From a virus (Duplodnaviria; Caudoviricetes), in the IMG/VR virus record IMGVR_UViG_3300044728_000138, positions 1-29,567 of that record: DNA of 29,567 nucleotides. The stretch is one strand, 5' to 3'. Position numbers and translations under genes: made by a program. The notes under the pieces were generated by a model, which saw nothing but the letters and a program-made list of their open reading frames with translations, searched no databases and was not told the DNA's origin. Positions 1-29,567 of the stretch are shown here, one piece after another (the first letter of the stretch is position 1; the number at the start of each line of letters is the position of its first letter).

Positions 1-986
1 TGGCCGACTCGCCGCTCAAGGCGCTCGAGGCCGTCTGCGACGAGCTTCACATCCTGACCCTGGCGCTGAAGGCGAAGATCACGTCGCGCCTGTCGACGGC
101 GGGCTTCCTGCTGTTCCCGGCGTCGCTTGCCTCCCAGTTCCAGGCTCCGTCGAAGCCCGACGCCAATCCTGACAAGCTCGCGGAGAACCCGTTCGTCGAC
201 TGGGTGCTCCAGATGATGACGAAGGCGGTCACAGACCCGTCGGCCACGGCCTCGGCAATCCCGTTCGTCTTCGTGGTCCCCGACCAGTCGATCGACCTCA
301 TCAAGTGGATCAGGGACGAGGCGCAGACCTTCGAGGTCGACATCAAGCAGCGCGCCGAGTTGATCGCCCGGGTACTCCACGGCCTTGACTTGCGGCCGGA
401 GCAGATCGAGGGCTTCTCCGACTCGAACCACTGGAGCGCCTGGTCGTCCCAGGACGTCCACCTGAAGGTCGACGTCGCCCCCGAGATGGACTCGCTCTGT
501 TGGGCCCTGACGACGTGCTACCTGTGGCCGCAGCTCCGGGCCTTTGCCGAGATGCCGACCGAAGAGAGCCCCCTCGACTCCAGGGTGAACTGGAACGAGG
601 ACACGATCCGCTCATACCGGGTCGCCTACGACCTGCGCGAGCTCACCGTCCGGCCGAACAAGGCCGACTCCTACGGCGGCCTTGCCGATCGCGGCGCTCT
701 GAAGCACGCCGCCCTGCGGGCCGCGGCCGGCGCCACCGAGGACGACGCACCGGAAGGTGAGGAGTACATCAGGGCCTACGGCTGGCACGCCTCCGACGCC
801 TACCTGGCGACGTTCGGTCTTCCCGAGCAGGAGAAGATCGACTGGGACAAGGTTTCAGCCAAGGACGGCCCCGGCCCGGACCCGGTCGCGCCTGGGCAGC
901 CGTCGCCCTCGGGCCCCGGAAGCAAGCAACCTGGTGGGCCTGGCGACTCGCGCTCCAACAAGCCCAAGAGCCAGCAGCCGCAGTAG
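1..986 (+). CDS. Phage portal protein (5' truncated by window edge)
   Basis: The frame of ORF 204..986 is open back to position 3 (ADSPLKALEAVCDELHILTLALKAKITSRLSTAGFLLFP). The ADSP...SRL..G.L..P and NHWSAW motifs recall cluster-B-like actinophage portals. The gene lies directly upstream of the protease and capsid genes. Confidence 0.85.
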   Translation, partial: ADSPLKALEAVCDELHILTLALKAKITSRLSTAGFLLFPASLASQFQAPSKPDANPDKLAENPFVDWVLQMMTKAVTDPSATASAIPFVFVVPDQSIDLIKWIRDEAQTFEVDIKQRAELIARVLHGLDLRPEQIEGFSDSNHWSAWSSQDVHLKVDVAPEMDSLCWALTTCYLWPQLRAFAEMPTEESPLDSRVNWNEDTIRSYRVAYDLRELTVRPNKADSYGGLADRGALKHAALRAAAGATEDDAPEGEEYIRAYGWHASDAYLATFGLPEQEKIDWDKVSAKDGPGPDPVAPGQPSPSGPGSKQPGGPGDSRSNKPKSQQPQ

Positions 987-995
987 GAGGACTCC

Positions 996-2270
996 GTGGA
1001 CGTCACCTTCGGCTCCGTAGCCGACACCGCACCCGAGGGCTTTCTGCCACGGCGCGTCCACTTCACGACGCTTGTCGTGCTGGACACTCCGACGAAGGAA
1101 GGCTTCCAGAGCCGCACGATCGCCTCGTCCGGCTTCGGCACCCGCGACCTGCCGAAGCCGATCACCGGCCACAGCCCGTTCGGCCGCGGCCACGAGGGAG
1201 CGTTCCCCGTCGGGCGGCTCGATCAGGTGAAGATCGCTGGGACGAACGTCGAAGGTTGGGGCTGGCTGCGGAATGACGAGCATGGCCGGGCCGTGTTCGA
1301 GGAGCTCGCACTCGGCATCGTCACTGGGACCTCGATCGAGATGGTCGACGTGAAGTACAAGATCGACTTCACCTGGCCCGATGAAGAGGCCGACGTCGAG
1401 ATCCCCCAGATCGACATCGTCTTCACCGAGGCGAACATCGGCGCGACGACCTTCGTGTTGAAGCCCGCGTTCGGCGCTGCTCGGGGCGAACTGGAGGAGC
1501 AGGCGCTGACCGCAGCGTTCGTCGCCGAGGGCGACCTGGAGGTCACTGCCTCGTTCAAGGTCGTCACCTCGTTCGACGAGGAGATCACCGCGGCGACGCT
1601 GATTGCCCTGGAGCACGACGCCTTCACGGTGCCGGAGCCGGAGACGCATCAGCCGTTCCAGGTGAGCAAGGACGGCAAGCGCGTCTCGGGCCACCTCGGC
1701 CGCTGGGGGGTGCCGCACACCGGCTTCCTCAACAAGCGAGTCCTGATTCCGCGCTCGCCGACGAACTACTCGTCGTACTGCAAGCGCCGGCGTTATACCG
1801 ATCACGGCGAGGTCTACACCGGGCCGATCGTTGCTCTGGGTGGACACGAGGCCACGGCCGAGATCATCAACAAGCGCCTCGCTGACCCGAGGTACGCATG
1901 GGCCGACGTCGTCGTGACCGACGGCAAGATCGGACCGTGGGTCTGCGGCACGGTCCGCTCCACCGCCACTGACGAAGAGTTGGAGGACGGCTCGGCGTCG
2001 GGCATCTCCGGCCACTGGTTGAACGGCGAGCTCTACGCAGTCTGCTCCACCACCGCGGAGGGCTTCGACGTGGCCCGGCCGACCGGCTACACGATCGAGG
2101 CCTACGACCAAGGCGAGGACCACTACCTCGCCGCGTCGTTCGGCCTGTCGACGGCAGACGAGGTTACTCCGCAGCCTGAGCCCGTCTCCTACGATGACGT
2201 CCTCGCGGCCGCTCTGGCCGCCCTGGAGGATGACGATGCCGACAGCACGCAAGCCGCCGCCGAAGCCTGA
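996..2270 (+). CDS. Capsid maturation (prohead) protease, probably two protease-like domains
   Basis: 424 aa, AGGAGG RBS immediately after the portal stop. First domain has GH..A..VGR, GTSI and TFV.KPAF. Second domain has GHL..WG..H.G, GPWV.G and SG.W, recalling actinophage capsid maturation proteases. Lies between portal and capsid. Confidence 0.75.
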   Translation: MDVTFGSVADTAPEGFLPRRVHFTTLVVLDTPTKEGFQSRTIASSGFGTRDLPKPITGHSPFGRGHEGAFPVGRLDQVKIAGTNVEGWGWLRNDEHGRAVFEELALGIVTGTSIEMVDVKYKIDFTWPDEEADVEIPQIDIVFTEANIGATTFVLKPAFGAARGELEEQALTAAFVAEGDLEVTASFKVVTSFDEEITAATLIALEHDAFTVPEPETHQPFQVSKDGKRVSGHLGRWGVPHTGFLNKRVLIPRSPTNYSSYCKRRRYTDHGEVYTGPIVALGGHEATAEIINKRLADPRYAWADVVVTDGKIGPWVCGTVRSTATDEELEDGSASGISGHWLNGELYAVCSTTAEGFDVARPTGYTIEAYDQGEDHYLAASFGLSTADEVTPQPEPVSYDDVLAAALAALEDDDADSTQAAAEA

Positions 2271-2436
2271 GCCGGAGGGCTACTCCGACACGGTGAAGGA
2301 CGTCGTGATCGACGTGCTCTTGCGGCGCGCCTTCCCCCACGGTCAGTGGGCGCACGTCGAGGAATGGCTGGAGCAGCAGAGCCTCGCTCCCGAGGTTCGC
2401 GCCGAGATCTCGGCGGCGGTCGAGCGCAACACCTGA
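2236..2436 (+). CDS. Small hypothetical protein (66 aa)
   Basis: ATG at 2236 with GGAGGA at 2225-2230. Reads MPTARKPPPKPEPEGYSDTVKDVVIDVLLRRAFPHG. Overlaps the end of the protease gene. Confidence 0.6.
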   Translation: MPTARKPPPKPEPEGYSDTVKDVVIDVLLRRAFPHGQWAHVEEWLEQQSLAPEVRAEISAAVERNT

Positions 2437-2553
2437 GCCCTGCGAGTCAGAGGGTCTGGCTTGCGTCTCACTCCCCTACATCCCAAGTGGCGAGAACCGA
2501 CTGGCTACGGCGCGTAGTTTCCTGACCCGCAGGGTGACCGCAGGATAGTCGGC

Positions 2554-2592
2554 CCTGAGCTGTCGCCCTTCCTGAATCGCCCCTGCCAAACT
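2554..2592 (+). promoter_or_regulatory. Putative phage late promoter, copy 1 (before major capsid)
   Basis: CCTGAGCTGTCGCCCT (2554-2569), 17-nt spacer, CAAACT (2587-2592). The 16-mer is identical to 6004-6019. Confidence 0.65.
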
Positions 2593-2626
2593 CCGGTCAC
2601 CTATCGACCGCGCCAACAGGAGGCGG

Positions 2627-4378
2627 ATGATGACCGTCAAGTACCCGCAGGTGCCCGAGGATCTCTCGGCACTCAGCGACTCCGAACTTGAGACTCTCCG
2701 CAAGGACCTGTCCGAGGCGATCGGTTTCGTTACCAGCGGCAAGGTCGTGCTGTCCAACGACGCCGAGAAGTCGGCTCTCGAGGACGCGACCAAGGCCCTT
2801 GTCGCCGTCAAGGCGCTCCAGTCGGAGGGCAAGGCGAAGGCTGCGGCCGACGCTCAGCGACTCGCCGATGCGGCCGCCGCCCTGGAGGGTGACGACGAGG
2901 ACGAGGATGAGGCCGACGAGGAGACGGAAGAGGAGGAGGCCGAAGAGGAGGCCTCCGCTTCCGAGGATGAGGGCGAGGAGGAGGCCGAGGAGGCCGAGGC
3001 CGAGGAGGCCACGCCTGTGCCCGCCAAGCTCGCCACCGCACCGGCCAAGCCCAAGAAGGGCGTCGGCTCGAAGGACCAGCCCGGCAACGGCGGCCTGGAC
3101 GCCTCCCGGATCGTCGCCCTCGACGGCGTCCCGGGCAAGCACGCTGGCGATGCCTTCTCCGACTGGTCGGATCTCGCGGCCACTCTGCTGGAGCGCCGCC
3201 GCACCGTCACTGACGGCTCGGTCGCCCCGGTCGGCGTGATCGAGGCGAAGTACGGCAAGGACCGGAGCCTCGAAGGCCTGGACCAGATGGAGACCCTGAA
3301 GAAGCTGACGGCCGCGAGCGGCTCCAGCTTCGGAGGCAACGCCACCTTCTCCACCCCGAAGGAACTCACCGCCGCCATGTGCGCCCCGGTGACGCCCTAC
3401 TACGGCATGGACTGCATGAACACGACCCGCCGGCCGGTGTTCAACAGCCTCCCCGGGTTCCCGGCTCCCCGCGGCGGTGTGTCGATCCCGACCTCGCCGA
3501 CGCTGTCGGACGTGACCGGAGGCTACGGCTTCTGGACGAAGACGGACGATGCTGACGTCGCCAACCAGACGAAGAACGCCTGCCTCACGGTCGAGTGTCC
3601 GACGTCGGAGGAGTTCTTCTTCTACGCCGTCTACCGGTGCCTGACCGTCCAGAACATGATGCAGATGACCTGGCCCGAGGTCGTCGAGGCCTACCTCAAC
3701 CGCCTGGCGGCTCGCACCGCTCGTGCGGCCGAGATCCAGCTCCTCGACCTGATGGCGACCAACGTCAACCGCATCACCGCCCCCGGCCTGTTCACCTCGG
3801 CCGCGACGGCCCTGTGGACCACGCTGCTCCAGTACCGCAGTGGCGCCCAGGAGCGGGAGCGCTGGGACCTCATGGACGACAACCTCGAGATGTGGGCGCC
3901 GCGCTGGCTCCAGACCTACCTGCGGATCGACATCGCTCGCCGCCGGAACACCTCGGTCTCGACCCCGCACTTCGCCTCCGAGGCCGAGGTCAACCAGGTC
4001 TTCTCGGATCTGGGCTTCAACGTCCACTGGTTCATCGACACCCCGACGTGGGGCGTGACGGCCCCGGTGCAGTCCACCGGCAACCCGACCACCCTCGTGG
4101 CGGCGCCGACGAGCGTCAACGTGCTGGTCGCTCCTCCGGGCAAGTTCGCCCTCATCGACCGGGGTTCCCTGACGATCGGTCTCCAGGGCAACAACGTGGT
4201 CCGCGACCTCGCCACCCTGAAGAAGAACCAGTTCACGATGTTCTTCGAGACCTTCGAGGGGATCGTCGACACGAACTCCTGCCCGGCCGACATGCTGAAG
4301 ATCCCGCTCTGCTTCGCTGGCATCCAGCACGCCGACCAGGCCGTCGACTGCTTCGGCTTCGCAGAGGCGCCGAGCTGA
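2627..4378 (+). CDS. Major capsid protein (hexamer type) with N-terminal scaffold/delta-like region
   Basis: 583 aa, AGGAGG RBS. N-terminal helical segment plus a long acidic tract. The C-terminal part has CAP...YG, LP.F.A.RGG, K.C..VECP, WPE.V and LKKNQF.MF.E.FEG motifs typical of cluster-B-like capsids. Confidence 0.88.
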   Translation: MMTVKYPQVPEDLSALSDSELETLRKDLSEAIGFVTSGKVVLSNDAEKSALEDATKALVAVKALQSEGKAKAAADAQRLADAAAALEGDDEDEDEADEETEEEEAEEEASASEDEGEEEAEEAEAEEATPVPAKLATAPAKPKKGVGSKDQPGNGGLDASRIVALDGVPGKHAGDAFSDWSDLAATLLERRRTVTDGSVAPVGVIEAKYGKDRSLEGLDQMETLKKLTAASGSSFGGNATFSTPKELTAAMCAPVTPYYGMDCMNTTRRPVFNSLPGFPAPRGGVSIPTSPTLSDVTGGYGFWTKTDDADVANQTKNACLTVECPTSEEFFFYAVYRCLTVQNMMQMTWPEVVEAYLNRLAARTARAAEIQLLDLMATNVNRITAPGLFTSAATALWTTLLQYRSGAQERERWDLMDDNLEMWAPRWLQTYLRIDIARRRNTSVSTPHFASEAEVNQVFSDLGFNVHWFIDTPTWGVTAPVQSTGNPTTLVAAPTSVNVLVAPPGKFALIDRGSLTIGLQGNNVVRDLATLKKNQFTMFFETFEGIVDTNSCPADMLKIPLCFAGIQHADQAVDCFGFAEAPS

Positions 4379-4412
4379 CCAGTCGCCCTCATCGCTAGGG
4401 ACCTGCCAAGAT
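4375..4412 (+). promoter_or_regulatory. Putative phage late promoter, copy 2
   Basis: CTGACCAGTCGCCCT (4375-4389), 17-nt spacer, CAAGAT (4407-4412). Confidence 0.6.
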
Positions 4413-4443
4413 GAGACCGGCTTCTTCGGAGGCCGGTCTCATC
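4410..4443 (+). terminator. Strong hairpin after the major capsid gene (terminator or mRNA stabiliser)
   Basis: GATGAGACCGGCTTC-TTCG-GAGGCCGGTCTCATC: 15-bp stem (one G-U pair) with a cUUCGg tetraloop. No U-tract. Confidence 0.7.
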
Positions 4444-4461
4444 GCATGAAGGAGCCCAAAC

Positions 4462-5280
4462 GTGGCTGTTCCCCTCTACGACCTCCCGGCACCGAGCCTC
4501 CGCCCGGTCGGCCTCTTCGAGCAGACGGCGACCCGTGTCGAGTGGGTGAACCGCTACGCCGCGGGCGTCACCTTCGAGCCCTACGACCTCACTGGTCTGA
4601 CACTGGACGACATCCCCGCCGACCTGTGCGCCACCGAGGGCGACCTCGGGGCGGCGCGCGAGTGCGTGGCCTGGGTGACGCAGACCGGCTTCAACCTCAT
4701 CGACCAGTTCACCGGCCAGACCCGGGAAGAGGACGAGGCCTCGATGCGGGCCAACATCGCCGCCCGCTGGCCGCTCCTGCTGTCGGAGGCTTTCGCTCGT
4801 GAGTTCCTGGCTGGCGCCGGCGGGTCGAACCACAATCTGACCGCGGACGCCGAGGACATCGGCGCCACCTCCACGGTCCAGATCGCCATCGCTGAGCTCG
4901 AAGAGATCATGGCCCGAGGCACTGGCACGAGCGAGCCGCTTGGCAACACGCTCGGGATGATTCACATGACGCCGTCCGCCCTTGTGTACGCCGTCACCAA
5001 TGGCATCGTGAACCGCCGCGGTGACACCTACTACAGCCCCGGTGGGCACCTGGTTGTCGCCGACGCCGGGTACCAGGTGGCAGAGACCACGACGAGCACC
5101 ATGTACGCCTCTGGGCCCGTCTACTGGGCCCTCGGCGAGCGTGACGCCCGTCTCGACACTCTCAGCGACGGCATGAGCTGGTCCTCGAAGAAGAACACGC
5201 TGCTGTGGGTGGAGCAGGCGATGGGGGTCATCATCTTCGCACCGGACTCGGTCTGGAAGACCGCGGTGACCAAGGCGTGA
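4462..5280 (+). CDS. Second capsid protein, probable major capsid pentamer protein
   Basis: 272 aa, AAGGAG RBS, directly after the major capsid gene. Size, position and motifs (GLF, W..GVTF.P, G.IH.TP, SPGGH.VVADAGY, MYASGPV) fit pentamer proteins of Rosebush-like actinophages. Confidence 0.65.
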   Translation: MAVPLYDLPAPSLRPVGLFEQTATRVEWVNRYAAGVTFEPYDLTGLTLDDIPADLCATEGDLGAARECVAWVTQTGFNLIDQFTGQTREEDEASMRANIAARWPLLLSEAFAREFLAGAGGSNHNLTADAEDIGATSTVQIAIAELEEIMARGTGTSEPLGNTLGMIHMTPSALVYAVTNGIVNRRGDTYYSPGGHLVVADAGYQVAETTTSTMYASGPVYWALGERDARLDTLSDGMSWSSKKNTLLWVEQAMGVIIFAPDSVWKTAVTKA

Positions 5281-6008
5281 CGCTCCAGGCCGCTTGCTCT
5301 CGTCTGGCGTCCTACGCGGAGTTCCAGGCCACCGACTGCGGCTGTGGCTGCGGTCTCTCCCAGGCCGTCGCTGAGGCGGTCCTGGACGACGCCAGCGACC
5401 TGGTCTTCGCGCTGTCCCGCGGCCAGATCTTCGGCGTCTGTGAGGGCACTGTGCGCCCGTGTCGGACCTGCTGGTGCGGGTCGTGCGTGTGCTGCTGCGA
5501 GATCGAGGCGATCCCGCTGCGACGCGACGCCATCGAAGTGTCCGAGGTGGTCATTGATGGCGTCGTGCTCGCAGCCGAGAACTACACGCTGACGCCTCGC
5601 GGCAAACTCGTGAAGGTCTCAACCGACGGCGACCGGCCGGAGCCGTGGCCGTGCTGCCAGAAGCTCTACCGCGGCCTTGACGAGGCGGACACCTTCGGGA
5701 TCACCTATACCTTCGGCCAGGCCGAGCAGCCCCAGTGGGCGAAGAACGCCGTGATCGAGCTGGCGTGCGACATGGCCTCGTACTTCGACAGCGGCAGCAG
5801 CCACGCGAAGCTGCCAGGCAATACGACGGCGGTCACCTACGCCAACGTCACCCTGTCGTTGGACGACCGCGCCGACGCGCTGCGCGACGGGTCGGTGCTG
5901 GCGGCGTTCCCTGCCGTGGCCATCCTGCTGTCGCTTGTTGGCCCGACTCAGGGGGGCATGGCCTACAGCCCCTCTGGCGGGTCCGCCTGGTCGTTCCCTC
6001 TCTCCTGA
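5277..6008 (+). CDS. Head-to-tail adaptor, Cys-rich (243 aa)
   Basis: GTGA overlap start at 5277. Contains AS..V.ALSRGQ.FG.C..TVRPC, V.EV.IDG, WP.CQ and TF.ITY.FG...P..A..ELAC, which recall actinophage adaptors. Synteny fits. Confidence 0.7.
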   Translation: MTLQAACSRLASYAEFQATDCGCGCGLSQAVAEAVLDDASDLVFALSRGQIFGVCEGTVRPCRTCWCGSCVCCCEIEAIPLRRDAIEVSEVVIDGVVLAAENYTLTPRGKLVKVSTDGDRPEPWPCCQKLYRGLDEADTFGITYTFGQAEQPQWAKNAVIELACDMASYFDSGSSHAKLPGNTTAVTYANVTLSLDDRADALRDGSVLAAFPAVAILLSLVGPTQGGMAYSPSGGSAWSFPLS

Positions 6009-6042
6009 GCTGTCGCCCTCCGGCGAACCGCTGGGTCAAGAT
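6004..6042 (+). promoter_or_regulatory. Putative phage late promoter, copy 3 (before major tail protein)
   Basis: CCTGAGCTGTCGCCCT (6004-6019), 17-nt spacer, CAAGAT (6037-6042). Confidence 0.65.
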
Positions 6043-6075
6043 TGGCCGCAGAACGGTTCGCGAAGGGAGCCAAGA

Positions 6076-6792
6076 ATGGCAACGAATCTCGCAGGTGGCT
6101 ACTGCATCAGCCAGGCGAAGGTCTGCCGGCTGCGTGTCGCCCGCCTGTCATCGGCCTGCGCGGCTGTCGCCGGGGCCGACAACGGGGCGGTGACCGCTGG
6201 CATCCTCACGATGACGCGCGCCGCGGAGATCTCGGAAGGCACCGAGTACGAGTTCAAGAACGGCTGCGGCGAGATCATCGCCCAGGCCAAGGACGCTGAC
6301 CGGATCAAGTGGTTCAACCTGACCGGCGAGCTCCAGGTCATGGACTACGAGCTCCTCGAGATTATGTTCGGTGGCTCGCTCATCACCGCAGACGTTGGCG
6401 AGGACTTCGCTGGCAAAACGATCGGCTACTGCCGGCCGTCGGGCTCGGCCACTCCTGACGCCGTGTCGCTGGAGATTTGGACGGGCACGGTCATCGGCAC
6501 CGCTGGTGGCTGTTCGACCGACGCCAACGCGCCGCAGTACGTCCGCCACGTCTTCCCCCGGGTGGTCATGGTCGAAGGCGACCGCACCTTCGAGGACGGC
6601 ACCGGCACGATCTCCTTCACTGGCCGGGCCTACGAGAACCCGGCGTGGGGCAACGGCCCGTGGAATGACTTCCCCGGCATCTACCCGGCTTGCACCAACT
6701 CCGCCCACTTCGAGTTCATCGAGCAGGAGCTGCCCGCCAACGTCGTCACCGGCGGCTGCGGCTACGTGACGGTTCCCGCTGACGCATCCTGA
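6076..6792 (+). CDS. Major tail (tube) protein, 238 aa
   Basis: ATG 6076 with AAGGGAG RBS. Contains RLRVARL..C, G.E...KNGCG.I, SLEIWT and NP.WG.GPWN motifs. Preceded by a promoter motif and followed by a strong hairpin, as expected for a high-copy gene. Confidence 0.8.
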   Translation: MATNLAGGYCISQAKVCRLRVARLSSACAAVAGADNGAVTAGILTMTRAAEISEGTEYEFKNGCGEIIAQAKDADRIKWFNLTGELQVMDYELLEIMFGGSLITADVGEDFAGKTIGYCRPSGSATPDAVSLEIWTGTVIGTAGGCSTDANAPQYVRHVFPRVVMVEGDRTFEDGTGTISFTGRAYENPAWGNGPWNDFPGIYPACTNSAHFEFIEQELPANVVTGGCGYVTVPADAS

Positions 6793-6813
6793 GCTGAGCA
6801 GGCACAGGCGAAC

Positions 6814-6841
6814 GACGGGGGGCCCTTCGGGGCCCTTCGTC
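6814..6841 (+). terminator. Hairpin after the major tail gene
   Basis: GACGGGGGGCCC-TTCG-GGGCCCTTCGTC: 12-bp stem (two G-U pairs) with a cUUCGg tetraloop. Confidence 0.7.
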
Positions 6842-6865
6842 CGCGTCTGGAGGTAATGTCCCACC

Positions 6866-7408
6866 GTGGCCTTTCCGTTGCAGACCTGCGAGGGCAAGGA
6901 CGTCCCCGAGGCCTGCTGCACGACGCTGTGGGATCTCACGCTCGGCGTGCTCCAGTTCGTGACGCCGTACCTTGAGGAGTGCATCGACCCCGACCCGTGC
7001 TGCGGCGAGCAGATGCGCTACTTCGTGTCGATCGGCCGACCGGAGACGTGGCAGACAGACTTTCTCGCGCTGTACCTGGAAAACATCCGCGTCGACCAGC
7101 TCTCCACCCGGAACCTGTCGACCCTGATCCCGCCGCTCATCATGGGCCAGTTCCGCTTCCTGCTCACCGAGTCCTGCTACCCCGGCCTCGTCATCCAAGG
7201 CGACAAGACGTTCACGCCGACCGACGAAGAGTTTCACCTCGCGGCGAAGCACGGCTACTCGCACGCCCAGGCTCTGCTCCGCGGTCTGCTCGCCTACGCC
7301 GCGGAGAACGACTGCCGCAAGTTCACGCTGCGTGACTTCCAGCCAACCCGGCCGGAGGCCTACACGGCGGGCTGGTCCCTTGGCTTCGACCTCGAACTGC
7401 CGAACTGA
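6866..7408 (+). CDS. Virion neck/tail-completion protein (tail terminator-like)
   Basis: 180 aa, 8 Cys, C-terminal P......AGW..... pattern. Assigned mainly from position among the tail genes. Confidence 0.5.
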   Translation: MAFPLQTCEGKDVPEACCTTLWDLTLGVLQFVTPYLEECIDPDPCCGEQMRYFVSIGRPETWQTDFLALYLENIRVDQLSTRNLSTLIPPLIMGQFRFLLTESCYPGLVIQGDKTFTPTDEEFHLAAKHGYSHAQALLRGLLAYAAENDCRKFTLRDFQPTRPEAYTAGWSLGFDLELPN

Positions 7409-7926
7409 TGCCGCTCACCGTCACCGGCTTCCTCGCTGACCCAGCGGGCTTCGGCCGGACCGTCGCCCAACTCGGTCGTCGCTCCGCAGCCCGCCGCCTC
7501 CGTGTCGTGGGCGAGCAGGCGCTTCTGCTCGGGCAGAACTACGCGAGTGAGCTCGGGCCCTCGCGCTCGGGCAACCGGCGTCGAGACAAGGGCGTGTCGT
7601 TCCGCAACGGCTTCGAGGTGAAATACACCGGCGTCGACGACTTCGCGGCCGGGATCATGGAGGTCTCGGTGCGGAACCGGTCGCGCCACGCCCGAGTGCT
7701 GGAGGTTGGAGCGTCGGCCCACACGATCGAACCCCGCAACAAGAGGCTCCTCGCTTGGCCGGCGAACAACGTGTCCGGCCCCGCGGACGTCTTCGCGAAG
7801 AAGGTCGACCACCCGGGCTTCACGGGGCATCACATCCTCGAGCGCGCCGCTCGGGACTCGATGCGGCAGAGCTTCGTCGGGCAGCAACTCGGCCACGCTG
7901 ACATCAACATCCGCGTCGGCCGCTGA
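7408..7926 (+). CDS. HK97 gp10-like tail component
   Basis: 172 aa, basic. HA..LEVG..AH.I.P....L....FAK.V.HPG.....L.RA pattern is characteristic of this family. TGATG coupling to the upstream gene. Confidence 0.65.
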   Translation: MPLTVTGFLADPAGFGRTVAQLGRRSAARRLRVVGEQALLLGQNYASELGPSRSGNRRRDKGVSFRNGFEVKYTGVDDFAAGIMEVSVRNRSRHARVLEVGASAHTIEPRNKRLLAWPANNVSGPADVFAKKVDHPGFTGHHILERAARDSMRQSFVGQQLGHADINIRVGR

Positions 7927-7948
7927 CCGAGAAGTACACTGCGCCGCC

Positions 7949-8320
7949 ATGCCTGCTTCATCTCCAGTGAACCTCGACGACCTGTTCTCTCGGCGCATCG
8001 ACGAGAACCTCGATAAGGCGGTGCTCGTCCCCTTCGTGTGGGGTGGCGTCGAGTACCACCTGACGAACACGGCGTCGCACGCGGCGCTGCTCACCGCCAA
8101 CCAGGACCCGATGGGCTACGTCAAGCGTCTCGTCGTCCCCGAAGAGCGTGACGCCTTCGAGCAGTCGCTGCGTGACACCGACGGCATGGACGACGGCATC
8201 CTCATCGACCTCATCAACAAGCTCGGGGAGATGCTGACCGCGGTCCCTACGCCGCCGCCCGCGCACTCTGCGGGTACCTCGCGCAAGCGCACGTCTTCCA
8301 CCGGGTCCAGGGCGACCTGA
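7949..8320 (+). CDS. Tail assembly chaperone (G-like)
   Basis: ATG 7949 (MPASSPVNLDDLF...), 123 aa, just upstream of the tape measure gene. Ends in VPT followed by a low-complexity Ser/Thr/Arg tail typical of G products. Confidence 0.75.
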   Translation: MPASSPVNLDDLFSRRIDENLDKAVLVPFVWGGVEYHLTNTASHAALLTANQDPMGYVKRLVVPEERDAFEQSLRDTDGMDDGILIDLINKLGEMLTAVPTPPPAHSAGTSRKRTSSTGSRAT

Positions 8321-8595
8321 TCCGACGAGGCCATCCCGACGGGATCTATGGCCTCACATTCGACGACCTGCTCTCCGTCGTCTGGTCGGTGATGACCGAG
8401 AAGATGGACGCGCACCTGCATGAGCCGATGTGGGATGTGCTCTGCTCGGTGACGCAGGAAGAGGCCGACGCCACGATGGAGATCCTGAAGCGGGCCGCGC
8501 GTGGCGAAGACGGCCCGTCGATGAACTCGCCCGACCTCCAGGACGAGATGAAGGCTCTACACGAGAGCATGGGCGGGAGCAAACCTTCCGGCTAG
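8245..8595 (+). CDS. Tail assembly chaperone extension (T-like), probably reached by -1 frameshift
   Basis: The -1 frame is open from 8176 to 8595 and reads PYAAARALCGYLAQAHVFHRVQGDLIRRGHPDGIYGLTFDDLLSVVWSVM. It overlaps the G ORF and has no canonical start until 8389. Confidence 0.65.
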   Translation, partial: PYAAARALCGYLAQAHVFHRVQGDLIRRGHPDGIYGLTFDDLLSVVWSVMTEKMDAHLHEPMWDVLCSVTQEEADATMEILKRAARGEDGPSMNSPDLQDEMKALHESMGGSKPSG

Positions 8596-8604
8596 CATCC
8601 CGCC

Positions 8605-11600
8605 GTGTCCTTCGGTGGTGACTCGGCCAGTTTCGACATCCTGGTCAACTCCTCCGGCCTAGAGGAACTCGGCTCGAAGCTCGGCTCCTCGGTCGCGAAG
8701 GGCGTCAACACCGCAGAGAAGTCCGTCAAGGGTCTTGACCAGACCGTCGCTCACGTCGCCAAGTCGATCAGCGCCTCGTCGACGCAACTTGGCAAGGCCA
8801 TCGGCGCCAACGTCGCCAAGGGCATCAAGTCGAACTCGGCGTCGGTCCAGGCCGCCCTAATCCAGGCGGCCACCCAAGGCGTCCGCGGATCGCAGCAAGC
8901 AGCGGCAGCCGCGGCCAGGTCGAATCTCGCCGCCCAGAACGCAGCGGCACGGCTCCAGGTGGCTCAGACCACGGCGGCAGGCAAGCAGCAGGCCGCCATC
9001 GCGCAGAGCGTCGGTCAGCAGGCCGTCATCGCCGCGCGGACCTCGGGCGCCCAGCGCGTCGCTATCACTCGGGCCTTCCTCGACACGATCGGTCGGCTCG
9101 AGAAGGGCCTCGGCCGGGTCATCGAAGGCACCGCCTCGACGATCGTCTCCGCGACTCGGCGCGTCTTCGCCGGGACCGTCGGCTCGATCCAGCGGTCCTT
9201 CGCTCAGCGCCACGAGGTCATCACCAAGAACCTCCGCATCGAGCAGGGGCTGTTCGCTAGCGCAGCGGCCGTGCAGCAGCGCTCCTCGAGGGGCGTGCTC
9301 GGTCTTGGGCTTGGTGCTGCCGGTCTCATCGGGGGCGGTGCCCTGCTGGCGACGGGCATCCGGCAGATCTTCACGCTCGGCTCCGACTTCACGCGGGGTC
9401 TCAACGTTCTTCAGGCGCAACTCCAACTGACCGACGCCCAGATGAAGGGCGTCGACGCCCTTTCCATCAAACTCGGCAACGACATCAACCTGCCGGGCGT
9501 CTCGGCCCTGGACGCGGCCCAGGCGATCGGTCTGCTCGCCAAGCAGTTCGCGAGTCTGGGGCCAGCGGCGATCACCGCGGCACAGGATGCAGCGAAGGGC
9601 ACTCTCCAACTCGCCCGGGCCGTAGGCGCCGCGCCAGAGGAAGCAGCCCAGACCGTCGGTGCCGCCGTCAACGTCTTTGGTGAGAACGCCGCCAATGCGA
9701 CCAAGGTCGCGGATCAACTCACCGCGGCGCTGTCGCAGGCGGCCGGCACCTCCTTCTCCGACTTCAGCCAGGCCTTCACTCAGGGCGCCTCGGTCGTGTC
9801 GTCCTTCATCACTCCGGCTGACGGGGCGTCGAACGCGATCACGGAGTTCTCCGCGGCCTTGGCAGTGTTGGCTCGTGGCGGCCTGGTCGGGTCGGACGCC
9901 GGTACGTCGATCAAGCAGTTCTTCCTCCAGGCCAACCGCGGCACCAAGGAGGTCGCCGGGGCGCTCGCTGAGATCTCGGCCCGAGCTGGCGAGACGGGTA
10001 CGGCCTTCTTCACTGCTTCCGGCCAGTCGCGTTCCCTCGTGGAGACCATCTCGATTCTCGAGCGCGGCCTGAAGGGGCTCACAGCCGAGCAGCGCGCGTC
10101 GACCCTTCAGACGATCTTCGGCTCGGACGCCACCCGCGTTGCGAACATCCTCATCGACCAGGGGGCTGCGGCTCTGCTGACCGCCGAGGCAGCGGTCCAG
10201 CGCCAGGGCGCGGCGTCGGCCCTCGCGGCGGCTCAGAACAAGGGTCTGGCTGGCGCCATCGACGCCATCAAGTCTCAGTTCGAGACCTTCGGCATCCAGA
10301 TCTTCAAGGTCGTGCAGCCAGCCCTCGCGACAGCCGGGCTGGCCTTGGCGGGCTTCATCGACAAGCTCGCCAACGCCGGTGGGATCTTCGCTGCTGTGCG
10401 GGCGGGGCTGAAGGGCATCGGCGTCGCCCTCGGCGCGCTGGTCGCCATCAAGGGCCTGGTCGAAGTGGTCGGCTTCGCGAGGGCCTTGGTGGGTGCGCTC
10501 GGGCCTCTGGGCATCGCGGCGATCGTCCTTGGTGGCGCCATCGGCTTCCTACTGAAGCGCTTCGGCTCCTTCCAGGGAGTCCTCGACGCCGTTGGTCGGC
10601 TCGTCGAACGCGTCGCCCCGGCGGTCGCACGGCTGCGCAAGACAATCTTCGACTTCCTGTCCGGGCTGGCGCAGCGGGCCTCGTTCCTCGGCCGCTTCCG
10701 GGGCTTCCTGTCGCAGATCTTCGACCTACTTGGACAGGGCAAGCTGTCGCAGGCCTTCGACCGCGTGAAGGTCGCGGCCAAGGCACTCGCCGAGAACCTC
10801 GCGCCCGTGGGTCGGGCCTTCGCCAACCTCCGCAAGCCCATCGAGGCCTTCATCCAAGGCGATTTCGTCCGGGCCTTCGAGGGGCTGAAGGTCGTGGCCG
10901 GGCAGATTGGCACGGCAATCCGCAACGTCGTCTCGGCCGCGCTGAAGACCGTCGACCCCTTCGCTGGCATCGGCATCGAGTTCGTGAAGAAGTTCAAGGC
11001 CCAGTTCATCGGCGGCGGCATCGGTGCGATCGCAGGCGGGCTGCTGCTCGGCCCCATCGGCATCCCACTGGGCGCGGCTCTCGGCGTCGCCGTGACGAAC
11101 GCGCTTGGCAAGCTGAAGGACATCGTCGGCCGTGTCGACGTGGGCGCTCTGTTCGGCAAGTTCCTGGACGGGGTGCAACTCGTCGGCCGCAAGATCGGCG
11201 AGATCCTCTCCGACAAGCGGACCATTCTCGCTGTGGCTGGCGTGGCCGCTGCGGCCGCGGCTATCGCGGTGCAGTTCGTACAGGGCTTCGTGAAGGGGGT
11301 GCTGTCGAACCTCGGCGACATCCGGGCGGCCGGCGCTGAGATCCTCAAGGCGCTGTTCAACCTGCCGTCGGTGGCGAAGTCGATCCTCGCTCTTGTGGTT
11401 CTGATCCGCGGCACGTTGACGGGCCAGTTCAAGAGTGCCGGCATCGGTAAGGCCGTGGGCGCGGTCCTTGGCAAGGAGATCGCCGACGGCACCGCTCAGG
11501 CAGTGGATAAGGGGACCCTAGGTTCCAGGTTGAAGGGCGCCTTTGTCTCGATCGGCAAGGGGGCCGGGCAGGCCCTAAGCATCGGCATCTCGGCGGCGTT

Positions 11601-13944
11601 GTCGGGTTCCGCGCTCGGGTCGGCCAAGAGCGGCCTCGACCAGACTCTTGGTCTCGCATCGCTGGCTGGCTCCGTGGCTGCTGCCGGAGCTGTCTTCGGT
11701 CCGGTCGGAGCAGTGGGGGCGGCGGGCATCGGGCTAGTGACCACGGCCATGTCTCAGAACGCCCAGGCGGCTCAGGACGCCAGGGACAGGATGCTCCTGT
11801 TCCGAGACGCGATGATTCAGACCGGCGCCGCTGGTCCGGGAGTGGCGAAGGCCATCGACGCCGTCTTCGGCCCGGGTGGCTCCTTCCCGTCGGCGCTCAA
11901 GGGCACTCTCGCCGGCACCTCCTTTACCACCGAGGCCTTCACGAAGGCCATCAACGCTGGCAGGGGTAACGCGTTCATCAAGGACATTCAGAAGCAAGTC
12001 CTTGAGCTCACCGGCAGCATCCCGACGGCGACCGCCGTGGCCGGTCTCCTGACGCAGCAGTTGAAGGCCGCGGGCGGGGCGGCGAAGGACATCAAGCTCT
12101 CGAAGGAGCTAACCGATTCCGGCGGCGCGCTGGCGACCGTCAACCAGCGCGCGGGCCGCCTCGTGGTCACCGCGAAGGACGTGGCGAAGTTCGCCGCTGA
12201 GGCCGCCGCCAAGACTCGCGAGTTGTTCAAGGAGCAGCGTGCCGAGCGCCTCCAGGGGATCATGGACGCTTTGTCGGCGAAGGCCAAGGACATCGGCGAC
12301 AAGGCCGACGCCTCCAGGACCAAGTTGCTGGCGTTGTTCGGCACGGGCCAGGCGAAGACGCCCGATCAGGCCACGAACCAGGCCGTCGTCGCGACACCGG
12401 GTGCAGCGAGTGACGTGCAGGGCGCCATCGACACTGGTGTCACGACGGCGCTCGGCAAGGCGCAGTTGGCGACGGCACTGCAAGGCTTCAGCGCCAATGT
12501 CGGCGAGGCCCTCGTCACCGGGATCACGTCGGCTGATCCGCTCGGTGCCATCAGCCAGACGCTCCTGAGCGAGACCCTGGCGATCAACGCCCTTGAGGTC
12601 TCGCCCGAGGCCAAGCAGGCCCTTCTCGCCCAGTTGAACGCGGACTTCGCGACCGCCAAGGAGAAGATCCCCGTGGGCGTGGAGATCGCCCAGCAGGAGG
12701 CGGCTGCGGCGGGGCTGGAAGCCCAGCGTCAGGCGGCAGCGGCGGCAGCAGCGGCGGGCAAGATTCCGATTAGCTCGGGGGCCGACCTGGTGCAAGCACA
12801 GCAGGCAGGTCGTGAAGCGGCGCTCAAGGCCGGGACGGTGGCCGACGGCATCCCAGCGAACATCCGCTCCAAGGCCGACACCGGCTCGGCGACGGGAGCG
12901 GGCAACACGATTCACTCCACTGCCCAGAAGGCTGCGGACAAGCCGATCACTGTCGGCTCGACGGTCAACGTGAGCACCTTCGCTGGGACCAAGGCTGGCG
13001 GCGCCATCGCTTCGGCGGTGATGGCTGGGTTTAAGAGCGGTGTCTCTGCCAGCTCCGCCTCGGTCTCGAAGACCGTGACGACCGTCCTCAATGGCGCGGT
13101 CATCAACACCGCCCAAGCCACGCTGCGGATCTCGTCGCCGTCGAAGGTCTTCATGGAGATCGGTGAGCAGACGATGAAGGGCCTCGAGCAGGGCATCCGC
13201 GACGGCGGCGCAGCCGTGAAGTCCGCCGTGGAGGACGTGGCGCGGGCCATGATCGACGCCCTCAACACCCCAGGCAACAGCGTGCCCGGCGCTCTGAAGA
13301 CGCTGTTCGACGACACCTTCGAGCGGCTCGCCATCGGCGGCGGAGCAAACACGAGCAAGGCCGTCGAGGGGCTCACGACCGCGTTGCGGTCCGTCATCAC
13401 GCAGGTCCGCTCGAACGCCGAGACACTCTTTGCTGCTGGCTCGAAGCCCGAGGGCGAGCGGACCCTGGCCGAACGTCTTCTTCTCGGCGAGTCCTTCACC
13501 TCACTGCGCGCTGGAGACGAGTTCGGTGTCGCTAACCGGGGTGCGATCGCTGGCGCCGTCGACGCCATCAAGTCGATCGGTGAGGCTCTGCTCGAGCAGG
13601 GGTTCTCCGCCCAGGACGCTGCCAACCAGCTCGCCGCCTACCGCAACCAACTCGTTGCCACCGCGGTCCAGGCCGGGCTGTCGCAGGCCGAGGTCGAGGC
13701 TCTCGTCGTGTCGCTCGGGCTGTCGAACGCCGGCCTGGCTGCGTTCGTGGGCAACGCCAACAGGCTGAACCAGATCGTCGCCGAGGGTCAACGGAGGGCT
13801 GCCGTGCCGAACACGCCACCACCGCTGACGACGGGTCCGAATCCGACGCAGCAGTTCATCACGAACAACCTCTATCTCCCCACTGGTGACCCCGAGGCCA
13901 ACGCTCTCGCCGTCGTCAACCGACAGGCACTGGCGGTCCGGTGA
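8605..13944 (+). CDS. Tape measure protein (1779 aa)
   Basis: Very long Ala/Gly-rich helical protein after the chaperones. Has a TP901-type core (G..GS.AGTS.K, TIFGSDA.R.A), hydrophobic central segments and a late ISSPSKVF motif. Confidence 0.95.
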   Translation: MSFGGDSASFDILVNSSGLEELGSKLGSSVAKGVNTAEKSVKGLDQTVAHVAKSISASSTQLGKAIGANVAKGIKSNSASVQAALIQAATQGVRGSQQAAAAAARSNLAAQNAAARLQVAQTTAAGKQQAAIAQSVGQQAVIAARTSGAQRVAITRAFLDTIGRLEKGLGRVIEGTASTIVSATRRVFAGTVGSIQRSFAQRHEVITKNLRIEQGLFASAAAVQQRSSRGVLGLGLGAAGLIGGGALLATGIRQIFTLGSDFTRGLNVLQAQLQLTDAQMKGVDALSIKLGNDINLPGVSALDAAQAIGLLAKQFASLGPAAITAAQDAAKGTLQLARAVGAAPEEAAQTVGAAVNVFGENAANATKVADQLTAALSQAAGTSFSDFSQAFTQGASVVSSFITPADGASNAITEFSAALAVLARGGLVGSDAGTSIKQFFLQANRGTKEVAGALAEISARAGETGTAFFTASGQSRSLVETISILERGLKGLTAEQRASTLQTIFGSDATRVANILIDQGAAALLTAEAAVQRQGAASALAAAQNKGLAGAIDAIKSQFETFGIQIFKVVQPALATAGLALAGFIDKLANAGGIFAAVRAGLKGIGVALGALVAIKGLVEVVGFARALVGALGPLGIAAIVLGGAIGFLLKRFGSFQGVLDAVGRLVERVAPAVARLRKTIFDFLSGLAQRASFLGRFRGFLSQIFDLLGQGKLSQAFDRVKVAAKALAENLAPVGRAFANLRKPIEAFIQGDFVRAFEGLKVVAGQIGTAIRNVVSAALKTVDPFAGIGIEFVKKFKAQFIGGGIGAIAGGLLLGPIGIPLGAALGVAVTNALGKLKDIVGRVDVGALFGKFLDGVQLVGRKIGEILSDKRTILAVAGVAAAAAAIAVQFVQGFVKGVLSNLGDIRAAGAEILKALFNLPSVAKSILALVVLIRGTLTGQFKSAGIGKAVGAVLGKEIADGTAQAVDKGTLGSRLKGAFVSIGKGAGQALSIGISAALSGSALGSAKSGLDQTLGLASLAGSVAAAGAVFGPVGAVGAAGIGLVTTAMSQNAQAAQDARDRMLLFRDAMIQTGAAGPGVAKAIDAVFGPGGSFPSALKGTLAGTSFTTEAFTKAINAGRGNAFIKDIQKQVLELTGSIPTATAVAGLLTQQLKAAGGAAKDIKLSKELTDSGGALATVNQRAGRLVVTAKDVAKFAAEAAAKTRELFKEQRAERLQGIMDALSAKAKDIGDKADASRTKLLALFGTGQAKTPDQATNQAVVATPGAASDVQGAIDTGVTTALGKAQLATALQGFSANVGEALVTGITSADPLGAISQTLLSETLAINALEVSPEAKQALLAQLNADFATAKEKIPVGVEIAQQEAAAAGLEAQRQAAAAAAAAGKIPISSGADLVQAQQAGREAALKAGTVADGIPANIRSKADTGSATGAGNTIHSTAQKAADKPITVGSTVNVSTFAGTKAGGAIASAVMAGFKSGVSASSASVSKTVTTVLNGAVINTAQATLRISSPSKVFMEIGEQTMKGLEQGIRDGGAAVKSAVEDVARAMIDALNTPGNSVPGALKTLFDDTFERLAIGGGANTSKAVEGLTTALRSVITQVRSNAETLFAAGSKPEGERTLAERLLLGESFTSLRAGDEFGVANRGAIAGAVDAIKSIGEALLEQGFSAQDAANQLAAYRNQLVATAVQAGLSQAEVEALVVSLGLSNAGLAAFVGNANRLNQIVAEGQRRAAVPNTPPPLTTGPNPTQQFITNNLYLPTGDPEANALAVVNRQALAVR

Positions 13945-13945
13945 C

Positions 13946-15190
13946 ATGACCCATCACATGCAGTTCCTGTACTCGCTGAACGACGACGGCTCTGTTTGCG
14001 AAATATTCAATGGCGAGCGCCTCATGTCGTCACTGACCGACACCGGACTGTGCAACGTGCTCGGCATCAAGCAGCAGGGCACCGACTGTCGGTGGTCCGA
14101 CGGCACGCTGCCGCTCGCCCTTGACACCTGCTCGGTCGACGTCGACGGTGAGCACACATGGGAGCCGATCACCTTTGCCGGGGTCACCTGGCCCGGCAAT
14201 CCCGCGCCCTGGTGGGATGGGGTGGCCGACTCGGTCTCCTCCGGCGGCTATGGCTTCTGGATCGAAGAGTGGACCGGGCTCGACTCCGTCCACATGAAGC
14301 GCAACGCCGCGCAGCGCGCTGGTCGTCTCGGTGGGGCGAACTTCGGCTCGCTCGCCTCCCAGAGTCGGGTGTGGAAGATGAACTTGATCCTCGTCGGTGC
14401 ATCGGGCGCCGCGCTTGAGGACCTCTTCCGTTGGCTTGAGTCCACCCTCGCCGACTGTTGCGACCCGTGCGCTGGCTCGGAGATGCTGATCCGCACTGCC
14501 TGTCCGCCCGACGGGGACGCGGGCTTCGGCCTCTACCGGGCGAAGGGCGTCGCGCTGATCGAAGGGCTCCAGTGGGAGGCGCCGCCGATCGAGTCGCTCG
14601 GCTGCTTCATCCGTCGCGTGTCGGTGACGCTCGGCGTCTCCGATCCGTGCCTCTACTCGTGCGCTGTGAACTGTGCCGACCAGGAGGAGCTACCGAACAT
14701 CCTTGATTGTGTGCCCTTCGCTCTGTGGGCAGGCTGCAATGTCTCCTGCTCCGACATGCTCGACTACCGGATCTGCTGTCCGGTCCCGGCTGGCGGCCGC
14801 GGCACCGTGTCCCCGGTGGTGACGATCGAGAACGAAAGCTCGGGCGACTCGCCGGCGATGAGGATCTACGGGATGTCGGACCCGCTGAATGTCGGCTGTG
14901 ATCCGTGCTCGTTGCCGATCTGTCAGAACATCGTGACCACCCAGATCCCCGGCGGCTCAGCCCTGATGGTCGACTCCTCCTCGCGCCGCGTGCTGTTCCG
15001 CGGGCCTGACACCGGTCAGGAGTGGGTGGACGGGACGTCGTTCATCGACCCACCCGAGGGCACTGTGCCGACGTTCCTCCAGCTCTCTTGCGATCCGGGC
15101 TGGGTGGCGGTTGAGCCGGTGGCGCTCTGCGGTGACACCTCCGCGCTGAAGATCTCCGTGGACGTGGTCTCAAGAGTCGGCTGCTGCTGA
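13946..15190 (+). CDS. Minor tail protein (distal tail, Dit-like), very Cys-rich
   Basis: ATG 13946 right after the TMP stop; 414 aa, 24 Cys. APWWD, L..G..WL...L, DP.LY and IP.GS.L.VDS..RRV patterns match post-TMP proteins of related actinophages. Confidence 0.7.
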   Translation: MTHHMQFLYSLNDDGSVCEIFNGERLMSSLTDTGLCNVLGIKQQGTDCRWSDGTLPLALDTCSVDVDGEHTWEPITFAGVTWPGNPAPWWDGVADSVSSGGYGFWIEEWTGLDSVHMKRNAAQRAGRLGGANFGSLASQSRVWKMNLILVGASGAALEDLFRWLESTLADCCDPCAGSEMLIRTACPPDGDAGFGLYRAKGVALIEGLQWEAPPIESLGCFIRRVSVTLGVSDPCLYSCAVNCADQEELPNILDCVPFALWAGCNVSCSDMLDYRICCPVPAGGRGTVSPVVTIENESSGDSPAMRIYGMSDPLNVGCDPCSLPICQNIVTTQIPGGSALMVDSSSRRVLFRGPDTGQEWVDGTSFIDPPEGTVPTFLQLSCDPGWVAVEPVALCGDTSALKISVDVVSRVGCC

Positions 15191-15191
15191 C

Positions 15192-17459
15192 TTGAGCGCC
15201 ATCCCGCGCTATGTCTTGTCGGCAACCGAGGCCGCGGCGCGCATCGCCGGCTACATCTTCGGCGACGGCAACCCGGACGTGCAGTACAACCCGCTCGGCG
15301 GGCTGTGCTTCACTTTCATCGGAGCGGCCGAGTTCCAGACCGAGTGCGTGCGCTGCGCCGGGGTGATCGGCTGGACCGAGGGTGTCCAGTGGGCGCACGC
15401 CAACAACGGGAACTTCAAGGTCCGGCGCGACGCCCTCTATGCAGCACTCGGGATCACGGACTCGGCGCACGACCTCTACCACCGGGCCCTCAACCCGACC
15501 GGCACCTACACGCCGACGAGGATTCAGGTCGAGGCGTTCATGGCGTCGATCGTGGAGACCGAAGGCTCCTTCTCGACGAACCCGCCGAAGTTCTTCGACG
15601 AGGCCCGAGGCGGGATCTACGACCAGCGCATCGATGCGCTCGTGCTCACCATGCAGACGCAGATGCCGAGCGCTTTCCGCTCCGGCGTCGCTGCCAAGGC
15701 TTCACTCGCCGAGACTGACGCCTTCCCGATGCCGCTCATCACCGCGGCTCGCTACCCCGGCGACACGCCGGCCGACTGGCCTGACGGCGCTCCGCCCCCG
15801 CCCGACGAGACCCCGCCGGCGATCCCGACAGGGCTGAGCGCATTCGCCGGAAACACCCAGGTCACCCTCACCTGGAACATCCCGTCGGACCCTGACCTCG
15901 CTGGCTACATCCTCTACCGCGACGGCAACACGCAGGTCTACATCGGGGCGGTCCCGTCGTTCATCGACTCGAACCGCACCAACGGCGTGGAGGTCTGCTA
16001 CCAGGTCGCGGCCTACGACCTCTCCGAGAACGCCAGCGCGCTTTCGGCCGCGGTCTGCGCCACGCCAACAGGCGGCACGGACCCAGGCGACACGGTCCCG
16101 CCAGACGCTCCGTCCGCCCTCACTGGGTCGACGGGCGGCACGACCGCCACCCTGTCCTGGACGGGCTCTGTGGCCTCCGACGTCGCCTCTTACCGGGTGT
16201 ACCGCGGCTCGGTCCTTGTGGCCACCGTGGCGGCCCCTACGACGCTCTACACGGACACCGGGCTGACGCCGGACACGATCTACGCCTTCCGGGTCACAGC
16301 GGTCGACTCGGCGGGCAACGAGAGCACCTCGACGCCGTTCCTGAGTCTCACCACCGCCGACGTTCCCGTCGATCCGCCGCTCATCACCCAGACCCCGATC
16401 CAGGTCGTCGACCGGCTTGGGTGTGGCGAGACTCAGGCATTCATCGCGCACCGCTCCGGTTGGCCGCTCCTCACCGAACTTCCTGGCACCGGAGGCTCAT
16501 GGAACCGGGTGATGGACGACATCTCTGACGCCAAGGTGACCATGGAGCAGGCCAACCTGCCCGCCGAGTGCGCCTCGATCCTCCAGGGGATCACCCGCTG
16601 GGCCTATGAGCTCGTGATCTTCCGCGACGGCGTTCGGGTCCACACCGGGCCGATCCAGGACGTGCTGCCGGAGGGCGAGAACCTGACGGTCACGTCGAGG
16701 GACAAGATGGCCTGGCCGACGGTGCGGCCGATCTGGACCTACCTCAACTACCCGGACCCGGGCGAAGAGATGGCGACGATCTTCAACGACGTGATCGCCA
16801 ACGCGATGGGCCCCGACAACGTGCCTGGTCTCGTCGGCACGGCCACGGCCACCGGGCTGCGCGCCACCCGCGAGTACAAGCCGAACCCGCCCCAGTACGC
16901 GTGGGACGCCCTCAACGAGCTCTGCCGTACCGGCGTGGACTTCACCATGATCGGCCCGACGATGGTGGCAGGATCGTTCATCGTCCCCGCCTCCCCCATC
17001 GCCTTCCTCACCGAGCAGGCTTTCGCCGGGCTCCCCTCTACGCCGCTGCTGGCCGCCAACGTGGCCACCCAGTGGTTCGTGACCGGCGATCCGCAGGAGG
17101 ATCTCCTGGCGTCCGCGGGCGGCATCGACCCCCTCGTCGGCCTCGTCGTGCGTATCGCTCAGGAAGATGACATCAAGGACCAGGTATCTCTGGATCAGAA
17201 CGCTCGCTCGAGATGGGAGTTGACCAACAGCCCGCTCGTCGCCGAGTCCTCCTTCACTCTCTCGCCCGAGGCGCCCTGGCCGGTCGAGCTCATGGTGCCG
17301 GGCTGCATCGTCGACATCCGTTTCTTCGAGACCCTGTTCCCGATCGTCGGGCGGTTCCGCCTCAAGCGGGTTGAGTTCGATTGGTCTGCTGGCGGCGACG
17401 GTCCGGCCGAGACATGCCGGGTCACTGTCGAGCCCGTCGGTACGGAGTTGATTTCCTGA
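15192..17459 (+). CDS. Tail hub/tip protein with N-terminal LAGLIDADG-like domain and two fibronectin type III domains
   Basis: 755 aa, TTG start. Two FN3 repeats (P.GL.A..G...V.LTW...D.DLAGY..YR...Y.V.A.D...N.S) at about 15805-16360. C-terminal region from LGCG on (W.RVMDDIS.A.V, W.YELVIFRDG.RV..GP, G.DFT) is a Gp37/Tal-like hub. Confidence 0.75.
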   Translation: MSAIPRYVLSATEAAARIAGYIFGDGNPDVQYNPLGGLCFTFIGAAEFQTECVRCAGVIGWTEGVQWAHANNGNFKVRRDALYAALGITDSAHDLYHRALNPTGTYTPTRIQVEAFMASIVETEGSFSTNPPKFFDEARGGIYDQRIDALVLTMQTQMPSAFRSGVAAKASLAETDAFPMPLITAARYPGDTPADWPDGAPPPPDETPPAIPTGLSAFAGNTQVTLTWNIPSDPDLAGYILYRDGNTQVYIGAVPSFIDSNRTNGVEVCYQVAAYDLSENASALSAAVCATPTGGTDPGDTVPPDAPSALTGSTGGTTATLSWTGSVASDVASYRVYRGSVLVATVAAPTTLYTDTGLTPDTIYAFRVTAVDSAGNESTSTPFLSLTTADVPVDPPLITQTPIQVVDRLGCGETQAFIAHRSGWPLLTELPGTGGSWNRVMDDISDAKVTMEQANLPAECASILQGITRWAYELVIFRDGVRVHTGPIQDVLPEGENLTVTSRDKMAWPTVRPIWTYLNYPDPGEEMATIFNDVIANAMGPDNVPGLVGTATATGLRATREYKPNPPQYAWDALNELCRTGVDFTMIGPTMVAGSFIVPASPIAFLTEQAFAGLPSTPLLAANVATQWFVTGDPQEDLLASAGGIDPLVGLVVRIAQEDDIKDQVSLDQNARSRWELTNSPLVAESSFTLSPEAPWPVELMVPGCIVDIRFFETLFPIVGRFRLKRVEFDWSAGGDGPAETCRVTVEPVGTELIS

Positions 17460-19291
17460 TGTCCTCTCGCAACGTCGCCTCCCTCGATCGCAGGCTCCAG
17501 GAAGTTCTGAATGACCTGTACGATCGCGTCAGACGGGTAGAGCGCCGCCGTCCGACAGGCACTGGGTCCGGGGTCTGTGACTGCGAGGACGGCGCCGAAG
17601 GGCCTCCAGGAGCGGACGGGGCTGATGGGCCCGCAGGACCCGCAGGAGCCGCAGGAGCCGACGGTGCCCCAGGAGCGGTCGGTGCTGATGGCGCCGACGG
17701 GACTGATGGCGGTTGGGGTGGAGCCGTCACCATCCCCTACCACTTCTCCACCACGACCACGAACTCTGACCCCGGCTCCGGCAACCTGCGACTTGACAAC
17801 GCCACCCAGACGTCGGCCGTCACGCTGCGCGCCAACGTGCTGGACGTGAACGCGGCGTCGTGGGAAACGATGCTTGACGCGATGGACTTTCCGACGTCCA
17901 CGCCGAAGGGCTACCTCCGGCTGGTCCGCGACGCCGACCCGACCGACTGGATGCTTTGGGAACTCCAAAGCGTCGACTCTTCCTCGGGCTACCGCAACAT
18001 CGGCATCAACCTCGTCGAGGTCGGGAACCAAGCTGGTGCCTCCCCCTTCGTCAATGGCGAGTTGGTCTACCTCCTCTACGACCGCAACGGCGATGCGGGG
18101 GCCGACGGGGCCGACGGCACGACCGCCACTTCGATCGTGGCCTCCGCTGTCCGCACCTCCTCGGGCGCGACTGGCGTCACGACCATCACCGACATCACGG
18201 GGGCGTCGGCCACCTTCACCGCCGTCGCTGGTCGGCAGTACGAGATCACCGCACAGGCGATGGCAGCGAAAGTCTCTGGCTCCCCAACACGGTGGGGACT
18301 GCGGCTCATCAGGGGCTCTACGACAATCGCGGAAGATGACCAGGCCATTACAGCGACCGGGAACATGGGCGCCACGATCGTGGCCATCGACACCCCCGGT
18401 GCCGGGTCCGTGACCTACAAGCTCGCCCTGCTTCCTGATGCCGGGACGATCGACCACGTCGCCGCCGCTACCGCTCCCACGTATCTCATCGTCAAGGATT
18501 TGACCGGCGGTGCGACGACCGGCGCGATCACCACCGCCGCTCCCCTCGGTGCCCCCGGCACAGCGAACCTGGTCCGCTCCTACAAGGGCGTCATGTTCAT
18601 GGACACCGGGAACTACTGGTGGCCGATGGGCGGGGCGATGGAGCAGGTCCAGTCCGAGTGGACGCACTTCTTCAACAACGATGCCCAGAAGGGCGAGCTC
18701 CAGTCGAGTGCCTCCGGCACCGGCGCAGCGGTGAACGCTGGCACGGCAGCGGCTGGAGCCCAGGGCGTCGTGTCGCTCGACGCTGGTACCACGAGCACTG
18801 GGCGAGCGGGCTACGCGGCAGGCCAGTCGAACGCCCTGCGAGGCACCGCCGACAAACTCATGCACATCCACGCCCGGGTGCGCTTCCCGACGCTCTCTAC
18901 CTCAGGTGAGCGCTACTACTTCACGATGGGCTTCCTCTCGTCGCTCACCGGCATCCCGGGGGACGGCTTCTACTTTCGCTACGACGAGTCGGTCAACGCG
19001 AACTGGTACGCGGTGGTGGTCAACAACACCGTCGGCACCGCAGGCGTGAACACTGGGGTGGCCGTGGCGGCCAACAGCTTCCAGAAGCTCCGCATCGAGA
19101 TCGACGAGCCGAACGTCTCGGCCAAGTTCTACATCGCTGACTCGCTAGTCAGCACGATCACGACGAACTTCCCGGGCTCCACCAGGGACTTCGGCCCGGT
19201 GATCAACATGCGGAAGACCGTCGGCACTACCTCAAGAACCTGCGACGTCGACTACTTCGGCTACTGGAGCCTGATGACCACCACGGTCTGA
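17459..19291 (+). CDS. Minor tail/fibre protein with collagen-like segment and C-terminal beta-sandwich (receptor-binding candidate)
   Basis: ATG 17459 (TGATG coupling), 610 aa. N-terminal coiled coil (L..L..RVRRVER), 13 Gly-X-Y triplets, then beta-rich domains ending in ...F.KLRIEID...KFYI...DVDYF. Confidence 0.75.
   Translation: MSSRNVASLDRRLQEVLNDLYDRVRRVERRRPTGTGSGVCDCEDGAEGPPGADGADGPAGPAGAAGADGAPGAVGADGADGTDGGWGGAVTIPYHFSTTTTNSDPGSGNLRLDNATQTSAVTLRANVLDVNAASWETMLDAMDFPTSTPKGYLRLVRDADPTDWMLWELQSVDSSSGYRNIGINLVEVGNQAGASPFVNGELVYLLYDRNGDAGADGADGTTATSIVASAVRTSSGATGVTTITDITGASATFTAVAGRQYEITAQAMAAKVSGSPTRWGLRLIRGSTTIAEDDQAITATGNMGATIVAIDTPGAGSVTYKLALLPDAGTIDHVAAATAPTYLIVKDLTGGATTGAITTAAPLGAPGTANLVRSYKGVMFMDTGNYWWPMGGAMEQVQSEWTHFFNNDAQKGELQSSASGTGAAVNAGTAAAGAQGVVSLDAGTTSTGRAGYAAGQSNALRGTADKLMHIHARVRFPTLSTSGERYYFTMGFLSSLTGIPGDGFYFRYDESVNANWYAVVVNNTVGTAGVNTGVAVAANSFQKLRIEIDEPNVSAKFYIADSLVSTITTNFPGSTRDFGPVINMRKTVGTTSRTCDVDYFGYWSLMTTTV
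17591..17707 (+). repeat. Collagen-like (Gly-X-Y)13 coding repeat
   Basis: GAE GPP GAD GAD GPA GPA GAA GAD GAP GAV GAD GAD GTD. Confidence 0.9.
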
Positions 19292-19325
19292 GCCGTGGCC
19301 CTCGCGGGGGGCCTGCCCGTACTCT
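19288..19325 (+). promoter_or_regulatory. Putative phage late promoter, copy 4 (leaderless transcript of fibre module)
   Basis: CTGAGCCGTGGCCCT (19288-19302), 17-nt spacer, TACTCT (19320-19325). The ATG at 19332 follows 6 nt later with no RBS. Confidence 0.6.
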
Positions 19326-19331
19326 TCGGCC

Positions 19332-19697
19332 ATGCCCACCGCGAGTGATCTCCTGGGGACGACCAGTGCCCTGGTGAAGGACATCGAGATCATTCGCGGC
19401 GACGACAAGGTCATCAACATCACCTGGATCTACTGCTCCACCCGCGAGCCCTACAACTGGACCGGCTGGGAGTTCGCGGCCAAGATCAAGTCCGCGGTTG
19501 ACGGCGTGACCTGGGCGGACGCTGTCGTCACCCATGACGGCACGGGGGGCAAGATCACCATTCTCTTCTCCCGGTCGGACACCGTCGCGATGGACCCTGG
19601 CGACGAGGGCCGCTGGGATCTCCAGGGCACCGACCCGACGGCTCTTGTCCGCACGATCCTGCGCGGCGGCGTCTCCGTCGTCGGCGACATCACATAG
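19332..19697 (+). CDS. Small Ig-like virion protein (BppU-N/LtfC-like adaptor)
   Basis: 121 aa with the I.I.RGDD...P.N.TG....A.IK...G.ITI...T......WDLQ.......T.LRG.V.V..DIT pattern. Confidence 0.6.
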   Translation: MPTASDLLGTTSALVKDIEIIRGDDKVINITWIYCSTREPYNWTGWEFAAKIKSAVDGVTWADAVVTHDGTGGKITILFSRSDTVAMDPGDEGRWDLQGTDPTALVRTILRGGVSVVGDIT

Positions 19698-19705
19698 GAG
19701 GCCCG

Positions 19706-19831
19706 GTGGAACCAGACACTGACACCGACATTGACTTCGCCGACTTCTTCGTCAACGCCAAGGTCGAAGCTCGCGGCACCGTCACCAACCCCTCGGCTCC
19801 AGCCGATGAAGCAGAAGGAGGGGTCGAATGA
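19706..19831 (+). CDS. Small acidic protein (41 aa), absent from ORF track
   Basis: AGGAGG at 19696-19701, GTG 19706. Reads MEPDTDTDIDFADFFVNAKVEARGTVTNPSAPADEAEGGVE; its stop overlaps the next start (ATGA). Confidence 0.6.
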   Translation: MEPDTDTDIDFADFFVNAKVEARGTVTNPSAPADEAEGGVE

Positions 19832-20223
19832 CCCTGGGCATCAACGTCACCACTCGCAACGCCATGCTTGACGCGATCACCACTCGCGCGGGCGCCTCGG
19901 CGTTGCTGCGGATCTACGACGGCACGCAGCCGGCGACTGGCGGCACCGCCACGACGTTGCTGGCCGAGTTGACCTGCAACGCGACCTTCGCGCCGGGCGC
20001 GTCGTCCGGGGTCCTCACCCTGAACGCCATCACGTCGGACACCTCCGCCAATGCCACTGGCACGGCGACCTGGTTCCGCATCGTGCAGTCCGGCGGCTCG
20101 ACCCACGTCCTCGACGGCACCGTCGGCACGTCGGGAGCGGACCTCAACCTGAACACGGTCTCGATCGTGTCTGGCGCCACCGTGGCGGTCTCCTCCTTCA
20201 CCATCACCGCCGGCAACGCGTAG
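19828..20223 (+). CDS. Small beta-rich virion/fibre subunit (131 aa)
   Basis: RNAMLDA...LRIY.GTQP...LLA...ATGTATWFRI...DG.VG.SGADL.LN..SI..G..V...S..IT is a widespread phage structural family. Strong GAAGGAGG RBS. Confidence 0.7.
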   Translation: MTLGINVTTRNAMLDAITTRAGASALLRIYDGTQPATGGTATTLLAELTCNATFAPGASSGVLTLNAITSDTSANATGTATWFRIVQSGGSTHVLDGTVGTSGADLNLNTVSIVSGATVAVSSFTITAGNA

Positions 20224-20231
20224 GCCCCGTC

Positions 20232-20471
20232 GTGCCGACGGCGGTCCAGCAGGACATCAACGCCCTTCAGCAGGACGTCGCTGCTCTACGTCGCCGGATC
20301 AGAGCGCTTGAGGATCTCCAGATCGAGAGCAAGTTGCGCCAGTGCGACGCCGAGTTCACGCGGCTGCGCGGCGTCGAGGACCAGACCAACGCGTTCAAGA
20401 CGGAGGCGATCGCACGGATCGCGGCGCTGGAGGCAGCGCTCGATGGCTTGGACCCTACGGTGGTGGCCTGA
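20232..20471 (+). CDS. Small coiled-coil protein (79 aa)
   Basis: Heptad pattern (INALQQDVAALRRRIRALE...RIAALEAAL). Fills the gap in the + strand gene chain. Confidence 0.7.
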   Translation: MPTAVQQDINALQQDVAALRRRIRALEDLQIESKLRQCDAEFTRLRGVEDQTNAFKTEAIARIAALEAALDGLDPTVVA

Positions 20472-20473
20472 TC

Positions 20474-20650
20474 GTGGTCACCGAAGCCGAGATCTTCACC
20501 CGGAGAGATGCCCTCCACGCAGCGGCGCACTCGAACCGCGGTGGTGGCGGCCTTTACGACGTGGACATCTTCAGCCTCAATCTTCGCGCTGACGGGTTTC
20601 CCAACCTCATCGCAGTCCAGACGTTCGTCGATCTCCAGGTGGGCCCATGA
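20474..20650 (+). CDS. Hypothetical protein (58 aa)
   Basis: GTG 20474, 2 nt after the previous stop. Its stop overlaps the next ATG (ATGA). Confidence 0.55.
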   Translation: MVTEAEIFTRRDALHAAAHSNRGGGGLYDVDIFSLNLRADGFPNLIAVQTFVDLQVGP

Positions 20651-21105
20651 CCTCCCTCAACCTCGCCACCCTCACCGGAGCCTCAACGGGACTCACCACG
20701 GCGTCCACGGCCTACTCCGACGGCGACCAGCTCGGGGCGATCATCTCGATGAACGTCGGGGCGACGAACATCATCATCACGAACGCTGTCCTCGTCGACA
20801 AAGCCGACATCATCGGCGCCGTCGACTGCTTCATCTGGGACCGTTCGGTCACCCTCGCCTCCGACAACGCCGCCGGCCCGGCCGTGTCTGACGCCGATGC
20901 TCTGTTCTGCCTCGGGGTCATCAACTTCCCCTACCCGATCGACCAAGGCGCCTCCCGTATCTCGTCGATCGACTCGCTGGCCATCGGCGCCGTCGCCAAC
21001 GCGTCGACCACGATCTACCTGTCGCTCGTCACCCGGTCGGCGCACACGTTCTTCGGGGCAGCCGGTGACCTCCAGGTCAGGATCACTTACACCAAGGACG
21101 CCTAG
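20647..21105 (+). CDS. Hypothetical beta-rich virion protein (152 aa)
   Basis: Codon usage matches neighbours, coupled overlaps on both sides, beta-strand pattern (AYS.GD..G...SDNA...SDAD...GVI.F). Confidence 0.65.
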   Translation: MTSLNLATLTGASTGLTTASTAYSDGDQLGAIISMNVGATNIIITNAVLVDKADIIGAVDCFIWDRSVTLASDNAAGPAVSDADALFCLGVINFPYPIDQGASRISSIDSLAIGAVANASTTIYLSLVTRSAHTFFGAAGDLQVRITYTKDA

Positions 21106-21818
21106 TGGCGCGGACGTTCACCAACGACGGCTCCGCCAACGACACGGTCAAGGTCACCGCGCAGGGGTTCACCGCGTGGGGGTACGGGACGCTGGCGTGT
21201 GTGGTGCGGCTCGCCAGCCTGAACGCATCCCACGCTCGCAGCCTCATGCTCATCGGGACCGACGCTCAGGACTTCGTCGAGTTCTACGTCAACGTCTCGA
21301 GCGCCAACAATCTGGGGTTCTGGAACGGATCAGCGAACGTGCACATGCCCTACACGTCCGTCACCAACGCCTGGTACGTGATGGCGATCACGAAGGCGAC
21401 CGGGACAACTACCCCTCGAGGTCACATCTTCGACTTCGCTGCTGGTACGTGGACGCACACTAACGCCGGTGGGACCTCTGTGGACCCGACGGGGACCGGT
21501 GCCACCCAGCACGGTACGTTCGGTGACTCGTCTGGCGCTGAGCTCGACGCGTTCGACGGTCAGTACTTGGCGATGGCGGCGTGGAAGTCACGGGCGATGA
21601 CCGACTCCGAGTGTGAGCGGTTGCCCCGCGGCCTGTGGGACATCTGGAACCCGGACCTGCTGCTCGAGTTTCCGTCCGGTCGCGACAACCTGACCCGCAC
21701 TTCGATCGACTGTTCCCGCAACCGGATGCGCCAGGCAACAAGCGGGTCGTCGGTCACGCGGGGCAACGTCATCGGCCCACCAGGGTTCCGGCTGTCAGCA
21801 CTCAACCGTAGGCGGTAA
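21105..21818 (+). CDS. LamG/concanavalin A-like domain protein
   Basis: 237 aa with T.A..VR, W...AIT and FDG.....A.W..A.TDSE...L motifs of LamG-like jelly rolls. Confidence 0.65.
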   Translation: MARTFTNDGSANDTVKVTAQGFTAWGYGTLACVVRLASLNASHARSLMLIGTDAQDFVEFYVNVSSANNLGFWNGSANVHMPYTSVTNAWYVMAITKATGTTTPRGHIFDFAAGTWTHTNAGGTSVDPTGTGATQHGTFGDSSGAELDAFDGQYLAMAAWKSRAMTDSECERLPRGLWDIWNPDLLLEFPSGRDNLTRTSIDCSRNRMRQATSGSSVTRGNVIGPPGFRLSALNRRR

Positions 21819-21820
21819 CG

Positions 21821-24130
21821 ATGGCGCACGGTCCTGGCGGTCCTATCGCCGTTCTGGTCGCGGCCGTAGAGAATCGCGCGGTCACCGGGTCCACTGGCAC
21901 CGTCGCAGTCACCCTTGCGAACTTCACTGGGGCAGCCAGCGGTGAAGAGACGATCACTGGCACGAGTGCGCGAACTCTGGCCAACTTCACGGGCGCGGCG
22001 TCCGGCACGGTGGCCAACCCGGTCACCGGCACCGTTGCGGTAACGCTGGAGAACTTCACCGCGGCTGGGCTTGGCTCGGGGATCATCACCGGGACGAGCG
22101 CGGTCACCCTCGCGAACTTCACGTCGGCTGCCACGGGGGCCGAGACAATCACCGGTACGGTGGCGCGAACTCTGGCCAACTTCACGAGCACGGCCAGCGG
22201 CACTGGAGCCAACCCGGTCACCGGCACGGTGGCGCGAACCTTGGCGAACTTCACGAGTTCTGCCAGTGCCACCGAATACGTCCTCATCGACGAGTTCTCT
22301 GGCTCGTCGATCGACTCGACCCTCTGGGACGTCTATAACCGGATCGGCGACGAGGTCAACGGCGAGGTCAACGCCGTCATCCCGGCCAATGTCCGGGTGT
22401 CGTCCGGCACGCTCAAGATCGACTCGAAGTTCGAGGACGTCGTCACCCAGGACACCGACACGGCCCCGACCACGGTTCACTACACGTCGGGGCAGATCGC
22501 CCAGAAGAGGTTGCCGTTCAAGTACGGCGATGTCCGGGTCCGGGCGCAGATACCGGGTGGCACCGGGCTGTGGCCGTGCATCTGGATGCTGGGCTACAAG
22601 TGGCAGGCGTCTCAGCCCTACAACGCGAATGTCACCGGCGCGGACTGGCCGAACGACGGCTGGTGCGAGGTCGACATCGCCGAGTTCATGTTCAACCATC
22701 GCAACGATGTCAACACGTCATTGCATTGGAATACCCCTGGCTCTACCGAAGAGCGGGCCTTGCCGTTCGACGCGACGACCCGGTTCATGGTGTACCGGTT
22801 GTTGTGGACACCCACGTCGCTGACTTGGTACGTCGACGCCGAGGATGGCAACGGATTCGTCACACTCCGCACCGTCACCGGTACCGCCGGCGTGGATATC
22901 CCGAACGTCGCGACGTATCTAATCATTCACACGGCGATCGGTGGCACGGGCGGCGGCACTCCCGTCTCGGGGACCTTCCCGCAGACGATGGAAGTCGACT
23001 ACGCCAGGATTCTCGCCACCAGCGACACCGTCATTCCGCCGATGGCGGCCGTGGTCCTCCAGAACTTCACCAGCTCGGCCTCGGGCACCTCGGGGATCTC
23101 GATCTCCGGTACGTCGGCCACCACCCTCGCGAACTTCACGGGGGCCGCATCCGGCACCGAGACGATCACGGGCACAGTCGCTGCCACTCTCGCCAACCTC
23201 ACGTCGAGCGCCTCGGGCACAGAGACGATCACCGGGACGAGCGCGGTAACCCTCGCGAACTTCACGGGCGCGGCCAGTGGCACCGAGACGATCACGGGCA
23301 CCGTTGCTGCGACCCTCCAGAACTTCACCGGTTCGGCGTCTGGTCTGGCAGACATCGTTGGCACGAGCGCGGTCACCCTCGCGAATTTCACGTCGGCCGC
23401 CACGGGGTCCGAGACAATCACAGGCTCCTCGGCCACCACGCTCCAGAACTTCTCGTCGACGGCGTCTGGTCTGGCAGACATCACCGGAACCGTCGCGGTA
23501 ACCCTCGCGAACTTCACAGGGGCGGCTTCCGGGTCGATCACGAACCCCGGCAGCAACGGCGCCTCGGTTCTCCAGGACTTCACGGGGGCTGCCTCCGGCT
23601 CCGTAGTCTTCACAGGCACCTCGGCCACGACCCTCCAGAACTTCACGTCCGCTGCATCCGGCACCGAGGCCATCTCGGGCTCTGCGGCCGTAACGCTCGC
23701 CCCCTTCACGTCATCGACGACGGGCACCGAGACGATCACAGGCAGCGTCGCGGTCGCACTGGCGAACTTCGCAGCGTCCGCCGTTGGCTCCGAGTCGTTC
23801 ATCGGCACCGTGGCCCGGACGCTCGCCAACTTCATCTGCGCCGCCACCGGCACCTCGCTGAGCGCGGGCGGTTCGGCCGCCGTCACTCTCCAGAACTTCG
23901 TGGCGGCCGGCGTCGGCGTCGTGACGAACCCACCTGGAGGACTGGGGGACCGGCTGCCGTTCGACGACAACGTTGTTGTGATGATCGGCGGCAGCTTCAA
24001 CACCTCGGCGATCATCGGTCAGATCCGTCTCGGGACGACGGTCACCGGAGACGATGACACGGTCCTCATCGTCGACCGACAGGCCCAACGCCACACAACC
24101 TTCGACGAATGGACCGTGCTCCTGCCCTAG
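21821..24130 (+). CDS. Repeat-containing fibre protein with internal GH16 glycoside hydrolase domain
   Basis: 769 aa with 20 copies of a 21-23 aa TGTxAxTLxNFTxxASGxETI repeat (6 before and 14 after the insert). Insert at about 22274-23011 has DEF.G, YTSG.I, F.YG....RA..P.G.GLWP.IWML, EVDIAE, F.VY.L.WTP....WYVD and FPQTMEVDY.R. Confidence 0.85.
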   Translation: MAHGPGGPIAVLVAAVENRAVTGSTGTVAVTLANFTGAASGEETITGTSARTLANFTGAASGTVANPVTGTVAVTLENFTAAGLGSGIITGTSAVTLANFTSAATGAETITGTVARTLANFTSTASGTGANPVTGTVARTLANFTSSASATEYVLIDEFSGSSIDSTLWDVYNRIGDEVNGEVNAVIPANVRVSSGTLKIDSKFEDVVTQDTDTAPTTVHYTSGQIAQKRLPFKYGDVRVRAQIPGGTGLWPCIWMLGYKWQASQPYNANVTGADWPNDGWCEVDIAEFMFNHRNDVNTSLHWNTPGSTEERALPFDATTRFMVYRLLWTPTSLTWYVDAEDGNGFVTLRTVTGTAGVDIPNVATYLIIHTAIGGTGGGTPVSGTFPQTMEVDYARILATSDTVIPPMAAVVLQNFTSSASGTSGISISGTSATTLANFTGAASGTETITGTVAATLANLTSSASGTETITGTSAVTLANFTGAASGTETITGTVAATLQNFTGSASGLADIVGTSAVTLANFTSAATGSETITGSSATTLQNFSSTASGLADITGTVAVTLANFTGAASGSITNPGSNGASVLQDFTGAASGSVVFTGTSATTLQNFTSAASGTEAISGSAAVTLAPFTSSTTGTETITGSVAVALANFAASAVGSESFIGTVARTLANFICAATGTSLSAGGSAAVTLQNFVAAGVGVVTNPPGGLGDRLPFDDNVVVMIGGSFNTSAIIGQIRLGTTVTGDDDTVLIVDRQAQRHTTFDEWTVLLP
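21884..23930 (+). repeat. Imperfect 63-69 bp coding tandem repeats in two blocks flanking GH16
   Basis: Recurrent ACCCTCGCGAACTTCAC and GGCACCGAGACGATCAC. Duplicated stretches include GCCAACCCGGTCACCGGCAC and GTCTGGTCTGGCAGACATC. Confidence 0.85.
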
Positions 24131-24171
24131 ATCCCGGTGTGCACTGCTGTCTGACGCTACGGTGTGTACTC

Positions 24172-25068
24172 GTGGCTTCCCTCGCACCGCCTTACCACCC
24201 GGTCTCCTCGTGGCAGGACGGCCGCTATCCGGTCCAATCCTCGGAGGCGCCGATCCCGTCGAGGCAGCGCTACCAGGTCATCCACTGGCCGGGCGCGGCG
24301 AACTCGACACTGGCTCAGGCGCCTGGCCCTCAGTTCAACGCCGAGATGGTCCGGTTGCTCCGAGGCGAGCAGCAGTCCTATGTCCTCGGCCGCGGCTACT
24401 CGCTCGGCTACAACTGGTGCGTCGCTCCTGACGACATCGACGGCTGGGCGAGCGTCTGGGAGATTCGGGGCTCGCGCTACCGCTGCGCAGCCAACGGTGA
24501 CGCCACCACCAACATCTTCGGCCAGGCCATCCAACTCAAGACGCCGAGTTACCGTCGAGCGACGCCTGCCCAGGTCCGCTCGGTGCAGTGGATCATCGCC
24601 ACCCAGATCCGCAACCTCGCCCCGGGCGCGCAGATCATCGTCGGTCACAACCAGGTCCGCCCTGAGCCCACCGCCTGCCCCGACCCGTTCATCCCCGACG
24701 TCAACGAGGGTGTGTTCCAGCCCGTCTACACGCCGCCGCCGCAGGACTGCTATCCGAAGGGCTACGACCCCGAGAAGGGCGACTTCGGCCTCTACCCGTT
24801 CAACCGGTCGAAGCCGCCGCTCGGTCCCGGCTCCGGTTACAAGGACGGCACCCAGTGGCAGCAGCAGTACTGCGAGTACGCGAACTGGGTGATGCGCGTC
24901 AAAGCCGGACGGCCCTACATGAAGCGCTGCGAAGAGGTCGTCTGGACCATCCAGTCGATGGCTGGTCTCATGGACATCCAGAACTTCGTCGGCCGCGTGC
25001 CGACCGGCTGGATGACCATCGAAGACTGGCGCGTCATCGACGTCCTCGCAGGCAACCCCAACCCGTAG
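24172..25068 (+). CDS. Endolysin, N-acetylmuramoyl-L-alanine amidase (Amidase_2 type)
   Basis: Zn-ligand pattern VIHW...LGYNW.V...WEIRG...T.AQ...IVGH.....TACP, then a Pro-rich linker and C-terminal domain. Start GTG 24172 preferred over 24109, which overlaps the upstream gene. Confidence 0.8.
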   Translation: MASLAPPYHPVSSWQDGRYPVQSSEAPIPSRQRYQVIHWPGAANSTLAQAPGPQFNAEMVRLLRGEQQSYVLGRGYSLGYNWCVAPDDIDGWASVWEIRGSRYRCAANGDATTNIFGQAIQLKTPSYRRATPAQVRSVQWIIATQIRNLAPGAQIIVGHNQVRPEPTACPDPFIPDVNEGVFQPVYTPPPQDCYPKGYDPEKGDFGLYPFNRSKPPLGPGSGYKDGTQWQQQYCEYANWVMRVKAGRPYMKRCEEVVWTIQSMAGLMDIQNFVGRVPTGWMTIEDWRVIDVLAGNPNP

Positions 25069-25075
25069 GAGACCG

Positions 25076-25405
25076 ATGTCCTTCAAGACCCAGCACCCCC
25101 TCAAGACCGAGGCCGTCGCCGTGTTCGGCACCCTGGCCGGCGTCGCAGCGGGCGTGACCGCCTGGCTGACCGACGTCCTCGAGCCGTGGGCCCAGGGCCT
25201 CGTGACCGCGGGCGTCGCCTTTGTCGTGGCGCTGATCGCTCGCTTCGTTGTTTGGTCCCAGCGCTCGGTGGATGAGCTTCAAGGCAACCACCTCGATGAC
25301 GAGGAGGTCATCGCCGAGCACGCTGAGCGGATGAACGCCGCGAGCCCGCCGGCGGATCTCTCCAAGCTCACACCGGGTGAGACGATCCACATCGCGGAGG
25401 GCTGA
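25076..25405 (+). CDS. Holin-like membrane protein
   Basis: 109 aa, two hydrophobic helices, KTEAV and AR..V motifs, AGGAG RBS. Lies between the two lysins. Confidence 0.65.
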   Translation: MSFKTQHPLKTEAVAVFGTLAGVAAGVTAWLTDVLEPWAQGLVTAGVAFVVALIARFVVWSQRSVDELQGNHLDDEEVIAEHAERMNAASPPADLSKLTPGETIHIAEG

Positions 25406-26268
25406 TGCCCGAGGCGAAGGTCATCGACATCTCGGTGGCCCAGCTCACCTCCGCGGACATCAAGAGCACGGGCGCGATCGGCGTCGTCCAGTACCTCTCG
25501 CTGCCGGGGACTCGCCCTGGCTTCAACGAGGCGAAGCGGATCAAGAAGCCCGTGTACGACGACCGCCTCGCTTGGGGTCTCGCCGTGGCGCTCGTGTTCC
25601 AGGTCGACAAGGCCGACTACCTCGGCGGCTACGCGAGGGGCTTCGAGTTCGGGCGCGCCAGCCGCGAGCAGTCCACGGCGCTCGGCCATCCTGACTCGGC
25701 TGGCGTGATCCTCTGCGTGCAGGACTCGGGCATCCCGCGCGGCAGCTTCGGCCTCGCCGTCGAACACACGCGGGGCTACGTGGATGGCCGTGGCCTCGGC
25801 CCACAGCCCGCTTACTGCGGCACAGACCTCGGCAACTACCTTGTCGGCGCTGGACTGACGACGTGGCTCTGGCAGCCAGCAGCGGCCTCGTGGTCGACCT
25901 CTCCGAGTCCGCACGTTGCCATGCAGCAGCTCCAATCGAAGTCCTACCCCTGGCCGCCGACGGCCTACGACGAGAACCTGGTGCTCCAGCCCGACTGGGG
26001 CCAGAACCCGCGACCAGGACTCCCACCGCCCCCGCCTGGGGGGCCGAACCTATTGGAGGACGAGATGCTTTGGGCTCGGTTCTACGGCGAGAACCAGGAT
26101 GTGGCCTTCGGCGCCACCGGCTGGCGCTACATCACGCCGGAGCAGCGTGACCAGTTGCTCTTCATGAAGCTGCTGCGGCCGATGGCGGGGACGACCTTCC
26201 CGCAGGTGCTCGGGAACAACCCAGCCGAGGGCGCGCAGTGGAAAGCGCGCTACGCCCAGTTCGGCTGA
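25405..26268 (+). CDS. Second lysin, DUF1906/Rv2525c-like (GH25-related) glycoside hydrolase
   Basis: 287 aa with ID.S, G..GV..YLS, K.I, GL.V.LVFQ, GGY.RG, LG.P....I, W.WQ..A..WS, ..QQ and D.N....DWGQ, then a Pro linker. Confidence 0.75.
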   Translation: MPEAKVIDISVAQLTSADIKSTGAIGVVQYLSLPGTRPGFNEAKRIKKPVYDDRLAWGLAVALVFQVDKADYLGGYARGFEFGRASREQSTALGHPDSAGVILCVQDSGIPRGSFGLAVEHTRGYVDGRGLGPQPAYCGTDLGNYLVGAGLTTWLWQPAAASWSTSPSPHVAMQQLQSKSYPWPPTAYDENLVLQPDWGQNPRPGLPPPPPGGPNLLEDEMLWARFYGENQDVAFGATGWRYITPEQRDQLLFMKLLRPMAGTTFPQVLGNNPAEGAQWKARYAQFG

Positions 26269-26295
26269 TCCCGAGGGGTTGACTAGGTTCCGCTC

Positions 26296-26844
26296 ATGTT
26301 CGACCCGACGGTCATCAGCGCAGTCGTCGTTGCCCTCATCGTCTCGGTCTTCGCCCCCTTCATCATGGGCTTGGTATCAGGCAAGAGGACGAAGGACGCC
26401 ATCGCTCAAGCGGCGGCGAAGCGCAAGGAGGAGCGAGATCAAGAGGCGGAAGATCGCCGGGCCGAGAAGCAGCAGGACTGGGATCGCCAAGACCTGGTCG
26501 CCGAGCGGGTGGCGCAGGCGGCCAAGGATCTGGCCGCCAACGATGCGGCCGTCAACGAGAAGCTTAAGGCGCTTGACGACGGCCAGAAGGTGAACCACAT
26601 CCTGCTGAACTCGAATATGACCAGAGCGATGCAGGCTGACCTCGATGGCAAACTCCTGCTGCTCTTGGCTCTGCGGCGCCTTACCGGACCGGGAGAGGAG
26701 GCATCACAGGAGGACGCCGATCTTATTCTCGTCACCGAGGCAAAGGTCATCGAGCTGGAGAAGGATCTCGCCGAGCGAGCCGCCCAGCAGAAGGCCGTTG
26801 ACGCCGAGTTGGAGAAGCAGGCGGTCGCCCGCTTGCATCCGTGA
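26296..26844 (+). CDS. Membrane-anchored coiled-coil protein
   Basis: 182 aa. N-terminal TM helix, charged coiled coil, DW.RQD.VA and H.L.NS.MT motifs. Confidence 0.75.
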   Translation: MFDPTVISAVVVALIVSVFAPFIMGLVSGKRTKDAIAQAAAKRKEERDQEAEDRRAEKQQDWDRQDLVAERVAQAAKDLAANDAAVNEKLKALDDGQKVNHILLNSNMTRAMQADLDGKLLLLLALRRLTGPGEEASQEDADLILVTEAKVIELEKDLAERAAQQKAVDAELEKQAVARLHP

Positions 26845-27326
26845 GTGATCTGCCGGTGAGGATCTACCGGATCGTGGCTCTCACGATCGTTGCTGTCCTC
26901 CTTGTCGTTCTGGCCTTCGTCTTGACCAGCGACAAGGGCCATCTGCCGCCGTCTTCCACCACGACGACCACCACCACCACCACCACCGCGGTCGACGGCA
27001 GCGATGACGGAGCAGTCTCGGAGGCTGAGCGCACGGCGAGCGGACTTGTCCTCAGCCTGAACACGCTCAACCGGGTTGCTCGTGCGGCGTGCGACGCCGC
27101 CGCTTCGTCCGCCACGAGGGAGGAGGTCAGGCAGAAGGTGCTTGTCCAGATCCTCAGCGTGCGCCCCGGCACGTCAGTCGGGATGGCCGCTGTGCTGACG
27201 GACGCGGCCGCCGGCATGGCCTGCGCCTCGGCCTACCGCCAGCTTCCTGATCGCCCATCGCCGGACAGTGCTCTCCCATGGGCGAGACTGACCAGCGTGG
27301 AACGTCCCCAGGTCGGCCGTGAGTGA
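26841..27326 (+). CDS. Membrane-anchored/secreted protein with Thr-rich linker and DUF732-like domain
   Basis: GTGA overlap, N-terminal TM, ten-Thr linker, then A..AC...A......AA...AC two-Cys helical pattern. Confidence 0.6.
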   Translation: MSDLPVRIYRIVALTIVAVLLVVLAFVLTSDKGHLPPSSTTTTTTTTTTAVDGSDDGAVSEAERTASGLVLSLNTLNRVARAACDAAASSATREEVRQKVLVQILSVRPGTSVGMAAVLTDAAAGMACASAYRQLPDRPSPDSALPWARLTSVERPQVGRE

Positions 27327-27532
27327 ACCGCAAGATCACCAGGGCCGGCGTGACGCTGACGATCGCGCTGGCGGGCTTCTCGTACGAGATAGTGCTTGGT
27401 GGTGGACGCCCGGCGGTTCTCTCGGCGTGCGTGACGTTGGCACTGGTGACTCCGGCGACCGCCCTGGACGCCTATCGTCGTGGGAAGGCGTTGACGACGC
27501 CACCGCCGCCGTCGCCCGGGGATACCGAGTGA
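27323..27532 (+). CDS. Small membrane protein (69 aa)
   Basis: GTGA overlaps at both ends, two hydrophobic segments. Confidence 0.65.
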   Translation: MNRKITRAGVTLTIALAGFSYEIVLGGGRPAVLSACVTLALVTPATALDAYRRGKALTTPPPPSPGDTE

Positions 27533-27624
27533 GGATGTTCTTGCATCACCACCTCGCCACTATCATCGTGGCGACCGCGGGCTCTGCCGTCACCGTGGTC
27601 CTGGCCATCATGAGGGGACTGTGA
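27529..27624 (+). CDS. Very small membrane peptide (31 aa)
   Basis: GTG 27529 overlaps the previous stop. Reads MRMFLHHHLATIIVATAGSAVTVVLAIMRGL; its stop overlaps the next start. Confidence 0.5.
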   Translation: MRMFLHHHLATIIVATAGSAVTVVLAIMRGL

Positions 27625-28016
27625 TGGAGACCCCGCGCTGGCGCCGCATCCTGGACTGGACGACGAGGAACACCTTGCTCTTGGCGATCCTGTTCGACTT
27701 CATCATCATCGTCTCGTTCACGCTGTTCTTGCAGCGCTACAACGACTCCAACATCGAGCGCGCCAAGGACCAGGCTGTCCAGGAGGCCAAGGAGCGAGCC
27801 GAGCAGATCGCTGCGTCGAACCTTGACGTGTGCAAGCGTGCGGTGGTCGCAGTAACCAGCCAGTCGAAGGCTGACGACCTCAAGCTGGTCGAGGCCATCA
27901 AGGATCGCTATGCCGAGACCGGCCGTCCAGTGCCGGCGCTCTACGTCGCCCTCGAAGCCATCATCACCAACCGGCAGCCGCCCACAGCGGCCTGCGAACC
28001 CAAGGAGAATCCATAG
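27621..28016 (+). CDS. Single-pass membrane protein (131 aa)
   Basis: TM helix followed by a helical domain with two Cys. Start is 27621 (GTG) or 27624 (ATG). Confidence 0.75.
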   Translation: MMETPRWRRILDWTTRNTLLLAILFDFIIIVSFTLFLQRYNDSNIERAKDQAVQEAKERAEQIAASNLDVCKRAVVAVTSQSKADDLKLVEAIKDRYAETGRPVPALYVALEAIITNRQPPTAACEPKENP

Positions 28017-28369
28017 TGCATCTGGTAGCCGCAGCAGAGGTCGTTCCGACCAACCTGCTCATCATTCCCAACGCGTGGGTGCCGGTGGTGATCGCCATCT
28101 TCATCCCGCTGCTGGTGGCCGCCGTCACGCACGCGACCGCATCGAACCGGGTCCGCACCGTGGCCGGCATGTTCTTCGCCGGGGTCACCACGATCCTGAC
28201 GCAGGCCATCGTCGGTGGCGGCGACGCGGTCATCACCTGGGAGACGCTGCGCCTCTTCCTGCTGACCACCGGCGTCGAGATCCTGTCGTACCTGGGCATC
28301 AAGGGCCTGAGCAACGACACGGTCAACCAGAAGGTGTTGCCGAACGTCGGAGTGGGTAAGGCGGCCTGA
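28016..28369 (+). CDS. Holin-like multi-pass membrane protein (117 aa)
   Basis: IPLLVA.VT...S..V pattern, about 3 TM helices and ..SY.G.K motif, reminiscent of actinophage holins. AAGGAG RBS. Confidence 0.65.
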   Translation: MHLVAAAEVVPTNLLIIPNAWVPVVIAIFIPLLVAAVTHATASNRVRTVAGMFFAGVTTILTQAIVGGGDAVITWETLRLFLLTTGVEILSYLGIKGLSNDTVNQKVLPNVGVGKAA

Positions 28370-28443
28370 TGGGTGTCTTCCTGACGATCCTCGTGATTCT
28401 GCTCGTGGTGCTCGTCTTCCTGAAGGTGCTGGACAAGATCTGA
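28369..28443 (+). CDS. 24-aa single-TM peptide, absent from ORF track
   Basis: TGATG coupling. Reads MGVFLTILVILLVVLVFLKVLDKI with typical GC3-rich codons. Confidence 0.6.
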   Translation: MGVFLTILVILLVVLVFLKVLDKI

Positions 28444-28670
28444 GCCGCTTCACCGAGTGGTGGGCGACGGCGCACTCGTCGCTCATCACTCACCGCCGTC
28501 TCAAGTGGCTGTGGATCTGCCTGATCCCCGTCGCCTTCCTCCTGCGCGACTCGGTGCCCTTCCTCGTCTTCATGTCGATCTACGCCATCATCGTGGGCCA
28601 CTGGTCGGCAGAGGAGGCTGCCAAGACTGAGGTGAAGGCCGAGGAGGCCGAGGAACCGCCCTCCGCGTAG
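28440..28670 (+). CDS. Two-TM membrane protein (76 aa), probable CTG start, absent from ORF track
   Basis: Reads (L/M)SRFTEWWATAHSSLITHRRLKWLWICLIPVAFLLRDSVPFLVFMSIYAIIVGHWSAEEAAKTE. The W...IP...SV.....S.YA...HWSA..AA pattern is common in actinophage membrane proteins. CTGA overlap with the upstream stop. Confidence 0.6.
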   Translation: MSRFTEWWATAHSSLITHRRLKWLWICLIPVAFLLRDSVPFLVFMSIYAIIVGHWSAEEAAKTEVKAEEAEEPPSA

Positions 28671-28685
28671 TCGCTGTGTCAAGAT
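28648..28685 (+). promoter_or_regulatory. Putative phage late promoter, copy 5
   Basis: CCGAGGAACCGCCCT (28648-28662), 17-nt spacer, CAAGAT (28680-28685). GTG start follows at 28693. Confidence 0.5.
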
Positions 28686-28692
28686 GGCGCCC

Positions 28693-29567
28693 GTGGGCTG
28701 CTGCAAGGGAACCGGTGCATGTGGGTGCGTGACCAACGGCGCCGAAGATGACGGCTGCGCCCTTGTAACGATCGCCGTCACCGGGGCTGGCACGACTGTC
28801 GCGCCGTTCGAGATCACTCCGACCGCCCACCTGTCTCGGGTCTTCCGCTCCGACGGCAACGAGCCCTGGGTCCTGACGACCGATGGCGGCGGCTGTGACA
28901 TCGTCGCTCCTCGCTGTCAGTACGAGGTGGCGCCCACCGTCCTGATGGTCAACTCGGGCGGAACACTCCAGGGCTACGCCTTCCAGGTCTTCGACTGCGA
29001 GCTCGGCTCAGCGGTCTGGAAGTACCAGGCGCTTGACACCGACACCGTCCAGACGTCGCTACCATCCGGCTGGCGGCCCTCCTGCGGCACGATGGTGGGG
29101 GCAGCGTGGCATCCGCTGTACACCGACGGCGACACTCTCACGACGCTGGCGGGCTATGCCTTCCTCCGCTACGACATCGAAGCGAACGTCTACTCACAGC
29201 GCTACGTCACCAACGCCGGGTCGACGACGCTGACCAAGCCTGGAGCGTGGGAGCAAGGCGCCTGCGCGACCAGTTCCGGCGGCGGGGGAGGGGGCGGCTC
29301 GGGTGCGTTCCCCGACCCGCTGCCGGGCTCCATCCACCTGTACCTCCAGTCCGGCAACCTTCTCGACGACAAGAAGTATCCCGACTGGGGTCTCCCCGGC
29401 CTCGACGTCTCGGAGCGCTGGGACGCGCTGCACCTGCCGCCCGGCTACACGGGCGCCGACTGGACCCGGCTCGTGATCTCTGTCGGCCACGTCACCGCTC
29501 CGCTCACCGAGGCGCTGACGATCACGCTGAAGGATCTGACAAACGCCGTCGACGTCGCTTCCTGGAC
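28693..29567 (+). CDS. Cys-rich putative virion protein (3' truncated), absent from ORF track
   Basis: Frame open to the window end: MGCCKGTGACGCVTNGAEDDGCALVTIAVTGAGTTVAPFEI... Has an internal ~50-aa duplication and a poly-Gly linker. Alternative start ATG 28684. Confidence 0.75.
   Translation, partial: MGCCKGTGACGCVTNGAEDDGCALVTIAVTGAGTTVAPFEITPTAHLSRVFRSDGNEPWVLTTDGGGCDIVAPRCQYEVAPTVLMVNSGGTLQGYAFQVFDCELGSAVWKYQALDTDTVQTSLPSGWRPSCGTMVGAAWHPLYTDGDTLTTLAGYAFLRYDIEANVYSQRYVTNAGSTTLTKPGAWEQGACATSSGGGGGGGSGAFPDPLPGSIHLYLQSGNLLDDKKYPDWGLPGLDVSERWDALHLPPGYTGADWTRLVISVGHVTAPLTEALTITLKDLTNAVDVASW

Follow-up and report, generated by a model that had tools for sequence, protein, structure and literature searches.

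A phage tail-tip hub protein with an N-terminal domain predicted to adopt the LAGLIDADG homing-endonuclease fold

Introduction

Why would a phage tail-tip protein begin with what looks like a homing endonuclease, and what could such a domain do there? The question is raised by gene 15192–17459 (+ strand) in the 29.6-kb stretch of viral DNA analysed here (the window), a fragment of a virus record with an estimated completeness of 41%. A first-pass annotation made from the sequence alone had read two LAGLIDADG motifs in the N-terminal part of the product. It had proposed either a domesticated endonuclease fold displayed on the tail tip or a virion-carried nuclease, directed for example against extracellular DNA or delivered at infection. 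The domesticated LAGLIDADG proteins treated in the reviews consulted (WhiA, HO and the maturases) act on nucleic acid within cells. A LAGLIDADG fold fixed on the exterior of a virion would, if true, be a new endpoint of domestication.

Results

Genomic setting of the hub gene

The window contains a siphophage-type structural operon in which Pfam and PHROGs recognized the portal, major head, adaptor, major tail and tape measure genes; a collagen-containing fibre gene and two endolysin-like genes (Pfam, PHROGs) follow gene 15192–17459. The tape measure protein (8605–13944, +; PF10145, E 3.8e-24) is followed by a gene matching phrog_838 (13949–15190, +), which was assigned as the putative distal tail protein (Dit) by its position between tape measure and hub. 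The order of tape measure, Dit-position gene and hub matches that of cultured phages. The product of the Dit-position gene is unusually rich in cysteine; when four relatives are compared, many of its cysteines are invariant and a Cys-Cys pair ends the protein. Elsewhere in the window, 21821–24130 encodes a 769-aa protein with many Thr/Ala/Ser-rich repeats of ~21 residues and a GH16 glycoside hydrolase domain in mid-protein (E 3.2e-14), possibly a virion fibre bearing a glycanase. The endolysin-like genes (24109–25068 and 25405–26268) lie one on each side of a holin-like gene (25076–25405).

Cultured phage relatives infect Streptomyces and Arthrobacter, and a complete relative, G003 (72,349 bp, with terminal repeats), encodes a WhiB-like protein; the host of the window phage is therefore probably an actinobacterium. 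In G003 the terminase is distant from the portal, and a phrog_850 RNA-binding protein, glycosyltransferases and the WhiB-like gene are present (L031:11026–12540, L031:15323–16918, L032:11914–16254 and L033:5172–6677). Contigs covering the hub gene came from runs on two soil samples of two studies and from one freshwater-sediment run; no RNA data set was listed as containing the gene sequence.

The hub is encoded only as a fusion with a long N-terminal extension

Gene 15192–17459 encodes a 755-aa tail-tip hub (Tal/gp27-like) protein with an N-terminal extension, in the order LAGLIDADG-fold domain, Pro linker, two FN3 domains and gp27-like hub. The first domain, a monomeric two-repeat LAGLIDADG fold by AlphaFold and VIA, spans residues 5–196 (15204–15779, +). 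It leads into a Pro-rich linker (15780–15809, +), and pLDDT falls below 50 at residues 180–203 of the full-length model. FN3 domain 1 occupies about residues 207–292 (15810–16067, +), as recognized by PHROGs and by a beta-sandwich in the model, and FN3 domain 2 about residues 303–389 (16098–16358, +), as recognized by PF00041 at 305–382 (E 1.3e-12) and by the model. The gp27-like hub domain comprises residues 409–755 (16416–17456, +; Foldseek, phrog_837 and tblastn) and starts at L409-G-C-G. The linker, FN3 pair and hub from LGCG that had been read from the sequence were thus recovered by Pfam, PHROGs and the model.

The hub matches phrog_837 (E 6e-30) and, by tblastn, Streptomyces phage minor tail proteins. 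The best matches of the full-length model are likewise gp27-like hubs (MuSo2 tail protein, E 5e-13; Mu gp44, 7e-13), with overall Foldseek E values for the hub of 2e-13 to 7e-13 and target TM scores of 0.55–0.57 for MuSo2 and Mu gp44. In its predicted gp27/gp44 fold, its place as second gene after the tape measure and its single copy, the gene has features of a gp27-like hub. In the full-length model (pLDDT 73.9, pTM 0.41) the chain is divided into four distinct domains, and the linkers between them have low confidence; these linkers and the pTM would fit a beads-on-a-string arrangement. Cultured relatives have hub-only genes of about 350–370 aa (four records). Within phrog_837, the hub aligns to positions 342–670 of the 681-position profile and the N-terminal domain has no match to it; because the alignment is confined to those positions, other phrog_837 members may carry long N-terminal extensions.

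The gene starts with TTG one base past the stop of the upstream gene, and no Shine-Dalgarno match accompanies this start. The start is conserved in L005–L007, and homologous loci begin at the corresponding codon, 0–1 bases from the upstream stop or overlapping it. In the window, the stretch from codon 347 up to codon 409, where the hub begins, is free of in-frame ATG, GTG or TTG, and in three relatives no in-frame start occurs within 20 codons of the hub start. A search of three genomes, of which one is complete, found a single hub gene in each. Pfam and PHROGs detected no Hint or intein family anywhere on the 755-aa protein, in agreement with the earlier reading that no intein splice motifs flank the domain; the domain begins at residue 5 and the Pro linker follows directly, an arrangement that lacks the Hint domain and junction residues of an intein. 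Rfam gave no match in 14500–18000 at E up to 1, and the ORF start has no spare flanking sequence on either side, which departs from a group I or II intron. With no nearby start, a single hub gene, no Hint domain and no Rfam match, the hub must, on the sequence, be translated only as a fusion with its extension. A downstream start for the hub, the alternative flagged in the first-pass annotation, is thus not what the conserved start and the start-free stretch of codons 347–409 indicate.

The assembly was also checked, as had been advised. One contig of run X2, from a sample possibly related to the source of the window, bridges the fusion by spanning 14900–16496 and shows a single difference; the four runs compared list neither an indel nor a joint at the gene. 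The fusion is no assembly artefact.

The N-terminal domain is predicted to adopt the LAGLIDADG fold

Translation of the ORF placed both motifs where they had been reported. Motif 1, IAGYIFGDG (residues 18–26; 15243–15269, +), ends a helix at 11–25, and motif 2, MASIVETEG (residues 117–125; 15540–15566, +), ends a helix at 110–124. D25 (15264–15266) and E124 (15561–15563) are each the eighth motif residue, separated by 99 residues. A two-motif pattern with a spacing of 80–150 residues arose in 0 of 200,000 domain shuffles and a single motif in 489 of 200,000, the pattern being loose, written after the motifs had been seen and fitted by only 10 of the 17 family members.

Sequence searches with residues 1–196 returned no match by Pfam, PHROGs or PDB sequences. 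At E values up to 10, no LAGLIDADG family of Pfam matched any of the 17 members, and PF14528 had no match in G000 or four relatives. A profile of the domain run against 1.84 billion representatives gave three matches, all of them family members; the LAGLIDADG-fold hub-domain family is therefore small and isolated. A limited search for a stand-alone form yielded none among 8,000 scored candidates of 106–357 aa. The domain was absent from all 187 pattern matches in GTDB genomes and was not found in cultured phages, where the single match had an E of 4. Of the 64 parts of the metagenome collection, 33 were scanned.

An AlphaFold model of residues 1–196, computed from an alignment of 17 sequences, had a pLDDT of 90.6 and a pTM of 0.90, and its helix–strand order is that of a two-repeat LAGLIDADG protein. 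When VIA compared it with 48,161 solved chains, the top 18 rows were all LAGLIDADG proteins, the first unrelated row having a Z of 4.3. The best were PI-SceI (Z 11.5; rmsd 3.5 Å over 160 residues), the TliVMA intein (11.2), I-DmoI (11.1) and WhiA (11.1). Foldseek scores were weak (best I-DmoI, E 2.6e-3, TM 0.50), with LAGLIDADG proteins in 31 of the 31 PDB rows listed. ESM Atlas features placed the domain beside LAGLIDADG_3 clusters (0.91), and the ten best family matches all belonged to one clan; the copy of the domain in the homologue P0017 gave no usable match. A BFVD fold search of 50 rows returned 18 unnamed and 32 named proteins, the latter mostly endonucleases or enzymes of intein-hosting kinds, with no tail or virion protein among the 32. 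Membership of the LAGLIDADG superfamily is thus seen in the fold (model and VIA) and not in sequence profiles. The fold, set beforehand as one of two tests on which the initial interpretation would stand or fall, is agreed on by AlphaFold, VIA, Foldseek and ESM Atlas, and we are highly confident of both the architecture and the LAGLIDADG fold of the N-terminal domain.

The domain had been called poor in Lys and Arg. It does contain only 14 such residues in 195, but the share is about equal to that in the hub (23 of 347), and the telling feature is instead a net acidic charge: −6 with a pI of 5.0 in the window, and −2 to −7 with pI 4.8–5.7 across all 17 domains. Strands in the domain model are 3–7 residues long and repeat 2 has three assigned strands only, from which the putative DNA-binding saddle is small in the model. 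Homing endonucleases have a positively charged DNA-binding sheet (PMC3384342). The net charge of all 17 members (−2 to −7) and the strand lengths of 3–7 residues in the model are not those expected of an extended, positively charged sheet.

The domain appears domesticated and inherited with the hub

A search made through the domain found 16 homologous proteins, and 15 of them share the order of domain, FN3 pair and hub, so the architecture does recur in other phages as had been asked. The exception, P0017, has the domain at residues about 296–496 of a 1002-aa BNR-repeat protein without a hub; it had no PHROG match and no viral contig. In P0018, a phosphoesterase domain (PF04185, E 6.6e-7) lies at residues about 215–545, between the LAGLIDADG-fold domain and the FN3 pair, showing that the arm can bear a phosphoester hydrolase.

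Identity to the window is higher in the domain than in the hub in 12 of the 15 hub-bearing homologues (exceptions P0005, P0015 and P0018). Selection was estimated from the close pair L006/L011 only, because JC-corrected dS is unreliable at GC3 near 0.9; for the domain of this pair, pN was 0.000 and pS 0.034. Trees of domain and hub (16 rows, P0017 excluded) share the clades P0001/3/4/5/6, P0015/18 and P0013/14, with no supported conflict. Because the protein set had been gathered via the domain, IMG/VR was also scanned with hub and Dit alignments as seeds; both scans returned the same four contigs, a small sample in which two are near-identical, and all four carry the domain. The patchy presence and empty alleles of homing mobility were not seen, no empty allele occurring among these four contigs.

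Taken together, the lack of an intein, the higher conservation of the domain than of the hub, the congruent trees, the acidic charge in 17 of 17 members and the short strands make the domain look domesticated. The suggestion of a domesticated fold gains support from conservation and tree congruence.

A candidate metal site is kept in nearly all members

Both motifs have the acidic residue at position 8 that marks LAGLIDADG homing endonucleases; D25 is retained by 16 of 17 members, as is E124. As described in PMC3384342, metal is bound in I-DmoI by D21 and E117, the acids of its two motifs, with assistance from lysines close by (K43 and K130). In WhiA, by the same account, both acids and the lysines are absent, the sheet is of mixed charge and there is no cutting. 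The phage family retains both motif acids down to 46% domain identity.

Further conserved residues lie outside the motifs. The short strand of repeat 2 carries K133-x-x-D136-x-x-R139 (15588–15608, +), with K133 and R139 present in 17 of 17 members and D136 in 16 of 17, and these are candidate second-shell and basic active-site residues. R187 (15750–15752, +), invariant in 17 of 17, is a candidate basic active-site partner, as judged from homing-endonuclease layouts; the correspondence of K133, R139 and R187 to lysines of I-DmoI or PI-SceI is likewise assumed from such layouts. Past strand 2 of repeat 1, where we would expect the equivalent of I-DmoI K43 to lie, the family has no conserved basic residue.

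P0005 is the one member that lacks the acids. It differs from the rest at 5 of 45 otherwise invariant columns, and three of the five are D25A, E124Q and D136E (its own residues 25, 125 and 137); the 1-in-100 figure for joint loss of the acids was obtained post hoc from this one sequence. The joint change suggests that the acids share a metal site, one that the protein can in some cases do without. The P0005 gene is otherwise intact despite the loss, so at least one lineage has no need of any catalysis. The branch of the P0005 domain is long (0.22, vs 0.058 for the hub branch), which together with the joint change suggests that a function was lost there and kept elsewhere. The pattern fits a putative shared metal site that is under selection in the other members and was lost once.

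HNH genes occupy the same junction in close relatives

In L001 and L006 the hub follows directly after Dit, whereas the near-identical L011 and L013 each have a different HNH gene at this point: L011:453–848 (131 aa; PHROG, E 2.4e-39) and L013:3137–3610 (vs L001:3795; 157 aa; Pfam, E 2.5e-12). The L011 gene borrows the first four codons of the hub as the opening of its own frame, which then overlaps a hub start that has been re-created. L013 diverges from L001 over the ~130 bases that follow the insert. An apparent extra base is present at the L013 hub start, near the contig end.

HNH insertion at the start of the gene illustrates a plausible route to the fusion. By this route, a free-standing LAGLIDADG gene would have inserted at the hub start codon and lost its stop, yielding a read-through fusion. 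An intein-derived donor is as likely an origin, and our searches for the domain found no donor gene or family.

Discussion

The explanation that we tentatively favour is that the N-terminal domain is a virion-displayed, low-specificity, metal-dependent phosphodiesterase derived from a domesticated homing endonuclease. The hubs of mycobacteriophages and actinophage baseplates are homotrimers (PMC13252515), so that each particle would have three arms. Three copies of the domain would then sit outside the tail tip on flexible Pro-FN3-FN3 arms. D25 and E124 would bind metal and support catalysis, and the domain would cleave a phosphate-linked polymer met before infection, such as extracellular DNA or a teichoic-acid-like wall polymer. 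In its favour are the retained acids with their joint change in P0005, the invariant K133, R139 and R187, and the phosphoesterase domain that the arm bears in P0018. Several points stand against this explanation: the acidic domains, the small saddle, the missing basic residue of repeat 1 and the P0005 domain without acids, and also the lack of a sequence-level link to LAGLIDADG families, the weak Foldseek scores and the absence of a usable Atlas match for P0017. That a working LAGLIDADG-derived nuclease, having lost its long recognition site, clears DNA or phosphodiester wall polymers outside the tail tip is a possibility that we hold a little more tentatively still.

Most of these points also feed the main rival, a virion-borne adhesin or docking module that does not cut and instead grips a phosphate-rich surface polymer, DNA or a tail protein, perhaps via a metal. 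FN3 arms of tail proteins often bear binding modules. Acidic domains with short strands, the gap in repeat 1, the intact P0005 gene and the occurrence of the domain inside the BNR-repeat protein P0017 would all suit a binder, and WhiA provides a precedent in which the fold was kept and cleavage lost. Nevertheless, we regard this rival as somewhat less likely than the favoured explanation: both acids are kept down to 46% domain identity, unlike in WhiA, and the joint change in P0005 with its longer domain branch looks like loss of a function that the other members kept. The same acids could serve a site-specific endonuclease acting inside the cell, fused or after proteolysis, for homing of the tail module or for exclusion of competitors, with its presence in virions incidental. 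Such a role has parallels in the in-frame host-gene fusions of rps3 with LAGLIDADG in fungal mitochondria (PMC7902536) and in the domestication of homing nucleases by phages for conflict (Odn; PMC10055350), and the junction does attract endonuclease genes (the HNH genes of L011 and L013). We nonetheless consider it improbable, given a predicted saddle whose size and acidity hardly suit a long target, close relatives without an empty allele (4 of 4 contigs with the domain), and vertical inheritance with the hub together with slower change than in the hub.

The position of the domain at the ejection gate, along with the kept acids, might also suggest that it is freed from the tail tip, enters the cell with the genome and cuts host or defence DNA. 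However, the domain is predicted to be tethered to the N-terminus of the hub by two FN3 domains, the linkers show no evident conserved motif for cleavage, and hubs are not known to be injected. Among the options first proposed, delivery at infection is the weakest, and we judge it very improbable. Finally, the gene could be an assembly or annotation artefact, or the domain could be what remains, without function, of an intein or an intron-encoded endonuclease that has died. Many viral proteins with a LAGLIDADG fold in BFVD are intein-bearing enzymes, and the gene does start at a TTG without a Shine-Dalgarno match. Against these, the fusion is common to 15 of 16 homologues, the run X2 contig crosses 14900–16496 with one difference, neither a Hint domain nor an Rfam match in 14500–18000 was detected, and the L006/L011 pair indicates purifying selection. 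This last explanation is largely refuted, and the chance that we leave it is negligible.

If the favoured phosphodiesterase is active, it would be a new kind of virion enzyme alongside tail lysins and depolymerases, and a new job for a selfish nuclease. We see a fair chance of a new class of virion enzyme. At ~190 residues, the domain would also be a very compact single-chain LAGLIDADG scaffold. The family comes with built-in controls, namely P0005 without the acids, the hub-only cultured relatives and the close relatives with HNH genes at the junction, through which both its function and its origin can be tested directly.

Both parent kinds are known already, as domesticated LAGLIDADG proteins on one side and hubs with added modules on the other. 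The first-pass annotation knew of no described example of their union, and the full texts that our literature search reached, in which subscription journals are thinly covered, likewise described no virion protein with a LAGLIDADG domain. The introns in capsid and tail genes of Cluster J mycobacteriophages were considered as a parallel; as described in PMC3706429, they are spliced out and represent a different arrangement.

Among known systems, the monomeric LAGLIDADG enzymes (I-DmoI, PI-SceI, I-Tsp061I and intein domains) share the two alpha–beta repeats around the motif helices (Z 10.8–11.5, rmsd 3.4–3.8 Å over 149–165 residues), and the monomeric homing endonucleases also have an acidic position 8 in both motifs. 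The phage domain differs from these enzymes in its 9–13% identity, short strands and net acidic charge, and in being fused to a virion protein with neither an intron or intein nor mobility. WhiA/DUF199 likewise combines a domesticated LAGLIDADG fold of the monomeric type (Z 11.1) with a second, fused domain, and its sheet is no longer uniformly basic, as described in PMC3384342. However, WhiA has lost the acids, carries a helix-turn-helix at its C-terminus and regulates transcription inside the cell, whereas in the phage domain the acids are still present and the partners are FN3 domains and a hub. The rps3-LAGLIDADG fusions of Ophiostomatales mitochondria similarly place a LAGLIDADG coding sequence in frame with a host gene; these are patchy (‘a few instances’) and intracellular by that account (PMC7902536), whereas in the phages the fusion is N-terminal, fixed within the clade and part of a virion protein. 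ICP1 Odn and yeast HO are homing nucleases put to host use with catalysis kept, but Odn is of the T5orf172/GIY-YIG type, and both are reported to cut a specific site inside cells, neither being described there as a virion component (PMC10055350, PMC7282813). On the phage side, gp28 of Streptomyces phage Xkcd426, gp30 of Streptomyces phage TurkishDelight and gp31 of Arthrobacter phage Rizwana (phrog_837) are homologous hubs at 25–29% identity, with the same place in the tail operon and the same Mu gp44/T4 gp27 fold. These proteins consist of the hub only, at about 350–370 aa, whereas the hub of the window phage carries in addition the 400-residue extension that begins with the LAGLIDADG-fold domain.
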